NCBI GenBank assembly: GCA_040768105.1
Contig: JAXGNE010000013.1
Coordinates: 7,490 to 71,489, forward strand
Length of the DNA stretch: 64,000 nt
Origin: Anaerolineaceae bacterium
GTDB taxonomy: Bacteria > Chloroflexota > Anaerolineae > Anaerolineales > Anaerolineaceae
Direction of reading: 5' to 3'
Shown here: piece by piece, positions 1-64,000 of the stretch
Position numbering within the stretch: the stretch's first letter is position 1
Layout: each line of letters starts with the position of its first letter
Translations under genes and position numbers: made by a program
The notes under the pieces: generated by a model
What the model was told of the DNA's origin: nothing
The model's input: the letters and a program-made list of their open reading frames with translations, nothing else
The model's database searches: none

Positions 1-2
1 CT

Positions 3-548
3 TTACTTAAAATTGCCCGGGAGGCAATTATTTCTGTTGCAGATAACAAACCACCCGCCCAAATTAACGTAGGTGAACTTAGTCCAGCGCTGCAAGCGTA
101 TGCTGCTACATTTGTGACCCTGACAATAGAAGGTGCTTTACGCGGCTGCATTGGCACTCTTAAAGCCTATCAACCCCTTGCCCTAGATGTACAAGAGCAT
201 GCCATTGCTGCAGCTTTTCAAGATTATCGTTTTCCCCAAGTAACAAAATCAGAACTTCCCAAACTGCAAATTGAAATTTCTCGATTAACCCTACCTCACG
301 CCTTGATCTATGAAAATTATCAGGAATTAATCAGCAAACTGAGGCCTGATGTTGATGGGGTAGTTATTTCAGACGGCCACCGCAGTGCGACTTTCCTCCC
401 CCAAGTATGGGAAAAACTCCCCGATCCAGCAGATTTTCTGAGTCAACTGTGCCTCAAGATGGGTGCAGCACCTACCTTATGGCAGAAGCGACACTTGGAA
501 GTAAAAACCTACCAGGTCGAGGAGTTTCAAGAAGAACTGGAAAATTAA
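3..548 (+). CDS. AMMECR1 domain protein, 5'-partial (runs off window start)
   Basis: Frame is open from nt 3 with no stop. TFVTLTIEGALRGCIG and ATFLPQVWE motifs are typical of the AMMECR1 family. Confidence 0.8.
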   Translation, partial: LLKIAREAIISVADNKPPAQINVGELSPALQAYAATFVTLTIEGALRGCIGTLKAYQPLALDVQEHAIAAAFQDYRFPQVTKSELPKLQIEISRLTLPHALIYENYQELISKLRPDVDGVVISDGHRSATFLPQVWEKLPDPADFLSQLCLKMGAAPTLWQKRHLEVKTYQVEEFQEELEN

Positions 549-564
549 TTCCCGTCCTTAATTT

Positions 565-1233
565 TTATAATGTTTCTAAAACAGTTTCGCCAACCTTTGG
601 TGCATTGGAGACTTTATAAGCTTGGCCCATGAGATGATAGTAAATCAACATGCCATAGGCAGAGGTCAGCAATACGCCGATCCCACAGGCAATTGAACCG
701 AGCGGGGCAATAAAACCGCCAATAATTGAACCAAGAATAACCAATAGCCAAGCGCCAAATGAATGCTTGAGCATTGCAAACAATTCTTTGAATTTGAATG
801 CCGCGCCTAAATTCCCTTTTGCAGCATAGTTTGCTGTGGCAATCGGGATGATTAACATCATGATAATGCCGTACAAAACTGCAAATAAGCCAAAACAAGC
901 CATTAGGATGTAGAGGACAATAGTTAGGGTTTCGTTTGCATCATATAAAAAGTTACTTGAAAGACCAGCAATACCTCCAAGCACAATAATGGGCAAGGCG
1001 TAAACTAAATTGATCAAAAAAGCATTAAAACCTTTGCCCAAATCCTGCCCAAAATCTAAGGTAGGTAGGGGTAATTCAACCCCATCAATGACATTTTTCG
1101 CTGTGCGAATCATGTAACCAAGCAGGACAAATTGGCCAATAACAGGAATTAATCCGCATAAAATTGGAATAATAATCTTCTTGAACCAATTGGGATCCTT
1201 AAAAACGAAACTAAAGGCTTCTCCGAAATTCAT
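565..1233 (-). CDS. DUF4013-type polytopic membrane protein
   Basis: N-terminus MNFGEAFSFVFKDPNWFKKIIIP followed by several hydrophobic spans. AAGGAG sits 8 nt upstream of the ATG at 1233, so I prefer this start over the ORF-track start at 1266. Confidence 0.6.
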   Translation of the reverse strand: MNFGEAFSFVFKDPNWFKKIIIPILCGLIPVIGQFVLLGYMIRTAKNVIDGVELPLPTLDFGQDLGKGFNAFLINLVYALPIIVLGGIAGLSSNFLYDANETLTIVLYILMACFGLFAVLYGIIMMLIIPIATANYAAKGNLGAAFKFKELFAMLKHSFGAWLLVILGSIIGGFIAPLGSIACGIGVLLTSAYGMLIYYHLMGQAYKVSNAPKVGETVLETL

Positions 1234-1334
1234 TTTGTTATCTCCTTTATATATAGATTGACACACAAGAACTACTTTAAGATTATATTAATTTTACTAA
1301 AGATTTGAAAATTGTGAAAGTATTTAAATTTTTA

Positions 1335-1601
1335 TCACATTTGGAGAAATTCAAGCACATTAACTACAAAAATTGTTGCCCGTTTTTGTTTTGGGTCTGG
1401 AGCTGGTGAACAATTTTCACGGATAATTTCAAGGGCACGCTGGACGCGCTCGTCTTCCACACCAATGAGCAAAGTGCTCCTGCCACTCCGTAAAAATCCG
1501 CCTGTTGAAGCAATAAATGTGACCCGGAAAGATTCTTGTGTGAGCATGTGCGAAACCACGTCGTTGTCTTCATCTCGAATTATTGCAATGATCAGTTTCA
1601 T
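1335..1601 (-). CDS. PII-like cyclic-di-AMP receptor family protein (DarA/PstA, DUF970), short 88-aa paralog, copy A
   Basis: MKLIIAIIRDED...ASTGGFLRSGRSTLLIGVEDERV resembles B. subtilis YaaQ/DarA. The ATG at 1599-1601 lies 1 nt after the upstream gene stop, with GAGGAG inside the end of the upstream gene. Confidence 0.7.
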   Translation of the reverse strand: MKLIIAIIRDEDNDVVSHMLTQESFRVTFIASTGGFLRSGRSTLLIGVEDERVQRALEIIRENCSPAPDPKQKRATIFVVNVLEFLQM

Positions 1602-1602
1602 A

Positions 1603-1968
1603 TTAAATCTCCTCACAATTTTCGATTTCAACAGTAAATAAATTGACACCACCAATTGTCACAGGTGTTGGCATCGGCATCGGCAGTGGCGCGTTCTCAA
1701 TTGGGACCGCAATAAATGAGACTCTTTTACGGCAGGTTTTATTTAGAAGTTCCTTAGCCTTTTCCTGCTCTTCATGTGGAACCCCAATAAGTAATGTGGC
1801 ATTACGGCGGCCTAAAAATCCACCGACGCTTGGCAAACGCGTAACTGAAAATTGTGCATATTCCAAAACTTCGGTGGCAATATCACAATCTTGCGCCTGT
1901 ACAACCGCGATCATTAATACACAATTTTCTTTCATGGGAATATCGTCCTGTTGCTCCAAATCACTCAT
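1603..1968 (-). CDS. PII-like cyclic-di-AMP receptor family protein (DarA/PstA, DUF970), long paralog, copy A
   Basis: VLMIAVVQAQD...LPSVGGFLGRRNATLLIGV...PVTIGGVNLFTVEIE matches the full-length DarA architecture including the long loop. The start (1968 or 1935) is uncertain. Confidence 0.75.
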   Translation of the reverse strand: MSDLEQQDDIPMKENCVLMIAVVQAQDCDIATEVLEYAQFSVTRLPSVGGFLGRRNATLLIGVPHEEQEKAKELLNKTCRKRVSFIAVPIENAPLPMPMPTPVTIGGVNLFTVEIENCEEI

Positions 1969-2055
1969 TCTATACAGTTCGAAATTTAGTTTTGTTACTT
2001 AAAACAAGTATACACCAAGTTAATTGATAATTTTCAACCTTTATTGTAAGCCAGG

Positions 2056-2107
2056 TTAATCAAACCAGTTCACAACCATATCTTCTAGGTCAGACAGGTC
2101 AACTACC
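2056..2107 (-). pseudogene. 52-nt relic of the 3' end of the ycgN-like gene, carried along by the duplication
   Basis: ttaatcaaaccagttcacaaccatatcttctaggtcagacaggtcaactacc matches 3495-3546 with one mismatch. Similarity stops abruptly at 2107, where the IS remnant begins. Confidence 0.8.
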
Positions 2108-2743
2108 AGCATGAATGCCGAGAATGGATTGATCACTAGCTTAGAAGTCACCCCTGGTAATGCTTATGATGGACATCATTTCTGTTCCTTGGTTGACCAC
2201 GATTTGGATCAAAACCTGGCTGTGGAAACATACACCGCTGATAGAGGCTATGATGATGGCAATAATCATTATTACCTGGAAGTTCGCCACCTGAATTCTG
2301 CTATCCGCTTGAGAGATATTCGTACCAAGAAGAAAGACAAAAACAAACAGCCCTGGGAAGAGCTATCTGCTATGCCCGAGTATCAAGAAGGTTTGAAGCA
2401 GCGTTATAAGATAGAGCGTAAATTCGGTGAGGCTAAACAAAACCATGGGTTAGGCCGCTGCCGTTACCTGGGATTGTTGGGATATATTGTTCAAGCTTAT
2501 TTCACTGCCATGGTCCTAGATCTAAAACGCATTGTAAAGATCTTGACGGGTATCGGATTCAAGACAAACAGTACTGTGGCTATGTAACCAAGGGACTACT
2601 GTCGCTACTATTGGAAAAGAGGCAAAATAAGTCAATTTTGAAGGTTCTGATTTAGAAGAATATTGCACCATTCAACTGAAATTCAATTGATCCATCTCAG
2701 TTCTAGCATTTATCAATATTCTTGATTTATTTCAACACCCTCT
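2108..2743 (+). mobile_element. 5'-truncated IS remnant (IS5/IS1182-like) at the duplication junction
   Basis: Carries only the C-terminal part of a DDE transposase. It ends at ...atttatttcaacaccctc, directly abutting the start of copy B. That this is the IS end is inference. Confidence 0.55.
2111..2587 (+). pseudogene. DDE transposase C-terminal fragment (IS5/IS1182-like)
   Basis: YTADRGYDD...RYKIERKFGEAKQNHGLGRCRYLGL is the conserved C-terminal DDE_Tnp_1 region. The N-terminal half of the protein is missing. Confidence 0.7.
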
Positions 2744-2773
2744 TTAAAATTGTGAAGGTTAATTATTTCTTTA

Positions 2774-3040
2774 TCACATCTGGATAAATTCAAGCACATT
2801 AACTACAAAAATTGTTGCCCGTTTTTGTTTTGGTTCTGGTGCTGGTGAACAATTTTCACGAATTATTTCCAAGGCACGCTGCACACGCTCGTCTTCCACG
2901 CCAATGAGCAAAGTGCTCCTGCCACTCCGTAAAAATCCGCCTGTTGAAGCAATAAATGTGACCCGAAAAGACTCTTGTGTGAGCATGTGTGAAACCGCGT
3001 CGTTGTCTTCATCTCGAATTATTGCGATGATCAGTTTCAT
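2774..3040 (-). CDS. PII-like c-di-AMP receptor family protein, short paralog, copy B
   Basis: Differs from copy A at 3 aa (V15A, D68E, L86I) despite more frequent nucleotide differences. Same 1-nt spacing to the upstream gene. Confidence 0.7.
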   Translation of the reverse strand: MKLIIAIIRDEDNDAVSHMLTQESFRVTFIASTGGFLRSGRSTLLIGVEDERVQRALEIIRENCSPAPEPKQKRATIFVVNVLEFIQM

Positions 3041-3041
3041 A

Positions 3042-3398
3042 TTAAATCTCCTCACAATGTTCAATTTCAACCGTAAATAAATTAGCACCACCAATTGTCA
3101 CTGGTGTTGGCATCGGCATCGGTAGTGGTGCGTTCTCAATTGGGACCGCAATAAATGAGACTCTCTTTCGACAGGTTTTATTTAGAAGCTCCTTGGCTTT
3201 TTCCTGCTCTGGATGAGGCACTTTAATAAGTAAGGTTGCATTGCGTCTCCCCAAAAAACCACCTACACTCGGCAATCGGGTAACTGAAAATTGTGCATTT
3301 TCTAAAACTTCACTCGCAATATCACTATCTTGCGCTTGTACAACCGCAATCATCAATACACAATTCTCTTTTATGGGATTATCGTCCTGTTGCTCCAT
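3042..3398 (-). CDS. PII-like c-di-AMP receptor family protein, long paralog, copy B
   Basis: About 10 aa differences from copy A, and the start codon is displaced relative to copy A. Confidence 0.75.
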   Translation of the reverse strand: MEQQDDNPIKENCVLMIAVVQAQDSDIASEVLENAQFSVTRLPSVGGFLGRRNATLLIKVPHPEQEKAKELLNKTCRKRVSFIAVPIENAPLPMPMPTPVTIGGANLFTVEIEHCEEI

Positions 3399-3494
3399 AT
3401 CACTATTTCCATACAGTTCGAAATTTTGCTTGGCTTCTTAAAATAAGTATACACCAAGTTGTTTGATAATTCTCAACCTAAAACAGGTCTCGTA

Positions 3495-3935
3495 TTAATC
3501 AAACCAGTTCACAACCATATCTTCCAGGTCAGACAGGTCAACTACCTCTTCACTGACTACTTTTCCGCGAACTGAAGCGCTTACCAAATGCACGCTTTTT
3601 GGATCACCGGATACTAATGGGTGCCACCAAGGCAGCCCTACACCCTTAGCAAGCAAGCGATAGGCACAAGTCTTCGGTAACCAGTTAGCATCATGGGCAA
3701 TTTTAGCGGTAACATAAACGCAATCTGGTACATTATCATGCCGGTTTTCGTAATCAGAGCATTTGCAAGTCTCTAAGTCCAGATAACGGCAGACAACATT
3801 AGTAAAATACACAGTATCACTGTCTGGATCAGTCAACTTGAATAAGCAGCATTTGGCACAACCATCACAAACAGCTTCCCACTCCTCGGGGGAGAATTCT
3901 TCAAGTTTTTTTGTTTTCCAGAAGTCTTTTTCCAT
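3495..3935 (-). CDS. ycgN: YcgN-family (UPF0260) cysteine-cluster protein
   Basis: CDGCAKCC...CRYLD...CKCSDYENR...LPWWHPL pattern is typical of UPF0260/YcgN. Confidence 0.8.
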   Translation of the reverse strand: MEKDFWKTKKLEEFSPEEWEAVCDGCAKCCLFKLTDPDSDTVYFTNVVCRYLDLETCKCSDYENRHDNVPDCVYVTAKIAHDANWLPKTCAYRLLAKGVGLPWWHPLVSGDPKSVHLVSASVRGKVVSEEVVDLSDLEDMVVNWFD

Positions 3936-4019
3936 GCTGCTTGTTTATCCTAAAGGGTAATTCTTAGAAATGACCTTATGACGTTAAAACGAATCTTCAT
4001 TTGATTCTCTAGACTAAAG

Positions 4020-4050
4020 TTGAAGTCGATCACTTACCTTTCGGTATAAT
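4020..4050 (+). promoter_or_regulatory. Candidate sigma70-type promoter giving a near-leaderless capA-like mRNA
   Basis: TTGAAG (4020-4025), a 19-nt spacer, then TATAAT (4045-4050). Only 8 nt separate the -10 from the ATG at 4059, and there is no SD. Confidence 0.4.
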
Positions 4051-4058
4051 AACACATA

Positions 4059-5132
4059 ATGAACTCGGGCAGAATAGGTAAACTAATACAAAGATTTTTA
4101 TTAATAGTTCCCTTTATTGTTCTGGTTATTGGTTGTAATAGGCCTGAAGCACCAGTATTTAAAGCCCAGGTCGATGTGGTTCCTACCCTAACCCAAGCAA
4201 TTATGGCGCCAATAGCCACACCAGAACCTAGCATACCTGCCCCTATAAATATTGAACCTACCCTTCAAAGAAAGCTTGAATTGATGGCTGTGGGCGATAT
4301 GATGTTGGATAGGAAACCTGCTTATGCAATTAAATCCATTGGACTGCTGGCACCCTTTGAACAAGTAGCAAGCACTCTCTCCAGCGCAGACATCAGCATC
4401 GGCAACCTGGAATGCGCAATTACTGAGCGGGGTACGGCCGAGTCTAAAACATACACCTTCAGAGCCCCTACTCTCGCTTCGCAATCTCTCCAATTAGCTG
4501 GGTTTGACCTGCTTACCTTAGCCAACAATCACAGCCTTGATTATGGAGAAGTAGGTTTGATGGATACTTTAGAAGCCCTACAATCCAATCAAATTCTCAC
4601 TGTTGGCGCTGGTGAAAATAAAACCACTGCCTTTGCCCCAGTAATTATTGAGAAAAATGGGATTAAACTGGCATTCCTTGCTTACTTGGATATCCAAAGC
4701 TGGCGCTATGATTACCAAGCGTGGGAAGCAACCGATAAAGAGCCTGGAATTGCTTGGGGACATCCTGAAATCATGACCCAAGAGATTAGGAAAGCCAAAC
4801 AACTGGCTGATTTTGTGATTGTATTGATGCATTTTGGCATGGAAGGTGAATACCCTCCGACCCAGCAACAGGTTGAAACAGCCCACAATGCCATCGATTC
4901 TGGCGCACTCCTGGTGATCGGGGCACATACACATCTACTTCAACCCATAGAAGAATACAATAATGGCCTGATTGCTTACAGCCTTGGCAATTTTGTCTTT
5001 GACGGCTTTGCGAGCAATGCGAATAAATCTGCTATTTTACATGTCACTCTTTCGACAAGTGGCATAGAATCACATAAATTAATACCGGTGGAGATTGATT
5101 CACAAGGATTTCCCAACCTCGTGTTGCCGTAG
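4059..5132 (+). CDS. CapA-family (PGA_cap) metallophosphatase-like lipoprotein
   Basis: Lipobox VLVIGC. AVGDMMLDR, NLECAIT and LANNHSLDYG motifs. Confidence 0.8.
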   Translation: MNSGRIGKLIQRFLLIVPFIVLVIGCNRPEAPVFKAQVDVVPTLTQAIMAPIATPEPSIPAPINIEPTLQRKLELMAVGDMMLDRKPAYAIKSIGLLAPFEQVASTLSSADISIGNLECAITERGTAESKTYTFRAPTLASQSLQLAGFDLLTLANNHSLDYGEVGLMDTLEALQSNQILTVGAGENKTTAFAPVIIEKNGIKLAFLAYLDIQSWRYDYQAWEATDKEPGIAWGHPEIMTQEIRKAKQLADFVIVLMHFGMEGEYPPTQQQVETAHNAIDSGALLVIGAHTHLLQPIEEYNNGLIAYSLGNFVFDGFASNANKSAILHVTLSTSGIESHKLIPVEIDSQGFPNLVLP

Positions 5133-5177
5133 TTCCCCATCCAGTAATTTTTTAAATTAATGATAGTTACTATCTTT

Positions 5178-5708
5178 TTATCGATACAACTCGGGATTCT
5201 TGAAAGGAATTAATGCTAAGACTACAGCTTGCTCATAAAAGCTGCTGCGGGTCAATACATTATTGGTGAGCAAACCTACAGCACCGTTGTTTTGTTTTGA
5301 GTTTTGTGTACCGAAGACAATATCATCTGCGTCACCTAACTCTAAACCCTCATCAATTAATCTTGAGATTTCAGTCGGCAGCGTGAACATACCTGTGCGG
5401 GCTTGGCCCATTTGCGTTTTTGAAAGGATCACAACCCAGGCAAAAGCAACTTTCTGATCAGCAGAACCAGCCACCCCACCTTCAACGCCGATCCAATAAT
5501 CGCCACCAGCCAGTAATAGCTTGGCTGCTTCAGCCCGGTTGCGTGCACCAATCAATGTTTCCTGGTCGCCTAGTGGCTGAGCAGAAACGTTTGAGGGTAC
5601 CTGGACCTTTTCTAAAGTGAATTGCTCTAATGGGAACATCTTCTTAAACCCCGCTGAGACGGCTTCAGCTTTTACTGGGTTGTTTGACGCCACGACGATT
5701 TTCTTCAT
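5178..5708 (-). CDS. yjjX: Inosine/xanthosine triphosphatase (YjjX family)
   Basis: Collinear with E. coli YjjX: ASNNPVKAEAV, QPLGDQETLIGARNRA, QAVVLALIPF. Confidence 0.8.
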   Translation of the reverse strand: MKKIVVASNNPVKAEAVSAGFKKMFPLEQFTLEKVQVPSNVSAQPLGDQETLIGARNRAEAAKLLLAGGDYWIGVEGGVAGSADQKVAFAWVVILSKTQMGQARTGMFTLPTEISRLIDEGLELGDADDIVFGTQNSKQNNGAVGLLTNNVLTRSSFYEQAVVLALIPFKNPELYR

Positions 5709-5789
5709 ATTTTGTCTTTTCTTCTTGTCTAGCCCTTGTGAAGACGAATTTTAATAAGGATTTAGATCATTGAGGCTGTTACCTCTTGG

Positions 5790-6827
5790 TTAAGGAATAA
5801 TGATAAAAACATAGGTGATTTTTCCGGGTTCGATCGTGACAATACGCTCGAAAAGTTTACCCGCCACAACCGTCAAGCGATAGTCTCCCGCTGGCAAGTC
5901 TGCATGTACAAAGTTTTCATGCAACAGGGCATTCACATACAGCTGAGGATCCTCATATGTCCTAAAAAAGTATTTTTCTCCATTTACCTCACCATTCTTA
6001 TCTAGCGCTTCCAGGGTGAGCGATTTGGCAATTTCAACAACACCTGACTGACGGATTACCAAACCTGCCAGGGATCCCAAAGTCTTGCCATCTTGGGTCA
6101 CTCTTTGAGATAACCATAAAGCCGGGTTGTCAGTTTTGTAATAAGAATTTTCACCTAGGCGTACTTCAAAATGCAGGTGCGGACCAATTGCCCAGCCAGT
6201 CATCCCGACAGTACCAATTTGGTCTCCTGCGTTTACAGTGTCACCTACTGCTACACTGATGTCAAGCAAGTGCCCATAGAGCGTATAAATCGGCACCCCA
6301 AACCCTTCAATGTCATGTTCAATGATAACCAGGTTGCCGTAAAACGCCAGCGCATCCGAATAGCTTTCATCATAATCTGTACCCGCAACGATCACAAGCC
6401 CATCTGCTGCCGCTAAGACCGATGTCCCAGTAGGGTTATAAAACTCAACCCCATGGTGCGGGGCATATTTGTTGCCAGCAGTACTACCATAAGGGTAACC
6501 TACATCAATCCAATGCCGATCGTCTAAGCCAATCGGGCGCTGCAACGGCAGGGAAAGGTCAAGGTAACAATCTGCATTACGACATAAATATGGATTTTGA
6601 TTTGGAAAAGGGTTAGGAATTGCGGTTGAAATCGCTTCAAAATTGATTAACTCAAGCGCTAATTCGATCGCAGGGGTTGAGACACTCACTGGGGTAGCTG
6701 TGCTTTCCGGCTGTACAGTCTTTTTAGGTGTAATAAACCGCATCGGTTCATAAGCCACCTCGGTTGGTGGAATACTATTACAACCAACTAAACCTACCAG
6801 TAAGATCAAACTTAATAAAAGCTTCAT
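5790..6827 (-). CDS. M23-family metallopeptidase lipoprotein
   Basis: Lipobox LVGC. HHGVEF and GPHLHFEV zinc-ligand motifs. Confidence 0.85.
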   Translation of the reverse strand: MKLLLSLILLVGLVGCNSIPPTEVAYEPMRFITPKKTVQPESTATPVSVSTPAIELALELINFEAISTAIPNPFPNQNPYLCRNADCYLDLSLPLQRPIGLDDRHWIDVGYPYGSTAGNKYAPHHGVEFYNPTGTSVLAAADGLVIVAGTDYDESYSDALAFYGNLVIIEHDIEGFGVPIYTLYGHLLDISVAVGDTVNAGDQIGTVGMTGWAIGPHLHFEVRLGENSYYKTDNPALWLSQRVTQDGKTLGSLAGLVIRQSGVVEIAKSLTLEALDKNGEVNGEKYFFRTYEDPQLYVNALLHENFVHADLPAGDYRLTVVAGKLFERIVTIEPGKITYVFIIIP

Positions 6828-6851
6828 TGAAGATGCGTTGCTTGTTTTCTG

Positions 6852-8396
6852 TTAATTTTGTAATCCACTGCGCTCTTTTAGAGTTAAGTTCATATTCACT
6901 AGCAAATTTGGTGCTTCAGATTCAATTGCAGCTAACTTTGATAACAACACAGCAGGTTGTGGTTCTGTTTCAATGCCCAAACAGTTAATCCTAACGTTTA
7001 ATGCCGCCCCTTTTAATGCTGCATTGGCCAAGTTTACAGCAGCACCTGCATCTGACAGCGCATTTAGATTCCCAATTTCAGCAATTCGTACAGCTAAGCG
7101 CATCACTTGCAAAGCGTGCTGGGCTACCTGCAGGGGTATTTCTGCTGCTCTTATGGTTGCTTCATAAATCGCCGTCGAACGCGCCTGTTGTAGGGCTTCG
7201 GTTTCTTTAGGTAACCTACGCGCAGCAATTATGCCCGTATATGCGTCTGCATCTAATTGCACCGCTTCACTAAGCATATGTCTTAATTTATCTGCTTCTT
7301 CGATCATCGGCCAAATTTCTGGCTCTACTGCGGCGTATTTTGCCTTACCAACCGTCAACCTACCTACCATAGCTACCAAGGCAGCTGCCATAGCCCCAGC
7401 GTATGCACTAGCAGACCCACCACCTGGTGTAGGCGTGCCATCAGCTAAAGCATCCACCAGGCTCGCTTCCTGGTTTATTGCCCCAACCTCACTAACCTCT
7501 CCCCCAGAAAAAATCCGGGATTCCAGAAGCTGCTCACCCTCAAATTGATCTGCCTGGAGATACCACTGGGCCGCATCAATTAAAGCTTGGTTAGGCACTA
7601 GTCCAACTATTTCCGTATGATGAATCGAAACCCCGTAGCGCTGCGCTTCGCGCCGGATCATTTCGGTTACTTGCGCCATAGGAGAGCGTTTATAGTTGGT
7701 CAAGTTCATCGATACTTGGGCTAAACCTTCAACTAAAACGCCCATGGCTTTTACATACCGAAAACCACCTGAAGAATTTCTGACCCTGCGGGCAATTTTT
7801 TCAGCGATGCTGACATTATCGCTGGTGAGGTAAACGTTATAGGCAATTAAGGGATGCCGCGCACCAATTACGGTCGCACCCGCTGGTCCTAATTCAGTGG
7901 GTCCAAAATCTGGTTGTCTTAGGGGATCTGAAGCGATGATTTCTTTAAGTCCCTCAAATTGTCCCCTGCGAATCTCTTCTAAATTTTTACGTTCAGGTTT
8001 GACAGCTGCTTCTTCGTATAAATAAACCGGGATGTTTAGTGAATCTGCCACCCGCTTTCCCAGGCGGCGAGACATCTCGACACATTCCACCATGCTCACA
8101 CCAGAAATCGGGACAAAAGGAACTACATCTGTTGCTCCGATGCGTGGATGTTCGCCTTGATGAAAATTTAAGTCTATGAGTTGTGCTGCCTTTGCAATAG
8201 CTTGGTAAGCTGCTTCTTCAACTGCGTCTGGTGGACCAATAAATGTCAGCACAGTGCGGTTGTGATCTAGGTCTGAATGACGATCGAGCAGCCTGATTTT
8301 CGGAACAGACTGAATTGCCTCAATAATCGAGTCAACAACAGCGCTGCGCCTTGCTTCTGAAAAATTTGGAATACACTCAACCAGCTTGTCAACCAT
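6852..8396 (-). CDS. ftcD: Bifunctional glutamate formimidoyltransferase / formimidoyl-THF cyclodeaminase
   Basis: N-terminus LVECIPNFSEARR (formiminotransferase) plus a helical C-terminal domain of about 190 aa with GGGSASAYAGAMAAALVAMV (cyclodeaminase). Confidence 0.85.
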   Translation of the reverse strand: MVDKLVECIPNFSEARRSAVVDSIIEAIQSVPKIRLLDRHSDLDHNRTVLTFIGPPDAVEEAAYQAIAKAAQLIDLNFHQGEHPRIGATDVVPFVPISGVSMVECVEMSRRLGKRVADSLNIPVYLYEEAAVKPERKNLEEIRRGQFEGLKEIIASDPLRQPDFGPTELGPAGATVIGARHPLIAYNVYLTSDNVSIAEKIARRVRNSSGGFRYVKAMGVLVEGLAQVSMNLTNYKRSPMAQVTEMIRREAQRYGVSIHHTEIVGLVPNQALIDAAQWYLQADQFEGEQLLESRIFSGGEVSEVGAINQEASLVDALADGTPTPGGGSASAYAGAMAAALVAMVGRLTVGKAKYAAVEPEIWPMIEEADKLRHMLSEAVQLDADAYTGIIAARRLPKETEALQQARSTAIYEATIRAAEIPLQVAQHALQVMRLAVRIAEIGNLNALSDAGAAVNLANAALKGAALNVRINCLGIETEPQPAVLLSKLAAIESEAPNLLVNMNLTLKERSGLQN

Positions 8397-8491
8397 AATT
8401 CAGCACCTCACGTGTAAGATTGCTTAATTATACCAAGCGAAACTTTCGGCTAGGCGCATAAATACTTTTATGTAAAACTAATAATTTATTC

Positions 8492-8923
8492 TTAGACAAC
8501 TTCCATTGTTACAGGCGTTGTGTTTACCAGGTTATCTGTCACAGGACAGCGTGCTTCCACCTTTTTAAGAAATGCCTGTTTTTCCTCAAAGGTCAACCCA
8601 GGTGCATCCACGTCAGCGCTCACCTTAATACCAACAAACCCAGCCCGATTCTCAGTTGATTTGCCCATTAAGACATCCAAATCAACATCACCCTCAACCG
8701 CCACAAAAATCCCATTCATTTTTATGCGCTCTTGCTTTGCAACAATCACAGCTACCGTGGCGAGGCAGCTGCCCCAAGCAGCGAGTAAGTAATCCAATGG
8801 ACTGGCTCCCTCATCCTGACCGCCCATTTGGGATGGTTGATCAACAACTAAGGTATGGTTTCCAGCCTCAACATCAATTCTAAATCCTGTGTTGGATTTT
8901 GCAGTTATGTTTACGGTTTTCAT
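8492..8923 (-). CDS. OsmC/Ohr-family protein
   Basis: GASPLDYLLAAWGSCL and ARCPV motifs. 143 aa. Confidence 0.8.
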   Translation of the reverse strand: MKTVNITAKSNTGFRIDVEAGNHTLVVDQPSQMGGQDEGASPLDYLLAAWGSCLATVAVIVAKQERIKMNGIFVAVEGDVDLDVLMGKSTENRAGFVGIKVSADVDAPGLTFEEKQAFLKKVEARCPVTDNLVNTTPVTMEVV

Positions 8924-8951
8924 ATTTTTATCCTTTCCTAAAACAAACTTA

Positions 8952-8995
8952 TTTATTATTATAATTACTACGTATATATTTTTTATTATTATAAT
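8952..8995. repeat. Two copies of a 14-nt direct repeat TTTATTATTATAAT, 30 nt apart, in an extremely AT-rich divergent intergenic region
   Basis: Copies at 8952-8965 and 8982-8995. Each contains the palindromic ATTATAAT. Confidence 0.7.
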
Positions 8996-9121
8996 ATAAA
9001 TAATATATATACAATTTTAACGCATAAGATATGTACTGATGATCATAAAATAAATATTGATATTAACTTTGATTTTCTCAATTTTTTTTGTCTTTTTTAT
9101 TGATTTTATTAATATTCACTA

Positions 9122-9149
9122 TTGACTTTTTTTGTAAAAGTGATAAAAT
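9122..9149 (+). promoter_or_regulatory. Near-consensus sigma70 promoter with extended -10
   Basis: TTGACT (9122-9127), a 16-nt spacer, then TGaTAAAAT (9141-9149). AAGGAG lies 10 nt before the ATG at 9192. Confidence 0.7.
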
Positions 9150-9191
9150 GGGGGTTAGAATAGACTGATTTAACCAAGGAGAAATTAAAAT

Positions 9192-9599
9192 ATGCGCCGT
9201 TTACCAGAAAAATGCCCTATTTGTGAATCGGATGTATATATCACTCGCTTTTATTGCCCAAAATGTGAAACTAACTTTGAAGGACATTTTCAAGCACATT
9301 CTGGTCCTTTCGCAGATTTAAGCGAGGAACAACGCCAATTTGTGCTGACATTTGTGCGTTGTGAGGGGCGTTTCAACCGCATGGAAGATGAGCTGAACCT
9401 CTCTTATCCTACCTTGCGGAATCGACTTTATGACGTGATCAGGGCTTTAGGGTTTGAACCCGGCAAAGAGGAAGAACGTACGCTTACAGCCCAAGAACGC
9501 TTACAAATTTTGGATGACCTCGAAAAGGGAAAAATCAATACAATCCAAGCGCAACAGTTACTACAAGGTTTAGAGCTCGAATTCAAGAAAGGAGCATAA
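9192..9599 (+). CDS. DUF2089-family zinc-ribbon/HTH protein
   Basis: CPICESDVYITRFYCPKCETNFEG zinc ribbon. FVLTFVRCEGRFNRMEDELNLSYPTLRNRL is typical of DUF2089. Confidence 0.75.
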   Translation: MRRLPEKCPICESDVYITRFYCPKCETNFEGHFQAHSGPFADLSEEQRQFVLTFVRCEGRFNRMEDELNLSYPTLRNRLYDVIRALGFEPGKEEERTLTAQERLQILDDLEKGKINTIQAQQLLQGLELEFKKGA

Positions 9600-9601
9600 A
9601 A

Positions 9602-10012
9602 ATGGCCTCAACTGAAGAAAGAATGCGAATTTTGCTGATGATCCAGGAAGGAAAAATCAGCGCTGCTGAAGGAGCAAGGTTGATAGAAGCCTTAGATACG
9701 ATTTCTGAGAAACCAAAAGCACCCAAAATCCCAGGTCCAGTTGAAGGAGAACCGTTTTCTTCATCGACAGCCAAACCACGCTTTATGCGTGTCAAAATTA
9801 CGGATACTAACACAGGAAAGTCTAGGGTAAACATCCGGCTGCCTGTCTCCTTAATTAGCTCCGGCATGCGCCTTGGCGCAAAGTTTGCCCCAGAAATTGA
9901 AGGGCTTGACGAACAAACTCTCAATACCTGGTTAAATGCCGGGGAAATTGGCCAAATTGTTGATGTATTAGATGATGAAGACGGCGAACACATCGAGGTG
10001 TTTCTCGAATAA
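9602..10012 (+). CDS. SHOCT-like / YvlB N-terminal-like domain protein
   Basis: EERMRILLMIQEGKISAAEGARLIEAL motif. The start is 3 nt after the DUF2089 gene stop. Confidence 0.45.
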   Translation: MASTEERMRILLMIQEGKISAAEGARLIEALDTISEKPKAPKIPGPVEGEPFSSSTAKPRFMRVKITDTNTGKSRVNIRLPVSLISSGMRLGAKFAPEIEGLDEQTLNTWLNAGEIGQIVDVLDDEDGEHIEVFLE

Positions 10013-10057
10013 ATCCTGTAATAAATCATCTCTGATATAATCTTTCATCTCAGTTTA

Positions 10058-10115
10058 CAGCATTTGCCATGCAATCGGTACGTGCAATTTAGATGGCAAT
10101 TGCTGTGTTTTTTTT
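10058..10115 (+). terminator. Intrinsic terminator candidate
   Basis: 13-bp stem with one mismatch, cagcatttgccat / atggcaattgctg, around a 22-nt loop, followed by T8 (10108-10115). Confidence 0.55.
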
Positions 10116-10129
10116 GACAACTGCTAAAC

Positions 10130-11416
10130 ATGGGAACTAATCAACAAAAAAGAACACCTTTACTATCACCAATGCTGCAAGTGTTCATGGTAGCCATGAT
10201 TTTTGCTAACGTGGCTGGCTCTATGTATGGCCCCTTACTGCCTTTATATTTAAAGTCACTTGGTGCAAATGTCATCCAGATTGGTTTGTTTTTTACTATC
10301 GCACAAATCATCCCGCTCGTGTTGCAGATCCTTGGCGGATGGATTTCGGATAGTTTGGGGCGCCTTAAAAGCGTTGCAATAGGCAGCGTAGCGGGTTTGC
10401 TCTCTTATGCCGGCCTGATCCTTGCGCCAACCTGGCAGTGGGTGCTGAGCGGTGAGGCTTTAGGTGCCATTACCAGGTCCCTGATTGGACCCAGCTTCGG
10501 TGCTTTTATCGCCGAAGAATCAGCAGAAGAAAACCGTGCCCGGGTCTACGGGCTAACAGAATCAATTTTTACAATCGTGACCATTGTTGGTCCCCCCTTA
10601 GGGGGCTTCATGGTGGATAAGTTTGGATTTAAGGTTATGCTGATCACTGCTGCAGCCATATATTCCGTTGCCACTGTGATGCGGGTGTTGATGGCAAAGC
10701 GTGCAGCCGCTCACCCACAGGCAAAACGCAACGGCCCGCTAACCATGAAGTCATTAAGTACCAATCTTGGTGCTATGTTTGGTCTGCTGATGGCAGGTGG
10801 GGTCATCACTTGGGTGCTGATTACAGATGGCATCCGGGATATTTCATTTTCTTTTTCAGGGTCACTTCTACCTGTTTATTTAGAGGAAATTGGATCCCTT
10901 TCAGCACAGCAAATCGGTTGGTTAGCATCGATTATGGGCGTTTGCAGTATGCTCACCAATTTCCCGGCTGGCTGGCTAGCTGACAAGAAAGGCGAACGCC
11001 TGGCAATTATCTTGGGCTTCCTTTTAGAAGCAGCGGCTTTGTTTATTTTTATTAAAGCAGAAACTTTCTGGGGCTTCGCAGCGACTTGGGGTATTTTCGG
11101 AATCGGCACTGGCCTAATGGCACCAGCTTACCAATCCCTGCTTAGTAAGGTACTGCCAGATAAATTGCGTGGCACAGGTTTTGGGTTAATTCATTCCAGT
11201 TTGGGTCTATTTTCCTTACCTGCCCCTGCAATTGGTGCCTCTATCTATCAAAACATATCTCCATCAACCCCCTTCATGATTACAGCTTGGGCATCGCTTT
11301 TAGCCATCATCCCTGTATGGCTAAAGTTCAAAGCATCAGATAAAGACCAAAAGGCTACCCATATAGCTTTGGAGAAAATCAACCACTATGAAAGCGATCT
11401 GTCGCAAGTAAATTAA
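10130..11416 (+). CDS. MFS transporter
   Basis: About 12 hydrophobic spans and a GWISDSLGR motif between TM2 and TM3. The start is uncertain (alternative ATG at 10172). Confidence 0.75.
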   Translation: MGTNQQKRTPLLSPMLQVFMVAMIFANVAGSMYGPLLPLYLKSLGANVIQIGLFFTIAQIIPLVLQILGGWISDSLGRLKSVAIGSVAGLLSYAGLILAPTWQWVLSGEALGAITRSLIGPSFGAFIAEESAEENRARVYGLTESIFTIVTIVGPPLGGFMVDKFGFKVMLITAAAIYSVATVMRVLMAKRAAAHPQAKRNGPLTMKSLSTNLGAMFGLLMAGGVITWVLITDGIRDISFSFSGSLLPVYLEEIGSLSAQQIGWLASIMGVCSMLTNFPAGWLADKKGERLAIILGFLLEAAALFIFIKAETFWGFAATWGIFGIGTGLMAPAYQSLLSKVLPDKLRGTGFGLIHSSLGLFSLPAPAIGASIYQNISPSTPFMITAWASLLAIIPVWLKFKASDKDQKATHIALEKINHYESDLSQVN

Positions 11417-11448
11417 TCAGAAGTAAGTTTTAATAGGTCAAGTTACTC

Positions 11449-12738
11449 ATGGAACGACCAACAAATACAGATTTTGGTCATTGGAAGAAACGCTTTTTTA
11501 CCATTTGGTCCGGGCAGGCAGTCTCTATGCTTGGCAGCCGGCTGGTTGGTTTTGCTTTTGTTTGGTACCTTACCTCCAGCACTGGTTCGGCTACTGTATT
11601 AGCAATCGGCTCTTTAATGAGCTTGCTGCCAGATGTAATCATTAGCCCAATTTCAGGTGCATTGGTTGATCGTTGGAATCGCAAAACGGTTTTGATTGTT
11701 TCTGACGTCCTGACAGCCTTGGTGACCTTGGCTTTAGCTGGCCTATTTGCCTTCACAGAGGTCAGGCTTTGGCAAATTTACAGTGTAATGTTCCTGCGTT
11801 CAGCTTTCGGCACCTTCCAATGGACAGCCATGCTGACATCAACATCATTGATGGTCCCTAAAAACCAGCTCGCACATGTTTCTGGCATGAATCAGACTCT
11901 TGCCGGCTTACTAGGCATCCTTGCCCCTCCGCTTGGTGCCTTTCTTCTCGGTATTTTACCTATGGATGGCATCCTCTTAGTTGATGTTGCAACAGCATTC
12001 GTAGCTATCATACCGCTTTTCTTCTTTCACCTTCCCCAACCTGAAATTGACCCCGGAATTAAAGACGAAAAGGGCAATTACAAAAAGAACCTTTGGCAGG
12101 ACATGATTGAGGGTTTTCAATTCATTCGCACCTTACCCGGTTTACTCTTTATCATCATTACTGCTATGTTAATCAATTTAATCCTTTCGCCGGCATTTTC
12201 CCTCTTGCCCTTATTGGTCACAGAATATTTCAAAAGAGGTGTTCTTGACCTTGGTCTCGCTGAATCTGTTTTTAGTATCGGTTTTGTCGTTGGCGGTTTA
12301 GTTTTGAGCATCTGGGGAGGATTTAAGAACCGCTTAATAACCTCGATGACTTTTCTGTTGGTAATGGGCTTGGGAGTATCTTTACTGGGAATTATTCCAC
12401 GCAGTGGTTATTATTTTGCGATTGCTGCCCTAGCATTAGTTGGATTAGCCAATCCGCTTACAAACGGTCCGCTTATGGCAGCCATGCAAGCGCGCGTTGA
12501 ACCACAAAAACAGGGGCGTGTTTTTTCAATCATCAACGCAGGGGCTTCATTAGCAACCCCTATTGGTCTCGGTATTGCAGGTCCCTTGTCTGACGCAGTT
12601 GGCGTGCATATATGGTTTTTAGCAGGTGGCGTTGTGTGCATCTTTGCAGGGGTATCAAACTTGCTAAACAAACATGTGATCAACCTTGGAAAAATCCCAG
12701 AAGAAATTCAAGCCCCAAAAAACCCTATTAATAGTTAA
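11449..12738 (+). CDS. MFS transporter (EntS/macrolide-efflux-like subgroup)
   Basis: FFTIWSGQAVSMLGS and GALVDRWNRK motifs. Polytopic. Confidence 0.75.
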   Translation: MERPTNTDFGHWKKRFFTIWSGQAVSMLGSRLVGFAFVWYLTSSTGSATVLAIGSLMSLLPDVIISPISGALVDRWNRKTVLIVSDVLTALVTLALAGLFAFTEVRLWQIYSVMFLRSAFGTFQWTAMLTSTSLMVPKNQLAHVSGMNQTLAGLLGILAPPLGAFLLGILPMDGILLVDVATAFVAIIPLFFFHLPQPEIDPGIKDEKGNYKKNLWQDMIEGFQFIRTLPGLLFIIITAMLINLILSPAFSLLPLLVTEYFKRGVLDLGLAESVFSIGFVVGGLVLSIWGGFKNRLITSMTFLLVMGLGVSLLGIIPRSGYYFAIAALALVGLANPLTNGPLMAAMQARVEPQKQGRVFSIINAGASLATPIGLGIAGPLSDAVGVHIWFLAGGVVCIFAGVSNLLNKHVINLGKIPEEIQAPKNPINS

Positions 12739-12884
12739 TAACTCATTGCAATCCGTCAAAACCTAAAATAATTGGAACAAATAAAAAAGACTTCTCGTCT
12801 GATTGTTATAGAAGAGAAATTTTAATATATAGTTAATTTACATAAACAATTTTGATTAATTTACCTGATTGTTTGGAGGTTGAA

Positions 12885-13937
12885 ATGAACCAAAAATTTT
12901 TAATCCTTTCAACGCTGATTATCATCATCATAAGTATTACAGCATGTTCACCCGAAAAAGCGGACATGCGCAACCCCGCCTCAGTTTTTTGCGAAGAACA
13001 AGGTGGAACCCTCGAGATCCGTACCGACAAAGATGGCGGACAAATAGGTTATTGTATCTTCGAGGACGGTAGCGAGTGTGAAGAATGGGCTTTTTACCGG
13101 GGGGAATGCAAACCTGGTGAAAGCCTGGCAAAAGAGATCGGCATGCCCAATCCAGCTTCTGTTTTCTGCGAAGAAAATGGTGGGAAGCTCGAAATCCGCA
13201 CAGACGAATCGGGGGGTCAAGTAGGATTTTGCCTCTTTGAAGATGGCAGTGAATGTGAAGAATGGGCTTATTACCGGGGTGAATGTAAACCCGGGGATAG
13301 CCTAGACCAAGCAATTGGTTTGCCAAACCCTGCTTCAGTTCATTGCCAAGAGAAAGGCGGCAAGCTTGAGATAATTACTGATGCTTACGGCAACCAAATC
13401 GGCATGTGTAATTTCGCGGATGGCAGTGCCTGTGAAGAATGGGCTTTTTACCGCGGCGCTTGTGTGGAGGGCGGCATTTATCCGTTAACAGTAAAAGCGG
13501 AGGATGGCTGTTACATCTATCGCAATGAGAGATTATCATACAGCCTACATATTCCCCAAGATTCCCAGGTGACATCCGTTGGCGATCCGGGGCAGACCAT
13601 CAGCCTAATTGGCCCCCTGAGTAATGATGAGCATTGGCCGATGATTTACGTCAACCATCCTTCAATTGAGCCCTATATTACAGGGACAGATAAGGACCTG
13701 GAAACAATCTTGGCTGAGAATAATTTACTGATCGAAGAACGGAAAGAAGATAGGGTCATTGCCGGCGAAACAGCAATTCACCTTCATCATCCGCGCAGCC
13801 CGCAATCTTATGCCTCAGATACGTTTTTCTTCATCCATAATGACCAGCTATTTAGTATTGTTTTTCTGCATACTGCTGATAAAGAAGACTGGGATCTTTA
13901 CAACCACTTTCTTAATAGCATTAGCTTCAGCGACTAA
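12885..13937 (+). CDS. Lipoprotein with three tandem DUF333 (putative hemolysin-type) domains plus an unknown C-terminal domain
   Basis: GGAGG lies 5 nt before the ATG at 12885. Lipobox SITAC. NPASVFCEE.GG.LEI..D..G.Q.G.C.F.DGS.CEEWA.YRG.C occurs three times. Confidence 0.75.
   Translation: MNQKFLILSTLIIIIISITACSPEKADMRNPASVFCEEQGGTLEIRTDKDGGQIGYCIFEDGSECEEWAFYRGECKPGESLAKEIGMPNPASVFCEENGGKLEIRTDESGGQVGFCLFEDGSECEEWAYYRGECKPGDSLDQAIGLPNPASVHCQEKGGKLEIITDAYGNQIGMCNFADGSACEEWAFYRGACVEGGIYPLTVKAEDGCYIYRNERLSYSLHIPQDSQVTSVGDPGQTISLIGPLSNDEHWPMIYVNHPSIEPYITGTDKDLETILAENNLLIEERKEDRVIAGETAIHLHHPRSPQSYASDTFFFIHNDQLFSIVFLHTADKEDWDLYNHFLNSISFSD
12972..13475 (+). repeat. Three in-frame tandem coding repeats (177, 177 and 150 nt) encoding the DUF333 modules
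   Basis: Units start at 12972, 13149 and 13326. The protein repeats are clearly alignable. Confidence 0.85.
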
Positions 13938-13964
13938 TAACACAAAAGATAGCGTTAGACTTTA

Positions 13965-13996
13965 CCAGCCCAAAATTTACATCTAGGGCTGGTTTT
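13965..13996 (+). terminator. Intrinsic terminator candidate
   Basis: ccagccc / gggctgg stem with a 14-nt loop, followed by TTTT. Confidence 0.45.
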
Positions 13997-14024
13997 CAAT
14001 TTTAAGATCCCCTTTATGCCAATA

Positions 14025-15311
14025 TTAGTCAATGACCTCTAATAGCCCTTCTCTTATCAAGGTATTGATAGTGGGCAGAATTTCCCATAAAGGCACACCA
14101 ATTAATTCTGCCAATTCTAAGCTTGTCCGAGTCCCATCTGCATAAGCCAAGATGTTCATCATATTCTTCACCAATTTTGCGGTGTCTTTTGTGCTAATGG
14201 TTGGGTATAAACCGCGTTTACCCAGTTGAGGTTCGCATAATACGGTTCCTTTTAATTTCTCGTTGGCCTCAAGACATTGTATTGCTTTTTGGTAAATGGC
14301 AAAGCTGCCTGATAAACCAGCTGGGGAAATGAAAGAGAGATCATCTAAGGAAGTATGGTACTCTGGGTATTCATGGTATTTTGATCTCATCATGGAACAA
14401 ACTGGCAAATCAACACCAGGGCTGCAGTATTGACGTTCGTCGCTGCCCCGATCCATGAAGGTGTAAGGCTTAAATTCAGGATGAGTATGCTTGAGCACAT
14501 GCAAAGCGACTTTGTCTGCCAAGGTATCTCCAAACCGGGAAGATAAGTAAGAGTAGTCCATTTCATCACCAACACAGGTAAGGTTAAATCCTGCAATAAT
14601 GTTTTGCTTCATGACTGCCAGGTTCTTACTTAAGTAGGTAATTGACCCAATTGTCTCAGGTATGATGATAATGCGGTAACTAAAACGCCTCGCATCAATG
14701 GTTTTCAGCCAGCGTGCCAAGAAGGTCGCTAAGACAGGTCCTGAAAGCTCATTATTTGCCATTGAAGGATGGCATAAATAGGTTGAAAAGAAGATTTCTT
14801 CCCTTTGTTCACCTGGCAAAATCAATTCACCATAAGACAGGTTGCCTGGTGCCAGGTCACTATCAATGAAGACATGGTAGGTGCCCTCTTTCAGCTTTTC
14901 ACGCAATTCGTGCGGAAGACAAAATCCCCAGCGCGCTTTATAGTAAGAAGTAATATAAGGAATCGCTGTAGGCTGGTTTGGCAATGAGTACAAATGAGGC
15001 TGTAACTCAGCTAAAGATAAGTCAAGATCAACAGGGACGGAATAGCCTACAATATGCAGGTTATTTTCCTTGAAATCACATAATTTATTACCATCAGGAT
15101 CGATGATGTAGGCATCACGGATATTCCATTCCAGCGGTACTTCCCAATCAAAGACCTTTGTACCGCTCGGGACATGGTGAATTTGCAGTTCTGGCAGGTA
15201 TTCTCTCAAAATATCTAAGGATTGACGAAAACCTTCTCCAGTGATGCTTCTACAAATAGGAAAGAGCCTGGCGCAAAGCATGTACATTTGCTTACCGATC
15301 TCATCAATCAT
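14025..15311 (-). CDS. DUF4910-domain (M28 aminopeptidase-like) protein
   Basis: LFPICRSITGEGFRQSL...HHVPSGTKVFDWEVPLEWNIRDAYI is characteristic of the DUF2172/DUF4910 family. Confidence 0.7.
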   Translation of the reverse strand: MIDEIGKQMYMLCARLFPICRSITGEGFRQSLDILREYLPELQIHHVPSGTKVFDWEVPLEWNIRDAYIIDPDGNKLCDFKENNLHIVGYSVPVDLDLSLAELQPHLYSLPNQPTAIPYITSYYKARWGFCLPHELREKLKEGTYHVFIDSDLAPGNLSYGELILPGEQREEIFFSTYLCHPSMANNELSGPVLATFLARWLKTIDARRFSYRIIIIPETIGSITYLSKNLAVMKQNIIAGFNLTCVGDEMDYSYLSSRFGDTLADKVALHVLKHTHPEFKPYTFMDRGSDERQYCSPGVDLPVCSMMRSKYHEYPEYHTSLDDLSFISPAGLSGSFAIYQKAIQCLEANEKLKGTVLCEPQLGKRGLYPTISTKDTAKLVKNMMNILAYADGTRTSLELAELIGVPLWEILPTINTLIREGLLEVID

Positions 15312-15459
15312 TTTTTTCTCCTGGCATTCATTTTTTTCTTAAGCCTTTTCAAGGTTTAATTATACTAATGCCTTATCTTGTTGTCCCATTTATCATGCTA
15401 TTGTATTAATCTAATTTATGGTAGGATATTAACCAATCATTCCTAATTTGAGAGGAAAT

Positions 15460-16893
15460 ATGTTGAGAACACGTTTTGCACCAAGCCCAACCGGTTACAT
15501 GCACATTGGAAACCTGCGCACTGCCCTGTACGCTTTCTTGATTGCCCAGAAAGACAAGGGTGTCTTCATTCTCCGGATAGAAGATACTGACCAGGCGCGC
15601 AACGTGCCAGAAGCAGTCCAGGCGATCTATAAAAGCTTAGCGCTGGCGGGCATTACCTATGACGAAGGCCCAGACAAAGATGGCGGCTTTGGTCCTTATG
15701 TGCAAAGCCAACGCCTGCCAATCTACGCAGAGTATGCCAAGCAGTTAATTGATGAAGGCGCTGCTTATTACTGTTTCTGCCAAAAAGAAGATAAGGCAGT
15801 TAGCGAAGACGAACCAGACAAAGGTATTACGCGCCGCGATCCTTGCCGCAACTTGACCCATACAGAAATCAAGGAACATTTTTCCAGAAATCCTAAGCCG
15901 GTAATTCGCCAGAAAATCCCAGAATCTGGCAGCACCACTTTTTACGATCATGTCTATGGTTCAATTACTATCGCACACGACTCGCTTGATGACCAGGTGT
16001 TACTAAAGTCAGACGGCTATCCTACTTACAATTTTGCCAACGTGGTGGATGATCACTTGATGGGCATCACCCATGTAGTACGCGGACAGGAATATCTTTC
16101 ATCAACACCCAAATACAACCTGCTTTACCAGGCTTTCGGCTGGGACATACCAGATTATGTGCACTTGCCGCATATCATCAAAGAGAATGGCGAGAAATTC
16201 AGTAAACGCTTGGGTGACCCTTCTTTTGAGGATCTTATTGTGATGGGTTACCTCCCCCAAGCCATCGTCAATTATGTTGCGCTGCTTGGGTGGAGCCCTG
16301 GTGATGACCGTGAATTCTTCACTTTGGAGACCTTAATTGATGCCTTCAGCATGGACCGCATTAATAAATCAAGTGCAGCCTTCTCTTACGACAAGCTAAA
16401 ATGGCTTAATGGGGAACACATCCGCGCCTTGCCTTTAGAAACATTTCATACTTCAGCTTTGCCCTACTATCCAGAAGCAGTTCACCATTTAGATCTGGAA
16501 AAAGTGAGTAAATTAATCCAATTACGAATAGAGCAAATGACAGCCATTCCAGAAGTCGTCCACTTTTTATCAGAATTACCAAGATACGATTTACAGTTAT
16601 TTGAAAATCCAAAATCCAAATCCACCTTGGACAGCAGCTTGAAAGTACTTCAGGAAGCTTTACCAAGATTGGAAGACCTAACCGAATGGGACAACGCTAG
16701 CCTGTTTGAAAGCTTGAAGACTTACGCAAATCAATCCAACCTAAAAGTCGGCACGGTGATGTGGCCTATTCGCACAGCACTCTCTGGCCTGCCTTCAACA
16801 CCAGGCGGTGCAACTGAATTGGCAGAGTTATTAGGTAAACACGAGAGCCTTGTACGCTTACGCAGCGCACTGAAAATGCTTGAAAAATCTTGA
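15460..16893 (+). CDS. gltX: Glutamate--tRNA ligase
   Basis: RFAPSPTGYMHIGNLRTAL (HIGH) and KFSKRLG (KMSKS). GAGAGGA upstream of the ATG at 15460. Confidence 0.95.
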   Translation: MLRTRFAPSPTGYMHIGNLRTALYAFLIAQKDKGVFILRIEDTDQARNVPEAVQAIYKSLALAGITYDEGPDKDGGFGPYVQSQRLPIYAEYAKQLIDEGAAYYCFCQKEDKAVSEDEPDKGITRRDPCRNLTHTEIKEHFSRNPKPVIRQKIPESGSTTFYDHVYGSITIAHDSLDDQVLLKSDGYPTYNFANVVDDHLMGITHVVRGQEYLSSTPKYNLLYQAFGWDIPDYVHLPHIIKENGEKFSKRLGDPSFEDLIVMGYLPQAIVNYVALLGWSPGDDREFFTLETLIDAFSMDRINKSSAAFSYDKLKWLNGEHIRALPLETFHTSALPYYPEAVHHLDLEKVSKLIQLRIEQMTAIPEVVHFLSELPRYDLQLFENPKSKSTLDSSLKVLQEALPRLEDLTEWDNASLFESLKTYANQSNLKVGTVMWPIRTALSGLPSTPGGATELAELLGKHESLVRLRSALKMLEKS

Positions 16894-17046
16894 GTTGACT
16901 CAATAATATACTTGGAAAAAGGGTGTAGTTTATAATCGGCATCCTTTTTTTATTATGGCATCATGTTTGCACCTATTCTCATAATGAAGGAACGTATTGG
17001 CTATTAATTCCGTCATTGTTTGAAGAAAAGCATTATGAGGATAAAT

Positions 17047-18606
17047 ATGAAGAGTAACGAACCGACAAGGCCAACCAGACCTATGGCAACGCCCCGCCAA
17101 GATAGAGTCCAAGCCACGAAAAAACATCATGGATGTTTGGTATTGCTTTTAGCTATAGTAGGTATTACCCTTTTGATAGTCTTGGTTTTATCCGTAACCA
17201 CTTATATATTTAATAGCAATCAGATTATTTTGCCTGGTGTGAGGGTTTATGATCTTGATTTATCTTTAAAAACCCGCCAACAAGCATCAGAAATAATAGA
17301 CTCGGTTTGGAACAAAGAAACCAGTATCTTGCTAGAAGCACCATTTGGTGAATTTTCTATAAATCCCAGTGATTTAGGCCTTACTATCGACGCAGAAGAG
17401 ACTGCAAATTTAGCCTACGGGGTTGGCCGCGAGAAGGATGCTGTTGACGAAATTCAACACCTATGGCAGAAGAAAAGCATCAATATCATCCCCATAGCAA
17501 GCTCAGACTTAGACATAGCCCAAAACTTGATCCAGTCAATTGCAGATTTGCACAACCAGCCAGCCTTGGAAAGTTATATCGAGCTGAAGGATGGACGTTG
17601 GCAATCTGTTCGTGGACATGATGGTGCACTTGTCGATGTCGAAGCTACACTTGCGCCACTAGTTGAAAAGCCGTTATTGGTCCTGATGCAGGGCAGTCTC
17701 CCAATCATCGTTAAACCTGTTTACCCTGCTGTTTATGATCTTTCAGAGTTGATTGATGAAATAGATCAACTAGTGTCAAAAGAGCTCAGTCTGCAAGCAT
17801 ACGACCCAATCCTGGATGAGCGCTTCTCCTGGTCAGTTTCAGATGAAATCAAAGCTGCCTGGGTAAAAGTTGACGGTGTTTCTCTAAAAGTCTGGTTGGA
17901 ACCGTCAAATGAGCAAATTGAAGGTCTGTTTGAGACCTGGAATCAAGACTTGGGCGGAGAGCGTCAAATTCAAATTCCAACAAATTTAGATATATTCAAA
18001 CAAACCTGGTTAGAAAGTGAATACGCTAAGGTGGAGATCAGGCATTTGCCCAGCACACATACCGTCCAGGCTGGCGAATCGCTGTGGGGAATTTCCCTCA
18101 ATTACGGTATGCCTTTGTACCGCCTGATGGATGCAAATCCCGGCTTGACTTCTGAAACTTTATTTACTGGACGTGAGATAATCATCCCTTCGCCCAATGA
18201 CCTGCTGCCCTTACCCGTCATCGAAAATAAGCGCATTGTGATATCGATTAGTCAACAGTACATGTGGACTTATGAGGATGGCAATTTACGCAGTGAGCAT
18301 GTGATCAGTACGGGCATGGACGATTCACCGACTATGGCTGGCATTTTTCAAATCCAAACACATGACATTAACGCCTACGCATCGAATTGGGATTTGTGGA
18401 TGCCTCATTTCATGGGTATATACGAGGCCTGGCCGGGTTTTATGAACGGCATTCATGGTCTGCCTTTGCTATCCAGCGGTGTACGCCTATGGGCAAGCAG
18501 TCTTGGCAGACCAGCCTCCTATGGCTGCGTTATCATGGACCTACCAGCAGCGGAGTCGCTTTTCTATTGGGCTGAGGAAGGCGTTGTTGTGGAGATTCAA
18601 CGCTAG
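17047..18606 (+). CDS. L,D-transpeptidase (YkuD) with LysM domain, membrane-anchored
   Basis: LysM HTVQAGESLWGISLNYGM. YkuD catalytic region GIHGLP...GRPASYGCVIM. GAGG lies 6 nt before the ATG at 17047. Confidence 0.8.
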   Translation: MKSNEPTRPTRPMATPRQDRVQATKKHHGCLVLLLAIVGITLLIVLVLSVTTYIFNSNQIILPGVRVYDLDLSLKTRQQASEIIDSVWNKETSILLEAPFGEFSINPSDLGLTIDAEETANLAYGVGREKDAVDEIQHLWQKKSINIIPIASSDLDIAQNLIQSIADLHNQPALESYIELKDGRWQSVRGHDGALVDVEATLAPLVEKPLLVLMQGSLPIIVKPVYPAVYDLSELIDEIDQLVSKELSLQAYDPILDERFSWSVSDEIKAAWVKVDGVSLKVWLEPSNEQIEGLFETWNQDLGGERQIQIPTNLDIFKQTWLESEYAKVEIRHLPSTHTVQAGESLWGISLNYGMPLYRLMDANPGLTSETLFTGREIIIPSPNDLLPLPVIENKRIVISISQQYMWTYEDGNLRSEHVISTGMDDSPTMAGIFQIQTHDINAYASNWDLWMPHFMGIYEAWPGFMNGIHGLPLLSSGVRLWASSLGRPASYGCVIMDLPAAESLFYWAEEGVVVEIQR

Positions 18607-18715
18607 GCAACACTGGTAATGAAGTTGCTAATTTGCATGTGTTTGGAATACTTCTTGCAACAATAAGCATAAGGTTTTAAATGAGCAAATAATGATGTTG
18701 AATAATGGGTAGTCG

Positions 18716-20950
18716 ATGTTGGCATTAAATGAAATCATCCTTGTATTGACGGAATTTCCAGGAAATTTGATTTATTACCTGGTTATCCTCTCTGCAGTTG
18801 CTTTAGCGCTTGCCACAGCTATTAGGGCTTACCAAACTACACCGGCCACCAAGACCAGAAGAGTCATGCTGGCAATGATCATCATTTTCAGTCTGCAAAT
18901 TTTACTATTTACACTTAGTCTTATTGCCTGGCGTGGGTCTGAGATGGCTAACCGCTTACTGCCGCTAGGTCACCGCATCCTGACCATGCTTTCATTAATT
19001 TGGTTGATCTGGTCTTTATTATCCCAAAAGCCAAAATCCTGGTTGGATATCCTTGCCAGCTTGTTAACCCTTCTGACCCTGATTGCTGGCGCCTTAGCCA
19101 TAATTTATTGGCTTAATGAACCTGCTGCCCTCAGTTTTAACGGCACTTGGTTGGACGCAACCTGGGTTATTGCCACATTTGTCCTGCTTTTATTAGCCTT
19201 TGCGGGCTTGCTGGCCCAAAAATCACATTACAAATTAGAAGGTATCTTAATCATTGTTTTTGCTGTTTTGGGATATTTGCTTTATTACTTCTCGCCTAAC
19301 GCAGGATCACTGCCTGCGGCTGTGCTTTTGAGTGAATTGCTTTATTATCCACTCCTTATCAGCATCGCCTGGCAGCATGCAAACCTTGCTTTCATTAATC
19401 ACTTCCAAGATGAAGCCAAATACAAACCTGTTGAGTCAGATGACCGGGTGGATGTTACCCCCCGCCTGGCAGAGTCCTTCTTAGAAATAGGTTTGCAGAA
19501 TAACAGTAAAAAGATTCAAAATGCAGTTTCACATGCTGTCAGTCTGTTTATGATGTCTGATATATGCGCTGTGATGCATTTGGACCAAAGCAACCTACAA
19601 ATCAATGTCGAATCAGCTTATGATCTCATCCGTGAAGATTACTTACGCTCCTTTAAGCTAAGTGCAGACCAGGCACCGAATCTATACCAGGCATTTTTAG
19701 ATGGTAAACCACTTCAATTAATCGCTAATGAGCGCTACAAATTAGACATTGATAACCTCTACACGGCAACAGGTTATAACCAGTTAGGGGACCCGTTGAT
19801 ATTTCCAATTAAATCCAATGGAAAAACCCACAGCATTGCACTATTGCTTATGACGCCCTACACATTTCGAAGATGGACACCGGAGAACCTTGAAAGACTT
19901 GAAAAGTTAGGACCCAGCCTTGCCCGGATTATTGAAAATGCTTTTGAGGTTGATGCACGCATTCATGCTACCGAAGGTATCCAAGTAACGCTGAACCAGG
20001 TAACAAGGGAAAATACACGCCTGCAAGAGCAGCTAGAGCGCAGCCAAATATTACTTGGTGAACTGCGATTGGAATACAACAATAATAAAAATGCCTACCA
20101 GGTCGAAATTCAATCTTGGGTTGAACGTGTTGAGAGCTTGAAAGACCAGATTTCGACTCTTGAAGACAAAATACAAGCAGGTCAAAGCATAGTCCAGGAA
20201 GCGCAGCAGCTCAAACAAGAAAAACAGAATTTGGAGCTGCAAGTGCAGCGGGCTAATCTGCAAATCGATCGCTTGAAATTGGCAATGCAGAAAGCAAAGT
20301 CAGTCGTTGATGACATTATTGCAGCCCAAGATCTTGAAGATTTACAAACACCTAAAGGGTTTAAGCAGGCTGGCTTGGAAGATCAAGAGGATCTAGTTGT
20401 GACCGGTTGGCAGCCTGAAATACACCTAGACACTATAGACCCGTTTGAGTTGGTCCATCAGTCCCTTTTGGAAGTCTCAGAGACAATTGCACAAAAGGAC
20501 CTCCAAATGCAGCTTGAATTAGGCGACTTGCCAGAGAAAATCAAGATTGTAAAAGACTCCTTTACAAAAGTATTTTCCAATTTATTAAGCAATGCCCTAT
20601 CTGCTTCGCCAAATGGCGCACAGGTGCAAGTGCGGGTGGCGCTCGGTGAAGACCCTGCACAGCAACCTTTTCTGGATATCCAGGTCACAGACCAGGGCGG
20701 TGGGCTCTCCCAGCAAGAACAAGATTCCTTCCAAAGGATGATTGAAAGAATTGCTCATCCTGTCCCTGGTGGTATTGGAGACATTGATGCCTTACGTGAG
20801 GTCATGAAACATATCCAGGTTTTGCAGGGTAATTTCTGGATAAACAGTGATGTAAACCAACCGACAACCTATCGCCTGCGATTGCCATTCGATTTTGATA
20901 GTAATTCAAAAGCAGATCTAATTGCAGACACACCAAAAGAAGAGATTTGA
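18716..20950 (+). CDS. Polytopic sensor protein with GAF-like region, long coiled coil and HATPase_c domain (histidine-kinase-like, no recognisable H-box)
   Basis: About 7 N-terminal TM spans. N-box FSNLLSNAL, then DQGGGLS and GGIGD motifs. No H-E-x-x-x-P-type motif seen. Confidence 0.65.
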   Translation: MLALNEIILVLTEFPGNLIYYLVILSAVALALATAIRAYQTTPATKTRRVMLAMIIIFSLQILLFTLSLIAWRGSEMANRLLPLGHRILTMLSLIWLIWSLLSQKPKSWLDILASLLTLLTLIAGALAIIYWLNEPAALSFNGTWLDATWVIATFVLLLLAFAGLLAQKSHYKLEGILIIVFAVLGYLLYYFSPNAGSLPAAVLLSELLYYPLLISIAWQHANLAFINHFQDEAKYKPVESDDRVDVTPRLAESFLEIGLQNNSKKIQNAVSHAVSLFMMSDICAVMHLDQSNLQINVESAYDLIREDYLRSFKLSADQAPNLYQAFLDGKPLQLIANERYKLDIDNLYTATGYNQLGDPLIFPIKSNGKTHSIALLLMTPYTFRRWTPENLERLEKLGPSLARIIENAFEVDARIHATEGIQVTLNQVTRENTRLQEQLERSQILLGELRLEYNNNKNAYQVEIQSWVERVESLKDQISTLEDKIQAGQSIVQEAQQLKQEKQNLELQVQRANLQIDRLKLAMQKAKSVVDDIIAAQDLEDLQTPKGFKQAGLEDQEDLVVTGWQPEIHLDTIDPFELVHQSLLEVSETIAQKDLQMQLELGDLPEKIKIVKDSFTKVFSNLLSNALSASPNGAQVQVRVALGEDPAQQPFLDIQVTDQGGGLSQQEQDSFQRMIERIAHPVPGGIGDIDALREVMKHIQVLQGNFWINSDVNQPTTYRLRLPFDFDSNSKADLIADTPKEEI

Positions 20951-20957
20951 GGAAATT

Positions 20958-22001
20958 ATGCAGCTTAAAAAACATCAAATAATCACGTTATCAGTCTTCC
21001 TGGTAATTACCCTTTCTTTATTCGGGGTTATCCTTGCAGGTGTTGTTGTCAATGTTGCTGCAAATTCGCCAGATTCAAACATCAATGTCAGGATTCGAGG
21101 CATGCACATCACCCCCACTCCCTTCCAGCCCAATTCATTTGCTTATGTTTTAGAGGACGGTAGTATCGAGGTATTGCCCCCCCAACCAGAAAATACGCCA
21201 ACGCCTGTGCCCACAATAGAATTAGCTGAACTCCCCGAAAGGCAGCTCAATATTTTATTGCTCGGCTCTGATTCCCGCAATGACGGCAGTTACCGCACTG
21301 ATGTCATCCTTTTACTTTCACTCAATCCAGAACACCAAGCGGTAAGCGTGGTTTCCTTTCCGCGGGATCTTTACGTGACCATCCCAGGCTGGCAGATGAA
21401 CCGAATTAATACCGCGCATATGGTTGGTGGATTTGAGCTTTTAGCAGAAACATTTCAAGCTAACTTTGGAATCCGACCAGATCTTTACCTAATGGTCGAT
21501 TTTGCTGGTTTCAGAGCTGTCATTGAAAGCCTAGGTGGCATCGATGTACAGGTAGAAAAATTCTTTGAAGATCAATGTGACCACACCCTTAGCATCAACA
21601 GTCATTGTTTTGTGTACCCCGGTGTGGAGCATATGGATGCTGATTGGGCTTTATGGTATGCCAGGGCGCGTTACTCCACCAATGACTTTGATCGTGCCAG
21701 GCGCGCACAAGAAGTAGTCCAAGCGATTTTTAACCGCATCATTAGCCTGGATATGATTACAAAAGTTCCAGAAATGTATGACCTTTACACGCAATATGTC
21801 GAGACAAACGTTGGGTTGGGAGATATCTTGGCTTACCTACCACTTGCCTACTCCGTGCGCGATGGCAGCAACATCAACCGGTACGTGGTCGGACAGGAAC
21901 ATGTCACCAACTGGATCACTGGCGAAGGCGCCATGGTATTAATTCCAGATTATTACGCCATCCAAAACATCTTAGCTGAAGCTTTGTATCTGAACCAGTA
22001 A
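20958..22001 (+). CDS. LCP (LytR-CpsA-Psr) family protein
   Basis: LLLGSDSR...RTDVILLLS...SFPRDLYV...NRINTA...DFAGFRAVIESLGGIDV. GAGGA upstream of the ATG at 20958. Confidence 0.85.
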   Translation: MQLKKHQIITLSVFLVITLSLFGVILAGVVVNVAANSPDSNINVRIRGMHITPTPFQPNSFAYVLEDGSIEVLPPQPENTPTPVPTIELAELPERQLNILLLGSDSRNDGSYRTDVILLLSLNPEHQAVSVVSFPRDLYVTIPGWQMNRINTAHMVGGFELLAETFQANFGIRPDLYLMVDFAGFRAVIESLGGIDVQVEKFFEDQCDHTLSINSHCFVYPGVEHMDADWALWYARARYSTNDFDRARRAQEVVQAIFNRIISLDMITKVPEMYDLYTQYVETNVGLGDILAYLPLAYSVRDGSNINRYVVGQEHVTNWITGEGAMVLIPDYYAIQNILAEALYLNQ

Positions 22002-22077
22002 GTATTTGACAAGTTCTAATTATTGTTATAAACTAAAAATAGTTAGACTATACGAAAAAATATAGACTGGAGAAATC

Positions 22078-23019
22078 ATGTCTGATAAACCTGTATCGCT
22101 TTCTGCTCATATCACTGAAGATACACTCTTGCAACCAGCTATTCAAGCCTGGAAGTTTTACCTGCGCGACCAGGGACGTTCTACACATACCGTAAAAGCG
22201 TTTGAAGCAGATCTGCAATTGCTATCAAGCTTCTTGCCGTCTGATAAGCCAATTGGGCAGATCACCACGAAAGACCTGGAGGACTTTACCAATTGGCTTG
22301 CAAACGAACGGAACATACCCTGCAGCCCGAAAAGCTTAGCAAGGAGGATTACCTCGCTCAAATCTTTTTTTCGCTGGCTGAGTTCTAATGCTGTACTAAC
22401 CGTTGACCCTGCTGAAAAATTAGTCCAGTTAGCAGTGAAGAGCCCCCTGCCGGTGGTGCTGACCCAATCAGAAGTACAAAAGGTTATCGATACAGCTGAT
22501 GCCATGCGCTTTAAACAGCCGGCAGACTCACGGCCTTACACGCTCCTGTCCCTGCTACTTGAAACAGCAATTAAAAAAGGTGAATGTATTAACCTAAGCT
22601 TGAACCACCTTGATTTTGATTCACCAAACGGACCCTTTATCTTCGTGCGTTATACCAATCCTCGTTACCGGTACAAAGAAAGAAAAATTCCCGTTTCCCA
22701 GTTTTGGGTAGAGGCTTTTAGGGAATATCAACAACAATACAATCCTGTTGACCAAGCCTTCCCATGGTCTCCACGCCGCTTGGAGTATATCTTGGAAGAT
22801 ATTAGCAACGCTGCAGGCCTTGAAAAACATTTATCATTTGACATGTGCCGCTGGACTAGCGCTTTGAACGATCTTGTTAATGGCATCGAACCGGATAAGA
22901 TTAGGCAAAAATTGGGCATATCAAAAATTCAATGGCGGGAAATCTTCCAAAAATTACGCACCCTAGCAAAAGAACAGGGCTTTGATACCCAAGCCTGGGA
23001 AGAAAACCCAGAGGAATAA
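22078..23019 (+). CDS. Xer-like tyrosine recombinase homolog with apparently substituted catalytic residues
   Basis: SAM-like N-domain (SLARRITSLKSFFRWL) and a C-domain collinear with XerD. See the findings for the substitutions. Confidence 0.6.
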   Translation: MSDKPVSLSAHITEDTLLQPAIQAWKFYLRDQGRSTHTVKAFEADLQLLSSFLPSDKPIGQITTKDLEDFTNWLANERNIPCSPKSLARRITSLKSFFRWLSSNAVLTVDPAEKLVQLAVKSPLPVVLTQSEVQKVIDTADAMRFKQPADSRPYTLLSLLLETAIKKGECINLSLNHLDFDSPNGPFIFVRYTNPRYRYKERKIPVSQFWVEAFREYQQQYNPVDQAFPWSPRRLEYILEDISNAAGLEKHLSFDMCRWTSALNDLVNGIEPDKIRQKLGISKIQWREIFQKLRTLAKEQGFDTQAWEENPEE

Positions 23020-23036
23020 TAAGACAATCCTTAGAA

Positions 23037-23062
23037 TGCCCTCTTGCGAGGGCACATTTTTT
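23037..23062 (+). terminator. Intrinsic terminator
   Basis: tgccctc-ttgc-gagggca hairpin followed by ca-TTTTTT. Confidence 0.7.
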
Positions 23063-23116
23063 ATGCCATGTGCAGCTTTTTTCATGCACTTAGTGCACCC
23101 CCTGTCAAGTCAAAAG

Positions 23117-24444
23117 AAAATGTTACTGAACAGGTTTGGTTGGTTCAAAAGATAATGTTGCCGAATGATAGTCCTCCTCCATTCTTAAAGTATCAAAGAT
23201 ATTGACCAGGTTAGCATTTTCTGTAGATTTGACATGCCAAAGATTATAAATATTCTTCTCAAGTCTTTCACGTAGCGCTAGAATGTCAACCTGGTCGCGC
23301 ATATACATGAGCAACTCAAGGTTGTGTTTTGTGACAGCATTGGTTTCTGCCAGACGATCCAAGGGTGGTCGCGCGTGGTCAAATACTCGTCGGTAATGCA
23401 TCTCATCAAGATAATTTTTCTGGATTGTTTTCATAACAGGTTGGAAGAAATTGTGATAACACATGAGGTCATTATAAATTTCGCGTAAAATCATCAACTG
23501 CTGTAAGGTGTCCAGGCGACCATAACCGATATAAGCCCTAATCAAGCTGGCATTATTCTCCTCGACAAAGCGATTATCGTTTTTATGAAAAGGACGAGAT
23601 CGGGATATATATAGATCGGGGAGAGCATCTTTCCAAAACCTGAGTAAATGTTGGTTGAAGAACTCACCTCCGTTATCGGGGTGTATTTCTATGACTGGGA
23701 TCGGCAAATTCATCAGGATCCACTCAAAGCCATCTTTCATCACGCGATAACTACGACCAAAAACAGCTTGTATTCCGCACCAACCTGTCGCCACATCTGT
23801 CATTTGAATGGTATGAATATACCCTCCGGAACTGTCCTCGTCGCAATGCAGAACCAAATCAACCTCAAAGTGACCAGGTTGGGGGATATCATAAGGTATC
23901 CTGCGCATGGGGTATGTTTCTCTAAATGAGTTTCTTTTTCTTTTAGGGTATCTTTTCTGTCCGATTTTATCTGCAGTCTTATTGGTATTTGCCAGGGCTC
24001 TTTTCAATGTGGAGATACTGATCCTCTCTAAGCCTTCTAAAGTATCCTCACCCACAACTAATTGATGATGGTTACTGAGATGCTTTGCCATAAAGACAAG
24101 GTTTGGTTGAAGCCGCTCAGCGCATGGATGATCTAATACACGTGATATTATTCTGGCTGCAGCAATTACATCTCCTCCATAGGTTGGGCCCCGTTCATTG
24201 GTTCTTTTCTTTCGTGATAAGCGACCATTTAATATGCGAATAATGGATTTCCTGTTCATCCCGGTTACATGCTCCATATCATCAAGCATCTTACTTTTTT
24301 CTTTCTTTGTGGCTCCTCGATACAACTTCCACATTTTGTGTAAGTACTTCCGTCTTTCATTGATTGTCATTTCATCTTTTTCGGACATCGCTAGCTCCAG
24401 TAACATTATCTTTTGAGCTAACGATACTATTTCAGTAACATTTT
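23117..24444 (-). mobile_element. Insertion sequence (rve/DDE integrase-type; minimal extent defined by 14-bp inverted repeats)
   Basis: AAAATGTTACTGAA at 23117-23130 is the exact reverse complement of TTCAGTAACATTTT at 24431-24444. They bracket a single transposase ORF. Confidence 0.7.
23123..24406 (-). CDS. DDE transposase with integrase core (rve) domain
   Basis: FEVDLV..., HPDNGGEF and RPFHKNDNRFVEENNASLIR give D, D and E spacing typical of rve-type transposases. N-terminal HTH-like region. Alternative start at 24388. Confidence 0.8.
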   Translation of the reverse strand: MLLELAMSEKDEMTINERRKYLHKMWKLYRGATKKEKSKMLDDMEHVTGMNRKSIIRILNGRLSRKKRTNERGPTYGGDVIAAARIISRVLDHPCAERLQPNLVFMAKHLSNHHQLVVGEDTLEGLERISISTLKRALANTNKTADKIGQKRYPKRKRNSFRETYPMRRIPYDIPQPGHFEVDLVLHCDEDSSGGYIHTIQMTDVATGWCGIQAVFGRSYRVMKDGFEWILMNLPIPVIEIHPDNGGEFFNQHLLRFWKDALPDLYISRSRPFHKNDNRFVEENNASLIRAYIGYGRLDTLQQLMILREIYNDLMCYHNFFQPVMKTIQKNYLDEMHYRRVFDHARPPLDRLAETNAVTKHNLELLMYMRDQVDILALRERLEKNIYNLWHVKSTENANLVNIFDTLRMEEDYHSATLSFEPTKPVQ

Positions 24445-24526
24445 AGATGAACTAACGCGCACCCATGACAAATTATCATGATAATGTTATTATTGGCGGC
24501 GTTTAACAAAAATAGAGCTGGCATTT

Positions 24527-25522
24527 ATGCCGTTTAGATGGAGAAAATTAATAATGTATACACAAAAACCAGAAAAGAAAAGGTCATGCTTGACCTGCCT
24601 TCTTTTTGTCATTCTGTTTTTAATGGTACTTATCGTTGCAGGTGGCATCAGCGTGAACCTAATCAGGCAAGGACAGCCGGGTTTCTTAACTAATTTACTA
24701 AATAGTAAAACAGAAGATACAGAGGCTGCTCAGCAAATCACTGGCTGGCTACCCGTACCAGAACATGTTAAGACTATTATGCTGCTTGGGTCAGATTATC
24801 GACCAGAATCAGGATTCCGTACGGATGTCATTCTTCTGGTTGCTTACAACCTGCAAACGGGCAAAGCAAATATGCTTTCATTCCCTCGTGATCTTTGGGT
24901 CGAAATTCCTGGTTGGACTTATGAGAGAATTAATACGGCAGTACAGGTTGGTGGTTTCGACCTTCTCGGTGACACAATGCAAGTTAATTTTGGTTTCAGA
25001 CCAGATCATTATGCCATGGTGGATTTCAATGGCTTTAAGAAAATCATCAATTTATTGGGTGGAATTGATGTCCACGCCAGGCAACCAATGGAAGATCAAT
25101 GTGAATTTAACAGCGAACGTTGGTGTTATATAGAAGAAGGCGTTCAGTATATGGATGCGGAAAAAGCGCTATGGTACGTACGTGCGCGGTACAACTCATC
25201 CGATTTTGATCGCACCCGCCGAGCCCAAGAAGTAGTCAGTGCCATTTTTAAGAAGGCAATCAGTCCCAGCAGCATCATGAATATGCCCTTATTAATTGGT
25301 ACAATTAGTACGCTGGTGGAATCAGACTCTAACCTGGTTGATTTGTGGTATTTCTTAGTGCCTTTGAACAAGTTTACTAAGGAAGATAATTTCAACTCCT
25401 TTACTTTGACCCCAAACGAAGCTATGCCCTGGATGACAGATGGCGGCGCCAGCGTGCTCTTGCCCAACTACCCCCTGATTGAACAAATCCTCTACCAGGT
25501 ATTATGGATCAATAATCCATAA
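24527..25522 (+). CDS. LCP (LytR-CpsA-Psr) family protein, second paralog
   Basis: MLLGSDYR...RTDVILLVA...SFPRDLWV...ERINTA...DFNGFKKIINLLGGIDV. Alternative start at 24554. Confidence 0.85.
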   Translation: MPFRWRKLIMYTQKPEKKRSCLTCLLFVILFLMVLIVAGGISVNLIRQGQPGFLTNLLNSKTEDTEAAQQITGWLPVPEHVKTIMLLGSDYRPESGFRTDVILLVAYNLQTGKANMLSFPRDLWVEIPGWTYERINTAVQVGGFDLLGDTMQVNFGFRPDHYAMVDFNGFKKIINLLGGIDVHARQPMEDQCEFNSERWCYIEEGVQYMDAEKALWYVRARYNSSDFDRTRRAQEVVSAIFKKAISPSSIMNMPLLIGTISTLVESDSNLVDLWYFLVPLNKFTKEDNFNSFTLTPNEAMPWMTDGGASVLLPNYPLIEQILYQVLWINNP

Positions 25523-25525
25523 AAT

Positions 25526-26965
25526 TTATTGAATAGACTTCAGTAATTGAAGATGTAAGATCGCTTTTTCTGAGCCCTTCATCCTGAAGTTGTGTGCAGG
25601 TTGCAGACCTGCTATCCAAACGATATGTTCCCCAGAAGTGAGCAGCGGCCAAAGGTCACGCGCTTCCTGGGGGATATTTTTATTAATAAAGAAATCACTC
25701 AACTTCTGGCTGTGGCCACCCATACCAAGTGGTTGAAAGCGCTCGCCTTCCTGCCTACCCCGCACTACCAAGGGGAAATTAAAACTTTCTGCATTCAGCC
25801 ATGCCTGGTTTGGGTCTTGCAGGTCGGCTTGAGGGATTTGGCTGATACTTAAATCTTCAAGCAAGTCGGCTTGAACTTTCCAGCCATTTGCCAAGTCAAC
25901 TGCACTACCCGGTTGAAACTGGGCAGCAAAATCTGCGTTTTTTAATTGCGGAAAATTGGGGAAGCGCAGGTTGGCATCCTTTTCAATTATGTAAAAGACA
26001 TCTTTTTTAATCATCAGGTCAAGATAATCTATAAAATCCACACGGCCGACATTACCTGGCTGCTGCAGCGTTTTTATAGCCCGATCTATAGTATCAAAAC
26101 CAATGTCTCTCAAAGATGGTCGCAGGTGCGCACACATGCTGCGCAGTAAACGGCGTTGCATTCCTAAGCCCTTTTGATTGAAACGCTGCCTGTCCAGACT
26201 AATATAGCCCTTTTGAGCATCCACCAGGCATTCCTGCAGGGTCTGCTGGGTAAGCTCGGTTAATATTTGCTCGTCATGGGCTAAGACATCAGCCATTCGC
26301 CAAAACACCTGTTTGATATTCGGGTTATAAGTTTGTAAGATAGGCAAAAGCTGATGCCGCAACCGATTGCGATAATAAGTCAGATCACGATTACTATCAT
26401 CAATTACAGGCACTAAACCCTTACTTTCGCAGTAGGCTTCCACTTCTGCCCGCCATAATCCCAACATTGGTCTAACCAATGGCAAGCTGTTGTGCCAAGC
26501 TGAAATTACTTCACAATAAGCCATGCCCTTTAAGCCGCTCATGCCTGCCCCTCTCAGCAAGTGCATTAAAACGGTCTCCACTTGGTCATCGGCGGTATGC
26601 CCAACTACGACTGCCTGGCAAACCGCTGATTGTGCTGTCTGAAAGAGAAATGCATAACGACATTCCCTAGCCGCTTCTTCAATCGATTGCTTGTGTTCTT
26701 TGGCATACTGATGTACATCAACAACTTCAGTAACAAATGGAAGTCCTGACTGTTGCACAAAGTCAGCTACAAAACGCGCTTCACTTTTTGAGTTTGCTCT
26801 CAGTTGATGATCCAAGTGCGCAACGACCAGGTTTGCCCCTGCCTGTTGAAGAACATGCAACAGCGTCAAGCTATCCGGACCACCCGATACCCCAATCAGC
26901 AGCTTTTGTCCCAAATCAATGCCGCATTTATTAAACAAATCATCTATAACGCGTTGTTCAAGCAT
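25526..26965 (-). CDS. tilS: tRNA(Ile)-lysidine synthetase
   Basis: PP-loop LIGVSGGPDSLTLLHVL. C-terminal TilS substrate-binding region. Confidence 0.9.
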   Translation of the reverse strand: MLEQRVIDDLFNKCGIDLGQKLLIGVSGGPDSLTLLHVLQQAGANLVVAHLDHQLRANSKSEARFVADFVQQSGLPFVTEVVDVHQYAKEHKQSIEEAARECRYAFLFQTAQSAVCQAVVVGHTADDQVETVLMHLLRGAGMSGLKGMAYCEVISAWHNSLPLVRPMLGLWRAEVEAYCESKGLVPVIDDSNRDLTYYRNRLRHQLLPILQTYNPNIKQVFWRMADVLAHDEQILTELTQQTLQECLVDAQKGYISLDRQRFNQKGLGMQRRLLRSMCAHLRPSLRDIGFDTIDRAIKTLQQPGNVGRVDFIDYLDLMIKKDVFYIIEKDANLRFPNFPQLKNADFAAQFQPGSAVDLANGWKVQADLLEDLSISQIPQADLQDPNQAWLNAESFNFPLVVRGRQEGERFQPLGMGGHSQKLSDFFINKNIPQEARDLWPLLTSGEHIVWIAGLQPAHNFRMKGSEKAILHLQLLKSIQ

Positions 26966-27077
26966 GTAAAAATTATAGCATTACCGCATTATATTATTTA
27001 TATGCAATTTATAATATGCTCTGTTGACGAACTTGAATTTGATTTTTTCCTCTGGGGTATACTAAATTCAGACAAGT

Positions 27078-28187
27078 ATGAAAAACAAGCCTTTCATTAT
27101 CGGGATTACTGGAAATATTGCTTCAGGCAAAAGTGTGGTGCGCCAATACTGTGAGAACCTAGGAGCAGTCACCTTTGATGCAGACCTTTTAGCACACCGC
27201 ACCTACTTGAAAGGTAAACCAACCTACCAGTCTATTGTAGATACCTTTGGAACAGGCATTCTTGATACTGAGGCGCAAATTGATCGGAAAAAGCTGGGCA
27301 GAATTGTCTTCCAAGATCCCATTGCCTTGGAAAAACTGGAGGCGATTGTTCATCCCGCGGTGATCGAGATGATCAACACCTTGCTAAAGGCAACAAAATC
27401 ACACCTATTCGTGGTCGAAGCCGTAAAATTAATCGAAGCTGGCTTGGCAGCAAGCTGTGACCAGGTTTGGGTAGTTGCTGCTGATGATCAATTGCGACTG
27501 CAGCGTTTGATAGAAGAGCGTCACATGAGCATCCAGGAGGCAAAACAGCGCATTGAAAGCCAGACCCCACAAGCAGAAAAAATTGCTCAAGCTGACCAAG
27601 TAATTTACACAGATAGAAGTTTCAAGGATACATACGATCAGGTTTATTCTGCCCTGTATGGTTTAAAAAGCTCCGCTAATATTGGTAATGAAATCAATAA
27701 ACTGGAAAACAATACTGTAATCCGACCTCTGCAAATTTGCGATGAAGCTGATTGGCTTCAATTTCAACAAAAGCTAACAACTGGACGCAATAACATTCAG
27801 GACATTCATAAGTTTTTAGGAAAAAAGTCTGTAATGGGCTTATGGCAAGCGGGTTCACTAAGCAGGATCGTGTCTTGGAAAATAGAGAACCTATTAGCGT
27901 TAATGATAGATTATGAAAATTCTTCCCAATTAAAAGAACCCATATTAGATTTAGCCTTACAAGACTGGCTTGAATACACGACTTGGCAGCATCTTTGCAC
28001 ATTATTGCTAGCTGAACAAAAAATCCTTCTAAAAGCCAATTTTAATGAAACCGGTTATCAAAAGTTGGCTTCGATACAAGACTCACAAAACTTCCCGCCC
28101 ATAAAGAATTTCTTAGCAAAGTATGATAATTCACAAGAGCAGGTCTTCTACAAAAAGAACCAGGATTATGAATTTGGTTTTTTTTAA
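27078..28187 (+). CDS. coaE: Dephospho-CoA kinase with a C-terminal extension of about 170 aa
   Basis: IGITGNIASGKS P-loop and CoaE-like first 200 aa or so. The remainder has no motif I recognise. Confidence 0.8.
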   Translation: MKNKPFIIGITGNIASGKSVVRQYCENLGAVTFDADLLAHRTYLKGKPTYQSIVDTFGTGILDTEAQIDRKKLGRIVFQDPIALEKLEAIVHPAVIEMINTLLKATKSHLFVVEAVKLIEAGLAASCDQVWVVAADDQLRLQRLIEERHMSIQEAKQRIESQTPQAEKIAQADQVIYTDRSFKDTYDQVYSALYGLKSSANIGNEINKLENNTVIRPLQICDEADWLQFQQKLTTGRNNIQDIHKFLGKKSVMGLWQAGSLSRIVSWKIENLLALMIDYENSSQLKEPILDLALQDWLEYTTWQHLCTLLLAEQKILLKANFNETGYQKLASIQDSQNFPPIKNFLAKYDNSQEQVFYKKNQDYEFGFF

Positions 28188-28193
28188 GCTAAA

Positions 28194-29144
28194 ATGAAGA
28201 TCAATCAGGTTATACTTGATTTACTAGGAAAAGATTACCACGCAAAGATGGAAGACCTCATCAATAACCTACTCTTCATATTACAGCGCTTTAACTGGTC
28301 CAGCGTTTTAGACATAGTGCTGGTTACCATTGTTTTTGCTTCTTTGCTCTTCCTTTTAAGAGATACTGAAGCTTTGGTATTAATGCGTGGGGTTTTCCTT
28401 TTGGTCATCCTGATAACCTTGCTGACTAGCTTGGTTAACCTGCCTGCCTTTACCTGGTTAGTGAATACCATTACACCTGCCCTTATTTTTGCAATCCCGG
28501 TGATCTTTGCGCCAGAAATTAGGCGCGCTCTTGAGCGTGTTGGGCGAATTAGCGATATCGATTTCCTAAGCCGCAGAAACTCTCGCTCTACCAGGGAAGA
28601 AACCGAAAATATGCTTAAAGCCCTAACCCGGGCAGCTGGCAGGCTCTCAGAACGCAGGCACGGGGCGCTGATCGTCATTCAACGCCGGCAATACCTAACA
28701 GATTACCTTAAAACAGGGGTCCCTCTTAATGCTGAGGTAACCCCCGAACTGCTCCTACAAATTTTTTATCCAAACACACCACTGCATGACGGGGCAGCCA
28801 TCATTATCGACAACCGGGTTAAATCCGCTTCTTGTGTTATGCCGTTGTCTGCCAGTGGGGTATTGAACTCACTGCCTGAACGTACAATGGGTTTAAGGCA
28901 CCGGGCGGCTTTAGGTATTTCAGAGGTAAGTGATGCCATAGCTGTGGTTGTTTCTGAAGAAACTGGCAGCATTTCAATCGCTCACGATGGCCGTCTCATA
29001 CGCCGCTTAGATACAGACCGGCTCTACAATTCACTACATGCTTTCCTCCTTAACGATGCAGTTCCTGGTAAAAATAATCTGTCAACCACGCTTAAATCTT
29101 TAGTAAAGCGAAAATCGAAGCCAAAACAGGAGGATAAATCGTGA
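28194..29144 (+). CDS. cdaA: Diadenylate cyclase CdaA (3 TM + DAC domain)
   Basis: RHGALIVI...TPLHDGAAII...GLRHRAALGISEVSDAIAVVVSEETGSIS (DGA and RHR motifs). Confidence 0.9.
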   Translation: MKINQVILDLLGKDYHAKMEDLINNLLFILQRFNWSSVLDIVLVTIVFASLLFLLRDTEALVLMRGVFLLVILITLLTSLVNLPAFTWLVNTITPALIFAIPVIFAPEIRRALERVGRISDIDFLSRRNSRSTREETENMLKALTRAAGRLSERRHGALIVIQRRQYLTDYLKTGVPLNAEVTPELLLQIFYPNTPLHDGAAIIIDNRVKSASCVMPLSASGVLNSLPERTMGLRHRAALGISEVSDAIAVVVSEETGSISIAHDGRLIRRLDTDRLYNSLHAFLLNDAVPGKNNLSTTLKSLVKRKSKPKQEDKS

Positions 29145-30364
29145 AAGCTTTACAGTGGCTTTTCAAGATCATTCCTACAATCCTGATTGCCTTGGTGTTG
29201 GCAATCATTGTTTGGTTTTCATCTGTGACAGCGTCCGATCCAAACGAAGAAGGGCTTATACCTACGCCAATCCCAATAAGCGTGATTGGCTTAAATCCAG
29301 ATTTGATCTTATCAGGTGACATACCTGATGTTGCCTCAGTTATGGTTAAAGCCCCACAATCAGTCCTGACGCGATTAATTAACGAGCCAAATTTAATTAA
29401 AATTACCGCTAACTTATCAGGCTTAGCCACAGGAGAGCATAACATATCACCACAGGTTGATATCGCTATAGGCCCAACTGAAGTATTGCGAGTGACCCCA
29501 GCAACTTTTACCATCTCCCTTGAATCCATTCAAACAAAAGAACTGCCAATAAATTTCAGTATGATAGGTAATTTACCAATAAGCTATGAAGCTGGTGAGC
29601 CTCAATTGAGCATGGGCAATGTTCAAGTTTCTGGTCCAACATCTTTAGTTTCAGAAGTTACACAGGTAATTGCCACCATTGACCTTACTAACATAACTGC
29701 AAATGTGAACAAACTCGTTGATTTAAGGGCGCTGAATGCTAATGGTGCTATTGTTACCGGCGTCACGCTTAGCCCATCTTCGGTACGGGTGGAAATTCCT
29801 ATCACCCAACTTGGTGGCTACCGTAATGTCTTTATCAAAATTATCACCACTGGCCAGATTGCCCAAGGTTTTTATCTCACGGGTATTTATGCAAACCCAC
29901 CAACAATAACCATTTACACTTCAGATCCAGACTTAGCCAATAACATGCCCACATTCATTGAAACTATGCCTATTAATCTGAATGGTGCAGACGAGGATTT
30001 TGAAACAAACGTTGCCTTAAGCCTGCCAGAACAAATTCAGGTCGTTGGAGATCAAAACATCACAGTCCAGGTCGGCATTGCAGCAATTGAAAGCAGTATC
30101 AATTTCTCAAATGTGCCAGTCCAATATTTAAATCTAGGCAATCGTCTAAAAGTTACCCTTACCCCTGATGTGGTAGATGTGTATCTATCCGGTCCACTCT
30201 TTTTGTTGGATAATTTAAACTTTTCTGATATCATCGTAACCCTGGATTTGCAGAACCGAGGGACAGGCATTTACCAACTAGTACCTCGTATTGAATTCGG
30301 CAATGAGTTAATTAAGGTGGATGCAATATTGCCAGGCACGATTGAGGTCAATATTTCACAATAA
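29141..30364 (+). CDS. cdaR: CdaR-like YbbR-domain protein
   Basis: GTG start overlaps the cdaA stop by 4 nt. N-terminal TM span followed by repeated YbbR-like beta modules. Confidence 0.75.
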   Translation: MKALQWLFKIIPTILIALVLAIIVWFSSVTASDPNEEGLIPTPIPISVIGLNPDLILSGDIPDVASVMVKAPQSVLTRLINEPNLIKITANLSGLATGEHNISPQVDIAIGPTEVLRVTPATFTISLESIQTKELPINFSMIGNLPISYEAGEPQLSMGNVQVSGPTSLVSEVTQVIATIDLTNITANVNKLVDLRALNANGAIVTGVTLSPSSVRVEIPITQLGGYRNVFIKIITTGQIAQGFYLTGIYANPPTITIYTSDPDLANNMPTFIETMPINLNGADEDFETNVALSLPEQIQVVGDQNITVQVGIAAIESSINFSNVPVQYLNLGNRLKVTLTPDVVDVYLSGPLFLLDNLNFSDIIVTLDLQNRGTGIYQLVPRIEFGNELIKVDAILPGTIEVNISQ

Positions 30365-30421
30365 TAAGCTGCTTACTGCCTAGTCACTTCGAATCCTAAA
30401 ATTAATTATTGAGAGAAAAGT

Positions 30422-31804
30422 ATGAGAAAACCCGTTGTTGCATTAGTGGGGCGGCCAAACGTTGGCAAAAGCACCCTCTTTAACCGCTTAGTCGGCGAGA
30501 GATTGGCAATCACTGACGAAACTCCTGGCACGACTCGTGATCGCCTGTTGGCAGAAGCCGATTGGAGCGGACACGATTTTTACATAATCGATACTGGTGG
30601 TATAGACCCTACAAAACTTCGCAAACAAGAGCCTCTTTCCATCGGTTCAGTGGACTTCATCGATGAAATTCGCGCCCAAGCCGAAATTGCTGTTGAAGAT
30701 GCGGATGTTGTTATTTTTGTTGTAGATACTGTAACTGGGGTGACGACAGCAGATCGTGAAGTTGCTGAAATTTTACGTCAAAAGCAAAAAACCATTAATG
30801 AGATTGGACACCCACCAATTATCATCGCAGCAAACAAAGCCGATAGCGAAAAATTGCGGTTAAATGCCTTTGACTTTTATGAGCTTGGTTTGGGCGAGCC
30901 ATTCGCCATTTCTGCCATCCACGGAACGGGCACAGGCGATTTACTTGATGAAGTGGTTAAGTATTTTCCCTCCAATGAAGAGGAGGAGGAAGAAGACCAA
31001 TCTATAAAAATTGCTATTGTCGGAAAACCAAATGCAGGTAAATCTAGTTTGCTAAACCGCATAGTAGGTCAAGAACGCGCTATTGTCAGTGCTATCCCAG
31101 GCACAACCCGTGATGCGATTGACACCCACTTAATTTGGGAAAACATCCCAATAACATTAATAGACACTGCTGGAATTCGAAAACGAGGTGCCATACAACC
31201 CGGTGTCGAAAAATACTCTGTTTTGCGGGCTTTTCAAGCTATTGAGCGGTCTGATGTAGCTTTATTAGTTGTCGATGCTATTAGCGGAATTACTGCCCAA
31301 GATACGCATATTGCTGGTTTTATTAACGACGCCTGGAAGAGCGCTATTGTGGTTGTCAATAAATGGGATTTAGTCGAGAAAGACTCAAACACCATGGTTG
31401 AGTACGAAAGAGGCATCCGCCAAGATTTGAACTTTATGGATTTTGTTCCCATCGTCTTCATTTCAGCAATGACAGGACAGCGCGTTCAGCAAGTGCTGCC
31501 ACTAGCTATGCGCGTCCAAGAAGAAAGATTAGTCCGCCTGACCACCTCGCAGCTCAACCGTATCCTGCAGCAAGCTCAAGACCGTCATCAATCGCCCACA
31601 ACGAGCGGACGGCCATTCCGAATTTATTACGGTACCCAAGTGCGCAGTGAACCGCCAACTTTCCTGATTTACTGCAACGATCCCGAATTAGCCCACTTCA
31701 CATACATGCGCTTCCTGGAAAATCAAATTCGGCGTGAATATCCCTTTATTGGCACGCCAATCCGCTTGGTCTTGAAAAAACGCGAACGCACAGAAAGATC
31801 TTAA
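30422..31804 (+). CDS. der: Ribosome biogenesis GTPase Der (EngA)
   Basis: Two G domains (GRPNVGKST and GKPNAGKSS) plus a KH-like C-terminus. Confidence 0.95.
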   Translation: MRKPVVALVGRPNVGKSTLFNRLVGERLAITDETPGTTRDRLLAEADWSGHDFYIIDTGGIDPTKLRKQEPLSIGSVDFIDEIRAQAEIAVEDADVVIFVVDTVTGVTTADREVAEILRQKQKTINEIGHPPIIIAANKADSEKLRLNAFDFYELGLGEPFAISAIHGTGTGDLLDEVVKYFPSNEEEEEEDQSIKIAIVGKPNAGKSSLLNRIVGQERAIVSAIPGTTRDAIDTHLIWENIPITLIDTAGIRKRGAIQPGVEKYSVLRAFQAIERSDVALLVVDAISGITAQDTHIAGFINDAWKSAIVVVNKWDLVEKDSNTMVEYERGIRQDLNFMDFVPIVFISAMTGQRVQQVLPLAMRVQEERLVRLTTSQLNRILQQAQDRHQSPTTSGRPFRIYYGTQVRSEPPTFLIYCNDPELAHFTYMRFLENQIRREYPFIGTPIRLVLKKRERTERS

Positions 31805-31854
31805 CAAATCGAGTAAAAAAAAAGAGATCTTACAAAACGCTTATACTCTAGAAC

Positions 31855-32511
31855 TTGCGTGCAAATGCTAATGAATTTATAATCACTTCAAGTAAAAAAG
31901 AATCGAGTTACATTTTGGAAAACATAACCTCTGAAATCATACCGGAAGAGCCTGGAAAGAAGCCTGGCGATAAGCGTTCTGGCATCTTGGGCTTTCTTAT
32001 CGATACATTTGAAACATTACTACTGGCTTTACTGCTTTTCCTGGTCATCAATGGTGTATCCTCGCGTGTACGGGTTGAAAATATCAGTATGAAACCAACC
32101 CTACAGCCTGGAAACTTGCTTTTGGTGAATAAACTTGCTTACAAATGGGGCGAACCCAAGCACGGAGATGTCATTGTGTTTCATTACCAAGGCAGCAAAA
32201 ACGATGATTACATAAAACGCCTGATTGGGCTGCCTGGTGATGTGGTTACAGTAAAAAACCGTATTGTGTATGTAAACGATGTCGGCTTAACCGAACCTTA
32301 TATCGCTGATTTACCTGCCTATGAAGGCAGCTGGACCGTTCCAGAAAATAGTGTATTTGTGTTGGGTGATAACCGTAATAATTCTTCGGATTCTCACCAA
32401 TGGGGCTTTGTAGATATGAAGGATATTGTTGGAAAAGCCTTGTTTATCTATTGGCCCTTAGACCAAATTCGCTCTTTAACAATGCCAGATCTTGTTAAAG
32501 CAGCTCAATAA
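31855..32511 (+). CDS. lepB: Signal peptidase I
   Basis: SMKPTL (Ser box), YIKRLIGLPGD and GDNRNNSSDS boxes. The TTG start is uncertain. Confidence 0.85.
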   Translation: MRANANEFIITSSKKESSYILENITSEIIPEEPGKKPGDKRSGILGFLIDTFETLLLALLLFLVINGVSSRVRVENISMKPTLQPGNLLLVNKLAYKWGEPKHGDVIVFHYQGSKNDDYIKRLIGLPGDVVTVKNRIVYVNDVGLTEPYIADLPAYEGSWTVPENSVFVLGDNRNNSSDSHQWGFVDMKDIVGKALFIYWPLDQIRSLTMPDLVKAAQ

Positions 32512-32522
32512 AGGAGAGCGTA

Positions 32523-33263
32523 ATGGAATTAAAGTCAATTATCGATTTAGCTAAAACTTACCAGGATGAATTACCCTTGTTAATCCCTCCCAAGGTGCCA
32601 CAAGGTAAAGATATTGCAGGTTGGATCGACCATACTATCTTGAAACCAGAAGCAACCGAAGCCCAAATTACCAAGGTATGTGAAGAAGCTGTGGAACTCA
32701 AATTTGCCTCAGTTTGTATTCACCCAGTGCACGTTCCCTTGGCTGTCGAGGTTATGCAAGGATCGAATATCCCCGTTTGTACTGTAGTGGGTTTCCCTTA
32801 CGGCGCAACCAGCACAGCCAGCAAGGCCGCTGAATCAAAGCTGTATCTTAAAGATGGCGCTACCGAGCTTGATATGGTGCTGCAAATTGGCTTAATGAAA
32901 TCTGGTAAATACCAGGCTGTCTATGAAGACGTTCTAGCAGTTGTGGAAGCCACTCATCCAAAAGGCGGCTTGGTCAAAGTCATCCTTGAAATGTGTTACC
33001 TAGACGAATTTGAGAAGATCTTAGCCTGCCTGCTCTGTAAAATTGCAGGGGCTGATTTTGTAAAAACTTCAACCGGTTTCGCCTCTGGTGGCGCAACTGT
33101 TGAAGATATACGCTTGATGCGCTCTGTAGTTGGGCCCCCCGAAGAAATGGGCGTCAAAGCAGCTGGTGGTATTCGCAGTCTTTCTGATGCCAAGGCAATG
33201 ATTGAGGCTGGTGCCAACCGCATTGGTTCGAGCGCAGGTGTGCAAATCGTTGCAGATGCCTAA
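32523..33263 (+). CDS. deoC: Deoxyribose-phosphate aldolase
   Basis: IDHTILKPEAT, FVKTSTGF (Schiff-base Lys) and KAAGGIR motifs. Confidence 0.9.
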   Translation: MELKSIIDLAKTYQDELPLLIPPKVPQGKDIAGWIDHTILKPEATEAQITKVCEEAVELKFASVCIHPVHVPLAVEVMQGSNIPVCTVVGFPYGATSTASKAAESKLYLKDGATELDMVLQIGLMKSGKYQAVYEDVLAVVEATHPKGGLVKVILEMCYLDEFEKILACLLCKIAGADFVKTSTGFASGGATVEDIRLMRSVVGPPEEMGVKAAGGIRSLSDAKAMIEAGANRIGSSAGVQIVADA

Positions 33264-33555
33264 AGGTAGAATGACCGAAGAATCACTCGTGAACTTCACA
33301 CAATCTTGTAATCGCTGCCAAGCCGGGCAAAAGCATTTACGCATGGTAACGCTAATTACCTGGATCGGTGAGGATATGATTACCGTACCTGATTTTCCGG
33401 CATGGGTGTGTGATATTTGCGGCCATCGCTCTTATGATAATCGTGCCCTAGCACAATTGAGTTTGGTTCTAAACCCAGATGCCGGTCAACCGATCAATCG
33501 ACCTTACCCCCAGGCTGGCAAGACCAATCCTCCTAGTCCTCCTGCGCCTATATAA
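33256..33555 (+). CDS. YgiT-type (MqsA N-terminal-like) zinc-finger protein
   Basis: CNRC...34 aa...CDICGHRSYD four-Cys pattern. The ATG at 33256 overlaps the deoC stop. Confidence 0.5.
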   Translation: MPKGRMTEESLVNFTQSCNRCQAGQKHLRMVTLITWIGEDMITVPDFPAWVCDICGHRSYDNRALAQLSLVLNPDAGQPINRPYPQAGKTNPPSPPAPI

Positions 33556-33564
33556 ACGCTAAAA

Positions 33565-33597
33565 AGCGGATCAGCTTACTGATCCGCTTTTTGTTTT
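33565..33597. terminator. Bidirectional intrinsic terminator between convergent genes
   Basis: agcggatcag-ctta-ctgatccgct perfect 10-bp stem flanked by AAAA and TTTTGTTTTG. Confidence 0.85.
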
Positions 33598-33615
33598 GTT
33601 AATGATCACGTGTGG

Positions 33616-35766
33616 TTATTCCAAAGGCATGGGTAGCCAATCGGGCGATTTGTCTATGCCTTTACGGTCTGTTAAATTAACTTGGGGTTGTCCTGCGGTA
33701 GTCATAATATACACCTCGTAATCCCCATAATCCCGGGTGGAGGTCAGTGCCAACCAGCGTGCATCAGGAGACCAACTAGGTGCAAAATCATAAAAACTAC
33801 TGCTGACATTAAATGACTGGATGCCTAAAGCGCCATACTCACTGATATTGGTATACGTGATCAGGATTAATTGGCTTTCATTCCCATCTAATTTGGTGTA
33901 TATCATCTGAAACCCTTCAGGCGCAAATTCGGGGTCTGCCACTTCACCTAATTTTCCAAAAACCTCACGCGTATCAAAATTCCGAGGTATCTCAAAATCT
34001 TCAAATTTTCCTCGTATATATAGATATTTATGTGAACTGGCATTGATTGCATAAACCAAGTACTTCCCGTCAGGGCTGATAGTGGCTTGTGACTCAATAT
34101 AATCTTGGCTGATGCGCTTACGGTTGCTGCCGTCAGGTGAAATGGAGATCAGCTGGTAAATTTTGCGATCACCTGAATCTCGCTCGTGATGGGTGAACAC
34201 AATCCTGCTGCCATCTGGGAACCAGACTGGGTCAAACTCATCACCCTGCCTGTTAGTGATATTCTTTTGATTTGTTCCATCGGCATTCATTACCCAAATA
34301 TCCTGCCCGTTTCCTTCCTGGCCTGGTCCAGCATAAGCAATCATGCTGCCGTCTGGAGACCAAGCTGGGAAATCTTTGTTACCTGGGTCGTATGTTAACT
34401 GCTTCAGGACACGCCCTTCGTATTCGCCTGAGGCATTACGCAGTACTTGCATCGTCCATATTTGTTCATAACCATCCGTGCCACGATCAGAAACATAGAC
34501 TATCATTCCCGAACCACCTACCAATTCGAGGGTTTCAGTTGCTGTAGGGGCAAGCGTTACCGTTGGAGGTAGCTCTGTGAGCGTCGGTGTCGGAAGTCCC
34601 TGAACTACCACAACGGGTGTATCACTAGGTAAAACAACCATCGTATCAGTTGGAATGACTGCAGTTTCAACCACAACAACCGGTGCAGTTGTGTTGGTGC
34701 TGGTAGGACGGCCTAATAAGCTGTCAATGAAGGCATTAGGAGAGTCATTTAAAACAAATAAAGATAAACCACCCACCACAAGCCCTAAACAAAGCAAAAT
34801 TGCTGCACCAATACCCATGCCGATCATCAAACCCTTCTTTGATTTCACTGGTGGGCTTTGACGCATTATTGTGGGGTCTGAAGCGCCGGGGTAAGGTGGT
34901 GTACTCGGCATCTTATTAGGCATATCTGAAGCCATAAGCTGCCGTTCAGTATCACTCAATCTAAAAGCCGGGTCATTAAAGGCACTGCGAAAAAGAGTCA
35001 TTGAAGGAAAGCGATCCTCAGGACGCAAAGCCATCGCTTTCATGATTGCATCAGCAACGTTCATTGGCACCGACGGATTTAATTTTTGCACAGGTGTAAG
35101 TAAAGCTTTACCCATCAAGCGTTGGATACTATCAACGGGTTTAACCCCAGTCAGGAGGGAGTACATAGTGGCCGCTAGGGCAAATTGATCTGTGTAAGGA
35201 CCGGTATGGCCTTGTCCAAATTGTTCAGGGGGTGCAAAACCAGGCGTGTACCCGGCTGCGCCTACGGCGGTTTGCTGCGCATTCCCGCTGGCTTTGGCAA
35301 TTCCAAAGTCCACCAAAAAAAGCTCACCTGCCGGGGTTATCTTGATGTTAGCAGGTTTGATATCGCGATGGATGACTGGTGGGTTTTGCCTGTGCAGGTA
35401 GGCCAATGCGTCGCTCAGTTTTAATGACCAACCTAGCACATCATCAACGGCCATCATCTCACCGGGTTTCGCGCGCTTACCTAGGTCATCTCCAGGGATG
35501 AAGTCCATCACCAAAAATTGTTCGTTACCCATCACGAAGTAATCGGTCACCCTAGGAAGATTAGGATGTTTCAAGGAAGCCAACAACCTTGCTTCCTGCA
35601 AGAATTGAGCCACACTCTCGGGTGCAGGATTAAAGTTGGTCTTTACAGCAACTTGTGTTTCAAGTGTTTGATCATAGGCTTCAAACACAGCGCCCATGCC
35701 TCCTTGACCCAGTTTGCGGATGATCTTGTAACGGTTATTGAGGATTGAATCGGGTGTTAGCTCCAT
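33616..35766 (-). CDS. Ser/Thr protein kinase with TM segment and C-terminal TolB-like (PD40) beta-propeller
   Basis: GQGGMGAVF, VAVK, HRDIKPANI, DFGIAK. PD40-like repeats (PAWSPDGS, PVWFPDGS, ATISPDGK, PSWSPDAR). Confidence 0.9.
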   Translation of the reverse strand: MELTPDSILNNRYKIIRKLGQGGMGAVFEAYDQTLETQVAVKTNFNPAPESVAQFLQEARLLASLKHPNLPRVTDYFVMGNEQFLVMDFIPGDDLGKRAKPGEMMAVDDVLGWSLKLSDALAYLHRQNPPVIHRDIKPANIKITPAGELFLVDFGIAKASGNAQQTAVGAAGYTPGFAPPEQFGQGHTGPYTDQFALAATMYSLLTGVKPVDSIQRLMGKALLTPVQKLNPSVPMNVADAIMKAMALRPEDRFPSMTLFRSAFNDPAFRLSDTERQLMASDMPNKMPSTPPYPGASDPTIMRQSPPVKSKKGLMIGMGIGAAILLCLGLVVGGLSLFVLNDSPNAFIDSLLGRPTSTNTTAPVVVVETAVIPTDTMVVLPSDTPVVVVQGLPTPTLTELPPTVTLAPTATETLELVGGSGMIVYVSDRGTDGYEQIWTMQVLRNASGEYEGRVLKQLTYDPGNKDFPAWSPDGSMIAYAGPGQEGNGQDIWVMNADGTNQKNITNRQGDEFDPVWFPDGSRIVFTHHERDSGDRKIYQLISISPDGSNRKRISQDYIESQATISPDGKYLVYAINASSHKYLYIRGKFEDFEIPRNFDTREVFGKLGEVADPEFAPEGFQMIYTKLDGNESQLILITYTNISEYGALGIQSFNVSSSFYDFAPSWSPDARWLALTSTRDYGDYEVYIMTTAGQPQVNLTDRKGIDKSPDWLPMPLE

Positions 35767-35883
35767 AGTTAGCCATCCTAGTGTTTGAACCTTAAAAGTG
35801 AATTAACAAATTATACTGGAGATTTTTTAATTACCCAAGAGAAAATGCGATTGTTAATAGTTCATAAACATTTGTAAAATCAA

Positions 35884-35912
35884 TTGACTCTCACCTGTCA
35901 ACATGCTATTAT
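35884..35912 (+). promoter_or_regulatory. Candidate sigma70 promoter
   Basis: TTGACT, a 17-nt spacer, then TATTAT. AAAGGAG lies upstream of the ATG at 35973. Confidence 0.55.
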
Positions 35913-35972
35913 TAACCATAGTAATTATCAATTTTTATTCATTCTGCACCTTAAAAAGGAGTTATATAATAA

Positions 35973-37049
35973 ATGAACGTCATTATCATTTCACGGATCA
36001 TTGGATTTATTTTTTTTGGAATTATTGGCGCTGTGATCGGCACACCTATTAACAATTTTATTAGCAGTATTTGGCCAGCAAACCCGCTTTCCATAGTCAG
36101 CACGAGCATCACTTTAGGCTTAATTCTGGGTGCTTTTGGTTTTCTAGTTGCCCCATGGATTTCTATCAAACCCATTCAAGCACTAAGAAAGATATTTAAC
36201 AAGGCATCTGCTCATGTGCTCATCAGCGGTCTGCTTGGTCTACTTGTTGGCCTGATCACCGCCGCCATACTTGCCTACCCGCTTTCTTTATTACCTCAAC
36301 CTTTTGGCAGCATTTTGCCTTTTGTTGGGGTCTTGTTATTTGGCTATTTGGGCATCGTCCTCTTTGTCACACGCCAAAATGATTTCCTGACCGTCCTTCG
36401 TGGATCATCAAGTAAAGGACTGGGCAAAGGCAGCCGAGCGCAAAGTGAATCCGAATCGCGTATATTGGTTGACACAAGCGCTATTATTGATGGGCGCATC
36501 GCAGACATCGCCAAGACTGGCTTCATTCCAGGAGCGCTGCTTATTCCTCGTTTTGTGCTAAATGAGCTTCAGTATGTATCAGACTCAGCAGACAGCCTTC
36601 GCCGCCAGCGCGGTCGACGGGGCATTGAAGTCTTAGCTGAGTTGCAGAAAGGCGACAGCGTCCCGGTTACTATCAGCGATATTGACGTTGAAGGCGTGCG
36701 GGAGGTCGATGACCGCTTGGTTATCCTGGCACGCCAAATGCGCTGTCCGATCCTTACCAATGACTATAATTTAAACCGCATTGCCGACCTGCAGGGTGTG
36801 CAGGTATTAAACATCAACGAACTAGCAAACGCGGTCAAAACCATCCTAATGCCGGGTGAAAGTCTGCAAATGAAAGTCATCCAGGAAGGCAAAGAATACG
36901 GCCAAGGCGTAGGGTATATGGAAGATGGCACTATGGTGGTAATTGAGAATGGTCAACATTATCTCAATCAAACCATTAAAGTGAGTGTAACCAAAGTACT
37001 GCAAACCTCAGCTGGGCGGATGATATTCGCCAAGCCAGACAACGATTAG
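35973..37049 (+). CDS. yacL: PIN/TRAM domain membrane protein (YacL-like)
   Basis: 4 TM spans, a PIN region (LVDTSAIIDGRI...NDYNLN) and a TRAM region (GQGVGYMEDGTMVVIENG). Confidence 0.8.
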   Translation: MNVIIISRIIGFIFFGIIGAVIGTPINNFISSIWPANPLSIVSTSITLGLILGAFGFLVAPWISIKPIQALRKIFNKASAHVLISGLLGLLVGLITAAILAYPLSLLPQPFGSILPFVGVLLFGYLGIVLFVTRQNDFLTVLRGSSSKGLGKGSRAQSESESRILVDTSAIIDGRIADIAKTGFIPGALLIPRFVLNELQYVSDSADSLRRQRGRRGIEVLAELQKGDSVPVTISDIDVEGVREVDDRLVILARQMRCPILTNDYNLNRIADLQGVQVLNINELANAVKTILMPGESLQMKVIQEGKEYGQGVGYMEDGTMVVIENGQHYLNQTIKVSVTKVLQTSAGRMIFAKPDND

Positions 37050-37067
37050 CAATAAGCAAGGTTTTTT

Positions 37068-38468
37068 ATGACAATAAAAATTTACAACACCCTGACAAGA
37101 AAAAAGGAAGCTTTTGAAACCATCGAACCAGGCACGGTGCGCATGTACGTGTGCGGACCGACAGTCTACGCGCCAGCGCACATTGGACATGCCATGTCTG
37201 CCATGGTTTTTGATATCATTCGCCGATACCTAGAATTTCGCGGGTATGAAGTTCGCCATGTGGTTAACTACACCGATGTGGATGACAAGATCATTGATAG
37301 GGCCAACAAGGAAGGTCAGGATCCCTTCGACCTGGCGGAAAAACACATCCAGGCCTATGCACAAAGTTTAGAAGAACTAAATATAGAGCCGGCAACAGTT
37401 TTCCCTCGCGCCTCCCAAGAGATGGATCAAATCAAAGGAATGATCAGTCAATTAATTGATGCTGGTGTTGCCTATGCAATTAATGGGGATGTGTATTACC
37501 GGGTGGAATCGAAAGAGGATTATGGCAAACTCTCTGGAAGAAAACTGGAAACCATGAACGCGGGTTACCGTATCCAGGTGGACGAAAAGAAAGAACACCC
37601 ACTAGATTTTGCGCTTTGGAAATCTGCAAAAGAAGGCGAACCAGCTTGGGAGAGCCCATGGGGGCTTGGCCGGCCGGGATGGCATATTGAGTGCTCTGCC
37701 ATGAATCTGCATCACCTAGGTGAACAAATAGATATTCACGGCGGCGGTAATGACCTAATCTTCCCGCACCATGAAAATGAAATTGCCCAAACCGAAGCCA
37801 TTACCCATAAAACCTTTGCGCGTTACTGGATGCATAACGGCATGCTCGTGCTCAAAGGCGAGAAGATGTCTAAGTCATTGGGCAACCTGGTCACTATTGA
37901 TGAATTTCTCTCCAAGTACCCGGGCAATATTTTACGCCTGATGGTAATCAATACTGGCTATCGCAGCCCCTTAACCTTCAATGATGAGGTCTTGGAACAA
38001 ACTGAAAATGCCTACGCAAGACTGCTGAGTGCACTGAAACCTGCTTTAGCAAATGCTGCTGGATTGAGCCAGGAAGCTGATCAATATCTAAATGACCAGC
38101 TTACAAAAGCACGAAGTAACTTTATTGATGCAATGGATGATGACTTCAACACATCGGCCGCTATAGCAGTGCTATTTGACCTTGTGCGCATAATTAACCA
38201 GGCTCGCAGTGAAGGTGCTACTGAATCGCAATTAGAGCCAGCCCAAGCAGCCTTTTCTGAGTTAATGAAAGTGCTGGGATTCAAGCTGGAAATAGAAACT
38301 CAAACCAACAGCAATGCCGACCCTTTCATTGAACTCTTAATTGCCCTGCGCACAGAACTGCGCACTCAAAAGCTATTTGCCCTATCAGATAAAATCAGAA
38401 ATGATCTGAAAGCGCTTGGCGTAATAATTGAAGACAGCAAAGACGGTACTTCCTGGCACTGGGAGTAA
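37068..38468 (+). CDS. cysS: Cysteine--tRNA ligase
   Basis: CGPTVYAPAHIGHA (HIGH) and KMSKSLGN. Confidence 0.95.
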   Translation: MTIKIYNTLTRKKEAFETIEPGTVRMYVCGPTVYAPAHIGHAMSAMVFDIIRRYLEFRGYEVRHVVNYTDVDDKIIDRANKEGQDPFDLAEKHIQAYAQSLEELNIEPATVFPRASQEMDQIKGMISQLIDAGVAYAINGDVYYRVESKEDYGKLSGRKLETMNAGYRIQVDEKKEHPLDFALWKSAKEGEPAWESPWGLGRPGWHIECSAMNLHHLGEQIDIHGGGNDLIFPHHENEIAQTEAITHKTFARYWMHNGMLVLKGEKMSKSLGNLVTIDEFLSKYPGNILRLMVINTGYRSPLTFNDEVLEQTENAYARLLSALKPALANAAGLSQEADQYLNDQLTKARSNFIDAMDDDFNTSAAIAVLFDLVRIINQARSEGATESQLEPAQAAFSELMKVLGFKLEIETQTNSNADPFIELLIALRTELRTQKLFALSDKIRNDLKALGVIIEDSKDGTSWHWE

Positions 38469-38470
38469 AC

Positions 38471-39205
38471 TTGAAAGAATGGATTACCGGTCGTAACCCG
38501 GTTTACGAAACCCTTACTGCTCAACGCAGACATTTTTTCCGCCTTTGGCTTGCTTTAGGTGTAAAAATTGAAGGCCGCATTGAACAAGCGCTGAAACTTG
38601 CAAAAGAAAGACGTGTAGTCGTTGAAACTGTACCACGTGAGAAGCTGGATAAGATTTATTACAACCACCAAGGCATTGGCCTTGAAGCAAGTGCTTACCC
38701 ATACGCTGCTTTAGAAGATTTAATTATACTTAGCAAAAGTCGCCAGGAAGCACCTTTCTTCCTGGTCCTTGATCTGATACAAGACCCCCAAAACCTCGGT
38801 ACACTGCTGCGTTCGGCTGAAGCCATGGGCGTTCATGGGGTGGTGATTGCTACGGCGCGCGGTGCCCTAATTACCCCAGCAGTAGTTACTGCTTCTTCTG
38901 GTGCCAGCGAACACTTATTGATTGCCCAACACAACTTGGTCCAGGCACTTGAGAAAATGAAAGCGAACAACGCGTGGGTGGTAGGTTTGGATGAAGACAC
39001 TACCTCTAAAACGCCCAACCAGTTGGATCTCAATATGGGTTTGGCAATGGTGGTTGGCAATGAAGGATCTGGTTTGCGAAACCTGGTCAAGAAATCTTGC
39101 GACGAATTGCTTAGGCTGCCCATGGTTGGAAAGGTTGAATCCTTGAACGCGGCTGTGGCTGGTTCAATAGCCCTTTTCCTTGCCAGGCAAGCCAGGAGTC
39201 TTTAA
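38471..39205 (+). CDS. rlmB: TrmH-family 23S rRNA 2'-O-ribose methyltransferase (RlmB-like)
   Basis: SpoU substrate-binding N-domain. DPQNLGTLLRSAEA, VVGNEGSGL and ESLNAAVA motifs. Position directly after cysS. Confidence 0.75.
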   Translation: MKEWITGRNPVYETLTAQRRHFFRLWLALGVKIEGRIEQALKLAKERRVVVETVPREKLDKIYYNHQGIGLEASAYPYAALEDLIILSKSRQEAPFFLVLDLIQDPQNLGTLLRSAEAMGVHGVVIATARGALITPAVVTASSGASEHLLIAQHNLVQALEKMKANNAWVVGLDEDTTSKTPNQLDLNMGLAMVVGNEGSGLRNLVKKSCDELLRLPMVGKVESLNAAVAGSIALFLARQARSL

Positions 39206-39275
39206 TCTATAATGTAACCTTTGTCGCTGAACATCATCTAAAATCACAAAACAACAAATAACAAGGAGATTAAAT

Positions 39276-39761
39276 ATGAAAATTAGTAAAAAATTAACCG
39301 ATGCATTAAACAGCCAACTAGGACATGAATTAATTGCCTCCCATATTTACATGAGCATGGCTGTCTATTTCAACAGCTTAGAACTTAAAAGATTATCCGA
39401 TGAATTTTTCCGCCAGGCAGCAGAAGAACGCGAACATGCCCTCAAATTCATGCATTACATGATGGATGTTGGTGCAGATATTGAGATCCCAGCTATTGAT
39501 AAACCAAAGAAAGACTTTGAAAGTGTTCTACAAGCATTCGAATTGGCCTTAGCATGGGAACAGGAAGTAACCGCACGCATTAATGCTATGATGGACATCG
39601 CTAAGGAAGATAAAGACTACGCAGCACAAGGTATGCTACAGTGGTTCATTAATGAACAAGTTGAAGAAGAAGCAACCATGTCTCGGTTCATTGCCCTGGC
39701 AAAAGCCTTAGAAAAACACAACATTTTCATGATCGAAAACCTAGTTGCCCATAAGGATTAA
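39276..39761 (+). CDS. Ferritin (non-heme)
   Basis: Four-helix di-iron ligand pattern: E...EEREHALKF...WEQEV...QWFINEQVEEE. Confidence 0.85.
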   Translation: MKISKKLTDALNSQLGHELIASHIYMSMAVYFNSLELKRLSDEFFRQAAEEREHALKFMHYMMDVGADIEIPAIDKPKKDFESVLQAFELALAWEQEVTARINAMMDIAKEDKDYAAQGMLQWFINEQVEEEATMSRFIALAKALEKHNIFMIENLVAHKD

Positions 39762-39785
39762 TCTGAAACAATCAAATCTATAAAA

Positions 39786-39816
39786 ACCTGGATGGCATGT
39801 TCATCCAGGTTTTTTT
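39786..39816. terminator. Bidirectional intrinsic terminator
   Basis: acctggatg-gcatgtt-catccaggt stem flanked by AAAA and TTTTTT. Confidence 0.8.
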
Positions 39817-39856
39817 AATTTAATAAATCGGTTTGACCACTGGAGGTCGAAATTGG

Positions 39857-40378
39857 CTACATCCACACTAACACAATTACCCACAAGCCAATCATCAGCA
39901 GGGCAAAAATCAACCGGATCACAACCGCCCAACCACAACCCATTGCCATAGCCTTGGTTGACTCAAAGGCCTGTTTTTGATCTCGGATTCTAAAGTATTC
40001 AAGAAGAAACATCGCCAGGAATGCCAATGCCAGGCCTCCAATCGGTGTTAACAATATGCCTCCACCAATCATTGCCAGCCAGGTTAAGGCAATCGCCCAC
40101 CAAGGCGTACCTTTTTTATAGGCACTGCCGGCCATTAAGAAATTATCAAGGATAGAACCACCAATCATGAGCAGGGTATTAAAACCAAAAATGCCAACCG
40201 TCCATGCAAATTGCCAGGACTCATGGGTATGGTTGAAACCAATGATAATCGCCCATACTAATTGTCCCAACCAAATAACCGTAAGCCCGGGAAAGAATAC
40301 CAGTAATAGACCAACCAACCCGATCAGTTGGATCAGGCTGGTTATCACTAAAAGGGTAATATATAGCCATTCAGGCAT
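39857..40378 (-). CDS. DUF456-family membrane protein
   Basis: Four or five TM spans. Family call is from overall pattern only. Confidence 0.5.
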   Translation of the reverse strand: MPEWLYITLLVITSLIQLIGLVGLLLVFFPGLTVIWLGQLVWAIIIGFNHTHESWQFAWTVGIFGFNTLLMIGGSILDNFLMAGSAYKKGTPWWAIALTWLAMIGGGILLTPIGGLALAFLAMFLLEYFRIRDQKQAFESTKAMAMGCGWAVVIRLIFALLMIGLWVIVLVWM

Positions 40379-40379
40379 A

Positions 40380-41651
40380 TTAAGCTCTTATGACCTCTAT
40401 GCCGCCCATAAATGGTTTTAAGACTTCAGGGATAACCACACTGCCATCTGCTTGTTGGTAGTTTTCCAACACCGCAATCAGTGTGCGCGGTAAGCCTAAG
40501 CCAGAGCCATTCAAGGTGTGCACGAATTCGGGTTTACCTCCATCGGCTGGACGGTACTTGATATTTGCTCGGCGAGCTTGGAAATCACCAATATTCGAAA
40601 TCGAGGAGACCTCCAACCACTCTTGGCAACCAGGTGCCCATACTTCGATGTCATAAGTTTTATGTGCGCCGAAACTCAAATCTCCTGTCGATTGCAGCAA
40701 GACCCGGTATGTAAGGCCAAGTTCAGCACAGGTCTGCTCCGCATCGGCGATCATTTTTTGATGTTCATCCTTGGATTGAGCCGGCAAACAAAACTTGTAC
40801 ATTTCCACTTTATCAAACTGGTGCCCGCGTTTAATACCGCGCACGTCCCTACCGGCGCTCATTTTCTCGCGGCGGAAGCAAGCTGTGTAAGCTGTATAAT
40901 TGATGGGTAATTCTGATTCATCGAGAATTTCGCCCATGTGCAGGCCAGTCAGGGGAACCTCGGCTGTAGGGACCATCCAAAAATCTTCCAAATGATCGTG
41001 ATACAAATTTTCTTCAAATTTCGGTAATTGCCCGGCGCCAAACAAAACCTCGGCATGCACCATCCAGGGGGTATACTTCTCGAGGTATCCCTGGCGAATA
41101 TGCTGATCTAACATCCAGGAGATTAAGGCTCGCTGCAGCCTGGCACCAACACCAGAAAGTACATAAAATCGCGACCCAGACAGCTTAACCCCGCCTTCAA
41201 AGTCGATAATTCCTAATGCTGTTCCCAAATCCCAATGCGGCTTGACCTCAAAATCAAAACTGCGCGGTGTGCCAACTTGCCGAATGACAATATTATCCTT
41301 ATCATCCACACCTATCGGCACATCGTCATCAGGAATGTTGGGGATAACCGCCACGGCTGCCGTCAAAGCCTGTTCTGCTGCACGCAGTTTTTCATCCAGC
41401 GCACTGATCTCATCACCCAAGAGACGCATAGCTTCTATCTTAATATTGCGTTCGTCAGGATCTTTCATGCGGCTGATTTCTTTACTAACCGAATTTCTTT
41501 CGGAGCGTTTTACCTCGACATCTAAAATTAATGCCCGTCTTTTTTCATCCAGGCGCAAGACTTCATCAACCTGGCTTGGGTCCATTTGCCTTTTATGCAT
41601 CGATTCACGGATGAGTTCCGGGTTTTCTCGGATAAGTTTGATATCTAACAT
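40380..41651 (-). CDS. serS: Serine--tRNA ligase
   Basis: [13 protein letters not shown]-terminus, coiled-coil arm and class II motifs ([12 protein letters not shown]). Confidence 0.95.
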
Positions 41652-41786
41652 AGCTACCTCAATTCCAACAGAGAACATCTTTTTATAATTGAGCTTAAGT
41701 TTATCACTTTTCACTCACGTTCTAATCTCATATAGCACAAATAAATTCATCGAACTGTTTGCACACAATTGTTTATAATTATCTGC

Positions 41787-42777
41787 ATGATGAAACATTT
41801 ACCTCAACTAAAAACTAAAGTGATTCCCATGCTTGGATTCCTAGTGTTGGCTTCAATGACCCTCTATTTACTCATCCAGACACTGATCCAGGCAGCATTA
41901 TGGCATTCATTCGGGGGAATCCTCTTAATCATCATCACACTTGGTGTTTTTATTGCGCTGTACTTTGAAGGCAAAAGAGTCTGGTTCAATGAACAAGACC
42001 TCATCAAATCTAAACGCCATTTCCGGGAATTTGTATCCGTAGTGGGTGGGGCTTTATTTACATACTACCTAGCGCATGACATCGGCGTTGGCATTGTGGT
42101 TGCTGCTAGCTTAGCCGGGGTTTTAGCCCATGTCTTCTTTGCCGATTTTGAAGCACCTTTCTTTGCCGGGGCTTTTGTTGGAATGAGTTCGACCGGACTA
42201 TTGTTCAACTATTCAGAATTAATCTTGGCAGCCGCAATTTCTGGTCTGACCTTTATCTTGGCTACGACTGTATTCCGCGGCTTTGGTGGAAAAATGGGAA
42301 CAGTAGCCTTGGTAGGCACCTTCTTGGCAGGCAGCAGCCTTATGCGCCAATTTGAATTACGGCCTTTACCAGCCTTTGATGTTATCATCCTAGTCTTTAT
42401 TTTTTCTGTTTTGACTACGCCATTAACACATTACCTGAACATTAAACGCGACCATGGTCCAGTGATGGCTTCTGCTGTGATTGGTTTAATGGCAGGCATA
42501 TTGTTACCGCGTTTTTTTTGCTGAAAACGGCAGCTTTTACGCGATTGTTGTGATTTGCGCTTCTTTCATTGGCATGACTGTGAAACCAGTTTGCAGTAAC
42601 TTCTGGCAAATTTCCCTTTCAGGGGTAATCATGGCAATCGTATTTGTCTATGCCACACCACTATTGAATGGAGCTGGCGGAAAACTAGGTGCAATTGCGT
42701 TTATTGCTGTCTTATCTATTTGCGGATTCCGCAAACTAGCTGAGGTTATAATTTCTGAGAGCAGCAGACCTAGTTAA
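41787..42777 (+). pseudogene. Polytopic membrane protein gene split by a +1 frameshift at a T8 run (ORFs 41787-42524 and 42550-42777)
   Basis: Removing one T from 42512-42519 reads ...LPRFFAENGSFYAIVVICASFIGMTV..., joining both ORFs. The motif GGK(M/L)G(T/A)(V/I)A occurs in both halves. Confidence 0.65.
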
Positions 42778-42812
42778 CTGTTTCCCTTAGCCCGCTTAAA
42801 ACAAGCTATAAT

Positions 42813-43769
42813 ATGCTCCATATGCGAAAAATCTACCTGATCATTATTTTGATATGCCTGTTGATTGGGACACATAAGCCTGCCCAAGCCCAAGCAGGCA
42901 GCGCCTATGACTTAATTGCTGAAGTAAACGCATACAGGGCGGCTAATGGTTTAGATGAATACAGCATTGATAGCTTCTTGATGGAGTACGCGCAAAGCCA
43001 CGCAGAATATTGTGCATCCATAGGTTATGGCACGCATACGCACCAAGACGGCACTGTCCCCTTTGACTCAGGTATCCAGGAAAATGTAGCAAGCGGCACA
43101 AACATGTCTGTTTCCTTTACGATTTACACCATCTGGGCTGATCCCGTGCACTGGAAGCTGATTGCAGGCAACAGCGGTGGCAGGATTGGTGCAGGCGCTG
43201 CGTACAGCGGTGATTCAGTTTATTACACTCTGAATGTCATCCCCTCGGGCACGACAGTCAGCGAACCACCTGAAAACACAACGGTAGTCCTTGCTGCCGT
43301 GCAACCCCAGGTAACCCAGGAATATATCGGTGAGGTAATTACAAACACCCCTAATGCAAACGGCATTGTCGTTCATTTTGTAAAATACGGTGAGTCACTT
43401 TGGTCCATTGCCATTGCTTACGGCACAACTGGTGCACAAATTATGGAAAATTCTGGCTTCAGTCCCAGCATAACCAATGTATTTGAAGGACAGAAATTAA
43501 TCATTAAAACCGCATCTCCCCCGACTGCTACCGTGCAGCCCTCAAAAACGCCTGTTCCACCTACACCAACCATCACACCGCCGAGGCCTACCCGCACGCC
43601 AATGCCGACACGCACGCCTATGCCCACGCCAACCCCCACCCAACCCCCGCCAGTGCTTTACCGGGCGTTTGGTGACAGCCAAACCCTTGGCACTGCCCTA
43701 GTTGGTCTCAGTTTGACCGGGTTGATATTGGTCGTCACTTTTGGTTTTTTGCGGAAGCCTAAACCTTAA
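42813..43769 (+). CDS. Secreted CAP/SCP-like + LysM protein with Pro/Thr-rich linker and C-terminal TM anchor
   Basis: Signal peptide. AYRAANGLDEY...YAQSHAEY (CAP-like). LysM VKYGESLWSIAIAYG. PTPTITPPRPTRTPMPTRTPMPTPTPT linker. Confidence 0.6.
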   Translation: MLHMRKIYLIIILICLLIGTHKPAQAQAGSAYDLIAEVNAYRAANGLDEYSIDSFLMEYAQSHAEYCASIGYGTHTHQDGTVPFDSGIQENVASGTNMSVSFTIYTIWADPVHWKLIAGNSGGRIGAGAAYSGDSVYYTLNVIPSGTTVSEPPENTTVVLAAVQPQVTQEYIGEVITNTPNANGIVVHFVKYGESLWSIAIAYGTTGAQIMENSGFSPSITNVFEGQKLIIKTASPPTATVQPSKTPVPPTPTITPPRPTRTPMPTRTPMPTPTPTQPPPVLYRAFGDSQTLGTALVGLSLTGLILVVTFGFLRKPKP

Positions 43770-43822
43770 TTTTTGGAAATCCAAACCTTGAAATAATTTT
43801 ATTAATTTGATCTTAAAAACCC

Positions 43823-43852
43823 TTGACAGCAAAAAAATAGTGGTGATAAAAT
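43823..43852 (+). promoter_or_regulatory. Near-consensus sigma70 promoter with extended -10
   Basis: TTGACA (43823-43828), an 18-nt spacer, then TGaTAAAAT (43844-43852). Confidence 0.65.
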
Positions 43853-43888
43853 AATGAAGTTAGGCCAATTCTACGAGAGGTAATTTTA

Positions 43889-43987
43889 ATGACAAGCACA
43901 ATCTACATCAAAATCAGCTTGCTTCGCAGCTCCGCCGTTTCTGGCGCCGCTCTGATTCAAGCATGGAATGTGCCTGTCCACAGTTAA
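43889..43987 (+). CDS. 32-codon leader uORF (MTSTIYIKISLLRSSAVSGAALIQAWNVPVHS)
   Basis: GAGAGG lies 8 nt upstream of the ATG. Below the ORF-track size cutoff. Followed by two terminators. Confidence 0.5.
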   Translation: MTSTIYIKISLLRSSAVSGAALIQAWNVPVHS

Positions 43988-44026
43988 CCTATACGCAACG
44001 ACTGTCCAGACCACGGGTACATTCCA
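43892..44026 (+). promoter_or_regulatory. Candidate transcription attenuator (mutually exclusive pairings 1:2, 2:3, 3:4)
   Basis: Segment 1 (43892-43905) pairs with segment 2 (43964-43977) at 12 of 14 positions. Segment 2 pairs with segment 3 (44013-44026) at 14 of 14 including 2 G-U. Segment 3 overlaps the left arm of terminator T1. Confidence 0.5.
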
Positions 44027-44042
44027 GTCCCGTGGTTTTTTT
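44010..44042 (+). terminator. Intrinsic terminator T1
   Basis: accacggg / cccgtggt 8-bp stem with an 11-nt loop, then a T-run to 44042. Confidence 0.8.
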
Positions 44043-44062
44043 ATTAATCACATTTTCTAGAC

Positions 44063-44095
44063 AAACCACGGGAAGAAGGCAACCCGTGGTTTTTT
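44063..44095 (+). terminator. Intrinsic terminator T2 (same stem core as T1)
   Basis: aaaccacggg / cccgtggttt stem with a 10-nt loop, then a T-run to 44095. Confidence 0.8.
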
Positions 44096-44144
44096 AGTCT
44101 GCCAGGGTACTTGTAGAAAAAAAAGCAAGATTAAGGAGAAAGAG

Positions 44145-45179
44145 ATGAAAAAAGAGGATTTATATCAATTGAAAACCCACCCAAGCTGGTGCTTGCGCCC
44201 ATTCACCCTGGCAGACGCCCCTGCCGTGGTCGAGATCATGCGCGCCAGCTCGCTAGCAAACCTAGGCTATGCTGATGTTGACCTTGAGGAAATGTTATCC
44301 GATTGGACTGCACCTGGTGTGGACCTACTAGAGACCGCCCGCGTCCTGGTGGACGAGCAAGGTCAGATCATTGGCTATTGCGATATCTGGGACTCGGAAG
44401 CCCCACATGTGACCAAGTGGTGCTGGGTTGATATTCACCCTGACCGCTGGGAAGATGCCGTTGCCCTGGAACTGCTGGGGTGGTCTGAGCAGGCTGCCCG
44501 TGCACGCATGCACCTGGCGCCTGATGGAGCACGTGTGATCCTGGGATACGGCTTAAACCACCGACAGGAGCGATCCCGCTGCATGCTGGAAGCAGCCAGT
44601 TTTGAGCTGGTGCGCCATTACTACCGCATGCAGATCGAACTGGACCAGCAGCCAGCACAGCCAGCTTTGAACGGCTTCGCAGTGCGCCCCATGCGCTACC
44701 CGGACGAGTTCCCCATGGCGGTCAATGCCATCCAGGAAGGCTTCCGCGACCATTGGGGGTACATTGAGCATGATGAGCAGGAGAACCTGGCGCACTGGCA
44801 GCACTATGTCGATAACAGCCTGTTTTTTGACCCCAGCCTGTGGTTCTTTGCCTTCACAGGTGAGCAATTGGCAGGGCTGTGCTTCTGCAAAGCTGGTATC
44901 AGCGAAGATCCTGAGTTGGGTTGGGTCAACCAACTGGCAGTACTGCGCTCCTACCGCCGACGGGGTCTGGGCAAAGCACTCCTGCAGCATGCCTTTTTTG
45001 AACTATATCAAAGGGGCAGGCGCAAGGTTGCGCTAGGCGTAGACGCCACCAGCCTGACAAACGCCACCCATTTATATGAAAGCGCCGGCATGCGAGTCGT
45101 CCGGCAGTATGATACCTACCATAAAGAATTGCGCCCAGGTAAGGACCTGAGCACACAAGAATTAGACAATACGGAGTAA
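44145..45179 (+). CDS. GNAT-family N-acetyltransferase, tandem-GNAT (MshD-like) architecture, GC-rich
   Basis: AAGGAG upstream. Q/R-x-x-G-x-G/A-type motif LRSYRRRGLGKALL. Homologous to the next gene (FRDHWGY, LGVD, LYES.G). Confidence 0.75.
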   Translation: MKKEDLYQLKTHPSWCLRPFTLADAPAVVEIMRASSLANLGYADVDLEEMLSDWTAPGVDLLETARVLVDEQGQIIGYCDIWDSEAPHVTKWCWVDIHPDRWEDAVALELLGWSEQAARARMHLAPDGARVILGYGLNHRQERSRCMLEAASFELVRHYYRMQIELDQQPAQPALNGFAVRPMRYPDEFPMAVNAIQEGFRDHWGYIEHDEQENLAHWQHYVDNSLFFDPSLWFFAFTGEQLAGLCFCKAGISEDPELGWVNQLAVLRSYRRRGLGKALLQHAFFELYQRGRRKVALGVDATSLTNATHLYESAGMRVVRQYDTYHKELRPGKDLSTQELDNTE

Positions 45180-45183
45180 GATC

Positions 45184-46212
45184 ATGTTTGTTCTACCGAT
45201 AACAAAAACAATAAATGTACAAAACAAACCAAACATTCCTGGGCTGACTTTCCGCCGCTTTGAAGGCGAGTCCGATTACCCAAAGATGATTGGCATAATT
45301 ACCGCCTGTAAAGATGTGGACCGTGAAGAACGCAGCGAAACTGTAGATGATTTGCGCAACCAGTATGCACACCTCCAAAATTGCGATCCATACACAGATA
45401 TGCTCTTTGCGGAGATTAATGACGAGCCTGTTGCTTATGCACGGGTTGGTTGGTTTGAGGAAAAAGACCCGGTCATTCGGGTTTATTACCATTTCTTTTT
45501 CCTAATACCTGAATGGCGCGGGCGAGGCATTGAAGAAGCCATAGCACGCTGGGCTGAAAAACGGCTTAAGAAGATAGCAGAAGCACATCCAAAAAATATC
45601 AAACGCGTTTTCTCAGTAGAATGCAGCGAGCATCAACAGGACAAGATAGCCCTGCTGGCAGGTTTAGGCTACAAACCCGAGCGTTACTTTGTCTCAATGT
45701 CTAGGCCACTCACAGACATACCCAAAGCAACTATGCCGGAGGGTATCGAAGTTCGGCCAGTCACGCCTGAGCAGCACGACCTGCTCTGGCAGGCAAGCAA
45801 TGAGGCATTTCGCGATCATTGGGGATATGCTGAGCCTTCTGATGAAGAATATACAGAATGGCGTAATTCACGTTGGTTCCAACCACAGCTCTGGCAGGTT
45901 GCCTGGGATGGCAATGAGGTTGTTGGCCAAGTTCAAAACTTTATTGACACTCTTGAAAACCAGGAATACAAGCGTCAGCGCGGTTACACTGAAGGCATCA
46001 GCGTACGCCGGCCTTGGCGAGGTCGCGGGATTGCCAAAGCCCTGATTGTGCGCTCAATGCATATGCATAAGGCATTGGGCATGACTGAAGTGGCACTAGG
46101 TGTGGATACCAATAACCCGAATGGTGCGCTTAAGCTCTATGAAAGCCTCGGCTATAAAGCTTACAAAACCTTGATTGTCTATCGCAAACCGATGCCGGGA
46201 CAGGAAAAATAG
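45184..46212 (+). CDS. GNAT-family N-acetyltransferase, tandem-GNAT architecture (paralog of the previous gene)
   Basis: EWRGRGIEEAI and RRPWRGRGIAKALI acetyl-CoA motifs. Start is 4 nt after the previous stop. Confidence 0.75.
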   Translation: MFVLPITKTINVQNKPNIPGLTFRRFEGESDYPKMIGIITACKDVDREERSETVDDLRNQYAHLQNCDPYTDMLFAEINDEPVAYARVGWFEEKDPVIRVYYHFFFLIPEWRGRGIEEAIARWAEKRLKKIAEAHPKNIKRVFSVECSEHQQDKIALLAGLGYKPERYFVSMSRPLTDIPKATMPEGIEVRPVTPEQHDLLWQASNEAFRDHWGYAEPSDEEYTEWRNSRWFQPQLWQVAWDGNEVVGQVQNFIDTLENQEYKRQRGYTEGISVRRPWRGRGIAKALIVRSMHMHKALGMTEVALGVDTNNPNGALKLYESLGYKAYKTLIVYRKPMPGQEK

Positions 46213-46214
46213 TT

Positions 46215-46250
46215 AAAAAGGCAGCAGGTATAAAACCCTGCTGCCTTTTT
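46215..46250 (+). terminator. Strong intrinsic terminator between GNAT2 and the ABC-F gene
   Basis: aaaaaggcagcagg-tataaaac-cctgctgccttttt, a perfect 14-bp stem. It starts 3 nt after the GNAT2 stop and ends 24 nt before the ABC-F ATG. Confidence 0.85.
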
Positions 46251-46273
46251 GATTGAGGAGAATTTACAAAATA

Positions 46274-47905
46274 ATGCTGCAAGTGAGTAACCTGAATAAA
46301 TCCTATGGCGTCCAAACCATCCTAAAAGACATCAGCTTTAATATACAAGGCAATGACCGGGTGGGACTGGTTGGTGCAAATGGCTGTGGGAAGAGTACCC
46401 TGCTGGATATCCTGACTGGCAAATTGCCAGCCGATAGCGGCATCGTTGCACTTGAAAAAGGTAAAATATTGGGATATCTTCCACAAAAAACATACCTTGA
46501 AGGCGAAATAAGCATACAAAATTACTTGGAAAATTGCATACCGGGCTTAATAGAAGCACAGCAGATAATTGAGGAATCAACAGAGCGTTTAAAAATAGGT
46601 GATCACGAAGCGCTTGCAGCTTATGGCCAAGCGGCCAACCAATATGAAGCCCTAGGTGGTTATCAATTTGAGTCTAAAGCGCAAGCCATTTTGGCTGGTC
46701 TTGGCCTTCCGTACCTGGGCTTAGACAGGCCTATGAGCCAGCTCAGCGGCGGGGAAGCAATGCGGGTACACCTGGCAGGCTTGCTCTTGGCTGAACCACA
46801 CATTTTATTATTAGATGAACCAACAAACCACCTGGATATTGAAGCCTTAGAGTGGTTGGAAGGTTTTTTGAAGACATACCAGGGGGCAGTTCTGCTTGTT
46901 TCCCATGACCGGGTATTCCTCGATGCAATTGTTGACCGGGTACTTGAAATCGACGAGGATACGCACACCCTGCGTGAGTATGCAGGTAACTACAGCGGCT
47001 ACGCCAGGCAAAAAGAACTGGAATTGCAAAAATTGGTGGCTGCCTGGCAGGATCAACGAGAGGAAATCAAACGACTGAGAACCGATGCCCAGCGCACAGC
47101 CGAACAAGCCCGCCATTCAGAATTAGCAACCAGGGACTCTACCTTACGCAGGTATGCAAAAAAAGTAGCCAAAAAAGCCAAAGCAAAAGAAAAAAGACTG
47201 GAACGCTACCTGGATTCTGATGAAAGAGTAGAAAAACCAGAAGAAAAATGGCGCCTGCGGGTCAATTTTGACGAAGGCGCACACCAAAGCCAGCTCGTCC
47301 TTGCCGCCAGGTCGCTTGGACATGCATACCAGTCTGGTTGGCTTTTCCAAGACTTAGATCTGAACATCCAGCAGGGTGATCGTATAGCGCTTATCGGCCC
47401 GAATGGCTGCGGAAAATCGACCTTACTGAAGTGTTTATTGGGTGAAATACAGCCAAGCGCTGGCACGGTCCGCATAGGGAACAGCACCAAGATCGGGTAC
47501 ATGCCGCAACAACAGGAAAATTTGCCCCCAGGGAAAACGCCCATTGAAATCATCCAAGCAATTGCCCCGATGAATCAGAGCGAAGTGCATCACTTCTTAC
47601 ATTATTTTTTATTTGAACAAGAGCAGGCACGCCTGCCAAATCATTGTCTCAGCTTTGGGCAGAGGGCACGCCTACTGCTGGCAAAGCTGGTTGCCAGTGG
47701 CGCCAATTGCTTGGTTTTGGATGAACCAGTAAACCACTTGGATATCCCTTCACGAGAGCAATTTGAACGAGCACTAGAAATGTTTAAGGGGACTGTCGTA
47801 GTGGTGGCACATGACCGCGCCTTTATTCAACGCACAGCGGATATCATTTGGAAGCTAAATGACGGCGCGTTATCTATTTCATACTTGAAGAATATTTTGC
47901 AGTGA
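46274..47905 (+). CDS. ABC-F family ATPase (two ABC domains, no TM domain)
   Basis: Walker A GANGCGKST and GPNGCGKST, LSGGE signature, and a charged Lys/Arg/Glu-rich interdomain linker. Alternative TTG start at 46253. Confidence 0.85.
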   Translation: MLQVSNLNKSYGVQTILKDISFNIQGNDRVGLVGANGCGKSTLLDILTGKLPADSGIVALEKGKILGYLPQKTYLEGEISIQNYLENCIPGLIEAQQIIEESTERLKIGDHEALAAYGQAANQYEALGGYQFESKAQAILAGLGLPYLGLDRPMSQLSGGEAMRVHLAGLLLAEPHILLLDEPTNHLDIEALEWLEGFLKTYQGAVLLVSHDRVFLDAIVDRVLEIDEDTHTLREYAGNYSGYARQKELELQKLVAAWQDQREEIKRLRTDAQRTAEQARHSELATRDSTLRRYAKKVAKKAKAKEKRLERYLDSDERVEKPEEKWRLRVNFDEGAHQSQLVLAARSLGHAYQSGWLFQDLDLNIQQGDRIALIGPNGCGKSTLLKCLLGEIQPSAGTVRIGNSTKIGYMPQQQENLPPGKTPIEIIQAIAPMNQSEVHHFLHYFLFEQEQARLPNHCLSFGQRARLLLAKLVASGANCLVLDEPVNHLDIPSREQFERALEMFKGTVVVVAHDRAFIQRTADIIWKLNDGALSISYLKNILQ

Positions 47906-48132
47906 AAACGATTTCGATTATCACCCGTATAAATTGTTACTGATTGCTTTATGACTCGTTTCATTCTTTAAAAGCTTCAAATTTTCCTGACACCACTTAT
48001 ACAAAAAATATACAAATTGCAATCATTTTGCTATATTATTTTCTAGGAATGAGAAAACAATCTAGTGTTTATGAAATTTTTATTTTTATGGTGTAGATTC
48101 AAAATCACTAGCAAAAAATATAAGGAACGCGT

Positions 48133-49287
48133 ATGAACAAAAGCAAATTATTTTACCTGGTATTGGTTATTCTGCTGGCAGGCGCATCAAGCCTGGCAGG
48201 TCTTGCCGTGGGTGGGTTTGCCGTCTACCGTATCCTCACCGTCAATAATGATGATACAGCCGCACTCAGTCAACCAACAGCTGATTCGATCAGCAGTTAT
48301 GAACCAATTGAGCAGAAGGTCGACATTACCTCTGTTGATGTAGAGACCGCCGTCACTAATTCAGTACAGAAAATTGCCCCTACGGTTGTCACGGTGGTTG
48401 GCACGGTAACCTACCAAACTTTTCCCTTTGGACAGCCAGCCGAGCAAACCGTCAGCGGCAGTGGTGTTTTCATCTCTGAAGATGGCTACATCTTAACAAA
48501 TAATCACGTTGTGGAAGGTACCAATACTCTCAATATTATCCTCTCAGATGGATCAGAACAAGAAGTGGTCATCGTTGGCACAGATAAATTTTCAGATATT
48601 GCTGTATTGAAAACTGAAGGTACTGTGCCCGCATATGCAGAACTTGGTAACTCGGATAACATGGACCCTGGAGAAAGTGTGATTGCAATTGGTTCACCTT
48701 TGGGCGAATTCATGAATACAGTCACGGTGGGTGTGATCAGCGCGACTGGCCGATCAATTGATACTGGCGAGGGCTACCAGATTGAAGGGCTCCTTCAGAC
48801 GGACGCCGCCATTAATGTCGGCAACTCCGGCGGACCCTTGGTCAACTTAGCCGGTGAAGTCATCGGCATCAACACCCTGATCGTGCGCAGTTCTGGCAGT
48901 GGTACGGTTGCTGAAGGACTGGGTTTTGCAGTGCCATCCAACACGGCTGGTGCAATTGCCACCCAGATTATTGAAAAAGGATTCTTTGCCCGCCCAAATC
49001 TCGGTATAGCCATCCAAGCCATCACCCCTCAACTGGCCAGGATGTACCGCTTACCGGTTGAATATGGTGCTTACATTACCCAACTGCAAGACGGCAGCCC
49101 TGCAGATGTGGCAGGTTTGCAGGTTGGCGATATTATCACCAGCATAGGCGGCACTGCTATAGACAGCTCGAATTCTTATATTAATATCCTGTTCCGCTTC
49201 AATCCCGGCGAACAAATCGTAATAGAATTTGTCAGGAACAATACTCTTCAAGAAGTACAAGTTGAATTGGCCGGGTCTGGCACGTAA
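48133..49287 (+). CDS. HtrA/DegP-family serine protease with PDZ domain
   Basis: ILTNNHVV, DIAVLK and GNSGGPL triad context. PDZ GLQVGDIITSIGG. Confidence 0.9.
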   Translation: MNKSKLFYLVLVILLAGASSLAGLAVGGFAVYRILTVNNDDTAALSQPTADSISSYEPIEQKVDITSVDVETAVTNSVQKIAPTVVTVVGTVTYQTFPFGQPAEQTVSGSGVFISEDGYILTNNHVVEGTNTLNIILSDGSEQEVVIVGTDKFSDIAVLKTEGTVPAYAELGNSDNMDPGESVIAIGSPLGEFMNTVTVGVISATGRSIDTGEGYQIEGLLQTDAAINVGNSGGPLVNLAGEVIGINTLIVRSSGSGTVAEGLGFAVPSNTAGAIATQIIEKGFFARPNLGIAIQAITPQLARMYRLPVEYGAYITQLQDGSPADVAGLQVGDIITSIGGTAIDSSNSYINILFRFNPGEQIVIEFVRNNTLQEVQVELAGSGT

Positions 49288-49332
49288 TTCGCTTAGGTAA
49301 CCCACACACCTTCAACTAAGAGGGCTTGATTT

Positions 49333-50022
49333 TTAGCGGGATTCAGCCTGCAGCAGCCTGCATTGTTCTACCCTAGCATTTGGTGAAAATAAATATACAT
49401 TTTGCCTAATCTGAATTAGGTGCTCCTCAATCTCTATTGCTGGCACACCTGCTGGGGCATATGAAACATAAAGTACATGCTCGGTCTCAGCTGTAATAGG
49501 AGAGCGGTTGTCTTGGCCGTAAAGGATTGAACAACACAGCCCAAGCTGATCGCGCATCACCATATCCCCTTTTCTAACCTCTTTTTGGCTGCCGCTCATC
49601 GCTGTCATTTCCTCAGCCTCGTGTGCCGTGTCAATTACAATCGGCTCCCTCAGCTTTGCCACGTCATGCCCAGCAGTTAACACAAACGTACTTACCTCGG
49701 CTGTGAAATTCGCATCAACAAGGGGCGACACATCCGGCAGGTTTTTGCCCTTCATGATGATCGACTCAACTTGGAGCAGCACGTGGTAGGTCATGGTAAA
49801 GCGCTTGTAATAACGAATGTAAGCAGCCATTACTGGACTCATCATTAATGCCTTACGGGAATATCCGGCAAAATCTTGCCGTAAGCGTGCTTCTACTTCC
49901 CGCTTGTGTTGATTAAGCTCTGGACTGATTAGTTTCCTCTCGATGCCAGAAATCTCTAACAAACCAATTGCTGCCCCGGGATGGGCAGAATGCCATGCAT
50001 CCGTTCCAGAGATTGAGATCAA
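49333..50022 (-). CDS. B3/4 (PheT-like tRNA-binding fold) domain protein
   Basis: Overall pattern ...YIRYYKRF...LPDVSPLVDANFTAEVSTFVLTAGHD... TTG start. Confidence 0.5.
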   Translation of the reverse strand: MISISGTDAWHSAHPGAAIGLLEISGIERKLISPELNQHKREVEARLRQDFAGYSRKALMMSPVMAAYIRYYKRFTMTYHVLLQVESIIMKGKNLPDVSPLVDANFTAEVSTFVLTAGHDVAKLREPIVIDTAHEAEEMTAMSGSQKEVRKGDMVMRDQLGLCCSILYGQDNRSPITAETEHVLYVSYAPAGVPAIEIEEHLIQIRQNVYLFSPNARVEQCRLLQAESR

Positions 50023-50113
50023 AACAACACCACTCTTTGAATAGCCACTATGCCTTAATCATTGCGTGAGAGTCCGGCTATGAATCCTCGTTAAGAACTT
50101 GATTTGTCGGCTG

Positions 50114-51223
50114 TCACTCCAACCAATTCAATATCCTATCACAAACAAAATCAACTTGATCCTCGCCTAATTCTGGGTACATCGGCAGGGTTAGGATGCG
50201 GGAAATTAGTTTTTCCGTTTCAGGGAGCACATCACATCCTCTCAGCCGACCTTGATAAGCCGGCTGTTGATGGATTGCCATTGGGTAGTGGATGGCTGTA
50301 CCGACCCCAGCCTGCTCAAGATAAGTTTTTAAAGCTTGTCGCTGCGTATGTTCGATCACAAATAAATGCATCACGTGAGTTGTGCCCTCGATCATAACTG
50401 GCAAGCCAATGCTGCTTCCTGATAACTTTGAAATATAGCGGTTAGCAAGGTCCCGCCTGCGCTGGTTATCTGAATCTAGATGCGCCAATTTGACCTTTAG
50501 GATGGCTGCCTGCAGCTCGTCCAAACGGGTATTCATCCCAGCCAGGTCGCTGATGTAATGCTGTTTCCATCCATATTCCCGCAACCATCTTACCCTGTCT
50601 GCTAATTCATTGGCGTTCGTCAAGATTGCACCGCCATCGCCAATTGCACCTAGGTTTTTGGTTGGGTAGAAGCTGAAGCAAGCGATATCGCCAAAAGTGC
50701 CTACTTTTTGATTGCCAATCTTTGCCCCGTGTGCCTGCGCGCAGTCTTCAATCACGAACAAGTTATGGGCTTTAGCAATCGCTAAAATTTTATCCATCGG
50801 TGCTGGCTGCCCGTATAAGTGCACTGGCATAATTGCCTTGGTGTTTTCAGTGATGAGCTGTGGGATTCTTGTGGGGTCTATGCAGCGGGTTTTTGGGTCA
50901 ATGTCAGCCACTACCGCTTTTGCCCCAGCTAGTTCGACAGCTGCCACGGTTGCTACCGCTGAATGGGAGACAGTGATGACTTCATCTTCACCCTTCAATC
51001 CCAAGGCTTTCACAGCCAGGGTGATGGCGTCTGTGCCGTTATTGACCCCAACGCAGTGATCTACGCCAATGTATTCTGCAAAGGCAGCTTCAAAGTCTCT
51101 CACAGCACTGCCTAAGATATACCTGCCGCCATCCAGTACAGCTTGGATTGCCTGGTCTATTTCCTTCTTATACGAAAGATACTGTGCCTTTGGATTTGCG
51201 ACAGGGATTGTAATTTGCTGCAT
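50114..51223 (-). CDS. DegT/DnrJ/EryC1/StrS-family PLP-dependent sugar aminotransferase (ArnB-like)
   Basis: [22 protein letters not shown] and [11 protein letters not shown] (PLP Lys) motifs. Confidence 0.85.
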
Positions 51224-51229
51224 GCTGAC

Positions 51230-52219
51230 CTACCAGTAGTGTGGATAATTTGTTTGATAGAAACTAAGCGTGCGCTTGAGCCCTTCTTCAAGGCTGATTC
51301 TGGGCTGCCAGCCTAGTTCCTGCTTAATCTTGCTATAATTTCCGCTGTAGTCGCCAATATCAATGGCTTTGCGGTTTTCTGGGAATGGGATGTATTCATA
51401 TTGACCAGACTGGTGAAGATCTACCAACAACTTGGCGGTATCGGTTAGTGATAGCGTATCTGCGGCACCCAAGTTGTAAATCTGACCGTTGGTTTTATCG
51501 GAAGCAGCCGCTAATATCAAGGCATCAACGACATCATCAACATAATTGAAATCACGTAGCTGCGACCCGTCGCCATAGATAGTTACAGGTTTACCTTCAA
51601 TGATTCGGCGGATCCAAATGCCAAGGAAAGTCTGCCTGGCATCCTTGACGCGCATGCGCGGGCCATAGGTATTTGTCAGGCGCAGGATGCTTGAGCGAAT
51701 GCCATAAACCTGGTTATAAACCAGGTGATACTGCTCGCCTGCCATCTTGTTGATTCCATTGACATCCACAGGTCGGAGCGGGTGGCTCTCATCCACGGGG
51801 ATGCTAATCGGTTTGCCGTAAATTTGCCTGGTGCTGGCAAAGACTAGTTTGATATCGGGATTGTAATGCCGGCAGGCTTCAAGAATTTTTAATTGGGCAA
51901 CCGCATTAATTTCCAGGTCTGTTCCTGGGTCTTCCATGGAATCAATGTGGCTGGTTTGTCCAGCTAGGTTAAACAAAAAATCCTGCCCATCCACCAGGTA
52001 CTTCATTGAGTGTTCGTCACGAACATCGGAAATATTAATCTTTACCCGGTCCTTGATTGGCTCGATGTTCCATAAATTGCCCCCATATTGCGGGATAAGA
52101 CTGTCTACCAGGGTTACTTTCGCGCCCAAATCAACCAGCTTAATGGCTAAATTTGAGCCTATAAACCCCAATCCACCAGTAATTAGCACTCTTTTTTGTG
52201 AGTAAATGCTTTCAGTCAT
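51230..52219 (-). CDS. Extended SDR NAD-dependent epimerase/dehydratase/decarboxylase family protein
   Basis: VLITGGLGFIGSNL Rossmann motif. Extended-SDR length and layout. Confidence 0.8.
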   Translation of the reverse strand: MTESIYSQKRVLITGGLGFIGSNLAIKLVDLGAKVTLVDSLIPQYGGNLWNIEPIKDRVKINISDVRDEHSMKYLVDGQDFLFNLAGQTSHIDSMEDPGTDLEINAVAQLKILEACRHYNPDIKLVFASTRQIYGKPISIPVDESHPLRPVDVNGINKMAGEQYHLVYNQVYGIRSSILRLTNTYGPRMRVKDARQTFLGIWIRRIIEGKPVTIYGDGSQLRDFNYVDDVVDALILAAASDKTNGQIYNLGAADTLSLTDTAKLLVDLHQSGQYEYIPFPENRKAIDIGDYSGNYSKIKQELGWQPRISLEEGLKRTLSFYQTNYPHYW

Positions 52220-52271
52220 TTTTATTTATTCCAATTTTGCTTATTAATCCAATCTCTAGGATTAGGTTTCC

Positions 52272-53012
52272 TTATTCGGCTTGCTTTAAGTGATCCTTTT
52301 GCACAACAATTTTCCACCACAAGGATAATAGCTGGGTTGCCGAATTTTTCAAATGCCGCCAATTGAAGAATTGCGATTTCCCATAAGAGCGATAATAATG
52401 GTTGACCGGTACCTCGGCAAATCTAAATCCGGCATCCTGCATTTTTTTAACCAGTTCCAGGCATATCGTGCCAGTTTCACTTTCTAACTTGACCGTATCA
52501 AGAATATCGCGTCTGAAGAGCCGAAAGTCACAATCAACATCCTTCAGTTTGAAACTAAAAAGCAATTTGACGATGTGATGGTAAATCCTGCCAATTATTT
52601 TGCGATACAAAGGATCATGGCGCTGAATTTTGAAGCCATTGACAATATCGACGCCTTCTCCCAACGCGCCAACTAGGTTTTTAAGCTCTAGGGGGTTATA
52701 CTGCCCATCGCCATCCGTGTAAAAGATATAGTCTTTAGTCGCCGCTGAAAAACCGCTTCGCAAGGCTGCGCCGTAGCCGCCATTTTTTTCTTTGTGGATT
52801 ACATGTAGTTCAGGGAAGCGTTCAGCCAATGCATCCAACACTTGCCGGGTAAAATCTGCACTGCCGTCATTGGTTACAATGACTTCAAAATCATCAGTGA
52901 CTTCTTTTAAGGCAATCAAGGCAGTTAATACCATGCTCGGAATCGTACCCCCATCATTGTAAGCCGGAAAAACCGCACTGATACTTGAAACTTTGCGAAC
53001 TTCTTCCATCAA
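52272..53012 (-). CDS. GT2 polyprenyl-phosphate glycosyltransferase (ArnC/DPM1-like)
   Basis: SAVFPAYNDG...VTNDGSAD...YTDGDGQ (DxD region). About 245 aa, soluble. Confidence 0.8.
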   Translation of the reverse strand: MMEEVRKVSSISAVFPAYNDGGTIPSMVLTALIALKEVTDDFEVIVTNDGSADFTRQVLDALAERFPELHVIHKEKNGGYGAALRSGFSAATKDYIFYTDGDGQYNPLELKNLVGALGEGVDIVNGFKIQRHDPLYRKIIGRIYHHIVKLLFSFKLKDVDCDFRLFRRDILDTVKLESETGTICLELVKKMQDAGFRFAEVPVNHYYRSYGKSQFFNWRHLKNSATQLLSLWWKIVVQKDHLKQAE

Positions 53013-53016
53013 CCTT

Positions 53017-53760
53017 TTACTCCTGGGCTTTTTTGCCCACCGCTACGACTGTCAGACCGTAAGGAAGGCGCTGTTTTTTCACCAAACCTGATTCTAACAT
53101 TAATATATGCTTTAATAGCTGGTTTAAAGATCCAAAGTCCGTGGTCAAATCAGATGAGACATCTTTACGATTTATTAGGCGGTCTAGCATGCGCTTGAGA
53201 ATAGCAAAAGGGAAAAGAAATGTATTTGCATAACTGCAGTGTTCCACAACAAAACCTGCTTGTTCTAAAAGAGAACTGACCTGCCTGGCTGTATACCGTC
53301 TTTTAATATCAACTGCCTTATCATGGCTTCCTTTAAGCCATTTATACGCCGGAAGTCTTAATAGCAACCTGCCGTCCTTCTTAAGCACGCGCTTAAACTC
53401 AAGCAGGGTTTCAAAGTCATTTCGGGCATAATACAAAACATCAAAGCTGGTGACGAGGTCAAAGGTACCTGAACACAGAGGGAAATCATCAATGGAAGCC
53501 TGGAGCAAAGTCTTGATTTGGCGCTTTTTGGAGTAATGCAAAGCAACCTGTGAAGCGTCCATGCCAATTACCTCTCCATAATTGGCAAGGTAAGAAGTGA
53601 TGTGCGCGCCAGTACCACAACCAGCATCAAGAATTCGCAGTCCACTGCCAGGTTGATACCAACGTTCCAGCACAGCGATGGTGATTTTTTGCATTCCAAG
53701 GTACCACCAATGCGATTCCTCCACATTGTACATAATTTCGTATTCTTCAATCTTCATCAT
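53017..53760 (-). CDS. Class I SAM-dependent methyltransferase
   Basis: ILDAGCGTGAH motif I. Stop is 4 nt upstream of the GT2 gene start. Confidence 0.8.
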   Translation of the reverse strand: MMKIEEYEIMYNVEESHWWYLGMQKITIAVLERWYQPGSGLRILDAGCGTGAHITSYLANYGEVIGMDASQVALHYSKKRQIKTLLQASIDDFPLCSGTFDLVTSFDVLYYARNDFETLLEFKRVLKKDGRLLLRLPAYKWLKGSHDKAVDIKRRYTARQVSSLLEQAGFVVEHCSYANTFLFPFAILKRMLDRLINRKDVSSDLTTDFGSLNQLLKHILMLESGLVKKQRLPYGLTVVAVGKKAQE

Positions 53761-53792
53761 AACCTTTTAAGTCGAAGTACATCTGTAAAATC

Positions 53793-54212
53793 TTACGCTT
53801 TGGATTCACGGAATACAAGTTTAGCATTCAGAAAATATGAGAGCAATGCCACTGGAAGAGTGACGATAGCACCAGCTATCAACATATCAACCTGTTTGGT
53901 TTCAAAAAAGCTTAATAATAAGATGTTTACTAAGTAGGTGAATCCGTAAACCAGGAAAAATCGCAGCATCAAAGACAATTTCCGGTTTCGAAAAACAATA
54001 GAGCCCGTGGTAAAGAAATTAAAAATAATCCCTAAAATGGTAGAAATCAGCGTAGCAAGAGTGTAATGCACGTTGAGCAAAATTAATATAGCATAAATGA
54101 CATAGCTGAACAGAGTATTCAACCCGCCAACAAATAAAAACCTTACAAAGCGAATTGACCAAATCGTTTTAATAAGATCAATCAATTTCTCTTTTAAAGA
54201 TACGTTTTCCAA
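53793..54212 (-). CDS. GtrA-family membrane protein
   Basis: RFLFVGGLNTLFSYVIY and four TM spans. TTG start. Confidence 0.75.
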   Translation of the reverse strand: MENVSLKEKLIDLIKTIWSIRFVRFLFVGGLNTLFSYVIYAILILLNVHYTLATLISTILGIIFNFFTTGSIVFRNRKLSLMLRFFLVYGFTYLVNILLLSFFETKQVDMLIAGAIVTLPVALLSYFLNAKLVFRESKA

Positions 54213-54329
54213 AAATAATCCTTTTTCTCTGAAACTTTGCTCATTTTACTATAACACATTCATGAGTAGGATAAATTCTAAATAAAATATTCAATAAATT
54301 CATAAATAGACGGTGTTTAATCTTGCACA

Positions 54330-54338
54330 TGATAAAAT
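54330..54338 (+). promoter_or_regulatory. Extended -10 element TGaTAAAAT, 9 nt upstream of the MFS ATG (possible leaderless mRNA)
   Basis: Same 9-mer as at 9141 and 43844. No good -35 and no SD before the ATG at 54348. Confidence 0.35.
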
Positions 54339-54347
54339 CACATCCAA

Positions 54348-55583
54348 ATGAAACCAGATTTTTCAAAACCTGCTAAGCTGTTTTTGATAGCTACTTTGCT
54401 TTATGGCGTAGCTTTCAGCTTTTGGGAATTATTCTTTAACTTATATTTTCTTGCCAGTGGCTTTGATAAAGATTATTTAGGCTTAATCAAAGCGATTGCA
54501 CCACTTTCATCTTTGCTTTTAGGATTACCACTTGGAAAAGTAGCTGACCGAATTGGGCACAAAAATGCTTTGTTTTTCGGGCTCTCGGTTGGCTTATTGG
54601 GCATGCTGTTACAGGTGACCTTCTCCTCACCAACCTTGATTATCCTCATGGGTGTGGTACAGGGCGCAGGGCTGATGCTTTACCGCATTTCCGCATCCCC
54701 TTTTATTATGAAAGTATCAAACGAGAATAACCGCACCATGCTTTTCAGTCTCAATTTCAGCCTGACAACCTTTGCGGGCATGGTCGGTAACCTTGTCGCT
54801 GGTCAATTGCCAGGCTTAACCAGCAGTCTGCTGAATACACCAGCCAATTCTGCGCTAAGTTACCAGTTAGTGATTATTTCTGGCATCATACTCGGCGCAA
54901 CATGCTTGGTTCCGCTCTTCCTTATTAAGAAGTTCGATTTTGAAGATGATGAAGACCGTCAAGAAGCATCACCAAACCCAATCAATTCCATCAGGTCCTT
55001 GTTTTCCCTTAAGATCATTCAGCAGTTATTTATTATCAACAGCCTGGTGGGCTTGGGGGCAGCTTTATTAATTCCCTATTTCAATGTGTTTTTCCGCGAA
55101 GTGCACGATATGTCAGACAAATCCTTGGGACTGCTGTACAGCATTTCTTCCCTGCTGGTCATGATAGGTTCACTCAGTGCCCCGTGGTTGGCACGGGTAT
55201 TAAAGTCAAAAATTGTAGCCACAAATTTGACTCAACTCTTAAGCATTGGCTTTTTGTTATTGGCAGGTTTTTCCCCTCTTCTTTGGCTTGCCCAAATTGG
55301 TTTTCTGCTGCGCACCGTGCTGATGCAGTTGTCTTCGCCATTACTAGAAAATTTTGCTATGGAAGTTTCTCCCCCTGGCCGAGAAGGTACGATTGCGGGT
55401 ATTCGCAGTATGGGCTGGCAAATTGGGCAGACTATTGGCTTACTTGTTTCCGGGTTGGTCCAGTCACGCTTCGGATTCTCACCGATCTTTATCATCACCG
55501 CGTCTTTATATTTTCTCTCAATTGTTGTAGCGTGGTTATATTTCCGTCCTATGGAAAAGGCAGCAGCCAGTGCCACAGCTTAA
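54348..55583 (+). CDS. MFS transporter
   Basis: 12 predicted TM spans. GKVADRIGHK loop motif. Confidence 0.75.
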   Translation: MKPDFSKPAKLFLIATLLYGVAFSFWELFFNLYFLASGFDKDYLGLIKAIAPLSSLLLGLPLGKVADRIGHKNALFFGLSVGLLGMLLQVTFSSPTLIILMGVVQGAGLMLYRISASPFIMKVSNENNRTMLFSLNFSLTTFAGMVGNLVAGQLPGLTSSLLNTPANSALSYQLVIISGIILGATCLVPLFLIKKFDFEDDEDRQEASPNPINSIRSLFSLKIIQQLFIINSLVGLGAALLIPYFNVFFREVHDMSDKSLGLLYSISSLLVMIGSLSAPWLARVLKSKIVATNLTQLLSIGFLLLAGFSPLLWLAQIGFLLRTVLMQLSSPLLENFAMEVSPPGREGTIAGIRSMGWQIGQTIGLLVSGLVQSRFGFSPIFIITASLYFLSIVVAWLYFRPMEKAAASATA

Positions 55584-56139
55584 AGATCTCTTAATTGTAA
55601 TCATTGCAGACAGTCACGTGGGAGACCGCTTGAAAGAACTGCCGGAAAACCTGCTCAGCCAGCTATCAGCAATAAAGCCAGATCTGATCTTGCATGCCGG
55701 CGATATATCTGTGAGGCGGGTTTTAGATCAGCTCAACCAGGTTGCGCCTGTTCGCGCCATCCAAGGCAACCGGGATTGGTTTTTAAGACTGCCATTACCG
55801 GTCAGCCTAGACCTGGTGCTTAACGGTGTCAATGTTACCCTTACCCACGGCCATATTTCCATGTTGCATTACTTTCGTGATTTTATTGAGTATTTTTTCA
55901 ATGCCAAAAACTTAACACACCGCCGTTACCAGCGCAATATTGCCAAGCGGCATCCTAAAGCTGATCTCATTATCTATGGTCATACGCACTACCAGGTGGA
56001 TAATGAAATGCTTGGTAAAAGGTTCATTAACCCAGGCTCAGTTTACCCATGCCGTTACAATAAGGGCATTCCGCAAATTGGTTTGCTGCATATCAGTTCC
56101 GAAGGCTCAATTAAAGTGGAATTTCAAGGTGTTTCTTGA
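55570..56139 (+). CDS. YfcE/MJ0936-type metallophosphoesterase
   Basis: IADSHVG, HAGDI, GNRD, LTHGH and GHTH motifs. GTG start overlaps the MFS gene by 14 nt. Confidence 0.8.
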   Translation: MPQLKDLLIVIIADSHVGDRLKELPENLLSQLSAIKPDLILHAGDISVRRVLDQLNQVAPVRAIQGNRDWFLRLPLPVSLDLVLNGVNVTLTHGHISMLHYFRDFIEYFFNAKNLTHRRYQRNIAKRHPKADLIIYGHTHYQVDNEMLGKRFINPGSVYPCRYNKGIPQIGLLHISSEGSIKVEFQGVS

Positions 56140-56198
56140 GCATAAGGCCTGAATTTAAACTATAATCTTAGGTACAGTTGCACTGGAAATTCAGAAAA

Positions 56199-56987
56199 AT
56201 GCAAACCTATAAAAAAATTGCGTCTGATCAAAACCCAAAAATTAAACTAGTCACCCAGTTGCTGACCCAACCGCGTAAAAGGCGCAAGTCGAAACTATTC
56301 CTGGCTGAGGGCGTGCGCCTGGTTGAGCAAGGCATCCAGCAAGGCTTCAAGCCTCAATTTATCCTTTTTTGCGAAGGACTTTCGCAACGCGGTCTGCAGT
56401 TGATTGAAACACAAGCCAACACTACCCAAGCATTTATGGTTGACTCGGCCTTATTTAATAAGCTGACGGACACGGAAAACAGCCAAGGCATCCTAGCAGT
56501 TTTCGATGAGATGGACTTGGTATTACCAGATCAGCCAAATTTTCTCCTTATTGCGGATAACATCCGTGACCCGGGCAATTTGGGCACGATCCTGCGCTCA
56601 GCTGAGGCTGCCGGCACCCAGGCAGTCTTGCTCTCGCCTGGCTGCGCAGATGCCTTCAACCCCAAGGTGGTGCGTGCTGGCATGGGTGCGCACTTTACCC
56701 TACCAATAATGTCCCTTAGTTGGTCTGAAATTGATGCCTTTTGCAAAAACATGACGATATTTAGTGCTGAGACCACTGGTGAAATTGTCTATTGGCAGGC
56801 CGACTTTTGCCAACCCTGCGCCCTGTTGATTGGCAGTGAAGCCTTTGGTTTGAGCTCGCAAGCACAAAAACTGCAACAGCAGCCCGTCAGCATCCCCATG
56901 GCTGGCCGGGGCGAGTCACTAAATGCATCGGTAGCAGCTGGAATCTTATTATTTGAAGTATTACGCCAAAGGCACCATAAAGGATAA
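56199..56987 (+). CDS. TrmH/SpoU-family RNA 2'-O-methyltransferase
   Basis: DPGNLGTILRSAEAAG, LIGSEAFGL and ESLNASVAAGI motifs. Confidence 0.8.
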   Translation: MQTYKKIASDQNPKIKLVTQLLTQPRKRRKSKLFLAEGVRLVEQGIQQGFKPQFILFCEGLSQRGLQLIETQANTTQAFMVDSALFNKLTDTENSQGILAVFDEMDLVLPDQPNFLLIADNIRDPGNLGTILRSAEAAGTQAVLLSPGCADAFNPKVVRAGMGAHFTLPIMSLSWSEIDAFCKNMTIFSAETTGEIVYWQADFCQPCALLIGSEAFGLSSQAQKLQQQPVSIPMAGRGESLNASVAAGILLFEVLRQRHHKG

Positions 56988-56990
56988 TGT

Positions 56991-58205
56991 ATGGAAATAC
57001 GCTCAATCACCTTCTTTTGCAACCCGGGTTTCCCAGTCAATAAATTATTACTGCAAAAAGCCGGCATCTTTATGCGGCATGCGCGCGCAGCGTATGAAAA
57101 GGCAGGCTTTGTGGTGCAAACAGTGCGCCTGGCAACACCGCCCTTCCCGCTTTACTTACAGCCTAAAAATTACTTGCTTGGTGCGCAAACAATAGCCTTT
57201 GAAGCCCATGGCGAAGGCTTTGATTATTTTTCAATTGGTCCAGCGCTAGCCGAATTTCCATCCGCTTATGAGGCTATCCCAACCATCCTGTCTGAGACAA
57301 AAGGCTTGTTTGTGAGCGGCCTGACCACCACGAGTGCAGGCCAGCTCTCTCAACCGGCTATCCGTGCCTGCGCGGAAATTATGGTAAAAGCCGCTGTTTT
57401 GGAGAAGGATGGTTTTGCCAACCTGCGCTTTGCATCCCTGGCGAATGTACCAGCTTATGCGCCTTTCTTTCCTGCCGCCTACAGTGCAGAAGCCCAGCCT
57501 GCTTTCGCTTTAGCCATTGAAGCTGCTGACCTGGCTGTCCAAGCCTTCTCTTCGGCTACCACATTGGCTAATGCGAGGGCAATATTAATTTACGAAATAG
57601 AATCAAATGCCAGGAAGTTAGAAGCAGTAGCAGATCAATTGCAAAGCATCTATAAATATGATTTTAAGGGCTTAGATTTCACCCTGGCACCATTCCCCAA
57701 AGAAAACCTGTCCATTGGCACGGCAATACAAAAAATCGGCTTGCCTGTCGTTGGTTACCAGGGAACGCTAGCTGCATCGGCTTTCATAACAGACACGCTT
57801 GACCAGGCAAAGTTTAAACGTTGTGGATTCAATGGCTTGATGCTGCCTGTTCTTGAAGACTACACCTTGGGACAATCTGCAGCCCAAGGCACATTAGCAG
57901 TTTCTGCCCTGCTCTTATTTTCCGCTGTGTGCGGCACTGGGCTGGATGTCATCCCCTTGCCAGGTGATACCAGTGCAGAGGAAATCTACCCGGTGCTCTT
58001 AGACCTTTCAGCTTTAGCGCTGCGTTTGAACAAACCGCTCACAGCCAGGCTGCTGCCGATGCCGGGTAAAAAAGCCGGTGATGAGACCAATTTCGACTTC
58101 GAATACTTCACCAATACACGCGTGATGTTATTAAACGCTAAACCACTGCATGGGCTTTTAGCAGGACAAGAATTACTTACAATCAGCCCAAGGCAGAGAG
58201 AATAA
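56991..58205 (+). CDS. DUF711 (UPF0210) family protein
   Basis: MEIRSITFF N-terminus plus CGTGLDVIPLPGD, typical of UPF0210. Confidence 0.65.
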   Translation: MEIRSITFFCNPGFPVNKLLLQKAGIFMRHARAAYEKAGFVVQTVRLATPPFPLYLQPKNYLLGAQTIAFEAHGEGFDYFSIGPALAEFPSAYEAIPTILSETKGLFVSGLTTTSAGQLSQPAIRACAEIMVKAAVLEKDGFANLRFASLANVPAYAPFFPAAYSAEAQPAFALAIEAADLAVQAFSSATTLANARAILIYEIESNARKLEAVADQLQSIYKYDFKGLDFTLAPFPKENLSIGTAIQKIGLPVVGYQGTLAASAFITDTLDQAKFKRCGFNGLMLPVLEDYTLGQSAAQGTLAVSALLLFSAVCGTGLDVIPLPGDTSAEEIYPVLLDLSALALRLNKPLTARLLPMPGKKAGDETNFDFEYFTNTRVMLLNAKPLHGLLAGQELLTISPRQRE

Positions 58206-58252
58206 TTTTCTTGCTGTTAAAAAATCGGGAAAAATTCTTCTTTAAACATCAA

Positions 58253-58975
58253 TCAACGTACTTGCTTAAAATTCACCAGGATCAGGTTTTCCTGGCAAGA
58301 AGAGGTAATATTTAATACCACAGGGCTTGAGAGCGGCTCACCATTGGGGTCTAGTAATTGCAAGTAGAGCAAATCGCCATCTACCAGTTTATTTGGCAGG
58401 GCAAATCCATAACCGGACTCGCCATAAACCGTCACTGACCCGGTCAGCACGTCTTCATCCACCATCTCACCGCCATAATCTCCAGTCAGGCGGACGTTCA
58501 CGTTCTTTACCGGCGAATTCTGCAGATCCCAAACCTGGCCGCCAATGAAAAGGTAATCCTCACAACTGTATTGAGGATGCAGTAGTGTGTTCGGCAATGC
58601 TTGCACAGCGCCCATCAAGATAAATGGCATGGGTTTTTCAGTTGGAGTAGGGGTGTGCGTTGAAGTGGCCGTTGCGGTGGCAGTTGGCTCAAGCGTTGGA
58701 GTAAGTGTTGAGGTTGCCGAAGGCGGAAGCGGTTGTGTTGAGGTAGAAGTCGGTACAATCGTAGCAGTATTGGTTTGTGTAGACGAAAAAATTGAAAGGG
58801 GTGGGATGACTTCAAAACGCATCAAGAAATAGGTCAATACTGCCACTAAAATCATCAATAAAAATCCAATCAGGAAAGGCGATGGCATTTTACGTTTTGC
58901 CATTGAGGATATTTTCGGAGGGCCTTCATCAGGCCTGCTGCGTTTTACCGTTGGGGGGATCTTCTGTGATGTCAT
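58253..58975 (-). CDS. Hypothetical membrane-anchored protein with Thr/Pro-rich linker
   Basis: Single TM span, TPT/TAT low-complexity linker and a globular C-terminus of about 120 aa. The start overlaps the upstream PpiC gene stop by 4 nt. Confidence 0.5.
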   Translation of the reverse strand: MTSQKIPPTVKRSRPDEGPPKISSMAKRKMPSPFLIGFLLMILVAVLTYFLMRFEVIPPLSIFSSTQTNTATIVPTSTSTQPLPPSATSTLTPTLEPTATATATSTHTPTPTEKPMPFILMGAVQALPNTLLHPQYSCEDYLFIGGQVWDLQNSPVKNVNVRLTGDYGGEMVDEDVLTGSVTVYGESGYGFALPNKLVDGDLLYLQLLDPNGEPLSSPVVLNITSSCQENLILVNFKQVR

Positions 58976-59889
58976 TTGACCAAGATTTCTATAACCGATA
59001 GTGCTCGTTGTGATTCAATCCAATCAGCCAGTGCTTTTAGCTGCATGCTTCGCCGGGCATCGATTGAAAGGGGATGCGCTGCTTCCTTTTCTAACACCAA
59101 AATGATGTGATAGCCCAGCTCACTTTCAATAATCCCCGAGTAAGCACCAACCTCTAATGCAAAAGCAGCTTCTTCCACGGCAGGCACTGTCAGGTAACCT
59201 CTCGGGAACCAGCCTAATTCTCCTCCTGTCTCCGGGCTATACTGCCAAGCCAGGTCATCAAAACTAGTACCAGCATTCAACTTACTAAGCGCTGTTTCTG
59301 CGCCTGTTTTGGTAAAGGCAAAGATTTGACGTGCATGGATTTGTTCAGTTGTTTCCGGAACTGCATTGATAATAGCATCCCGTTGCCAAGCAGAGCCTAT
59401 AGCCAGTGACATAGCATATCGGAAGTCTTCCGATGTATAAAAATTTCCAGCCATCCATTGATTCAATGCTTCTTCAGAGCCAAGCTCATTGACCAAGTTC
59501 AAGGTTCGTTCATAAATTAATTGCTCGTCAACCACAAAGCCAGCATCCAGGGCTGCCTGGTGCAGCAGCAGCTGATCAATTAAATTATCTAATACTCTTT
59601 GAACGATTTCTTCTTGTGCAGGTAAAGTCTCACCTAAATTTTGATAGGCTAGTTTAAAACGCTCTAATTCAGCTTCATAGTAAGCCAGGGGAATACCTTC
59701 CCCGTTTACAACTACCGCCATTGGGATTGGGATAGGTGTGGGTGTAGGAGTCGCGATAACCAGCGTTTCAGTTGCAGTTGCTGTAGGCACCTGCGTTTCT
59801 TCAGTTTTGCAAGAAGAAAGGGGAAGAAGAATAAAAGCCGCCGCTAAGAAGATCGCTATAATGCGCCAAAATGAGCCGTGAAATTTCAT
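58972..59889 (-). CDS. Parvulin-type peptidyl-prolyl isomerase lipoprotein (PrsA/SurA-like)
   Basis: Lipobox LSSC. PpiC domain GELGWFPRG...ESELGYHIILV. I prefer the ATG at 59889 over the TTG at 59916. Confidence 0.8.
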   Translation of the reverse strand: MKFHGSFWRIIAIFLAAAFILLPLSSCKTEETQVPTATATETLVIATPTPTPIPIPMAVVVNGEGIPLAYYEAELERFKLAYQNLGETLPAQEEIVQRVLDNLIDQLLLHQAALDAGFVVDEQLIYERTLNLVNELGSEEALNQWMAGNFYTSEDFRYAMSLAIGSAWQRDAIINAVPETTEQIHARQIFAFTKTGAETALSKLNAGTSFDDLAWQYSPETGGELGWFPRGYLTVPAVEEAAFALEVGAYSGIIESELGYHIILVLEKEAAHPLSIDARRSMQLKALADWIESQRALSVIEILVK

Positions 59890-59956
59890 ACCCTGTATTA
59901 TACCTGTTGAAGTCAAAATTCGCTTATACTATTAAAAAGTGCAAATCTTATCTATA

Positions 59957-59985
59957 CGAAAAGACCGCCCTCGCGGACGGTCTTT
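59957..59985 (-). terminator. Intrinsic terminator downstream of groEL
   Basis: Minus-strand hairpin aaagaccg(t)ccgcgagggcggtcttt followed by TTTTCG. Confidence 0.6.
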
Positions 59986-60003
59986 ATTTTTTTATTTTTC
60001 GAT

Positions 60004-61641
60004 CTAGTAATCCATTCCACCAGGGGGCATAGCTGGGGCAGCTGGCTCTGGTTTTGGAATGTCGGTAATAAGCGCTTCGGTCGTCAGGATCATGGCTGCA
60101 ATGGAAGCGGCATTTTCTAATGCACCGCGGGTAACCTTTGCAGGATCAATCACGCCGCCTTCAACCATGTCACCGTATTCTTCGGTCAACACGTTATAGC
60201 CTAAGCGGTTGCTAGCTGTAGCAGCTTGCTTCTGGCGAACATTCTCAACAATCACGGAGCCATCTTTGCCAGCATTCTCAGCAATTTTGCGCATCGGGAT
60301 CTCGAGAGCGTTGCGGACGATATTGACACCTATTTGGGCATCGTCGCTATCCATTTTAAGGCCTGCAACAGATTTCATGGCATTGATCAAAGCAACACCA
60401 CCACCGGGAACGATACCTTCTTCCACAGCCGCGCGGGTTGCAGACAGGGCATCTTCAACACGATGCTTCTTTTCTTTAAGTTCGGTTTCAGTTGCTGCAC
60501 CAACACGAATGATGGCGACACCGCCAGAGAGTTTAGCAAGTCTCTCCTGCAGTTTTTCGCGGTCATAATCGCTGGTGGTGTTGTCAATTTCAACACGAAT
60601 TTGCTCAATGCGGCCTTTGATAGCAGCTGCATCACCGCGCCCACCAATAATTGTGGTATTCTCTTTGTCGGTAGAGACTTTTTCGGCACGGCCGAGGTCA
60701 TCAATGGTAGCAGTTTCCAACTTGCGGCCAGTCTCTTCGGAGATGACAGTTGCACCGGTCAGGATAGCAATATCTTGCAGCATTGCCTTGCGGCGGTCGC
60801 CAAAACCAGGGGCTTTGACGGCAATCACGTTCAACATGCCGCGCAGCTTATTCAGCACCAAGGTTGCCAGTGCTTCGCCGTCGATATCTTCAGAGATAAT
60901 GACCATATCGCGTTTGCCAACTTGCACTAACTTCTCGAGCAGGGGCACGATATCGGTCGCAGCGGAAATCTTCTTATCATAAACCAGGATATAAGGTTCA
61001 TCGATGTTGGCTTCCATGTGCTCTGGGTCGGTGATGAAGTAAGGTGAAATATAGCCACGATCGAATTGCATACCTTCCACATACTCGGTCTCAAATGCTA
61101 AGCCTTTAGACTCCTCAACAGTGATAACGCCATCTTTGCCTACTTTATCCATCACGTCAGCAATCAAAGAACCAATCTCTGAATCTTGTGCGGAAATGGT
61201 GGCCACAGAGGCAATTTCCTCTTTGGTGGTAATGTCAATTGCCTGGTCACGAATGGCATCGGCTACAGCCTTAGAGGCGGCTTCAATACCGCGCTTGAGC
61301 AGCATTGGGTTTGCACCGGCTGCCAAGTTCTTGAGGCCTTCGCTCACGATGGCATGTGCCAAAACGGTTGAAGTTGTAGTGCCATCACCAGCGATATCAT
61401 TGGTCTTGGTGGCTGCTTCTTTAAGAAGCTGTGCGCCCATATTTTCATAGGGGTTTTCAAGTTCAATTTCTTTTGCAACGGTCACACCATCATGGGTAAT
61501 GGTTGGGGAACCAAATTTGCGATCCAAAGCGACATTGCGTCCCTTCGGTCCGAGTGTTGTCGCGACTGCATTTGCTACGGTATCAATACCGGTCTTCAGG
61601 TAACGCCGTGCTTCATCTGAAAAAACTAATTGTTTAGCCAT
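60004..61641 (-). CDS. groL: Chaperonin GroEL
   Basis: [11 protein letters not shown]..., GDGTTT and a C-terminal PGGMDY tail. Confidence 0.98.
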
Positions 61642-61675
61642 GTATATAACTCCTTGATAATTTGATTATTTTTAG

Positions 61676-61966
61676 TTAGAGAATGGCGAGGACGTCGCTC
61701 TCGCGCAAAATTAACAATTTCTTGCCATCATATTTGATCTCTGTGCCAGAATACTTGGCAAATAAGACCACATCGCCTACTTTTACATCCAAGGCGATTC
61801 GCTCACCCTTGTCATTGCGGTCTCCAGGACCAATAGCTAAAACATTACCCTTCTGGGGTTTTTCCTTTGCTGTCTCGGGCAGGACAATACCGCCTGCAGT
61901 GATTTCTTCCTGTTCAATTGGTTCAACCACGATCCGGCTTCCTAAAGGTTTCATAGAAATTGCCAT
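61676..61966 (-). CDS. groES: Co-chaperonin GroES
   Basis: [12 protein letters not shown]... GGAGGA lies 4 nt upstream of the ATG at 61966. Confidence 0.95.
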
Positions 61967-62011
61967 ATTTTCCTCCAAAAATTGAATTTTTTTATATTTT
62001 TTTCGCATTTT

Positions 62012-62038
62012 TTAGCACTCAATTTACTTGAGTGCTAA
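62012..62038 (-). promoter_or_regulatory. CIRCE operator (HrcA binding site)
   Basis: TTAGCACTC-N9-GAGTGCTAA, a perfect match to the consensus, between the promoter and groES. Confidence 0.95.
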
Positions 62039-62047
62039 TCTGTCTAT

Positions 62048-62076
62048 ATCATACAACGCTTGAATTGATAAGTCAA
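62048..62076 (-). promoter_or_regulatory. groESL sigma70-type promoter
   Basis: On the minus strand: TTGACT (62071-62076), a 17-nt spacer, then TATGAT (62048-62053). Confidence 0.7.
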
Positions 62077-62123
62077 GAGATTTATATAAATTTCTTATAA
62101 ACTTTTTACAATCCCCAAAGAGT

Positions 62124-63440
62124 TTACTCCCCAGCGCAGATAGATTCGCTGGCTTCCACGATGCCCATAATGACCTCGTTATCTTCATACAGCTCGCGAA
62201 CCTTTTCAAATACCTTCATAGCCTCAACACACTTGTCATCGCCAGGTCTGTGCAAGCCCGCTAATACTGATCCATAGGTGTAATAGTACACAACCGTACT
62301 GTCTGAAAGTGGCAGCCCTTCAATTTCAATTTTTTCATCAGTCTCAAAGTCGCACTCACGCACCTCACAGGTAACCTCTGCAGAACATCCTTCAACGGCA
62401 CACTGTAAAGCAGGGATAGAGCCTTCATAATTGCGTGCGCGGTAATAGATTAACCCGACCTGGCCGTAAACATCTGGATTATAGGGATTGTAGGATAAGG
62501 CTTTATAAGCATTCCTAGAGGCTACCATGGCCTCACCCATACGGATATAGGTATTTGCAATAGCCATGTAAGGAATCGGGTCCTTAATACCCAATTGCTC
62601 ATTTAATTTTGCCGCTTTATCGAAATATTCCAATGCCAGGTCATACAATTCCAAGTGGCGGTATAGCCTGCCCACTGCATTGTACAGAAAGCCCAGGTTT
62701 GGTGAAATCTCAATAGCTTTTTGATATTCCTGGATAGCCAAATTATATTCACCTAAAATCTCGTATAGGTAAGCTTGGATGCGGTGCACATCCATCAAAT
62801 CCGCCCCTTGTTCCATAGCCTGGGCCATGTATTCACGCGCCTGCACCCATTTGAATTGATCTATAAGGATCTCACTGTAATAGGCTAAAGCCAGGGTATT
62901 TGAACTATCTAATTGGAGTGCCATCAGCGCTTCTGCTTCCGCCTCATTGCGCAGCGTTTCAGATTGCTCCCCTGCTAGTGTCTCCTCGGCATTCCAGTTC
63001 AAAACAAAAGCCCGCACAGCCAACACACTGCCATCTGTCGGGGCAAGTGTTTTGGCCTGGTTTATCGCTTCCAGGGCTTCAGATAAACGCTGGCGCCGCT
63101 CAGCGTCAGTTGTCAGGGAGTTTGAGGAATAGACCTGCACACGTGCTAAATTTACGAATAAATCAGGGTTAGTGGGGTCAACCTGTGTGGCTGTCTCATA
63201 AGCTGCAATAGCTTCATCCAAGTTGCCGGCTTGGAAGTGCGTCTCGGCTTCAACAACAAATGAATTGACTGTACGCGTTGGGGTTGGTGTCGGTAAAAAT
63301 GGCGGTGTTATCTCGCCTTTTGCATATGATCTTAAAACGGCAACCAACATGAATATCATGATCATGAAAAACATGATGCGATAAGGGCTTGATCGCCTGG
63401 GGCGTTTCCGAAACAAAAAATCACGATTTTCTATTTGCAT
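62124..63440 (-). CDS. TPR-repeat protein with N-terminal TM anchor
   Basis: Multiple 34-aa A/Y/L-patterned repeats (e.g. AIQEYQKAIEISPN). Confidence 0.75.
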   Translation of the reverse strand: MQIENRDFLFRKRPRRSSPYRIMFFMIMIFMLVAVLRSYAKGEITPPFLPTPTPTRTVNSFVVEAETHFQAGNLDEAIAAYETATQVDPTNPDLFVNLARVQVYSSNSLTTDAERRQRLSEALEAINQAKTLAPTDGSVLAVRAFVLNWNAEETLAGEQSETLRNEAEAEALMALQLDSSNTLALAYYSEILIDQFKWVQAREYMAQAMEQGADLMDVHRIQAYLYEILGEYNLAIQEYQKAIEISPNLGFLYNAVGRLYRHLELYDLALEYFDKAAKLNEQLGIKDPIPYMAIANTYIRMGEAMVASRNAYKALSYNPYNPDVYGQVGLIYYRARNYEGSIPALQCAVEGCSAEVTCEVRECDFETDEKIEIEGLPLSDSTVVYYYTYGSVLAGLHRPGDDKCVEAMKVFEKVRELYEDNEVIMGIVEASESICAGE

Positions 63441-63445
63441 AGTGC

Positions 63446-64000
63446 TTAGGGCTGGTCTACCTGGCCCTCCTCAGGTGTAACAGTCGGCTCTGGGGTAGCT
63501 GTCGGCGGATTCTCCAGGTTTTCCTGGCAAATTCGGATCATCTCTTCTGCATTAAAAACGCCTGTTTCATTGTCAGGAATACCCTGGATCATAGCCTGGG
63601 CAACCTGCACCGCCTCGTTACAGCGGTTCACACGCGCTAAAGCTAGGCCATAACGGCTGTAGATTTCAATAACCGAATCGCTGTATTCCAAAACAAGGCC
63701 TTCAATTGGCTCGCCCGCATCGGTTACCCCACCTCTAACCGCTTTTTCCAGGTAGGTCACCGCCTGGTTGTAAGCACCGTTGCGGTAATACATCGTGCCC
63801 AAGTTTGCCAGCAATAAAGTATTGGTTGGGTCATCTTTTAAAGCTTGTTCACCGTACTGGATGGCTTTGGCAAACTCACCAATGCGGCCATACACGCGCG
63901 AGATGTAATAGTTTGGGTATGGATCTGTCGGTCTTAATGAGTAGGCTTTTGTAAACAACGGCACTGCTTCATCAAAACGCTCTAGGGCAATATAAATACG
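63446..64000 (-). CDS. TPR-repeat protein, 5'-partial (runs off window end)
   Basis: Frame stays open to nt 64000 (RIYIALERFDEAVPLF...). TPR pattern. Confidence 0.7.
   Translation of the reverse strand, partial: RIYIALERFDEAVPLFTKAYSLRPTDPYPNYYISRVYGRIGEFAKAIQYGEQALKDDPTNTLLLANLGTMYYRNGAYNQAVTYLEKAVRGGVTDAGEPIEGLVLEYSDSVIEIYSRYGLALARVNRCNEAVQVAQAMIQGIPDNETGVFNAEEMIRICQENLENPPTATPEPTVTPEEGQVDQP

What the first reader, a model, noticed from the sequence alone, without database searches (positions are those of the whole stretch)
43823..44105. Self-contained leader: promoter, 32-codon uORF, and twin terminators with a trp-like 1:2 / 2:3 / 3:4 pairing scheme plus a terminator relay
Layout:
- A near-consensus promoter (TTGACA-18-TGaTAAAAT) drives a short ORF preceded by GAGAGG (43889-43987).
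- Two intrinsic terminators follow, with the same stem core CCACGGG/CCCGTGG (T1 44010-44042, T2 44063-44095).
- Only about 50 nt separate T2 from the next ATG at 44145, and I see no promoter there. The downstream GNAT genes therefore seem to depend on read-through.

Hand base-pairing:
- uORF codons 2-6 (43892-43905) pair with the uORF 3' end (43964-43977) at 12 of 14 positions.
- That same 3' segment pairs at 14 of 14 positions (2 G-U) with 44013-44026, which is the 3' part of the T1 left arm plus its loop.
- If T1 is disrupted in this way, its free right arm (44029-44035) is perfectly complementary to the T2 left arm (44066-44072). One upstream decision could then disable both terminators.

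Interpretation: a ribosome reaching the stop codon would cover segment 2 and favour termination. A ribosome stalled early would free segment 2 to act as an antiterminator. The uORF has no run of any single amino acid, so this does not look like a classical amino-acid attenuator.
Basis: partly seen in the sequence, partly recalled or inferred. Interest (0 to 1): 0.75.

Follow-up and report, generated by a model that had tools for sequence, protein, structure and literature searches.

The report
Ribosome-sensing leader with twin coupled terminators
This is a short regulatory leader in front of acetyltransferase, exporter and ABC-F genes that most likely reads how well a tiny upstream ORF is being translated and switches two linked transcription terminators accordingly; it belongs to a large, apparently undescribed leader family in Chloroflexota (Anaerolineae).

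Summary
The leader has a near-consensus promoter, a 32-codon uORF with a ribosome-binding site, two intrinsic terminators sharing one stem, and the 1:2, 2:3 and T1-3'/T2-5' complementarities.

It is one member of a family. I found 114 distinct copies in Anaerolineae-type genomes and metagenomes, and none matches an Rfam family.

- **uORF:** 98 of 108 untruncated copies keep it (about 12 expected by chance), but the conserved element AGTGCGCCT is read in all three frames. Translation therefore seems to matter, not the peptide.
- **Antiterminator:** the uORF 3' end covaries with the T1 loop (GGAG/CTCC, GCAG/CTGC, GAAG/CTTC, and GGAA/TTCC in the window clade).
- **Terminators:** T1 and T2 stems change together (AC/AC 33, GT/GT 21, mixed 0), which fits the proposed relay.
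- **Folding:** in the nascent RNA the antiterminator forms unless a ribosome sits at codon 23 or later.
- **Downstream genes:** acetyltransferases, ABC and MFS exporters and, in the window clade, a ribosome-protection-like ABC-F.

Best reading: a ribosome-mediated transcription attenuator that senses translation stress, working like whiB7, vmlR and bmrBCD. No experiment supports this yet. I rate it a new variant of a known kind.

The parts
43823..43852 (+). Sigma-70-type promoter: TTGACA, 18-nt spacer, extended -10 TGATAAAAT. The predicted transcription start is about 43859 (inferred).
   Evidence: scores it 11/12 with TG. It is identical in L011 and L015. TTGACN-16..19-TANNNT is present in 91 of 94 family members, against 0.7 in shuffles.
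43875..43880 (+). Shine-Dalgarno sequence GAGAGG of the uORF, 8 nt before the ATG.
   Evidence: Read directly. A start codon led by an SD sequence is found in 98 of 108 untruncated leaders.
43889..43987 (+). Regulatory uORF of 32 codons plus TAA (MTSTIYIKISLLRSSAVSGAALIQAWNVPVHS).
   Evidence: It was called as a gene on the public contigs. The ORF is conserved in length and position across 100 leaders while the peptide is not; the conserved element is read in frames 0, 1 and 2 in 76, 17 and 7 leaders.
43892..43905 (+). Segment 1 (anti-antiterminator strand), which pairs with segment 2.
   Evidence: Pairs at 12 of 14 positions by direct reading. Duplex energy -15.7 kcal/mol. Across the family, own versus swapped partners give -18.0 versus -15.6 kcal/mol, with 0 of 5000 permutations as low.
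43917..43962 (+). Hairpin inside the uORF, a possible pause or timing hairpin.
   Evidence: Seen in the minimum-energy fold. Two compensatory pair changes between the window and L015 were read by hand (GCUUG/CAAGC versus ACAUG/CAUGU). The family-wide folding z-score for this region is -1.4, which is weak support.
43964..43977 (+). Segment 2, TGGAATGTGCCTGT: the switch strand. It is complementary to both segment 1 and segment 3, and it is the window-clade version of the family's nearly invariant CGGAGTGCGCCTGT.
   Evidence: Third codon positions are conserved as strongly as first and second positions.
43980..44005 (+). Small spacer stem (43980-43985 with 44000-44005) at the tip of the antiterminator hairpin. 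It overlaps the uORF stop codon.
   Evidence: A spacer stem is present in 95% of leaders, and the stop codon lies in or next to it in 86 of 99.
44013..44026 (+). Segment 3: the distal part of the T1 left arm plus the T1 loop. It pairs with segment 2 to form the antiterminator.
   Evidence: Pairs at 14 of 14 positions with 2 G-U (I4). Energy -23.2 kcal/mol. In the family, 83% of cells pair against 33-60% in slid controls. Own versus swapped partners give -20.9 versus -17.5 kcal/mol, 0 of 5000. Tetramer covariation table.
44008..44042 (+). Terminator T1: stem ACCACGGG/CCCGTGGT, 11-nt loop, U run.
   Evidence: Hairpin energy -17.2 kcal/mol. In the family, 98.7% of cells pair and 115 cells carry compensatory double changes.
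44029..44072 (+). Relay hairpin: the T1 right arm plus the start of its U run (44029-44038) pairs with the T2 left arm (44063-44072). No U run follows it.
   Evidence: I2. Energy -19.6 kcal/mol, more stable than T2. It is part of the minimum-energy fold when the antiterminator is imposed. In the family, 92 of 102 leaders pair these arms. Own versus swapped partners give -14.9 versus -11.6 kcal/mol, 0 of 5000. Stem core types are concordant: AC/AC 33, GT/GT 21, none discordant.
44063..44095 (+). Terminator T2: stem AAACCACGGG/CCCGUGGUUU, 10-nt loop, U run.
   Evidence: Energy -14.7 kcal/mol. A second terminator is present in 102 of 113 leaders.
44145..46212 (+). Regulated genes: two tandem-domain GNAT acetyltransferases (44145-45179 and 45184-46212).
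   Evidence: Pfam assignments. No promoter-like site lies between T2 and the ATG. The leader stays with these genes when the upstream context changes.
46274..47905 (+). ABC-F ATPase of the ribosome-protection-like class. It is possibly co-regulated, but a terminator-like hairpin at 46215-46250 separates it from the GNAT genes.
   Evidence: NCBIfam NF000355 scores 466.6 bits against a cut-off of 380. Hairpin evidence.

Best explanation
The region is a ribosome-mediated transcription attenuator that reports how fast the 32-codon uORF is being translated.

**Proposed sequence of events**
1. Transcription starts about 7 nt after the -10 box.
2. A ribosome loads on the uORF while RNA polymerase continues.
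3. If translation keeps pace, the ribosome occupies codons 23-32 or the stop codon when the T1 left arm emerges. It then covers segment 2 and melts the small spacer stem.
4. In that case T1 folds and transcription ends. Any polymerase that leaks through meets T2, which also folds because the T1 right arm is locked inside T1.
5. If the ribosome is delayed anywhere in roughly codons 1-21, segment 2 is free. Delay could come from a translation inhibitor, a shortage of charged tRNA or a shortage of ribosomes.
6. Free segment 2 pairs with the distal T1 left arm and loop in a 13-14 bp antiterminator.
7. The orphaned T1 right arm then pairs with the T2 left arm as soon as it is made. Both terminators are disabled and polymerase enters the acetyltransferase genes.
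8. The 1:2 helix can sequester segment 2 when no ribosome has loaded. In most relatives it also sequesters the uORF's ribosome-binding site.

**Shown here**
- The sequence elements themselves.
- Their conservation in 114 leaders.
- RNA-level conservation of segment 2.
- Covariation of the 2:3, 1:2, T1 and T1/T2 pairings.
- The energetics with ribosome masks.

**Inferred**
- That the uORF is translated.
- That T1 and T2 terminate.
- The polarity of the switch.
- The nature of the natural signal.
For: **The uORF is under selection as an ORF**
- 98 of 108 untruncated leaders keep an SD-led ORF (median 31 codons) that ends 8-30 nt after the start of the conserved element. Shuffles give 11.8 +/- 3.1.
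- The conserved element is read in all three frames (76, 17 and 7 leaders).
- Its third codon positions are 90-100% conserved.
- Together these indicate that the act of translation and the RNA sequence matter, not the peptide.

**Antiterminator (2:3)**
- The window duplex is -23.2 kcal/mol.
- In the family alignment 83.4% of cells pair, against 33-60% when partners are slid.
- Own versus swapped partners give -20.9 versus -17.5 kcal/mol, with 0 of 5000 permutations as low.
- Segment-2 tetramers match the T1 loop: GGAG/CTCC 39 of 58, GCAG/CTGC 17 of 23, GAAG/CTTC 4 of 6, GGAA/TTCC 4 of 5. Off-diagonal matches are almost absent.

**Terminators and relay**
- T1 pairs in 98.7% of cells with 115 double-change cells.
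- 102 of 113 leaders have a T2. T1 and T2 core types are always concordant.
- The relay arms pair in 92 of 102 leaders.
- With the antiterminator imposed, the window's minimum-energy fold contains the relay rather than T2.

**Geometry**
- In nascent RNA ending at 44028 the antiterminator has probability 0.90 for P-site codons 1-21, 0.66 at codon 22, 0.23 at codon 23 and about 0 from codon 24.
- T1 begins a median of 21 nt after the stop codon, out of reach of a terminating ribosome.

**Context**
- The promoter is conserved in 91 of 94 leaders.
- No promoter-like site lies downstream of T2.
- The leader travels with the operon when the upstream context changes.
- Downstream genes are GNAT acetyltransferases, ABC-2 and TMD-NBD exporters, MFS transporters and an ABC-F. 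In the sample not selected through GNAT, 33 of 37 leaders have such a gene within 5 kb.
- Demonstrated uORF attenuators control the same gene classes: the whiB7 regulon of tap, eis, erm and hflX (PMC10274678), vmlR (PMC9226507) and bmrBCD (PMC4191407).
Against: - No transcript or translation data exist for any family member.
- At equilibrium the complete leader prefers 1:2 plus T1 (-55.1 kcal/mol) over the antiterminator state (-49.0). T1 stays 1-7 kcal/mol more favourable under most ribosome masks. The model therefore depends on co-transcriptional kinetics that I cannot compute.
- Without any ribosome the nascent RNA also favours the antiterminator. The outcome when the uORF is untranslated is therefore ambiguous.
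- On the sequence-only MAFFT alignment the 2:3 covariation is modest (83.4% paired against 82.0% in column shuffles; 42 against 25.6 double-change cells). This is because segment 2 is nearly invariant.
- The own-versus-swapped tests do not correct for shared ancestry.
- T1/T2 concordance could also come from duplication plus gene conversion.
- The inducing signal is inferred only from the kinds of genes downstream.
Confidence: 0.72

Rival explanations
1. The leader is a translation-independent attenuator. A small molecule or an RNA-binding protein recognises the nearly invariant CGGAGTGCGCCTG element and chooses between antiterminator and terminator. The ORF is incidental.
For: Segment 2 is far more conserved than base pairing alone requires. 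The RNA is highly structured (z = -5.4). Without a ribosome the nascent RNA already chooses the antiterminator, so a factor that blocks segment 2 could work in the same way as a ribosome.
Against: An SD-led ORF of constant length, ending just after segment 2, is kept in 98 of 108 leaders against about 12 by chance. It survives frame changes. No aptamer-like conserved multi-helix core is seen outside the switch strands: the consensus fold of the full-length alignment finds only T1. No Rfam family matches. No conserved regulator gene accompanies the leader.
Confidence: 0.1
2. The conserved C-terminal peptide ..LP-x-RSAP-V.. (WNVPV in the window) is a specific arrest peptide. The nascent chain senses a ligand or drug and stalls the ribosome on segment 2.
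For: 76 of 100 uORFs read the element as RSAP. Pro-containing R-A-P-type arrest motifs are known from other bacteria (from my own knowledge, not checked here).
Against: 24 of 100 uORFs read the same nucleotides in other frames, as ..ECAC* or ..VRL... Third codon positions are 90-100% conserved. The window clade itself has NVPV, with the changed bases compensated in the T1 loop. A stall at this position would cover segment 2 and favour termination, which is an odd polarity for resistance-type genes.
Confidence: 0.06
3. The leader is a classical amino-acid attenuator that senses one particular charged tRNA.
For: It has the same four-segment logic as trp, his and leu leaders. The whiB7 uORF also responds to amino-acid starvation (PMC10274678).
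Against: No run or enrichment of any one codon family appears in the window uORF or across the family. The downstream genes are acetyltransferases and exporters, not biosynthetic genes or tRNA synthetases.
Confidence: 0.05
4. This is an independent small gene or small RNA ended by a redundant pair of terminators. The downstream genes have their own unrecognised promoter, and the complementarities are by-products of duplicated terminators.
For: The unit has its own strong promoter and two good terminators. A terminated product of about 180-240 nt would be stable and structured.
Against: The peptide is not conserved. The unit is always co-oriented with, and lies within about 0-100 nt of, the next gene. 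No promoter-like site follows T2. A by-product model does not explain the covariation between segment 2 and the T1 loop.
Confidence: 0.05

Closest known systems
Mycobacterial/actinobacterial whiB7 5' leader (uORF-mediated transcription attenuation)
   Same: A uORF is followed by a Rho-independent terminator. Efficient uORF translation gives termination and translation stress gives an antiterminator and read-through. The uORF peptide is variable in sequence. The output genes are of the same kinds: an MFS efflux pump (tap), a GNAT acetyltransferase (eis) and ribosome-protection or rescue factors (PMC10274678).
   Different: whiB7 controls a transcription factor that then activates the regulon in trans. 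Here the leader sits directly in front of each operon. There is no alanine enrichment comparable to the 25-40% reported for whiB7 (Ala is 11.5% here). This leader has two coupled terminators. No sequence relationship was detected, and the phylum is different.
Bacillus subtilis vmlR leader (ABC-F resistance factor)
   Same: It has an anti-antiterminator, an antiterminator and an intrinsic terminator. Ribosome stalling on a uORF prevents the anti-antiterminator. An additional hairpin around the downstream gene's ribosome-binding site is relieved in read-through transcripts (PMC9226507). The window has a comparable 12-bp helix around the GNAT start.
   Different: The vmlR uORF has 3 codons and senses drugs that stall initiating ribosomes. 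Here the uORF has about 31 codons and the permissive stall window spans about 20 codons. vmlR has a single terminator.
Bacillus subtilis bmrBCD (leader peptide BmrB controlling a multidrug ABC exporter)
   Same: It is a ribosome-mediated transcriptional attenuator induced by antibiotics that target protein synthesis. A small ORF harbours alternative stem-loops. The downstream genes encode a heterodimeric TMD-NBD ABC exporter (PMC4191407). Exporter pairs of that type follow this leader in L131 and L175.
   Different: In bmrB the terminator lies inside the leader coding region. No twin terminator or relay is described, and the sequences are unrelated.
Classical trp/his/leu-type attenuators of Proteobacteria
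   Same: Four-segment logic with mutually exclusive 1:2, 2:3 and 3:4 helices, and a ribosome whose position decides the outcome.
   Different: This leader has no regulatory codon run and no biosynthetic operon downstream. Its stop codon lies after segment 2 rather than between segments 1 and 2. It has a second terminator linked to the first.
ermK leader of Bacillus licheniformis (Kwak, Choi and Weisblum 1991; listed as reference 15 in PMC4335068; details from my own memory, the paper is not held)
   Same: An antibiotic-responsive transcription attenuator in which two successive truncated transcripts, and so two termination points, were reported in the uninduced state.
   Different: As far as I recall, it has a short erythromycin-specific leader peptide and no identical-stem relay between the terminators. 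I could not check this here.

Membership tests
Ribosome-mediated transcription attenuators (general class) | A short ORF with its own ribosome-binding site in the 5' leader, conserved as an ORF. | tested here: met
   Window uORF at 43889-43987 with GAGAGG. The ORF is present in 98 of 108 leaders against 11.8 +/- 3.1 in shuffles.
Ribosome-mediated transcription attenuators (general class) | An intrinsic terminator between the leader ORF and the regulated gene. | tested here: met
   T1 and T2 are G+C-rich stems followed by U runs. In the family, T1 pairs in 98.7% of cells with compensatory changes. Actual termination was not measured.
Ribosome-mediated transcription attenuators (general class) | A mutually exclusive antiterminator whose upstream strand lies within reach of the translating ribosome. 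| tested here: met
   The 2:3 duplex is -23.2 kcal/mol. Covariation is shown.
Ribosome-mediated transcription attenuators (general class) | Read-through changes when uORF translation is perturbed. | not testable with these tools
   This needs reporter fusions, Term-seq or a coupled in vitro transcription-translation system.
Classical amino-acid biosynthetic attenuators (trp, his, leu, thr, ilv, phe) | Tandem or clustered codons for the regulatory amino acid in the leader peptide. | tested here: not met
   The window peptide has no run. The family composition shows no dominant residue.
Classical amino-acid biosynthetic attenuators (trp, his, leu, thr, ilv, phe) | Downstream genes belong to the biosynthesis of that amino acid. 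| tested here: not met
   The downstream genes are GNAT, ABC, MFS, HAD and ABC-F genes.
Antibiotic-inducible resistance leaders (erm, cat, vmlR, msrD, bmrBCD, whiB7 type) | The downstream genes are resistance determinants: target protection, drug modification or efflux. | tested here: inconclusive
   The window ABC-F passes the NCBIfam 'ribosomal protection-like ABC-F' cut-off (466.6 bits against 380). The GNAT genes hit aminoglycoside acetyltransferase models only far below their cut-offs. The exporters are generic ABC-2, MFS and TMD-NBD types. The gene classes fit, but no substrate is known.
Antibiotic-inducible resistance leaders (erm, cat, vmlR, msrD, bmrBCD, whiB7 type) | A drug-dependent stalling motif in the leader peptide. 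| tested here: inconclusive
   An [RK]x[RK] motif occurs in 36 of 88 uORFs against 12.4 +/- 2.9 expected. The motifs cluster 10-13 codons before segment 2. This +X+ pattern is known as a macrolide arrest motif (abstract of PMC12583479). The window uORF has only a single Arg at that place.
Antibiotic-inducible resistance leaders (erm, cat, vmlR, msrD, bmrBCD, whiB7 type) | Induction by sub-inhibitory translation inhibitors. | not testable with these tools
   This requires culture or in vitro experiments.
Any curated RNA family (Rfam 15, including uup, Chloroflexi-1 and known leaders) | A covariance-model match at the family's gathering score. | tested here: not met
   No match in the whole window. 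Nothing credible at E up to 10 in 43600-44300. No match in 8 related loci.

The most novel reading that the evidence does not exclude
The two terminators form one device rather than a redundant pair. Their four arms are kept mutually complementary, so a single upstream decision (segment 2 free or covered) propagates down a chain: 2:3, then T1-3':T2-5'. In the off state leakage is multiplied across the two terminators, so leak is squared. In the on state both are switched off together. This would give a much larger dynamic range than a single attenuator. The device is conserved across a whole bacterial class, where it acts as a cis-encoded general sensor of translation stress for acetyltransferase and efflux genes. 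In effect it would be a cis version of the actinobacterial whiB7 response. In many members the sensor may be tuned by a mid-uORF +X+ motif to drugs that bind the ribosomal exit tunnel.
Probability: 0.45. Interest if true: 0.75.

Novelty: new variant of a known kind. Interest (0 to 1): 0.62.

Why it matters
Anaerolineae and related Chloroflexota are abundant in sediments, digesters and wastewater, are hard to culture, and have almost no characterised gene regulation.

- **A regulatory handle:** a single, easily recognised leader marks a set of acetyltransferase, exporter and ABC-F operons. That gives a ready-made map of what these organisms switch on when translation falters, and so a handle on their intrinsic resistance or toxin-defence genes.
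- **A mechanistic twist:** the coupled twin terminator would be a compact way to gain dynamic range in attenuation, and it could be reused in synthetic biology.
- **An unusually clean argument:** the same RNA element is read in three frames by uORFs of constant length. This natural experiment shows by comparative data alone that the ribosome, not the peptide, is the signal carrier.

Tried and rejected
- **Rfam:** a search of the whole window at gathering thresholds, a permissive search of 43600-44300 and a search of 8 related loci found nothing usable. The three weak hits (SNORD123, psRNA14, MIR6445) are chance.
- **Simple terminator scan:** it missed T1 and T2 because their loops exceed 8 nt. 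This is not evidence against them.
- **Consensus folding:** RNAalifold on a MAFFT alignment of 86 full-length leaders recovered only T1. The 5' half is too variable in length and register for a sequence-only alignment. I therefore tested the 1:2 pairing, the mid-uORF hairpin and the relay with alignment-free duplex energies and partner swaps. I did not build a covariance model, because an alignment fitted to the structure would bias the counts.
- **Equilibrium folding of the complete leader:** it favours T1, and the full-length minimum-energy fold is a nested T1-5':T2-3' form. I do not treat that form as biological, because it needs both terminators to have been read through.
- **ABC-F mislabelling:** I first labelled every long ABC protein downstream as ABC-F. 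Inspecting the sequences and then counting Walker A motifs showed that most are TMD-NBD exporters. True ABC-F proteins follow the leader only in the window clade and in L116.
- **Metagenome scan:** half of the 120 pattern hits did not match the leader profile, and I left them out.
- **Other dead ends:** The ermK paper could not be read.
- **Minus strand:** the ORFs and promoter-like sites across the leader have no conserved partner and were dismissed.
- **No other copy:** there is no second copy of the leader in the window.
Full report
**1. The observation**

- **Promoter.** TTGACA at 43823, an 18-nt spacer ending in TG, and TAAAAT ending at 43852. It matches 11 of 12 consensus positions and is the only promoter-like site on the + strand in 42500-45500.
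- **uORF.** GAGAGG (43875-43880) lies 8 nt before an ATG that opens a 32-codon ORF, 43889-43987.
- **Terminators.** CCACGGG..CCCGTGG occurs exactly twice in the 64-kb window, at 44011-44035 and 44066-44089, against 0.01 expected. A T run follows each copy.
- **Fold.** The 248-nt leader folds much better than shuffled versions (z = -5.4).
- **Known families.** Rfam has no match in the window.

**2. Surroundings**

- Upstream on the + strand is a secreted CAP/LysM protein gene.
- Downstream on the + strand are two GNAT acetyltransferase genes of about 340 residues each (44145-45179 and 45184-46212).
- After them comes an ABC-F ATPase gene (46274-47905). Its product passes NCBI's cut-off for 'ribosomal protection-like ABC-F' (466.6 bits against 380).
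- The GNAT proteins' homologues come mostly from Anaerolineae-type Chloroflexota.

**3. The leader is a family**

- Contigs encoding GNAT homologues of 78% and 66-67% identity carry the same leader. The 66-67% relatives have a different upstream context because a minus-strand gene is inserted, so the promoter and leader travel with the operon.
- A scan of one genome per species for GNAT relatives returned 80 loci. A profile built from 20 leaders found the leader in 67 of the 97 loci held at that point, always co-oriented and upstream.
- A DNA-pattern scan of metagenomes that did not rely on the GNAT gene gave 120 loci, and 60 of them match the profile.
- After removing duplicates there are 114 distinct leaders.
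- Eight of their loci also have no Rfam match.
- Literature searches combining Chloroflexi, Chloroflexota or Anaerolineae with attenuation terms found no description of such a leader in this group. A further search on ribosome-mediated attenuation, acetyltransferases and uORFs returned only the known systems used as comparators below.

**4. Is the uORF real?**

- In 98 of 108 leaders with enough upstream sequence, a start codon preceded by a Shine-Dalgarno sequence opens an ORF (median 31 codons, interquartile range 28-32). It stops 8-30 nt after the first base of the conserved element AGTGCGCCT. After shuffling the upstream 137 nt only 11.8 +/- 3.1 leaders qualify.
- The conserved element is read in frame 0 (..RSAP..) in 76 leaders, in frame 1 (..ECAC-stop) in 17 and in frame 2 (..VRL..) in 7.
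- Its third codon positions are 90-100% conserved.
- So an ORF of fixed length and end point is selected, and the nucleotide sequence of segment 2 is selected, but the peptide is not. This is what one expects if a ribosome's position is the signal.
- It argues against both a functional micropeptide and a sequence-specific arrest peptide.

**5. The antiterminator**

42 cells carry changes on both sides.
- Because segment 2 is almost invariant, the column-shuffle control is close to the observed value (82.0%).
- I therefore added alignment-free tests. The duplex energy between each leader's segment 2 and its own T1 5' half averages -20.9 kcal/mol. Partners taken from other leaders give -17.5 (0 of 5000 permutations as low), and shuffled segment 2 gives -13.4.
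- The clearest evidence is a contingency table of the segment-2 tetramer against the T1 loop:

| Segment-2 tetramer | Complementary loop tetramer | Leaders with match |
|---|---|---|
| GGAG | CTCC | 39 of 58 |
| GCAG | CTGC | 17 of 23 |
| GAAG | CTTC | 4 of 6 |
| GGAA (window clade) | TTCC | 4 of 5 |

- Mismatched combinations are almost absent.
- The window's own departures from the family consensus (GGAATGTGCC instead of GGAGTGCGCC) are compensated in its T1 loop (ACATTCC instead of GCACTCC).

**6. Terminators and relay**

- T1 pairs in 98.7% of cells, with 115 double-change cells. The main change is a swap between CCACGG/CCGTGG and CCGTGG/CCACGG.
- 102 of 113 leaders have a second terminator a median of 27 nt downstream.
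- The core variant of T2 always agrees with that of T1 (AC/AC 33, GT/GT 21, no AC/GT or GT/AC). The T1 right arm pairs better with its own T2 left arm than with others (-14.9 against -11.6 kcal/mol, 0 of 5000).
- In 92 of 102 leaders the minimum-energy fold of the stretch from the T1 right arm to the T2 left arm pairs those two arms.
- In the window the relay hairpin is -19.6 kcal/mol, against -14.7 for T2 and -17.2 for T1.
- When the antiterminator is imposed, the best structure contains the relay rather than T2 (-70.7 against -69.9 kcal/mol). The relay arms also emerge from the polymerase before the T2 right arm does.
- Duplication plus gene conversion could also keep the stems alike, so I give the relay roughly even odds.
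- A constitutive T2 would make little regulatory sense in 90% of the members.

**7. Geometry and energetics in the window**

- With the RNA truncated at 44028, before the T1 right arm is out, the antiterminator has a mean pair probability of 0.90 with no ribosome or with the P site at codons 1-21. It is 0.66 at codon 22, 0.23 at codon 23 and about 0 from codon 24 to the stop.
- T1 starts a median of 21 nt after the stop codon across the family, so a terminating ribosome masks segment 2 but not T1.
- At equilibrium the complete leader prefers 1:2 plus T1 (-55.1 against -49.0 kcal/mol). As in other attenuators, the decision must therefore be kinetic.
- The 1:2 helix is supported across the family (-18.0 against -15.6 kcal/mol for swapped partners, 0 of 5000). 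Segment 1 usually spans -15 to +7 around the start codon, so it would also hide the uORF's ribosome-binding site. In the window it lies at codons 2-6.
- Because the antiterminator is the stronger helix, 1:2 is probably a kinetic trap for untranslated transcripts. I cannot tell what happens without translation.

**8. What is controlled, and what is the signal?**

- I clustered the proteins encoded downstream of all leaders and assigned the clusters with Pfam.
- The classes found are tandem-domain GNATs, small Acetyltransf_3-type GNATs, ABC ATPase plus ABC-2 permease pairs, MFS transporters, HAD hydrolases, TMD-NBD exporter pairs and a few ABC-F proteins.
- In the sample not selected through the GNAT gene, 33 of 37 leaders with at least 1 kb of downstream sequence have a GNAT, ABC or MFS gene within 5 kb.
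- These are the gene classes placed under uORF attenuators that sense translation stress elsewhere:
  - the whiB7 leader, whose regulon includes tap, eis, erm and hflX (PMC10274678);
  - vmlR (PMC9226507);
  - bmrBCD (PMC4191407).
- The uORFs show no run of one amino acid.
- They do show a positional excess of basic residues 10-13 codons before segment 2. [RK]x[RK] occurs in 36 of 88 uORFs against 12.4 +/- 2.9 expected. This pattern is known as a macrolide arrest motif (abstract of PMC12583479).
- A ribosome stalled at that position would leave segment 2 free. The window uORF has only one Arg at this place.
- I therefore favour a general translation-stress signal (ribosome-targeting compounds, possibly also tRNA charging), with moderate confidence.

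**9. Verdict**

- Two corrections apply: the role of the 1:2 helix, and the reach of the leader over the ABC-F gene. A strong terminator-like hairpin at 46215-46250 lies between the second GNAT gene and the ABC-F gene.
- The mechanism belongs to a well-known class. What appears to be new is the family itself, its spread across a poorly studied class of bacteria, the three-frame evidence and the coupled twin terminator.
- Nothing here is experimental.

Noticed in passing
window 44097-44108 and 44205-44216: A perfect 12-bp inverted repeat (GTCTGCCAGGGT / ACCCTGGCAGAC) starts right after the T2 U run and ends inside the first GNAT gene. It encloses that gene's ribosome-binding site and ATG. The local fold is -33.1 kcal/mol. 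It is mostly kept in L011 (10 of 11 pairs) but absent in L015. It could gate GNAT translation in the way SL-4 does in the vmlR leader.
   Followed up: partly
window 46215-46250: A strong hairpin lies between the second GNAT gene and the ABC-F gene: an A run, then GGCAGCAGG / CCTGCTGCC, then a T run (-28.1 kcal/mol, z = -5.7). It looks like a bidirectional intrinsic terminator. L011 keeps it with a compensatory change (TGCAGCAGG / CCTGCTGCA). L015 has a different hairpin without a U run. It may set the ratio of GNAT to ABC-F expression, or uncouple the ABC-F gene from the leader.
   Followed up: partly
L020 3032-3448, L024 3014-3445, L025, L032, L040 (between leader and GNAT): In Brevefilum-type loci two conserved small ORFs lie between the leader and the first GNAT gene. 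One starts MYNL(T/I)ITIW.. and ends ..SPPD. The other starts MYHFTFIDEAS.. and ends ..VRIFISKN. I ran no family search on them, so their function is unknown.
   Followed up: no
uORFs of the family, 10-13 codons before segment 2; window codon 13 (Arg, 43925-43927): Basic residues are concentrated at one place in the uORFs, and [RK]x[RK] (RLR, RIR, RFK and others) is three times more frequent than expected (36 of 88 against 12.4). This matches the +X+ macrolide arrest motif. It could instead reflect RNA constraints from the mid-uORF hairpin.
   Followed up: partly
L015 2960-2975 and L012 2960-2975: A third CCACGGG (CCACAGG in L012) half-site without a partner arm follows T2 (TTTTTACCACGGGCAGC). 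The window has GCCAGGG at the same place. It might extend the pairing chain beyond T2 towards the first gene's ribosome-binding site.
   Followed up: no
L019 about 3165-3190, L021, L022, L023, L033 (just after the -10 box): Brevefilum-type leaders carry an extra short hairpin at the very 5' end of the transcript (for example AACGCCTGAATTCAGGCG). It is missing in the window clade. In those leaders the distance from the -10 box to the uORF is about 69 nt instead of 36.
   Followed up: no
L131, L175, L029, L036, L045 downstream of the leader: Pairs of TMD-NBD ABC exporter genes, the BmrCD/LmrCD type of architecture, follow the leader directly or after a GNAT gene. This is the gene type controlled by the bmrB leader in B. 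subtilis.
   Followed up: partly
window 43540-43650 (end of the upstream CAP/LysM gene): The upstream secreted protein has a long Pro/Thr-rich repeat linker (PTPTITPPRPTRTPMPTRTPMPTPTPTQPPP) before a C-terminal hydrophobic anchor. It has no apparent connection to the leader.
   Followed up: no

What the first reader, a model, noticed from the sequence alone, without database searches (positions are those of the whole stretch)
43823..47905. Leader - GNAT - GNAT - terminator - ABC-F arrangement resembles a translation-stress or antibiotic-responsive module
In Firmicutes and Actinobacteria, ABC-F ribosome-protection genes and some drug-modifying enzymes are commonly controlled by uORF-dependent attenuation. 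Here a uORF attenuator precedes two tandem-domain GNAT acetyltransferases and an ABC-F ATPase, all on one strand with tight spacing (4 nt between the GNATs). The combination of an acetyltransferase pair with an ABC-F gene under a stacked-terminator leader is not one I recognise as a described operon type. Whether this ABC-F is a resistance-type or a housekeeping-type paralog cannot be decided by eye.
Basis: inference. Interest (0 to 1): 0.6.

Follow-up and report, generated by a model that had tools for sequence, protein, structure and literature searches.

The report
Ribosome-sensing leader controlling acetyltransferases and ABC-F
A short translated leader with a switchable transcription stop signal sits in front of two acetyltransferase genes and a ribosome-binding ABC-F gene, and comparison with related uncultured bacteria shows this is a conserved module of the kind that switches on drug-defence genes when protein synthesis falters.

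Summary
A near-consensus promoter, a 32-codon uORF and twin terminators lie at 43823-44095. They are followed by two tandem-domain GNAT genes 4 nt apart, a strong hairpin terminator, and an ABC-F gene whose real start is ATG 46274.

The leader belongs to a large family. A strict pattern finds it in 121 of 301 genomes of the same bacterial family, and a covariance model finds it in 43 of 61 relatives across the order.

Family members share these features:
- a Shine-Dalgarno site and a roughly 32-codon uORF ending ...GGV.VP[SC]R[SIN]APV.[RG]-stop;
- a covarying antiterminator between the uORF 3' end and the terminator's 5' arm plus loop;
- a stop codon at a fixed distance from the motif and the terminator.

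The leaders precede tandem GNATs, ABC exporters, an MFS pump and an unknown 150-aa protein.

All 20 orthologues of this ABC-F found in the family sample lie behind a uORF-terminator leader. Eleven or twelve lie directly after leader-controlled GNATs, and eight have their own leader.

The ABC-F is not EttA or Uup, which the genome carries separately. Its interdomain linker is about 25 residues longer than in housekeeping types.

Earlier follow-ups in this scan found the same leader family on other DNA. I found no published description.

The parts
43823..43852 (+). Sigma-70-type promoter: TTGACA, 18-nt spacer with extended TG, TAAAAT
   Evidence: 11 of 12 positions match, the best site in 43500-48300. 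Homologous leaders in relatives carry a TTGAC promoter at the same relative position.
43875..43880 (+). Shine-Dalgarno site (GAGAGG) of the leader ORF, 8 nt before the ATG
   Evidence: In the family, 86 of 93 leaders have an SD-like site plus a start codon that gives 24-36 codons.
43889..43987 (+). Leader ORF, 32 codons plus TAA: MTSTIYIKISLLRSSAVSGAALIQAWNVPVHS. It is a divergent member of the ...GGV.VP[SC]R[SIN]APV.[RG]* leader-peptide family.
   Evidence: The stop lies exactly 4 codons after the Pro codon in 89 of 100 family members. Synonymous codon variety at conserved Gly and Arg positions shows selection on the peptide. Other gene callers called it as a 32-aa gene in metagenome contigs.
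43917..43962 (+). Hairpin in the middle of the uORF (GC-rich centre CGCCG-UUUC-UGGCG); possible RNA polymerase pause or spacing element
   Evidence: Present in every fold of the leader. The equivalent coding stretch, the Gly run, is conserved in the family. A pausing role is inferred only.
43965..43977 (+). Antiterminator 5' strand GGAAUGUGCCUGU (codons W-N-V-P-V of the uORF); 'region 2'
   Evidence: It pairs with 44013-44025 over 13 pairs, two of them G-U, and the region folds at -24.5 kcal/mol. In 93 family members 86.5% of cells in this helix are paired, against 35-52% in slid controls. Covariation exceeded all 500 shuffles, with compensatory changes at three pairs.
44010..44042 (+). Terminator T1: ACCACGGG / loop UACAUUCCAGU / CCCGUGGU followed by U7. 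Bases 44013-44025 (5' arm plus loop) form the antiterminator 3' strand.
   Evidence: -17.2 kcal/mol. The family helix is 94.7% paired, with compensatory changes at the outer pairs.
44064..44095 (+). Terminator T2, with the same stem core as T1 followed by U6
   Evidence: -15.3 kcal/mol. When the antiterminator holds the T1 5' arm, the freed T1 3' arm can pair with the T2 5' arm (-19.6 kcal/mol) before the T2 3' arm is made. This relay is inferred. A second look-alike terminator occurs in 19 of 93 family members.
44145..45179 (+). GNAT1, a tandem-domain GCN5-related N-acetyltransferase of 344 aa. The acetyl-CoA motif RRRGLGKA is clear only in the C-terminal domain.
   Evidence: Pfam Acetyltransf_1 at 3.7e-17. 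PDB 3tt2 at 5e-38 over residues 18-338. MshD model 45.5 bits against a cut-off of 163. SD AAGGAG at 44132-44137. G+C is 56% against about 48% for neighbouring genes.
45184..46212 (+). GNAT2, a tandem-domain GNAT of 342 aa and a paralogue of GNAT1 (about 28% identity)
   Evidence: Pfam Acetyltransf_1 at 1.2e-21 in two stretches. PDB 7q3a at 3e-30 and MshD at 2e-7. MshD model 60.8 bits against a cut-off of 163. Orthologues: 74% identity in G437, 61% in G460, 36-47% in genus g44.
46215..46250 (+). Hairpin terminator between GNAT2 and the ABC-F gene: GGCAGCAGG / UAUAAAAC / CCUGCUGCC flanked by A5 and U5. It begins 2 nt after the GNAT2 stop.
   Evidence: No promoter-like site lies between it and the ABC-F start. 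Orthologous loci have either a hairpin without a U-tract (G437, G460) or only a 3-20-nt gap (genus g44).
46274..47905 (+). ABC-F ATPase of 543 aa with an extended interdomain linker and no C-terminal extension. SD GAGGAG at 46255-46260.
   Evidence: Pfam. NCBIfam NF000355 467 bits against a cut-off of 380; all named ARE, EttA and Uup models fall below their cut-offs. Tree. Linker measure. Orthologue contexts.

Best explanation
The stretch is one transcription unit governed by a ribosome-sensing leader-peptide attenuator.

**Proposed mechanism.**
- Transcription starts at the promoter at 43823-43852, and the 32-codon leader ORF is translated.
- The 3' end of the ORF (GGAAUGUGCCUGU) can pair with the 5' arm and loop of terminator T1. 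This forms the antiterminator.
- When translation runs normally, the lead ribosome reaches the last codons or the stop codon and covers that strand. T1, and then T2, form, and transcription stops.
- Without any ribosome, the 5' part of the ORF pairs with the same strand (a 1:2 helix), which also allows termination.
- When the ribosome is held up early in the ORF, the strand stays free and the antiterminator forms. A translation inhibitor, or a shortage of charged tRNA, could cause such a hold-up.
- The freed 3' arm of T1 then neutralises T2, and RNA polymerase reads into GNAT1 and GNAT2.
- The ABC-F gene is reached by read-through of the hairpin that starts 2 nt after the GNAT2 stop.

**Proposed products.** These assignments are inferred. 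The two acetyltransferases would modify a translation-targeting compound. The ABC-F protein has a long ARE-like linker and would act on stalled ribosomes.

**Shown:** the anatomy, the covarying antiterminator and terminator, selection on the leader peptide, conservation of the gene linkage, and the ABC-F clade and linker length.

**Inferred:** the direction of the switch, the inducing signal, the substrates, and read-through into the ABC-F gene.
For: **Anatomy and energies.**

**The leader belongs to a family.**
- A strict pattern matches in 121 of 301 genomes of the same family, with few hits for the reversed control pattern.
- Covariance model R1 matches in 43 of 61 relatives, including 11 of 17 other families of the order. 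Some genomes have 2-3 dispersed copies. This genome has exactly one.

**The uORF is translated.**
- The stop codon lies 4 codons after the Pro codon in 89 of 100 members.
- An SD site plus a start codon gives 24-36 codons, mode 32, in 86 of 93 members.
- The final Arg uses six different codons, the Gly run uses four, and Arg at position -7 uses CGG, CGT or CGA.

**The RNA switch.**
- The antiterminator is 86.5% paired against 35-52% in slid controls, with covariation above all 500 shuffles.
- The terminator is 94.7% paired.
- The spacing from the stop codon to the terminator is held at 20-29 nt.

**Genes that the leaders control.** First genes downstream are tandem GNATs (23), ABC ATPase or exporter genes (15), Acetyltransf_3 GNATs (3), an MFS pump (1) and a 150-aa protein of unknown family (50).

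**The ABC-F gene.**
- The leader-GNAT-ABC-F order is conserved in G437, G460 and ten genomes of genus g44. Gaps in g44 are only 3-20 nt.
- The other 8 orthologues have their own uORF-terminator leader.
- Genomes with the GNAT-linked form have no closer copy of the mini-uORF form.

**Precedents for the mechanism.** The vmlR leader (PMC9226507) and the whiB7 uORF attenuator. The WhiB7 regulon includes an acetyltransferase (eis) and an efflux pump (tap) (PMC10274678).
Against:
- A strong hairpin with U5 separates GNAT2 from the ABC-F gene here, so the ABC-F gene may receive little read-through.
- In G437 the equivalent spacer holds a promoter-like TTGTTG-17-TATATA (by eye). One orthologue, in G034, follows smpB with no GNAT.
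- This copy of the leader peptide departs from the family consensus at three conserved positions: W for R, Q for P and V for A.
- A conserved 1:2 anti-antiterminator was not recovered at family level. RNAalifold finds only the terminator.
- A ribosome arrested on the conserved C-terminal motif would favour termination, so the meaning of the peptide's conservation is open.
- The GNAT substrates are unknown.
- The family alignment was collected with a pattern that fixes parts of both helices, so only the unfixed columns carry evidence.
Confidence: 0.62

Rival explanations
1. The leader controls only the two GNAT genes. The hairpin at 46215-46250 ends that operon. The ABC-F gene is an independently expressed ribosome factor that merely lies next door.
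For: - The hairpin is strong, with a U-tract, and lies directly after GNAT2.
- The G034 orthologue lies after smpB with no GNAT.
- The G437 spacer of 117 nt contains a promoter-like sequence.
- Synteny with G437 extends to the HtrA gene, so part of the adjacency is simple shared ancestry.
Against: - No promoter-like site lies between GNAT2 and the ABC-F start in this genome.
- In ten genomes of genus g44 the ABC-F gene follows the GNAT with gaps of 3-20 nt and no hairpin.
- Orthologues without an upstream GNAT have their own uORF-terminator leader, so attenuation control is a constant of the clade.
- The hairpin starts 2 nt after the stop codon, where a terminating ribosome would interfere with it.
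Confidence: 0.2
2. The conserved leader peptide is the functional centre. It could be an intrinsic or ligand-dependent arrest peptide that parks the ribosome on the antiterminator strand. The motif R-x-A-P resembles SecM's RAGP and the RAPP arrest motifs. The signal would then be whatever relieves or causes that arrest, not stalling early in the ORF.
For: - There is peptide-level selection on ...GGV.VP[SC]R[SIN]APV.[RG]*.
- Arg lies three residues before Pro, as in RAPP and RAGP arrest motifs (PMC10951233 and PMC7897499).
- The stop position is fixed.
- No family-wide anti-antiterminator was found.
Against: - The most invariant codons (GCG CCU GU) also lie in the RNA helix, so part of the conservation is at RNA level.
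- This window's copy and G020 carry W in place of the Arg.
- No stalling assay exists.
Confidence: 0.1
3. The 32-residue peptide is a secreted or modified product, a RiPP-like precursor with a Gly-Gly motif. The hairpin after it only sets the ratio of precursor to enzyme transcripts. The GNATs and ABC exporters would tailor and export the peptide.
For: - The order short conserved ORF, hairpin, acetyltransferases, ABC or MFS exporters is also the classic layout of peptide natural-product clusters.
- A conserved G-G precedes a conserved 12-residue tail.
Against: - The covarying antiterminator overlaps the ORF's 3' end.
- The spacing from stop codon to terminator is tightly held.
- Copies are dispersed before unrelated operons within one genome.
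- The exporters lack a peptidase domain in the parts seen.
- A ribosome-binding ABC-F gene is linked, and its sister clade uses 5-7-codon mini-uORFs that cannot be products.
Confidence: 0.05
4. The leader is an amino-acid-specific attenuator (Ile/Thr codons at positions 2-9) of metabolic acetyltransferases.
For: Codons 2-9 in this leader hold three Ile and two Thr. The G020 leader is similar.
Against: - The N-terminal halves vary across the family with no shared codon enrichment; the conserved part is the C-terminus.
- The controlled genes are exporters, GNATs and an ABC-F gene, not biosynthetic genes.
Confidence: 0.03

Closest known systems
Bacillus subtilis vmlR leader (uORF, anti-antiterminator, antiterminator, terminator) controlling an ARE ABC-F (Takada et al. 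2022, PMC9226507)
   Same: A uORF and an intrinsic terminator lie upstream of an ABC-F gene with a long linker, and stalling on the uORF decides antitermination. The sister clade of this ABC-F, and eight of its orthologues, have just such mini-uORF leaders.
   Different: - Here the leader ORF is 32 codons with a conserved C-terminal peptide.
- The antiterminator strand lies inside the ORF's last codons.
- Two acetyltransferase genes and a second terminator lie between the leader and the ABC-F gene.
- There is no sequence similarity, and the phylum differs.
whiB7 5' leader uORF attenuator of mycobacteria and other actinobacteria (PMC10274678)
   Same: Efficient translation of a uORF of a few tens of codons gives termination, and translation stress gives antitermination. 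The output includes an acetyltransferase (eis) and an efflux pump (tap), by the paper's own words.
   Different: - whiB7 works through a transcription factor (in trans). Here each operon carries its own copy of the leader (in cis).
- The whiB7 uORF is variable and Ala-rich, whereas this family has a fixed C-terminal motif.
bmrB-bmrCD of Bacillus subtilis (leader-peptide attenuation of a multidrug ABC exporter; from my own knowledge and named in earlier scan notes)
   Same: A leader peptide plus a terminator controls drug-export genes. Many members of this leader family precede ABC exporters.
   Different: This copy controls GNATs and an ABC-F gene, not an exporter. The peptide and the RNA are unrelated.
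RAPP/RAGP-type ribosome arrest peptides (SecM, ApdA, ApdP; PMC10951233, PMC7897499)
   Same: The family consensus R-[SIN]-A-P places Arg three residues before a Pro near the C-terminus, as in RAGP and RAPP.
   Different: - There is only one Pro.
- The motif is followed by V-x-x-stop.
- It is not upstream of Sec or YidC genes.
- Arrest is untested.
- This window's copy has Trp instead of Arg.
ARE-type ABC-F proteins (Msr, Vga, Lsa, Sal, OptrA, PoxtA; ARE4 producers CarA/OleB/SrmB/TlrC, reported for Actinobacteria and Chloroflexi in PMC6723617)
   Same: Two nucleotide-binding domains, no transmembrane domain, and a linker extended to near the length seen in Lsa, Vga and Msr (165 against 172-176). 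The gene is under attenuator-type regulation.
   Different: - Identity to any named ARE is only 27-33%.
- The protein scores below every named ARE family cut-off.
- It forms a separate clade in the tree.
- No resistance phenotype is known.

Membership tests
Leader-peptide (ribosome-mediated) transcription attenuator | Translatable short ORF with a ribosome-binding site in the 5' leader | tested here: met
   SD GAGAGG, ATG at 43889 and 32 codons. In the family, 86 of 93 leaders have an SD plus a start codon; the stop position is fixed and there is peptide-level codon variety.
Leader-peptide (ribosome-mediated) transcription attenuator | Intrinsic terminator between the leader ORF and the structural genes | tested here: met
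   T1 (-17.2 kcal/mol, U7) and T2 (-15.3 kcal/mol, U6). The family helix is 94.7% paired.
Leader-peptide (ribosome-mediated) transcription attenuator | Mutually exclusive antiterminator that involves sequence inside or next to the ORF | tested here: met
   43965-43977 pairs with 44013-44025. The helix is 86.5% paired against 35-52% in slid controls, with covariation above all 500 shuffles.
Leader-peptide (ribosome-mediated) transcription attenuator | Read-through depends on ribosome position or stalling | not testable with these tools
   This needs reporter, toeprint or 3'-end mapping experiments.
Anaerolineae-type '...R-S-A-P-V-x-R*' leader family (defined here and in earlier scan notes) | RNA core: GCCUGU strand, 20-29 nt after the stop, CACGGG-loop-CCCGUG terminator | tested here: met
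   Pattern match. Model R1 scores 67.7 bits, E = 2.6e-12, though the window's own sequence was in the training alignment.
Anaerolineae-type '...R-S-A-P-V-x-R*' leader family (defined here and in earlier scan notes) | Consensus peptide P(-9), R(-7), A(-5), P(-4), V(-3) | tested here: inconclusive
   The window has Q, W, V, P, V at these positions. Only P(-4) and V(-3) are kept. The nearest relative G437 keeps R(-7).
ARE (antibiotic-resistance) ABC-F | Two ABC domains joined by a linker, with no membrane domain | tested here: met
   Pfam ABC_tran twice plus ABC_tran_Xtn. The generic model NF000355 scores 467 bits against a cut-off of 380, but 8 of 14 control genomes also pass it.
ARE (antibiotic-resistance) ABC-F | Linker (ARD) extended relative to housekeeping ABC-F proteins | tested here: met
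   The distance from the first H-loop to the second Walker A is 165 residues. It is 140-143 in EttA, Uup, YbiT and YheS, 151 in PoxtA, and 172-176 in Lsa, Vga and Msr.
ARE (antibiotic-resistance) ABC-F | Membership of a named ARE subfamily (Msr, Vga, Lsa, Sal, OptrA, CplR, producer type) | tested here: not met
   All named models score below their curated cut-offs, for example the producer type at 342 against 800 and Msr at 340 against 680. No supported grouping appears in the tree.
ARE (antibiotic-resistance) ABC-F | Confers resistance to a ribosome-targeting drug | not testable with these tools
   This needs MIC tests in a laboratory strain.
Housekeeping ABC-F (EttA, Uup, YbiT, YheS) | Groups with, and passes the curated model of, one of these | tested here: not met
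   EttA model 332 bits against 599, Uup 352 against 900, YheS-type 306 against 917. The genome's own EttA is a different gene, at C14, with support 100.
Mycothiol synthase MshD | Passes TIGR03448 | tested here: not met
   45.5 and 60.8 bits against a cut-off of 163. Only the tandem-GNAT fold is shared.
Eis / AAC aminoglycoside acetyltransferases | Passes an AAC model, or has the Eis architecture (GNAT-GNAT-SCP2) | tested here: not met
   AAC models score at most 29.5 bits against cut-offs of 140-320. There is no SCP2-type domain, and no Eis chain appears among PDB matches at E <= 0.01.

The most novel reading that the evidence does not exclude
The conserved tail of the leader peptide (V-P-[SC]-R-[SIN]-A-P-V-x-[RG]-stop) may be a new ribosome-arrest or sensor peptide. 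It would hold the ribosome on the antiterminator strand.

Many Anaerolineae would then have a cis-encoded equivalent of the mycobacterial WhiB7 resistome. One leader design would be copied in front of acetyltransferases, exporters and ARE-like ABC-F genes, and tuned by the nascent chain rather than by codon content.

This window would be a variant in which the Arg of the motif has been lost, with an RNA 1:2 helix compensating.
Probability: 0.3. Interest if true: 0.75.

Novelty: new variant of a known kind. Interest (0 to 1): 0.6.

Why it matters
Ribosome-sensing leaders that switch on resistance genes are known mainly from Firmicutes and Actinobacteria. This module shows the same logic in uncultured Chloroflexota-type bacteria.

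- The leader family has a conserved peptide, which is unusual for such leaders.
- It ties three kinds of defence to one sensor: drug acetylation, export in sister operons, and ribosome protection by an ABC-F.
- It gives a testable set of candidate environmental resistance determinants: two tandem GNATs of unknown substrate and a new long-linker ABC-F clade.
- It gives a compact natural switch whose peptide and RNA contributions can be separated by mutation.

Tried and rejected
- **Rfam.** A search over 43000-48500 at E <= 1 found nothing in the leader; the only hits were weak matches to the GNAT2-ABC-F hairpin.
- **RNAalifold on 93 full leaders.** It recovered only the terminator, so a family-wide anti-antiterminator is not shown.
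- **The search for related loci in genome contigs with the ABC-F alignment.** It used generic ABC patterns and returned only hits of at most 39% identity from many phyla.
- **Strain variants.** The 4.7-kb stretch is 100% identical in four metagenome contigs, so they were uninformative.
- **PDB codes 7Q3A and 3TT2.** They led to no functional paper.
- **Literature searches.** Searches for such a leader in Chloroflexi, and for ABC-F proteins in Chloroflexi, found no description of this leader. Murina et al. note only that ARE4 occurs in Actinobacteria and Chloroflexi.
- **Readings rejected.**
  - An Ile/Thr attenuator: the N-termini vary across the family.
  - A riboswitch with an incidental ORF: the fixed stop position and the synonymous codon variety argue against it.
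  - A RiPP precursor: it is kept only as a low-probability rival.
- **Structure prediction.** I did not run it, because the sequence matches already pointed only to uncharacterised tandem GNATs.
- **Taxon name.** The name (Anaerolineae/Chloroflexota) comes only from earlier scan notes.

Full report
**Observation**

- The promoter-like site TTGACA-18-TAAAAT, with an extended TG, matches 11 of 12 positions and is the best site in the region.
- It is followed by GAGAGG, an ATG at 43889, and a 32-codon ORF that ends at 43987.
- Two intrinsic terminators follow, with the same stem core ACCACGGG/CCCGUGGU and U-tracts, at 44010-44042 and 44064-44095. Their folding energies are -17.2 and -15.3 kcal/mol.
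- The leader folds much better than shuffled sequence (z = -4.85).
- The stem motif occurs nowhere else in the 2.3-Mb assembly.
- GNAT1 (44145-45179) and GNAT2 (45184-46212) are 4 nt apart. Both match tandem-GNAT crystal structures over their whole length.
- A hairpin with A5/U5 flanks begins 2 nt after the GNAT2 stop.
- The ABC-F gene follows. Its true start is ATG 46274, because all orthologues begin MLQV.

**The leader is one of a family**

While checking whether relatives keep the operon, I found a homologous leader in front of the GNAT1 orthologue of G020. A look-alike with twin terminators sits in front of a GNAT2-like gene in G037.
- A BLAST search of the leader over 400 genomes of the order found more copies, in at least three families.
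- The pattern GCCTRY-N(8-38)-CACGGG-N(4-20)-CCCGTG matched in 121 of 301 genomes of the window's own family. The reversed control pattern matched far less often.
- I fetched 100 of these loci and kept 93 distinct leaders.
- A covariance model built from them found the element in 43 of 61 relatives: 29 of 36 genomes in the family, and 11 of the 17 other families of the order. Up to three dispersed copies occur per genome. This genome has one.

**The uORF is translated and its peptide is under selection**
- In 89 of 100 loci the stop codon lies exactly four codons after the Pro codon of the motif.
- An SD-like site plus a start codon (81 ATG) gives an ORF of 24-36 codons, mode 32, in 86 of 93 leaders.
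- Aligned from the stop codon, the peptides read ...[AS][AVD]x[GS]GG[VA]x[VIL]P[SCY]R[SIN]APVx[RG]*.
- The last Arg is written with six different codons, the Gly run with four, and Arg at -7 with CGG, CGT or CGA. This is the signature of selection on the amino acid, not only on the RNA.
- The window's peptide (…LIQAWNVPVHS*) is a divergent member. It keeps P-V but has Q, W and V where the consensus has P, R and A.
- Its closest relative, G437, has …VIHVRNVPVAC*.

**The RNA switch**

The strand GGAGUGCGCCUGU (here GGAAUGUGCCUGU, 43965-43977) is complementary to the last five bases of the terminator's 5' arm plus its loop (44013-44025).
- On the 93-sequence alignment this antiterminator is paired in 86.5% of cells, against 35-52% when the partner is slid by 1-3 columns.
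- Three pairs show changes on both sides (for example G-C to U-A), and covariation exceeds all 500 shuffles.
- The terminator helix is 94.7% paired, with compensatory changes at its outer pairs.
- The inner parts of both helices were fixed by my search pattern, so only the other columns carry evidence, and related sequences inflate shuffle tests.
- The distance from the stop codon to CACGGG is held at 20-29 nt.

In this window:
- The antiterminator region folds at -24.5 kcal/mol.
- The untranslated ORF folds on itself at -35.3 kcal/mol, with codons 1-6 pairing with the antiterminator strand (a 1:2 helix).
- The equilibrium fold of the full leader is that helix plus T1.
- If the antiterminator is formed, the freed 3' arm of T1 can pair with the identical 5' arm of T2 (-19.6 kcal/mol) before the T2 3' arm is made. 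This would explain why the two stems are identical. This relay is inferred. Only 19 of 93 leaders have a second look-alike terminator.

**What the leaders control**

The first gene after the leader, among the 100 fetched loci, is:

| First downstream gene | Loci |
|---|---|
| 150-aa protein with no Pfam family | 50 |
| Tandem GNAT like GNAT1 or GNAT2 | 23 |
| ABC ATPase or exporter | 15 |
| Acetyltransf_3-type GNAT | 3 |
| MFS transporter | 1 |

Homologues of the window's GNATs across the order sit further down such operons, often after an ABC-2 exporter.

**The ABC-F gene**

The genome has four ABC-F genes. The tree included E. coli EttA, Uup, YbiT and YheS, and plasmid-borne PoxtA, OptrA, Msr(A), Msr(E), Lsa(E) and Vga(A). 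It shows the following.
- One paralogue is EttA (support 100).
- One belongs to a Uup-length group.
- One is unplaced.
- The window's gene forms a clade with GNAT-linked orthologues (support 99).
- That clade is sister (support 99) to a clade whose members each carry a promoter, a 5-7-codon mini-uORF, a terminator and a masked start, as seen directly.
- Deep nodes are unresolved, and the tree was a quick search.

The distance from the first H-loop to the second Walker A is 165 residues in the window's protein and its orthologues:

| Protein(s) | Distance (residues) |
|---|---|
| EttA | 140 |
| Uup, YheS, OptrA | 142 |
| YbiT | 143 |
| PoxtA | 151 |
| Window's ABC-F and its orthologues | 165 |
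| Lsa(E), Vga(A) | 172 |
| Msr(A), Msr(E) | 175-176 |

Only the generic NCBIfam model is passed. All named ARE and housekeeping models fall below their cut-offs. Identity to named AREs is 27-33%.

**Linkage**

In 301 family genomes, 20 have an orthologue at E <= 1e-140, in six genera.
- Eleven lie directly after a GNAT2-type gene: this genome, G437, G460 and eight of genus g44. A twelfth probably does, but it is cut by a contig end.
- In g44 the gaps are 3-20 nt with no hairpin, and the family leader lies in front of the GNATs.
- G437 keeps the whole order leader-GNAT1-GNAT2-ABC-F-HtrA, at 66-74% protein identity.
- The eight orthologues without a GNAT (genera g8 and g20) each have their own promoter, short uORF and terminator directly upstream. 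In g8 the core GCCUGY...CACGGG...CCCGUG is the same.
- Genomes with the GNAT-linked form have no closer copy of the mini-uORF form.
- So within this sample every orthologue sits behind a uORF-terminator leader. This is the strongest argument that the ABC-F gene belongs to the same response.
- One orthologue in another family (G034) follows smpB instead.

**What remains open here**
- In this genome a strong hairpin with U5 lies between GNAT2 and the ABC-F gene, and I found no promoter after it.
- A ribosome terminating at the GNAT2 stop would cover the base of the hairpin, so coupled translation may suppress it. This is inference.
- The direction of the main switch, the inducer and the GNAT substrates are also inferred.
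- The GNATs are not MshD, Eis or AAC by the tests available.
- No expression data could be obtained.

**Comparison with what is known**
- The design works like the vmlR leader (PMC9226507).
- It also works like the whiB7 uORF attenuator, whose regulon includes an acetyltransferase and an efflux pump (PMC10274678).
- It differs in having a conserved leader peptide, in placing the antiterminator strand in the last codons of the ORF, and in being copied in cis before each operon.
- The consensus R-x-A-P recalls RAPP/RAGP arrest motifs, but arrest is untested and this copy lacks the Arg.
- Literature searches found no description of this leader.
- Earlier follow-ups in this scan reported what appears to be the same leader family in front of exporter/acetyltransferase operons and an ABC-F gene in other Anaerolineae genomes. 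My analysis was done on this window's relatives, without sight of their data, and agrees with them.

**Verdict**

This is a real, conserved, attenuator-controlled acetyltransferase/ABC-F module. It is a new variant of a known kind of switch.

Noticed in passing
L065-L160 (for example L153, L097, L145); not in the window: The commonest first gene behind this leader family (50 of 100 loci) encodes a protein of about 150 aa. It reads MxExLMKxGxYRVDYLN...NLVAVYVDI...RPAYQQMKRDLxxGMFxRV and has no Pfam family. The layout faintly recalls a resolvase-type domain without the catalytic Ser.
   Followed up: partly
L164-L182 (relatives), upstream of their ABC-F genes: A second leader type lies before the sister clade of ABC-F genes: a promoter, a 5-7-codon mini-uORF (MTDNN*, MIRSNL*, MTESNL*), a CCGAGGGC..GCCCUCGG terminator and an ACAGGUUGC box next to the start codon. 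In genus g8 (L291, L293, L294, L297) a mini-uORF is combined with the GCCUGY/CACGGG core of the long-uORF family, which suggests the two leader types are related.
   Followed up: partly
window 44145-45179: GNAT1 has 56% G+C (63.5% at third codon positions), against 47-50% for its neighbours. In G437 all genes of the operon have about 55% G+C. GNAT1 may therefore have been replaced by a copy from a relative with higher G+C.
   Followed up: partly
L194 (G034:C145), 2723-4834 in the orientation of the ABC-F gene: In another family of the order, the orthologous ABC-F gene starts 10 nt after smpB, which encodes the trans-translation factor. This is a different link to ribosome rescue.
   Followed up: no
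window 43274-48000; L286-L289: The same ABC-F protein is on record on 22 contigs. The four read (ERZ27268617, SRR27558885, SRR32971144, ERR7570001) are 100% identical to the window over the up to 4.7 kb that each covers, so this organism is widespread and clonal at this locus.
   Followed up: partly
window 41769-42777: Two adjacent ORFs (41769-42524 and 42550-42777) look like one membrane protein split at a T-run, as an earlier first-reader note says. I did not examine it.
   Followed up: no
G000:C13:146000-150500 (L195), outside the window: The genome's fourth ABC-F (552 aa, linker measure 154) was left unplaced in the tree. It lies inside an operon between two small enzyme-like genes and a UbiX-like gene, with no leader.
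   Followed up: no
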